Source of the DNA: a bacterium
GTDB taxonomy: Bacteria; Eisenbacteria; RBG-16-71-46
Assembly (NCBI GenBank): GCA_043779265.1
Contig: JAYWEM010000048.1
Coordinates: 1-12,364, forward strand
DNA: 12,364 nucleotides
Direction of reading: 5' to 3'
Part shown: positions 1 through 12,364 of the stretch, in pieces
Layout: each line of letters begins with the position of its first letter
How positions within the stretch are numbered: position 1 is the first letter of the stretch
The notes under the pieces: generated by a model
Told to the model about the DNA's origin: nothing
Seen by the model: the letters and a program-made list of their open reading frames with translations, nothing else
The model's database searches: none
Program-made: the position numbers and the translations under genes

Positions 1-1
1 T

Positions 2-544
2 GAAGGGCGTCACAACGAGGGTGTCGGATGCGCCGAATCGCTCCACCTCGACGCCCGATCCGAGGTAGCAGAGGAGGAAGACCGACCCCGGTGCGGCCCC
101 GGTCGTGTCGAGCGCGGCGGGCACGACGCCGGCGAACGACAGATCGATCCGCTGGATGAGGTGGTCCCATCCCGTGATCGCGCGAGTCGCGCGTCCCAAC
201 GTCACCGAGTTGGCGAGGATGCGATCGATGTCCTGAGCCATCGGCAGCCGAGCGGCATCGGGGTGAACGGTCACTTCGGCTGGCGTGATCGTGCTGCTGG
301 CGCGCAGCTCGGCCACGACGAACCCGGTCACGATGGAACGGTAGGTGATCGCCGCCCGAACACTCACGTTGGGATTGGAGCCGACGGGCATCGCCTGGTA
401 GGGCGTGAGGTTGACGCTCTCCATGTCGAGCCGTGTCCAACGGTCCTCGATCTCGGGCTCACCGAGGCAGCCCGAGAGCCCGAGCGCGAGCAGCGCCAGC
501 GGCAACGTGCGCAGAACGCGGCGTCGGATGATGAGCGTCGGCAT
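2..544 (-). CDS. Hypothetical lipoprotein, 3' end truncated by the window edge (not in the supplied ORF track)
   Basis: Translated by hand from ATG at 544 with GGAGG upstream: MPTLIIRRRVLRTLPLALLALGLSGCLGEPEIEDRW...DTLVVTPF. The frame stays open to the edge. Basic N-terminus, hydrophobic stretch and LSGC lipobox; starts 24 bp after the previous gene's stop. Confidence 0.85.
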   Translation of the reverse strand, partial: MPTLIIRRRVLRTLPLALLALGLSGCLGEPEIEDRWTRLDMESVNLTPYQAMPVGSNPNVSVRAAITYRSIVTGFVVAELRASSTITPAEVTVHPDAARLPMAQDIDRILANSVTLGRATRAITGWDHLIQRIDLSFAGVVPAALDTTGAAPGSVFLLCYLGSGVEVERFGASDTLVVTPF

Positions 545-568
545 GGGTTCCTCCCCGGCGTTCGTCCG

Positions 569-2218
569 TCAGCGGACGAGTGCCATCCTCCGGCTGAAGG
601 AAGCTTCCTGGACATCGAGGCGGTAGAAGTAGACGCCCGAGCGGACAGCCTTGCCGTCGCCGTCGGTGCCATCCCAGAACACCTCGTTGATCCCAGCACG
701 GAAGGCCGAGTCGTAGCCGCGAACCTGCCGACCCATGGCGTCGAAGATGCCGAAGCGGGTCTTGCCGACGGCGTCCTGCGGCAGCACGAACGCGATGCGC
801 GTCGAAGGCCGGACCGGGTTGGGCCAGTTCCCGAGGAGCGCGGCGCGGCTGGCCTGAGCCACGATGCCGCCTTCGCTCAGGCGGATCGGCGACAGCGCGA
901 CAGCCGAGGCGCCGTTCGTGTACGTGGAGGTCGCCGTCACCTTGAGGACGGCATCGACCACGCCCGAGACGGCGCGGAGGTCGGCAGGGGAGAGCGGCAG
1001 ACGATGGACGCCGGCATCGAGCGTGCCGGCCGAGCGGCGCAGCAGGATCTGGCCGGTCGCCGCATCACTCAGCTCCCACTGGAGCGCAGCACGGTCGGTG
1101 AGCGTGAAGCTCGCTTCGGGCGCGGCACCGCCAGCGACCGCGAGGCCTGCGACCTCGACACCCAGGTTCCACAGCCGCAGCCCCGTCTGGTCCGACCATT
1201 CGTCGAGCGACACGGCGCTCGCCTGGCCGATGCGGGTGACCGAGCCGTCACGATGATCGCGGACGTTGAAGAAGGGCACCCGGAAGCTGCGCGGGCGGCT
1301 CATCGCATCGCGCAGTTCGGAGACCACTTGGAGGGACGGCCCGAACTTGCGGACCGAGCCACGCTGCGGCGATGCGGCGTAGAGGTTGCCCCACTGATCG
1401 GTGTCGAGCGACGTCACGACGCCGCCCGAGGCCGCAGTCTCCCCGATCCACGCGAGCTGTCCGCCCTCGAGACGCAGATGGACGATGCGCTGGTTGTGGG
1501 CGTCAGCGACGTAGACATCCGGGGTATGGACCCCATCGCTTCGGCCGAGCGTGATCGCGGTGGGGCCGGCGAAGCGGCCGCGGCCACTGCCGAGACCTCC
1601 GACGATGGCCAGACGCCGCGGTGCACGGGCGCCGAGCGAGAACGCGGAGACCTGATTGCCGCCCGTCTCGGCCACGAGGAGGAGGTCGTCCGCCGGACTG
1701 AACGGTGTACCCGCGTCGGAGACGGCGACGTCATAAGGTCCCTGGACGCCTTCGATCACCTGGATCGGCGTGAGCGTCATGCGCCCGAGCTCGGTGCGGA
1801 CCTGGAGGATGAGGACCCGATCGTGACCCGTATCGGCGACGTAGAGCCGGTCCATCTCATCCAGGGTCAGTCCGCGAGGCTCCTTGAAGGTCCCGAACGC
1901 GCTGCCGGCGCCGTCATACGCTTGCAGGCTCTTGCCCATCTCCCCGATGACGAGACGGTTCCACGCCGGATCCGAGACGATCTGGAAGTGGCGTGACTCG
2001 ACGTAGGGGAATCGGTCGTGCACATCGACCTGGGAGAGCGTCACCGTCGCGTACGGCTGCTGGAAGAGCTTCTTGCCCAGTTTGTCGCGGGCGACTGCAC
2101 GAGTGAGCGACTCGAGCCCGAGATCGGGCGCGACCGGGGTGCGGTCGAAAGTGCCCGCAACAGCGGGCGAAGCGAGGGCCCCGATGAGGCCCGTCATCAG
2201 CAGGAAGCGTCGTCGCAT
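569..2218 (-). CDS. Secreted NHL-repeat beta-propeller protein with C-terminal FlgD-Ig / T9SS type-A-like sorting domain
   Basis: ATG at 2218 with GAGGAG RBS; signal peptide MRRRFLLMTGLIGALASPAVA. NHL repeats: FKEPRGLTLDEMDRLYVADTGHDRV and FAGPTAI...VYVADAHNQRI. C-terminus NWPNP...IFDAMGRQVR...WDGTDGDGKAVRSGVYFYRL...RRMALVR. Confidence 0.85.
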   Translation of the reverse strand: MRRRFLLMTGLIGALASPAVAGTFDRTPVAPDLGLESLTRAVARDKLGKKLFQQPYATVTLSQVDVHDRFPYVESRHFQIVSDPAWNRLVIGEMGKSLQAYDGAGSAFGTFKEPRGLTLDEMDRLYVADTGHDRVLILQVRTELGRMTLTPIQVIEGVQGPYDVAVSDAGTPFSPADDLLLVAETGGNQVSAFSLGARAPRRLAIVGGLGSGRGRFAGPTAITLGRSDGVHTPDVYVADAHNQRIVHLRLEGGQLAWIGETAASGGVVTSLDTDQWGNLYAASPQRGSVRKFGPSLQVVSELRDAMSRPRSFRVPFFNVRDHRDGSVTRIGQASAVSLDEWSDQTGLRLWNLGVEVAGLAVAGGAAPEASFTLTDRAALQWELSDAATGQILLRRSAGTLDAGVHRLPLSPADLRAVSGVVDAVLKVTATSTYTNGASAVALSPIRLSEGGIVAQASRAALLGNWPNPVRPSTRIAFVLPQDAVGKTRFGIFDAMGRQVRGYDSAFRAGINEVFWDGTDGDGKAVRSGVYFYRLDVQEASFSRRMALVR

Positions 2219-2245
2219 GTGAGACTCCTCTCTCCCCTGCCACAC

Positions 2246-3391
2246 CTACTGGAAACGGAAGTCCAGTCCGGTCTCGAGGATGTTGGCCGAGTAGTTGTTG
2301 CGGTTGAAGTAGCGTTCGTAGCTCAGCCACACCGCGAACCGCCGCATCCAGGGCGACGGCACCGCAAGGGCCTCCAAGTCGGCGTGGAGTGCCACGCCGA
2401 ACAGGTGCGACGACAGCTCATCCATGCGGTAGTCCCCGGAGCGATAGCCATCGATCCCGGTCGTCGTCGCGTACTGATCCCGATAGAAGTCAGCGGCGGT
2501 CTGCGTGTACCAGCGATAGAGGTAGCGAGAGGAGAGCCCGTTCGTGATGTACTGGCTCAGGCGCGACTCGATCTCGTGCGAATCGATGCCCCAGTCGTCG
2601 TTGTACAGGCGATAGGCGAGCTTGATGCTCGAGCGCTGCGAGAAGTACTGGTGCAGCCGGACGAAGGCATCGCGACGGAAACGGTCGTCGGGGTGGCGCT
2701 CCGAGACGTTGGTGCCGCCGGCGTAGACGTTGCGATAGGCGTTGTGCTGAAGGCCGTGAACCCGATTGACCTCGGCACCCACACGCACGAGCGTCGATGG
2801 GGAGAGCACGCCGGTACCGACGATGTTCCCGTGCCAGGTCGTGCGCATGCGCGCGCCGGTCTGGGTGTCGTCGTCGGCCAGTGGGTCGATGTGATCCCAG
2901 CCGTAGCTCGATCCGATGGACAGGTTGAGGGCCTGCTCGCGCAGGTCGCGGCTCCACTTGCCACCCAGCTGCTGGGCCAGGTAGTCGCTCTCGGTCGAGA
3001 CGTAGTACTCGAGGCTCGCGGGGCCTCGCGCCAGCGACGCCGTGACCTCGTTCCTCACTTTGACGAAGTCCTGGAACGCGTCGCCGGAGATCGGGCGACT
3101 CGCGGTGGTGATGGCGTCCAGCGCCTGCTGTGTGCCAGCGGGTGCCGCGATGCCCGGGATGAGCACGCGCTCGTTGTTGAAGTGAAAGGACAGCGTCGAG
3201 GCGCCGGGCATGGGCACGTCCGCGTCGCTCGTCATCGAACGCACGCTGACCTGATCCGAGTCGGTGAACATGCGGAACATCGTGCCGAGCGTGGGCTCGG
3301 TGACCATGGGCACCGCACCGCATGCCGAGGCCCCCGCCGCGGAAGCGGCGATCGCCAGAGCCCACGGGCGGATGCGCGAGGTCACTTGCAC
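2246..3391 (-). CDS. DUF3570-family outer-membrane beta-barrel protein
   Basis: GTG start at 3391 (or 3385) overlaps the DUF4266 stop; the longer ORF to 3934 overlaps two real genes. Family-like motifs DAITTAS, STESDY, ERHPDDR, YRLYNDDWGIDSH, YRWYTQTAADFY, SGDYRM. Amphipathic strands ending in LDFRFQ; sits in the usual order after TlpA and DUF4266. Confidence 0.8.
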   Translation of the reverse strand: MQVTSRIRPWALAIAASAAGASACGAVPMVTEPTLGTMFRMFTDSDQVSVRSMTSDADVPMPGASTLSFHFNNERVLIPGIAAPAGTQQALDAITTASRPISGDAFQDFVKVRNEVTASLARGPASLEYYVSTESDYLAQQLGGKWSRDLREQALNLSIGSSYGWDHIDPLADDDTQTGARMRTTWHGNIVGTGVLSPSTLVRVGAEVNRVHGLQHNAYRNVYAGGTNVSERHPDDRFRRDAFVRLHQYFSQRSSIKLAYRLYNDDWGIDSHEIESRLSQYITNGLSSRYLYRWYTQTAADFYRDQYATTTGIDGYRSGDYRMDELSSHLFGVALHADLEALAVPSPWMRRFAVWLSYERYFNRNNYSANILETGLDFRFQ

Positions 3392-3621
3392 GCGCAGCCC
3401 CCACCATCCCCACCGATACCGCCGGTCGAGCCCTCGCGGGCCTCCCACGCCTTCAACTTGCGTGCGTTCTCCCGGCCATCCGCCTCGAACGCCATGATGC
3501 GATCGACGAGGCGCTCGCGCTGATAGGCTTGGACGGCGCACCCATTGGCCGTGATCAGCCAAGCGAGCGACAGCACGAGCAGCCCGACGAGGCGGGCGGG
3601 AGACCGGCGTGTGCGCGTCAT
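3382..3621 (-). CDS. DUF4266-family small (lipo)protein
   Basis: 79 aa; signal with ANGC, then VQAYQRERL..IM and a C-terminal REGSTGGIGGDGGGCACK matching the family's Gly-rich CxC tail. ATGA overlap with the upstream gene. Confidence 0.85.
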   Translation of the reverse strand: MTRTRRSPARLVGLLVLSLAWLITANGCAVQAYQRERLVDRIMAFEADGRENARKLKAWEAREGSTGGIGGDGGGCACK

Positions 3622-4241
3622 CGCGCGCCTCCCTCGGCCGACTGGGTCGGCGGTGCGTGGACGAGCAGGCGGCGAGTCGTGGCTTCGAGCGTGGCCAGTG
3701 CCTTGGCGTCCGAATCATGCGTCGACCACGCGACACGGCCCTGCTGATCGAGCACGACGGTGTACGGGATGCTCGGCAGGTCGAGCGTGCGAGCGAGCCC
3801 GTTGGGGCCATCGTGGGCGATGGGGAGCGTGAGGCCGAACTTGTCGCGGAAACGCCGGGCGTTGGCGACTTCGGCGTCGATCGACACGGCCACGACGCGA
3901 ACTCCCTGCTTGGAGAGCGAGGCGTGCAGCGCATCGAGCTGGGGCAGCTCCTTGCGGCAGGGCGAACACCAGCTCGCCCAGAAGTTGAGGATCACGACCT
4001 GGCCCTCGGAGCTTCGGAGCGAGAACGCCTTGCCATCCAGCGTTCGCAGCGAATGGGTCCGGAGGGCCTCCTGGATCCGTGGCGCGGGCACGGTGTGAGC
4101 CGGGGAGTTCTTGGCCAGGCTCGCGACCGGCGTCGTGGCGAGTGCGCCGAGAGATGCGGCACCCATGAGGGCCCACATCTGGCGACTCGCGAGCGAGGCG
4201 CGATAACGGCCCAGATCGGGAACGCGGGATCGGTCGGTCAC
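3618..4241 (-). CDS. TlpA/ResA-family thiol-disulfide oxidoreductase
   Basis: GQVVILNFWASWCSPCRKELP active site, VVAVSID, cis-Pro loop SIPYTVVLDQQGRV, N-terminal hydrophobic segment. GTG start with GAGGG upstream; exact start uncertain. Confidence 0.92.
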   Translation of the reverse strand: MTDRSRVPDLGRYRASLASRQMWALMGAASLGALATTPVASLAKNSPAHTVPAPRIQEALRTHSLRTLDGKAFSLRSSEGQVVILNFWASWCSPCRKELPQLDALHASLSKQGVRVVAVSIDAEVANARRFRDKFGLTLPIAHDGPNGLARTLDLPSIPYTVVLDQQGRVAWSTHDSDAKALATLEATTRRLLVHAPPTQSAEGGAR

Positions 4242-4251
4242 GAGAACCCTC

Positions 4252-6261
4252 TCATCGGTACTGGGCGCCGAGCAGCACCCAGAGGTTGAACTTGCGCTTC
4301 TCGGCGGCCGTCAGTGAGTCGGGTCCGGCCGGATGCGAACCCATGCCGGTGCGCGAACCGAGGCCCATCACGTAGTCGACCAGCTTCGATCGGCGCGGGA
4401 AGCCGGGGCGCGTGACCTGTTGCGTCATGTCCATCGACTCGCCCGACAGGCTGATGTACCCACGCGGGAAGATGCGCATCATCCGTGTCGTGTCGGGGAC
4501 GTTGGCGAGATCGAGGTTGCCGGGCGCCGGCAGCCCGGGCCCGGGTGAGACGTGGCAGGTCTCGCACTTGTTGCCGACGATGGCGCCGATGTCGGTCTGC
4601 CAGCTGATGATCTGAGCCGAACTGACCGGTATGTTGAGGTCGTGCGCCGGCAACATGGCGGCCTGTGGGTTGGGGTTCGTCGAGACGAGCCCGCCAGGAC
4701 CGCGATCCTCATGGCACCCGGTGCACTGCGAGAACTCCTCGCCGGGGCGCACGTAGAGATGCGTGCGCTTGACCACGAAGCCCCGCCCATCGGAGTCCAG
4801 CGTCGCGAAGCTGATCGGCGTATTGGCCGGGACCCGGAATCGCACCGAGCCATCGGGCTGCACCGGAACGAAGCCCAGCAGCGCACGCTTCTCGTACTCG
4901 TTCGCGGAGATGTTGTTCATCTCGCCGCCCATCGTGGGCCGGGCGATGAGGACCGCGATACTGTCGATGGCATCGACGCCACGGATCGGCCGCTCCTGAC
5001 CGTCCGAGGCACCGCGATTGAACACGTCCTGAGCCAGGAACGTGCCGTAGTCGAGGTTGCGGTCGATCGTCGAGGCGATGACCGGAGGCCGCGGCCGCGG
5101 CGCAAGCAACTGGGCGTCGTACTCGTTCGAGTTGGGGTCGTTGTAGAGGAAGGTCAGATTGCCGAGCGCGAACGTGGCGGGGTCGCCGATCGTACCGCCA
5201 CCCGTCTGCGTGATCGTGAACGTGTAGAGCCCGTAGTCGACGTCGTCCTCGGTGGCCGCCGGCAACGTGTACGAACCGACGAAGCGGGTGCCGCCGAGTG
5301 GATGCGGGTACTTGAAGGCACCGTACGGCCAGGGCTCGCCGTTGTTGTTGACCTGCGCCGTCAGCACGTCCCAGTGGAGCTGGCTCGCGCCCATGACCGG
5401 ATCCGCCGGGCCCTGCTCGGTCTTCAGCACCGCGATCGGGCCGGCGTCCTCGTTGATCATCGTCGACTCGATGGCGATCAGGCGGCCATCGGGCATCGGC
5501 GTCGCGTGGAAGAAGTTGCGGCCATGCGGCCCGTACATGTGGAACGTGCCGCTGCCGTCCGGGTGCGTGAAAAAGAGAGGGAAGCGGTTGAAGTCGCCGA
5601 AGTGCTCCCAGCGTGTGTAGACGATGCGGCCATCGGGGAGCAGCTGCGGATCGAAGTCGTCGCTCTGGTTGAAGCTGATGCGTTCGATGGCGGAGCCATC
5701 AGCGATACAGGTGTAGAGCACTTCGGCGGGCGAGTGGTTGTACTCGTCCATCTCGTTCGCGCGCGAGCTCGTGAACATGATCCGATCATCCGGGAGGTAG
5801 AGCGGATCGAAGTCATGGCCGCCACCGAACGTGACCTGTCGCATCCCGGTGCCATCGGCACGGATCTCGTAGATGTTGCGCCAGGTGCCACCCGAGGGGC
5901 GCATCGAGAACAGGATGCGCGTGCCATCGAACGAGACGCAGGGATCCGAGACCGATGCGCCGACGAAATTGGTGATCGGCGTCACGAGCCCGTCAGGTGA
6001 GATGGGGGAGAGCTTGTACAGATTGCCCGGCGCCCACGAACGATTCAGGGTCTCCTCGCCGGTGGTCTTGACGAAGACGAGTGCCTCGGTCGTTTCCTCG
6101 ACCTGGATGAGATCGTCGGGTGCGCTCTCACGGCAGCCCGTGGCCGTGAGGCCGAGAGCCAGTGACGTGAGAAGCAGCCCGAACACGGCGAAACGCTCAG
6201 GTTGCGAAGGTCGCTTGTGCATGATGTGCGATGGCCCTCCCGCTTCGATCCGGCCGGTCAT
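4252..6261 (-). CDS. HzsA-related (hydrazine synthase alpha middle-domain-like) beta-propeller lipoprotein with two c-type heme motifs
   Basis: Lipobox-like ATGC; PD40/TolB-like repeats (DPCVSFDGTRILFS, DFDPLYLPDDRIMFTSSR, DPQLLPDGRIVYTRWEH). LLGFVPVQPDGSVRFRVPANTPISFATLDSDG followed by VRPGE..CTGCHE is typical of HZS_alpha-like proteins; second motif CETCH. Start 6261 (ATGA overlap) or 6222. Confidence 0.8.
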   Translation of the reverse strand: MTGRIEAGGPSHIMHKRPSQPERFAVFGLLLTSLALGLTATGCRESAPDDLIQVEETTEALVFVKTTGEETLNRSWAPGNLYKLSPISPDGLVTPITNFVGASVSDPCVSFDGTRILFSMRPSGGTWRNIYEIRADGTGMRQVTFGGGHDFDPLYLPDDRIMFTSSRANEMDEYNHSPAEVLYTCIADGSAIERISFNQSDDFDPQLLPDGRIVYTRWEHFGDFNRFPLFFTHPDGSGTFHMYGPHGRNFFHATPMPDGRLIAIESTMINEDAGPIAVLKTEQGPADPVMGASQLHWDVLTAQVNNNGEPWPYGAFKYPHPLGGTRFVGSYTLPAATEDDVDYGLYTFTITQTGGGTIGDPATFALGNLTFLYNDPNSNEYDAQLLAPRPRPPVIASTIDRNLDYGTFLAQDVFNRGASDGQERPIRGVDAIDSIAVLIARPTMGGEMNNISANEYEKRALLGFVPVQPDGSVRFRVPANTPISFATLDSDGRGFVVKRTHLYVRPGEEFSQCTGCHEDRGPGGLVSTNPNPQAAMLPAHDLNIPVSSAQIISWQTDIGAIVGNKCETCHVSPGPGLPAPGNLDLANVPDTTRMMRIFPRGYISLSGESMDMTQQVTRPGFPRRSKLVDYVMGLGSRTGMGSHPAGPDSLTAAEKRKFNLWVLLGAQYR

Positions 6262-6848
6262 GGCTGGATGGAGCGATAGAATGCGAGCCCGATCGTTCCC
6301 TGGGCGTACTCGTAGGCAACGATGCCTTCGCGATCCCTCTGGGATCCGATCACCGTCGCGTGTCGCAACTCCGCACGGACCGCCAGGTCATTGCGGATGT
6401 ACATCTCGAGCCCGCCCCCCACGGCGAGCGCGTTCTTCGTCACCGGCTTGGCGTTGACCGCGAGGCCGGGGAACACCATCAACATCCCGTAGCCGAGACT
6501 CGCGTACGGCTGGAACCGACCTGCGAACGGATGCCGGACGATGGCGCTCACGCTGTGCAGCACCGCATGCACGGACTGGCCGGGGTTGTGCCCCAGCTGC
6601 GCCTCGTACCCAAGCCAACGCTCCGGGTTGTAGGACAGCCGGAGCGCATAGAGCTCGGTGGAACCGAAGAACCCATACGCGGGGCTGAGGCTCACTCGGT
6701 GCTGGAACGGGCGCGGTCCGGATTCGAGTCGGTAGGGGTGCGAGGCCAACTCGGGGTTGAGCGCCTCGAGCACGGGCATCTCCTTCGCGATCGAAGGAGA
6801 TGCCGAGCCGACCAGGAGTGCGAGCGCCCCGAGCGCGAGCGCTCTCAA
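6258..6848 (-). CDS. Small outer-membrane beta-barrel protein (OmpA-TM/OmpW-like fold)
   Basis: Signal peptide MRALALGALALLVGSASPSIA; barrel motifs FQPYASLGYG, LAVGGGLEMYIRNDLAVRAELR, GTIGLAFY. TTGA overlap with the upstream stop. Confidence 0.8.
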   Translation of the reverse strand: MRALALGALALLVGSASPSIAKEMPVLEALNPELASHPYRLESGPRPFQHRVSLSPAYGFFGSTELYALRLSYNPERWLGYEAQLGHNPGQSVHAVLHSVSAIVRHPFAGRFQPYASLGYGMLMVFPGLAVNAKPVTKNALAVGGGLEMYIRNDLAVRAELRHATVIGSQRDREGIVAYEYAQGTIGLAFYRSIQP

Positions 6849-7297
6849 GGCTGGACCCCGGCGAGGATCCAGCCGCGGATGGCCTGATAGCCCGTATCAC
6901 TCGTGTCGGCGAAGGCCTTGAACCCATGCGGCGTGCCGCCCGCACCCAGTTCGAGCGGTTCAGTCAGGATGGGACTCTCGTCCGGCGACGTCGCCGACAC
7001 TTGGAGCACGACCTGATCGAAGTCGAATCGAAGGTCCTTGGCCGAGGCGGGAGAGAGCTGGAGCGTTCCGCGGATCCCGCCGCCGTGACAGTCGCCCTCG
7101 GCGTCGCAGCCGCGGTTCATCAGGACGGGCGCGACATCGGACTCGAATCGCTCGAAGCTCAACGGGGGCGAGACACCGCCGCCGGGCGGAGGTGGAGGCG
7201 CGGTGGGCGAACTGCAGCCCTGCAGGGCACCCGGCAGCGTCAGGAGGGCGATCATGATCGCCGCCCCGCGCCGCAAGCTGTCCGGATTCCGCGACAT
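6845..7297 (-). CDS. Lipoprotein with cytochrome c-like domain (atypical CX5CH motif)
   Basis: ATG at 7297 with GAGGTG RBS; LQGC lipobox and Pro-rich linker, then SFERFESDVAPVLMNRGCDAEGDCHGG...SPILTEP...PHG...IRGWILAG, resembling planctomycete-type cytochrome c domains. Confidence 0.7.
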   Translation of the reverse strand: MSRNPDSLRRGAAIMIALLTLPGALQGCSSPTAPPPPPGGGVSPPLSFERFESDVAPVLMNRGCDAEGDCHGGGIRGTLQLSPASAKDLRFDFDQVVLQVSATSPDESPILTEPLELGAGGTPHGFKAFADTSDTGYQAIRGWILAGVQP

Positions 7298-7465
7298 GCC
7301 ACGATCACCTCGTGTCGGTCGTGCAGAGTGCGGGAACGGCCATGCGCGCTGCATGGTCGGAGGCTCCGCATGTCTCGCATCACTCAAAGCCCGGCCTCCA
7401 TGCGAGTTGCGTCCCTGGAAGGGCATGCCCGAGCGTTCGATCGGGCGGTGGCCGGCGGTGTCAGC

Positions 7466-7480
7466 GCAAGAGCCGGGCCA
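7466..7480 (-). promoter_or_regulatory. Putative sigma-54 (-24/-12) promoter for the cytochrome/DUF3570 operon
   Basis: Minus strand reads TGGCCCGGCTCTTGC against consensus TGGCACG-N4-TTGC: one mismatch, exact GG-N10-GC spacing, intergenic, pointing toward the operon. Confidence 0.65.
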
Positions 7481-7605
7481 TCTGTTCTCGACGTATCGGT
7501 TGACTCAAGGGGAGCTTGAGATTGCGGTCGCTGTTCGCGTGCGATGGATCGAATCGATGCAGGCCCGTGGACCACTCGCCCGGGCGACTCGCATGGCGGA
7601 TGGGC

Positions 7606-8646
7606 TCAGAAATAGCGAACGCGCACGAGCCCTTGGGCGGCCGGGTCCAGCTCGAAAGCATCACGCAGAATGCTCTCCACCCACAGCGTATCCACGCCAT
7701 CCGCCCCAGCCTCGATCAGGATCACATCGAGATCCCGCCGAGTCGCAGCGACGCGCCTCGCCTCCGAGCCACCCAGAACGAACAAGGCAGTGCCCCAGGC
7801 ATCGGCCTCCATCGCCTGTTCCGCGATGACGGTCACCGCGATGAGGCCGGACGCGGGGCGACCCGACCTCGGGTCGAGGATGTGTCCATAGGTCCGGCCG
7901 TCCTGTGCGACGAACTGCTCGTACTTGCCGGAGGTGGCGATTGCACGGTCGGAAAGTGCCAATCGGCCGAGCGAGGGCGTGCGGTTCCGCGGGTCACGCA
8001 AGCCGATTCGCCAGTGCGGGGCGCCAGGCGGACTGCCCATCGCACGCATGTTGCCCGAGACATCCACCAGTGCGGCGCGCACGCCGTGGGCGATCAGGGA
8101 CTCGGCGGCACAATCGACAGCGTGTCCCTTCGCGATCCCGCCCAGGTCGATCCGGACGCCCGCGCGATCGAACTCGATCGTGCCACTGCGTACATGGTGA
8201 TCGAAGCGTGCGGGGCCGATGAGCGCGCGCGCCGCGACGACTTCAGCCTCGCTCGGAACGCGCTTCACGCCGCCGAGGAAACCCCAGGCGCGGACGAGAG
8301 GCTCCACCGTGATATCGAATGCTCCCTGACTCTCGCCGCCGATGCGGACGGCGGCGGCGAGCACCCGGTTGACCTGGGGTTGGACGATCACCCGGCCATT
8401 TGCGGCAAGTCGATTGATCCTCGCCACCTCACTCGTCTCGGTCCAGTTGCTCATGAGCGAGTCGACTTGCGTCAGGGCGAGCGTGGCCGAGCGAGCCGGC
8501 GCGAGGGTCTCGAGCGAATCCGTGCTCACGATCGCGATCGTCGCGTAGGTCCCCATCGTGCGGATCGAGTGGGTGACGCTACGGGGCGCGGGTGGGCTCG
8601 AGAGCCCGGCGAGCATCAGTGCCGTGAGAACGATGGGTGAGGACAC
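7606..8646 (-). CDS. apbE: FAD:protein FMN transferase
   Basis: Motifs MGT, SEVARIN, GAFDITVEPLVRAWGF, IDLGGIAKG, ATSGKYE, YGHILDPRSG, ADAWGTA; N-terminal export signal. GTG start uncertain. Confidence 0.95.
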   Translation of the reverse strand: MSSPIVLTALMLAGLSSPPAPRSVTHSIRTMGTYATIAIVSTDSLETLAPARSATLALTQVDSLMSNWTETSEVARINRLAANGRVIVQPQVNRVLAAAVRIGGESQGAFDITVEPLVRAWGFLGGVKRVPSEAEVVAARALIGPARFDHHVRSGTIEFDRAGVRIDLGGIAKGHAVDCAAESLIAHGVRAALVDVSGNMRAMGSPPGAPHWRIGLRDPRNRTPSLGRLALSDRAIATSGKYEQFVAQDGRTYGHILDPRSGRPASGLIAVTVIAEQAMEADAWGTALFVLGGSEARRVAATRRDLDVILIEAGADGVDTLWVESILRDAFELDPAAQGLVRVRYF

Positions 8647-8702
8647 GCTCGGGGTATCGGCCAGGCGGGCGAGGGAGGACAGGATGCCTCTCGAGAACGC
8701 GA

Positions 8703-8732
8703 ACGGCCCCGCCGGGCGAGCGACGGGGCCGT
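8703..8732 (-). terminator. GC-rich hairpin, possible intrinsic terminator between the coiled-coil gene and apbE
   Basis: Minus strand ACGGCCCCGTCG...CGGCGGGGCCGT stem, 17 nt after the stop at 8750, followed by a weak U-tract (TCGCGTTCTC). Confidence 0.5.
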
Positions 8733-8749
8733 CTGCATTCGAGGTCCCC

Positions 8750-9619
8750 TCAGGTCGTGACGATGACGACGTGTTTCACGGTCCTGAATTGGGCCGGGTC
8801 GAGGATCCGGAGCACGGTCTCACCGGGGAGCACTTGCAGCTCATAGCTGGCGGCCGGTTGGTCGCTCACCACCTGGGCTCGGGCCGAAGGGATACGGATC
8901 TCGGTCTGGTGGTCGGTATCGAGCGGCGTGAAGAGATCGGAATCGATACGGCCGGTGGCCTCGAGCGTTCGGCCGAGTCCGAGCACGCCGCCCTTGGCGA
9001 TGGCGACGCCGGAATCAGTCAGACGCTTCTTGTTCCCGATGGCGTAGAAGACCGTGCCCAACTCGGATCGACGGGCCTCGAGGGCCTGGTCGCGCGCCTC
9101 GATCACGCCATGATTGGTCTCCACCTCGGCGACAAGTCCCGTGACGCGCGTCTCGAGCTGGGCGACCGCCTGGGTCAGGGCCGTGACTTGGGTCTCCTTC
9201 TCGGACACGTTCTTCTTGAGGCTGGCGACCATGCGCTCGAGCCCGGCGGCCCGAACGCCGCTCTTCGCGAGCTGGCGATCGAGTTCGAGGATGCGCGTCT
9301 TGGCCCGATCGATCCCGGCCTTGACCACGGAGATCCGAGCCAAGGTGGCGTCGCCGCGGGTCTCGGAGAGCTTCTGCTCGCTCGTGAGATCCGAGTCGAG
9401 CAGTTGCCCGTCACCACCCAGCATGATGGCGCTCAGGCTGTCCTGGATCGCCGCGATCTCGTCGATCGCATGGCTGTAGCGGGTGCGGGTCTGATTCTCC
9501 TCGTTCTGGAGCGTCGCGACATCGCCCTGACTCCGCTCCAACTGCATGTAGAGCCAGGCGCCGCCGCCTGCGAGGGCCAGAACGAGAACGGTGAGGATGG
9601 GGAGCAGGAGCTTGCGCAT
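8750..9619 (-). CDS. Membrane-anchored coiled-coil protein, possibly related to the Bacteroidota Cbp1-like family
   Basis: ATG at 9619 with AAGGAG RBS; N-terminal TM/signal, long heptad region, and C-terminal globular domain (TVFYAIGNKKRL...GGVLGLG...FTPLD...P..SY.L...LRILDP..F...KHVVI). Family assignment is from memory only. Confidence 0.7.
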   Translation of the reverse strand: MRKLLLPILTVLVLALAGGGAWLYMQLERSQGDVATLQNEENQTRTRYSHAIDEIAAIQDSLSAIMLGGDGQLLDSDLTSEQKLSETRGDATLARISVVKAGIDRAKTRILELDRQLAKSGVRAAGLERMVASLKKNVSEKETQVTALTQAVAQLETRVTGLVAEVETNHGVIEARDQALEARRSELGTVFYAIGNKKRLTDSGVAIAKGGVLGLGRTLEATGRIDSDLFTPLDTDHQTEIRIPSARAQVVSDQPAASYELQVLPGETVLRILDPAQFRTVKHVVIVTT

Positions 9620-9780
9620 GATCGATCTCTCCTTGTCGGCGTCACATCCGGGTGAATGGTGGGGAGGAGTGGCCGGGTCGCGCCGTGTCCCCGGTCGAGT
9701 CACTCTACCCCTCACCCCATCATCCGACGCCGGCGCAAGCCAGCCTTGACGCAGGCTTCACGCCCGAGTCGGCACCGGTC

Positions 9781-11601
9781 TCAGGCGCCCTGCTTCTTCT
9801 CGATGCGCGCCCACGGGTCTTTCAGCGTGACCGTGCGATTGAACACCAGAGCGCCTGGTTTGGAGTCGCGGACATCCGGTACGAAGTATCCCGTCCGCTC
9901 GAACTGCACCGGCACGCCGGCGGGCGAGTCGGCGAGCGAGGGCTCGAGTCGACAGCCCTGCAGCACCTCGAGGGAGGTCGGGTTCAAGTCGGCGAGGAAG
10001 TCCCCGTCCCCCGACGCCGCGTCGGGATTCTCGCTCATGAAGAGGATGTCGTAGAGCCGGACCTCGGCTTCCACGGCGTGCGCAGCGGAGACCCAGTGGA
10101 TGGTCGCCTTCACCTTGCGGCCATCCGGGGGATTCCCATGGCGTGTCGCGGGATCATGCGTGGCCCGAACTTCGACGATCCGACCGGAGTCGTCCTTGAT
10201 CACGCTCGTGCAGCGGATCCAGTAGGCGCCACGAAGGCGCACCTCGACGCCGGGCGAGAGCCGGAAGTACTTGGGCGGGGGGACCTCGCGGAAGTCATCC
10301 TCGTCGATCCAAAGTTCACGCGAGAACGGGACCTTGCGCTCGCCCGCAGCCTCGTCCTCGGGATTGTTGACGAGTTCCATCCACTCGATGCGATCCGCTG
10401 GGTAGTCCTCGATGACGACCTTGATCGGCCGCAGCACCGCCATGCGGCGCAGCGCATGGCGGTTCAGGTCCTCGCGGACGCAGTGCTCGAGCAGCGCCAG
10501 TTCGACGCGATTCTCCCGGCGCGCGATGCCGATCCGCTCCGCGAAATCGCGCAGTGCGCGAGCGGGATAGCCGCGCCGCCGCATCGCGCTGATCGTCGGC
10601 ATGCGCGGGTCATCCCAACCCCGGACATGTCCCTCCTGGACGAGTCGCAGGAACTTCCGCTTGCTCATGACCGTGTGCGTCAGGTTCAGACGGGCGAACT
10701 CGTACTGGTGTGGAACCGGGCGGGGCAGCTCGAGGGAGGCGAGCAGCCAATCGTAGAGCGGCCGATGCGGGACGAACTCGAGCGTGCAGATGCTGTGCGT
10801 GATCCCCTCGATGTAGTCCGACAGGCCATGCGCGAAGTCGTACAGAGGATAGATGCACCAGGTGTCGCCGGTGTGATGGTGATGCGCATGGCGGATACGG
10901 TAGAGGACCGGATCACGGAGCCACACGTTGGGGGACGCCACATCGATGCGGGCGCGCAGCGTGCGGCTGCCATCCGGGAACTCGCCCGCCTTCATGCGAG
11001 CGAACAGAGCGAGGCTCTCCGCGACGCTGCGATCGCGATATCGGCTGGGCTCGCTCGCCTCACCCGGCGCGCCGCGCATGCGATCGACTTCATCGGCCGT
11101 GTGATCGCAGACGTACGCCGCACCCTTCTCGATCAGACGGACGGCGAATGCATGCAACGGCTCGAAGTAATCGGACGCACGGAAGGTCTCCACGGCGATG
11201 CCGTCACCGGGTGCAGCGGCGGCGATGTGGAAGTCGTCGCCCGTCGCAAGCGGCGCCTCACCCTTGCGCTTGAAGCCGAGGTTCTCGTCGGCCCATCCCG
11301 AGACGAGCCAGCGGACGTCGGCGACGATCGACTCCTCGTACTCGATGTCCTCCTTCGCCGGATTCGTGTCATCCATGCGCAGGTGGCAGACGCCGCCGAA
11401 CTGCTTGGCGATCCCGACGTTCAGGCAGATCGACTTGGCGTGCCCGACGTGCAGATAGCCGTTGGGCTCGGGAGGGAAGCGGGTGATGACGCGGCTGTGC
11501 GCTCCGCTGGCCAGATCGGCCTTCACGATCTCGCGGATGAAATCCTCGCGCTCGGCTGCTCCATCGCCAGCGGCTGCGTGCGGGGCTTCCGTCTCGGACA
11601 T
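9781..11601 (-). CDS. glnS: Glutamine--tRNA ligase
   Basis: TRFPPEPNGYLHVGHAKSICLN (HIGH motif), WCIYPLYDFAH, THSICTLEF, VMSKRK, GWDDPRMPTI, KVKATIHWVS, QFERTGYF, FNRTVTLKD. ATG at 11601 with GAAGG RBS. Confidence 0.97.
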   Translation of the reverse strand: MSETEAPHAAAGDGAAEREDFIREIVKADLASGAHSRVITRFPPEPNGYLHVGHAKSICLNVGIAKQFGGVCHLRMDDTNPAKEDIEYEESIVADVRWLVSGWADENLGFKRKGEAPLATGDDFHIAAAAPGDGIAVETFRASDYFEPLHAFAVRLIEKGAAYVCDHTADEVDRMRGAPGEASEPSRYRDRSVAESLALFARMKAGEFPDGSRTLRARIDVASPNVWLRDPVLYRIRHAHHHHTGDTWCIYPLYDFAHGLSDYIEGITHSICTLEFVPHRPLYDWLLASLELPRPVPHQYEFARLNLTHTVMSKRKFLRLVQEGHVRGWDDPRMPTISAMRRRGYPARALRDFAERIGIARRENRVELALLEHCVREDLNRHALRRMAVLRPIKVVIEDYPADRIEWMELVNNPEDEAAGERKVPFSRELWIDEDDFREVPPPKYFRLSPGVEVRLRGAYWIRCTSVIKDDSGRIVEVRATHDPATRHGNPPDGRKVKATIHWVSAAHAVEAEVRLYDILFMSENPDAASGDGDFLADLNPTSLEVLQGCRLEPSLADSPAGVPVQFERTGYFVPDVRDSKPGALVFNRTVTLKDPWARIEKKQGA

Positions 11602-11767
11602 GGCACCTTCGGGGTGGGGCGTGGGGAGTGGCTTCACGATCCGGGGCAGCGAACCGCATCCGCGCAGGTCTGTCCAGCGATCGGGATCGGGAGTAACCTG
11701 CCCGGCTTCAAGCGGTTCCCGCCCTCGGCACTCAGCACGGTGGCGGACCCTTTCATGGAGGCAAGCC

Positions 11768-12331
11768 ATGCTGCGGAAGATCCTGATCGCCCTCGTCGTC
11801 CTGGTCCTCGTGTTCGTCGGCTTCGTCGCGACCCGCCCGGCTCACTTCAACATCGAGCGCTCCGCCCAGATCGCCGCGAGCCCCGAAGGGATCTATCCGC
11901 ACGTCGCCGACTTCCACCAATGGGCCGACTGGTCACCGTGGGACAAGATCGACTCGACGATGGTCAAGACGATCACCGGGGATGCCATGGCGGTCGGCTC
12001 CGAGTATCACTGGGTCGGCACAGGTGAAGCAGGTGAGGGCCGCATGACCATCACGGCCACGACACCGCCCAACTCGCTCACCATCAAGCTCGACTTCCTC
12101 AAGCCGTTCGTGGCGACGAACACGACTGCCTTCGCGATCGACGGTTCGGCCGATGGCTCCACGGTGAAGTGGACGATGTCCGGCGAGAACAACTTCATGG
12201 CGAAGGCCATGGGCGTGTTCATGAACATGGATCAGTTGGTGGGCGGGGACTTCGAGAAGGGTCTCGAGGACCTCAAGCGGATCACCGAGGCCGAGGCCGC
12301 CGCCGCCGTCGACACGACCGCATCGATGTGA
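11768..12331 (+). CDS. SRPBCC (polyketide cyclase/dehydrase, START-like) family protein with N-terminal membrane anchor
   Basis: ATG at 11768 with GGAGG RBS; MLRKILIALVVLVLVFVGFVATRP, IERSAQIAASPE, WSPW, GEGRMTI, LDFLKPF, TVKWTM, MDQLVGGDFEKGL..LK. Confidence 0.9.
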   Translation: MLRKILIALVVLVLVFVGFVATRPAHFNIERSAQIAASPEGIYPHVADFHQWADWSPWDKIDSTMVKTITGDAMAVGSEYHWVGTGEAGEGRMTITATTPPNSLTIKLDFLKPFVATNTTAFAIDGSADGSTVKWTMSGENNFMAKAMGVFMNMDQLVGGDFEKGLEDLKRITEAEAAAAVDTTASM

Positions 12332-12364
12332 CGCAACCCGGACAGCGAGGCCGCAGGCGTCAGC

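Follow-up and report, generated by a model that had tools for sequence, protein, structure and literature searches.

A conserved outer-membrane gene cluster joining a flavin/thiol set to an HzsA-like di-haem protein in two bacterial phyla

The window analysed here is the entire 12,364-bp contig of an uncultured Eisenbacteria-like bacterium. It carries nine tightly packed genes of cell-envelope proteins, all on the minus strand, which constitute a real conserved unit and not a chance association (Table 1). We interpret them as one outer-membrane module in which the flavin/thiol set, i.e. ApbE, short DUF3570, DUF4266 and TlpA, is predicted to serve the HzsA-like protein as its dedicated partner. 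Together they likely form a relay from thiols through a covalent flavin to haem, whose target would be a substrate on the cell surface or close to it. We give this interpretation as a whole an even chance of being correct.

Table 1. Genes of the window and the evidence for their assignment
Product	Position	Strand	Evidence
ApbE, exported FAD:protein FMN transferase	7606..8646	-	PF02424 8.7e-78; signal-peptide-like N-terminus
p193, 150-aa lipoprotein, putative free-standing cytochrome-c-like domain, CX5CH-GGG	6845..7297 (longest ORF 6845-7426)	-	conserved motif, homologous domains
OMP196, small outer-membrane beta-barrel	6258..6848	-	OMP_b-brl; 4-bp overlap on both sides
HzsA-like di-haem lipoprotein	4252..6261	-	HZS_alpha 1.7e-16, PD40
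TlpA/ResA-like exported thioredoxin, CSPC active site	3618..4241	-	AhpC-TSA, Redoxin, Thioredoxin_8
DUF4266 lipoprotein, Gly-rich tail ending CAC-K	3382..3621	-	PF14086 3.4e-12
Short-type DUF3570, predicted 16-strand outer-membrane barrel	2246..3391	-	PF12094 2.6e-37; AF2 model
NHL558, six-bladed NHL propeller with T9SS-type C-terminal sorting domain	569..2245	-	NHL 4.5e-9, FlgD_ig 3.5e-7
lipo181, lipoprotein, truncated by contig end	2..544	-	lipobox by eye

The initial annotation had described a co-directional string of genes with overlapping or near-adjacent ends, and the coordinate pairs that it quoted are all exact. The junctions between the eight genes from p193 to lipo181 are, in order, -4, -4, +10, -4, -10, 0 and +24 bp, and apbE and p193 are separated by 308 bp. 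The domain calls also passed HMM tests (ApbE, HZS_alpha, PD40, DUF4266, DUF3570, NHL and FlgD_ig). Judging by eye from the N-termini, p193, the HzsA-like protein, DUF4266, lipo181 and possibly DUF3570 have a lipobox Cys, and ApbE, OMP196, TlpA and NHL558 have signal peptides devoid of a lipobox. The string had been taken to end at base 2; the operon in fact runs off the contig and goes on with contig C90 of the same genome, which codes for an SH3+OMP barrel protein, TPR proteins of 1626 and 348 aa and MotA_ExbB. In each of the 20 relatives with a locus extending past lipo181, genes of the same types follow it in unchanged order.

We determined how well this arrangement is conserved. Of 28 genome loci, 19 have the eight genes in intact order; six more are cut by contig ends, one is short only of a tblastn match for DUF4266 and two are rearranged. 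The full order was also found in nearly all of 80 metagenome loci with sufficient reach, where the HzsA-like gene is accompanied by those of p193 (61/62), OMP196 (69/70), TlpA (50/51), DUF4266 (41/46), DUF3570 (37/38), NHL (31/31) and lipo181 (21/22). ApbE is the least fixed neighbour, present near 33 of 43 metagenome loci and missing near the other 10. Among 151 genomes of the same phylum, 43 code for both an HzsA-like protein and DUF3570 (on one contig in 39), none for the HzsA-like protein only, 36 for DUF3570 only and 72 for neither; the corresponding numbers in a second phylum are 24, 1, 10 and 116, and as kin genomes are not independent, fewer separate events underlie these numbers than they suggest. 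The proposed co-occurrence of the two families thus survived the survey, with 43/43 genomes in the first phylum and 24/25 in the second. Moreover, the DUF3570 protein encoded next to an HzsA-like gene is always of a short, low-scoring type (about 97-146 bits), in contrast with stand-alone copies, which mostly score at least 250 bits.

In the second phylum, the orthologues are 39-45% identical, and the five core genes are found together in 14 of 20 fetched regions, the remaining ones being cut by contig ends (three) or short of one short tblastn match (three). Their order is permuted, with at least two arrangements, and no ApbE gene is present within about 9 kb of these loci. p193 is absent from this phylum, even though the flavin/thiol set is kept; like lipo181, it is limited to the Eisenbacteria/Krumholzibacteria version of the cluster. 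The part common to both phyla is narrower than the whole string and consists of the HzsA-like protein, TlpA, DUF4266, short DUF3570 and the NHL propeller (plus small barrels). Most of the compared loci come from one phylum, and shared ancestry can hold gene order, such that the flavin module might neighbour the haem genes through descent alone and have no functional link to them. However, the flanks change between loci (Lon, MprF-like, DinB or DsbD) while the block stays, the second phylum retains the set in other orders at about 40% identity, and the patterns of presence and absence coincide. Already disfavoured by these data, descent alone is in our view an extremely improbable explanation.

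ApbE is known to flavinylate DUF3570 at [S/T]GA[S/T] motifs, as stated in the sections of Meheust et al. on these proteins (eLife 2021, PMC8238504). ApbE has a single match in the genome under study (92% complete), DUF3570 is present in a single copy, and no FMN_bind or DUF2271 protein scores over the cut-off; the adjoining barrel is hence the only recognised substrate family of this ApbE. We found one flavinylation-type motif in the DUF3570 sequence, D92-A-I-T-T-A-S98-R-P, located in a long loop. Its residues A97, S98, R99 and P100 are invariant in 23 sequences, and 19 second-phylum copies have canonical TGAS or SGAS at the equivalent place. We predict flavinylation at TTAS, a variant of [S/T]GA[S/T]. 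The AF2 model of DUF3570 (pLDDT 80.7, pTM 0.75) has 16 strands, with long connections on the odd side only, except for one even connection of 13 residues. The motif lies in the loop between strands 3 and 4 (pLDDT 61-72 in that region). By the usual topology rule of outer-membrane proteins, this 30-residue loop carrying Ser98 would face outwards or lie inside the barrel lumen. A Foldseek search with the model yielded the BcsC barrel as the best match (E 1.1e-10, TM 0.60).

Among the thiol components, DUF4266, of 79 aa, has an invariant G74-G75-C76-A77-C78 segment in 24 sequences. TlpA, with its CXXC at residue 92, matches the Pfam families AhpC-TSA (1.3e-22), Redoxin (1e-20) and Thioredoxin_8 (1.4e-15); its best NCBIfam match is ResA (6.2e-26), and both this model and that of TlpA score below their cut-offs.

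The HzsA-like protein consists of a PD40/TolB-type propeller, an HZS_alpha middle domain with CTGCH and a C-terminal one that carries CETCH. It matches PDB 5c2v_A (E 5.1e-12) over four stretches spread along the chain, and C43 (lipobox), C513/C516/H517, C566/C569/H570 and H643 are invariant in 23 sequences. The genome codes for CcmC/CcmF-like proteins for haem c attachment. With the hydrazine synthase equivalog model the score is 69.7 bits for a cut-off of 800. We rejected the identification as a hydrazine synthase because the HzsA-specific Tyr ligand position is missing at the first haem site and there are no genes for beta- or gamma-like subunits near the HzsA-like gene. Published non-anammox HzsA homologues are likewise described, in the text available from Hagglund et al. 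(Genome Biol Evol 2025, PMC12758564), as lacking the Tyr that ligates haem alpha-I.

Three haem c sites had been announced for the locus. Two are canonical CXXCH motifs, both in the HzsA-like protein (CTGCH at 513 and CETCH at 566); the third is the atypical CX5CH of p193. The likely start of the latter protein is the ATG at 7297, which yields the 150-aa form also on record. It belongs to no Pfam or NCBIfam family, no Pfam cytochrome model matches any of its 22 orthologues, and a fold search with its structural model (pLDDT 67.7) brought up no cytochrome. The available portion of a review lists haem-binding spacings, and CX5CH is missing from them. Nevertheless, C65, C71-H72-GGG and H125 are invariant in the 22 orthologues, and the family has 1162 representative relatives. 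In 205 homologous domain stretches, the motif is CX4CH (112), CX2CH (55), CX5CH (30), CX3CH (3), CX7CH (1) or absent (4). Some of the CX2CH-bearing proteins match PSCyt1, Cytochrom_C or Cytochrome_CBB3, and in other bacteria the p193-like domain is fused to HzsA-like bodies (24 of 150 representatives). These data lend indirect support to the earlier naming of p193 as a cytochrome: it appears to be a member of a family of cytochrome-c-like domains whose Cys spacing varies, with CX5CH as a putative haem site.

OMP196, initially called a porin, is instead a small OmpA/OmpW-type barrel. It scores 23.5 bits with OMP_b-brl, below the Pfam cut-off of 28.7, and 21 of its 22 orthologues match this family (best 1.9e-9). 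NHL558 has no cysteine and matches NHL propellers of the PDB with E-values down to 4.4e-14. Its C-terminal 93 residues gave 87 tblastn matches in its own genome, itself included, and this genome codes for PorU (457 bits, above the cut-off of 420). lipo181 belongs to no known family (Atlas scores of at most 0.84); its gene follows that of the NHL protein in 21 of 28 genome loci and in 21 of the 22 metagenome loci long enough to include it. The constant C90-type genes, the T9SS tail of the propeller and the presence of PorU are compatible with a larger envelope-spanning machine of SH3-barrel, small-barrel, very large TPR and MotA/TolQ/ExbB proteins, one that mainly does transport or mechanical work (for instance secretion, assembly of surface structures or a gliding-like motion) and in which the redox genes would be a sensor or regulator sub-module. 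We consider this very unlikely, since four annotated second-phylum loci are devoid of MotA/ExbB and have only one small TPR gene, barrels and an SH3 protein accompany the redox genes in two of three Pfam-scanned loci of that phylum, and three covalent or fixed redox cofactors would be a heavy investment for a sensor.

In the relay that we favour, DsbD, encoded elsewhere in the genome (contig C70), would reduce TlpA at its CSPC site, and TlpA would undergo exchange with DUF4266 at the CAC that ends this lipoprotein. DUF4266 would reduce the FMN placed by ApbE on Ser98 of DUF3570, and this flavin would take up electrons in pairs and pass them singly to the haems of the HzsA-like enzyme and p193. 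The NHL propeller, with the T9SS sorting tail of this genome, might serve as a surface substrate-binding or docking partner. Both the substrate and the way in which the electrons run are inferred. As a thiol-fed electron supply is slow, repair or maturation would fit as well as catalysis. Against this relay, the flavinylation-type motif of DUF3570 is single and departs from [S/T]GA[S/T], p193 matches no cytochrome model or fold, DsbD is unlinked in the window, and ApbE is away from the second-phylum neighbourhood and from some metagenome loci, as described above. It also leaves the TPR and MotA/ExbB genes of the operon unexplained.

Electrons might also flow in the reverse direction, in an oxidising disulfide relay from substrate thiols to TlpA and DUF4266 (CXC), FMN-DUF3570, haem c of p193 and the HzsA-like protein and finally an oxidant. 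The mitochondrial relay is made up of Mia40 (CPC), Erv1 (flavin) and cytochrome c, and its cofactor sequence of CXC thiol, flavin and c-type haem matches the one proposed here. The conserved motifs of DUF3570, the HzsA-like protein, p193 and DUF4266 suit this direction too, as does the lack of linkage to DsbD in the window and in most loci examined. We nevertheless deem it unlikely. TlpA/ResA-type proteins act as reductants in characterised cases, the obvious secreted neighbour, the NHL propeller, is cysteine-free, and in one relative (L024) DsbD and redoxin genes are found divergently upstream of the cluster. According to the published survey, as far as its DUF3570 sections go, 316 clusters have no nearby DsbD, in line with an oxidising relay, but 227 contain this supplier of reductant (PMC8238504).

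Alternatively, the set might serve maturation or maintenance, with TlpA keeping apo-cytochrome cysteines, including those of CX4-5CH, reduced in the manner of ResA/CcmG, and the barrel mainly anchoring or exporting lipoproteins. The ResA match of the thioredoxin and the resemblance of the barrel model to the BcsC export channel are consistent with this, and an atypical haem motif could require dedicated handling. However, TlpA-DUF4266-DUF3570-ApbE are found in hundreds of published clusters with no cytochrome partner named in the sections describing them (PMC8238504), and in another relative (L135) the set is present as a separate second module; the chemistry of the set is therefore independent of the cytochrome. 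In addition, the second phylum has the set but no p193, and it is not evident what a covalent flavin would do in the ligation of haem. We thus hold a maturation function to be quite improbable.

The core of ApbE, DUF3570, DUF4266 and a thioredoxin-like protein was published in 2021, its function being then unknown (PMC8238504). As far as described there, these clusters, the 'DsbD systems', resemble ours by the association of the same four families, the C-terminal CXC of DUF4266, the Ser motif of DUF3570 and an ApbE whose genome provides no FMN_bind substrate. In contrast, DUF3570 is short and low-scoring here with its single TTAS motif, whereas that of C. luteolum has two flavinylation motifs, and DsbD is unlinked (PMC8238504). 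The HzsA-like protein, p193, the small barrels and the T9SS propeller are unmentioned in the sections on those clusters, although the neighbour list of that paper may contain HZS_alpha (PMC8238504). Our literature search found no description of the HzsA-like and DUF3570 combination, in agreement with the initial annotation, to which no described system of such composition was known. The words 'thioredoxin' and 'DUF3570' do not occur in the available text on non-anammox HzsA homologues (PMC12758564). The HzsA-like protein shares with HzsA (5c2v chain A) the propeller, the middle-domain CXXCH and the second, C-terminal CXXCH, but differs from it and its homologues in being a lipoprotein with thioredoxin and flavin-barrel neighbours.

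The NHLRC2 and chloroplast SOQ1 proteins also combine a six-bladed NHL propeller with an extracytoplasmic thioredoxin-fold domain, which are encoded by two separate genes here. They are among the PDB matches of NHL558 (E 1.9e-6 to 1.7e-4), but what they share with it is no more than the generic NHL fold, and their functions point to no substrate for it. In porin-cytochrome conduits of the MtrAB/MtrC type, the gene of an outer-membrane barrel of about 26 strands, which houses a haem wire, lies with those of redox lipoproteins of the periplasm and the surface. Our system similarly has a barrel and redox lipoproteins, and might in the same way carry electrons through the outer membrane, but the barrel has 16 predicted strands, there is no multihaem cytochrome, and the candidate carrier of the barrel would be one covalent FMN on a loop. 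Relative to Mia40-Erv1-cytochrome c, the order of carriers is the same and the proteins are unrelated; the flavin of Erv1 is a non-covalent FAD, while a phosphoester-linked FMN on a barrel is predicted here. In this cluster, a known flavin-barrel set is joined to a cytochrome-like lipoprotein and to a two-haem relative of HzsA, and its association with the latter is kept in two phyla.

The window constitutes one entire contig of 12,364 bp, with a G+C content of ~67%, of a 3.43 Mb genome that is split into 195 contigs and 92% complete. Its genes have their closest relatives in MAGs labelled Candidatus Eisenbacteria or Eiseniibacteriota, with 84-89% identity for the HzsA-like protein, a di-haem lipoprotein that resembles the alpha subunit of hydrazine synthase. 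Nine genes, from apbE to that of lipo181, a lipoprotein cut by the contig end, are all coded in the same direction on the minus strand. From the gene of p193, a cytochrome-like lipoprotein, to that of lipo181, successive junctions measure -4, -4, +10, -4, -10, 0 and +24 bp, and 308 bp separate apbE from the p193 gene. Judged by eye, each product carries a signal peptide or a lipobox. These genes had been described in the initial annotation as a candidate redox system, an ApbE/DUF3570/DUF4266/TlpA flavinylation module joined to an HzsA-like di-haem protein, a cytochrome and a porin. Pfam and NCBIfam analyses bore out its domain calls for ApbE, the HzsA-like protein (HZS_alpha and PD40), the TlpA/ResA-like thioredoxin, DUF4266, DUF3570 and the propeller protein NHL558 (NHL and FlgD_ig).

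Genes of the window and their occurrence in metagenome loci (loci with the gene/loci reaching far enough)
Gene	Position	Strand	Assignment or remark	Metagenome loci
ApbE	7606-8646	-	PF02424	33/43
p193	6845-7426	-	longest ORF; recorded form of 150 aa, ATG at 7297	61/62
OMP196	6258-6848	-	putative small barrel	69/70
HzsA-like	4252-6261	-	HZS_alpha and PD40	
TlpA-like	3618-4241	-	TlpA/ResA-like thioredoxin	50/51
DUF4266	3382-3621	-	PF14086	41/46
DUF3570	2246-3391	-	PF12094	37/38
NHL558	569-2245	-	NHL and FlgD_ig	31/31
lipo181	2-544	-	truncated by contig end; without family	21/22
Cbp1-family protein	8750-9715	-	321-aa coiled-coil membrane protein or lipoprotein	
Glutaminyl-tRNA synthetase	9781-11769	-		
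SRPBCC protein	11462-12331	+	Polyketide_cyc2; longest-ORF reading	

The genes upstream of the string, which code for a Cbp1-family coiled-coil lipoprotein, glutaminyl-tRNA synthetase and, on the opposite strand, an SRPBCC protein, are not conserved neighbours, except that the first recurs in two loci. It matches the NCBIfam model 'Cbp1 family collagen-binding glycoprotein adhesin' (105.8 bits, cut-off 90), and among related loci its orthologue is found ~1.8 kb upstream of ApbE in L011 and L012 only. In the longest-ORF reading, the SRPBCC gene overlaps the 5' end of the synthetase gene; its true start is probably well downstream of 11462. Upstream of its likely ATG (3391), the DUF3570 frame contains no stop for 181 codons, spanning DUF4266 and part of TlpA (2246-3934, minus strand), so that longest-ORF calling would yield a false 562-aa protein. 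A promoter and terminator scan gave no more sites than in shuffled sequences, and neither Rfam families nor tRNAs were found.

The conserved gene string was confirmed in both collections of loci that we analysed. A relative of the HzsA-like protein is encoded at 28 genome loci, and at 19 of them the complete set of eight genes, p193 through lipo181, is present in the same order as in the window. Contig ends truncate six of the other nine; a seventh is missing only a tblastn match to the 79-aa DUF4266 protein, and two are rearranged (42% identity). The 80 metagenome loci comprise close relatives only (62-79% identity), and evidence across phyla was thus taken from the genome search. The flanks vary, with genes for Lon-like, MprF-like and DinB proteins or for DsbD and a redoxin; hence, the block persists in varying surroundings. 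One metagenome locus (L096, 8001-9992) has a lone HzsA-like paralogue (66% identity) with no cluster genes adjoining, and another contig of the same assembly (L062) carries the full cluster. On the complete chromosome of one relative (L026, 7351-8419), DUF4920 and PepSY_TM-like proteins are coded just upstream of p193, with ApbE 8.4 kb off. PepSY-like proteins form a published class of transmembrane electron-transfer proteins linked to flavinylation.

We searched a second phylum in 151 genomes centred on that of a KSB1-labelled MAG. Full-length HzsA-like orthologues, ~39-45% identical, were found in 25 of them. The HzsA-like, TlpA, DUF4266, DUF3570 and NHL/T9SS propeller genes occur together in 14 of 20 regions; of the remaining six, three are truncated at contig ends and three are each missing a single short tblastn match. 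At least two gene orders occur, namely HzsA-like, TlpA, DUF4266, DUF3570, propeller and DUF3570, propeller, HzsA-like, TlpA, DUF4266. The p193, lipo181 and ApbE profiles had no match in the second-phylum loci. The profile of OMP196, the putative small barrel of the window, matches the barrel of an SH3-barrel protein of ~295 aa in 16 of 22 loci. Of the three loci scanned with Pfam, two have genes for two small barrels and an SH3 protein ahead of the HzsA-like gene.

The association between the HzsA-like protein and DUF3570 holds in both phyla. In the phylum of the window genome, all 43 genomes with the HzsA-like protein also have DUF3570, 36 have DUF3570 only and 72 neither (151 genomes). The corresponding figures for the second phylum are 24 of 25, 10 and 116, and the lone genome with the HzsA-like protein only has its contig cut beside the gene (Fisher p 6.6e-19, computed over related genomes that are not independent). 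In the first phylum, DUF3570 is encoded on the same contig within ~3 kb of the HzsA-like gene in 39 of the 43 genomes, and the remaining four cases lie at contig breaks. The DUF3570 proteins encoded beside HzsA-like proteins are always short, scoring ~97-146 bits and leaving the N-terminal part of the profile uncovered; most stand-alone copies reach at least 250 bits over the full profile. One relative carries a copy of each type, the stand-alone one in a classical TlpA-DUF3570-ApbE module. The distribution is patchy even inside genera (e.g. 5/9 and 8/11), which makes the system accessory. In a genome of the same family (G238, C1:2510335-2513307), the HzsA-like match has two TGA stops and the adjoining DUF3570 is a 55-residue remnant (E 6e-11); this locus seems to be a cluster copy in decay. 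Since the short DUF3570 is found beside the HzsA-like gene wherever contigs allow, and the latter occurs in a single genome without DUF3570, at a contig end, we predict from this co-occurrence that the flavin barrel and the haem enzyme are functional partners that work together. Two orphan families, DUF3570 and non-anammox HZS_alpha (hundreds of proteins), would thus gain a testable partner.

DUF3570 is a proven substrate of ApbE, which flavinylates it at [S/T]GA[S/T], with two such motifs in the Chlorobium luteolum protein, and its function is left open in the account of the barrel by Meheust et al. 2021 (PMC8238504). The ApbE of the window matches PF02424 over positions 1-265 of 266 (261.9 bits, cut-off 25.6). 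Profile scans of the 92% complete genome detected one ApbE, one DUF3570 and neither FMN_bind nor DUF2271 above cut-off, which leaves the neighbouring barrel as the only recognised substrate family for this enzyme. From its position and the lack of other substrate families in the genome, ApbE is predicted to be an FMN transferase acting on the adjacent DUF3570. The latter scores 129.1 bits with PF12094 (cut-off 25), its best stretch covering only positions 213-381 of 427, and the genome scan extended the match to 75-381. Instead of two conserved [S/T]GA[S/T] motifs, it has a single motif of the flavinylation type, T-T-A-S at 95-98, with Thr in place of Gly. In 23 aligned short DUF3570 proteins, the consensus is D-A-I-T-T-A-S-R-P, with A97, S98, R99 and P100 invariant, and the variants among the 23 orthologues are TTAS (18), SGAS (2), TAAS, TGAS and SSAS (1 each). 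At this position, the 19 second-phylum copies all share a single, conserved canonical motif, TGAS or SGAS, and the Eisenbacteria TTAS is thus one flavinylation-type site in which Thr replaces Gly.

An AlphaFold model of DUF3570 (pLDDT 80.7, pTM 0.75) has 16 long strands and matches outer-membrane barrels, with BcsC first (E 1.1e-10, TM 0.60), followed by OprD-family porins and OmpG. The TTAS motif is in the 30-residue connection between strands 3 and 4, which contains a short helix (pLDDT 61-72). Connections with odd numbers measure 4, 30, 3, 12, 22, 4, 28 and 4 residues, and the even-numbered ones 3, 2, 4, 2, 4, 4 and 13 residues. As a rule, the termini and the short turns of outer-membrane barrels are periplasmic. 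In the model, the flavin loop would then face outwards or be folded into the lumen, a placement that would require flavinylation before barrel assembly. This agrees with the report of flavinylated DUF3570 obtained mainly from the insoluble cell pellet, with denaturing purification (Meheust et al. 2021).

Two thiol proteins are encoded next to the barrel gene. The TlpA-like protein has an export signal and CSPC at 92-95; AhpC-TSA, Redoxin and Thioredoxin_8 are all over cut-off, and its NCBIfam scores are below those of the equivalog or subfamily models (ResA 91.3 of 170 bits, TlpA 69.3 of 230). DUF4266 (PF14086, 47.5 bits, cut-off 27) has a lipobox Cys28 and a C-terminal CAC at 76-78, and C76, A77 and C78 are invariant in 24 sequences. 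That these thiol proteins are purely maturation factors seems unlikely to us. The only DsbD_TM match of the genome is on another contig, C70; no DsbD is encoded in the window cluster, and among relatives DsbD adjoins the cluster only in L024.

The HzsA-like protein has the layout of HzsA, with a propeller, a middle domain for haem I and a C-terminal domain for haem II, as indicated by HZS_alpha, PD40 and two invariant CXXCH motifs. Four stretches matched to the HzsA reference structure (PDB 5c2v_A) cover the propeller, the middle domain and the C-terminal domain. Conservation across 23 sequences is complete for the lipobox Cys, the two CXXCH motifs, H643 and the propeller residues H220, H246 and H252. 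The segment containing these propeller histidines (RWEH..., GPH and NFFH; ~5506-5610 of the window) also has an invariant W218 across the 23 sequences from two phyla, and residues 218-252 are a possible metal or substrate site. After CxGCH, all 23 sequences continue with E/T/G, D/N/P/G, R and any residue, R520 being invariant. The three propeller histidines and this Arg after the first haem motif are candidates for a substrate site. In HzsA, a Tyr four residues beyond the His of the first CXXCH ligates haem alpha-I (PMC12758564); this Tyr is absent from all 23 sequences. Together with a score of 69.7 bits for the HzsA equivalog NF052339 (cut-off 800) and no beta- or gamma-like gene in the string, this led us to reject a hydrazine synthase identity. 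No further CXXCH protein is encoded in the string. NHL558 was also rejected as a substitute for HzsB, since all its matches are to NHL propellers, and chain B of 5c2v was not among its 44 PDB matches. The genome has a second, distant HZS_alpha paralogue (L002, C131:17045-19000; 34.3 bits, 33% identity over a propeller stretch), which ends at a contig edge with no DUF3570 adjoining.

Two of the three haem c sites proposed initially are canonical, CTGCH and CETCH of the HzsA-like protein; the third, in p193, is an atypical CX5CH. The p193 orthologues have CX5CH or CX4CH in 22 of 22 cases and never CXXCH, and their conserved features are C-x(4 or 5)-C-H-G-G-G, a G-G-x-x-H further along and a Trp. 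There are 534 close relatives, all unnamed, and a profile search of 1.84 billion representatives gave 1162 relatives at E <= 0.001 and 175 at E <= 1e-10. In 205 domain stretches from the best 150 proteins of these 1162, the equivalent site is CX4CH (112), CX2CH (55), CX5CH (30), CX3CH (3), CX7CH (1) or none of these (4). A Pfam scan of 38 multi-domain members found PSCyt1, Cytochrom_C, Cytochrome_CBB3 or Paired_CXXCH_1 in several, HZS_alpha in six and PD40 only in six more. Moreover, 24 of the best 150 relatives (490-1871 aa) also match the HzsA-like profile, and in these fusion proteins one to three p193-like domains are joined to an HzsA-like body. The chief new argument for a joint function of p193 and the HzsA-like protein comes from such 'Rosetta stone' fusions. 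Taken with the CX2CH relatives, they suggest p193 to be a c-type cytochrome domain whose Cys spacing is widened. An Atlas lead for p193 is a PSCyt1 cluster (score 0.94), and the genome contains CcmC/CcmF-like genes. Pfam gave no match for any of the 22 orthologues, and hhalign against the HzsA-like family aligned the C-terminal part only (probability 3%, E 0.015). Searches with the p193 model yielded nothing in the PDB at E <= 0.001 (Foldseek) and a best Z of 3.5 in a wide fold search (VIA), with FoxE (Z 3.0) and PccH (Z 2.4) within noise. A PDB profile search returned only a chance neuraminidase match (E 0.94). The haem-binding variants listed in the relevant part of PMC11492766 include CX3CH and CX4CH and not CX5CH. 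The p193 family would bring CX4CH and CX5CH spacings into a large, unnamed family of cytochrome-like domains (1162 representative clusters).

OMP196, proposed initially to be a porin, is more probably a small barrel of the OmpA/OmpW type. It scores 23.5 bits with OMP_b-brl (PF13505), under the cut-off of 28.7, and 21 of 22 orthologues match this family at E <= 0.01 (best 1.9e-9). NHL558 is a generic, cysteine-free six-bladed NHL propeller. Its C-terminus matches FlgD_ig (30.6 bits, cut-off 27) and scores 19.1 bits with TIGR04183, under the cut-off of 23. The last 93 residues give 87 tblastn matches in the genome, self included, and a PorU sortase is over cut-off in the same genome. NHL558 is thus probably a T9SS cargo, which would place it at the cell surface. 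We found no Pfam or NCBIfam family for lipo181, and its Atlas scores are 0.84 at most.

The putative operon runs off the window, and another contig of the genome, C90, has co-directional genes that probably continue it. They code for a 213-aa protein, an SH3 and OMP barrel protein, two proteins of 191 and 307 aa, two TPR proteins (1626 and 348 aa), a 122-aa protein and, truncated at the contig end, a MotA/TolQ/ExbB protein. These genes follow lipo181 in identical order in 20 of 20 relatives whose loci extend past it; the two contigs are not joined in the assembly. The TPR and MotA/TolQ/ExbB genes speak for a regulatory role of the module within a larger TPR/MotA machine, an explanation that we nevertheless consider quite improbable.

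From the observed parts, motifs and conserved association, we infer that a relay is the likeliest mode of action. Thiol electrons would pass from DsbD through TlpA to the flexible, Gly-rich CAC tail of DUF4266, which would reduce the FMN on DUF3570. At the outer membrane, the FMN would then donate electrons one at a time to haem in p193 and in the HzsA-like enzyme, and the NHL propeller would act as a surface partner. An oxidising relay in the reverse direction, by analogy with Mia40, Erv1 and cytochrome c, is conceivable and rather unlikely. It is at odds with the presence of DsbD in 227 published clusters, from which Meheust et al. 2021 (PMC8238504) distinguish 316 without it, and next to the cluster of one relative; both favour the outward, reductive direction. 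The most extended form of this outward reading is a conduit across the outer membrane, from periplasmic thiols (DsbD, TlpA and the CXC tail of DUF4266) through FMN bound covalently to a 16-strand barrel, on a loop directed outwards or into the lumen, to a surface di-haem HzsA-like enzyme with a detachable cytochrome domain and a T9SS-anchored propeller. We put it forward tentatively, as a proposal more likely to be wrong than right. If the flavin does sit in the barrel, it would represent a new route for electrons through the outer membrane.

The initial interpretation is partly supported. Clusters of DUF3570 with a thioredoxin-like protein and DUF4266 have been described (Meheust et al. 2021), and the flavin/thiol core with ApbE is therefore known. 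Its conserved union with the HzsA-like protein, the detachable cytochrome-like domain and the T9SS propeller, including the HzsA-like/DUF3570 combination, was not found described in the papers and passages searched. Non-anammox HzsA homologues have been presented as a broad family whose function is unknown (PMC10732223). PMC12758564 reports >600 structural matches to HzsA, none with an experimentally confirmed function, and the loss of the Tyr591/Cys303 features of haem alpha-I in non-anammox homologues; it mentions neither thioredoxin nor DUF3570.

The system differs from its known counterparts in several respects. Its barrel has one TTAS site, in contrast with the two motifs described for the C. 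luteolum DUF3570. Hydrazine synthase has the HzsA Tyr ligand and beta and gamma subunits, whereas the HzsA-like protein shares only the domain layout. Finally, Mtr-type porin-cytochrome conduits contain a multihaem cytochrome in a large barrel, whereas the proteins of the window have at most two haem motifs each and the barrel model has 16 strands. If true, the proposed conduit would be a non-multihaem alternative to the Mtr type, widespread in uncultured phyla of the FCB group.
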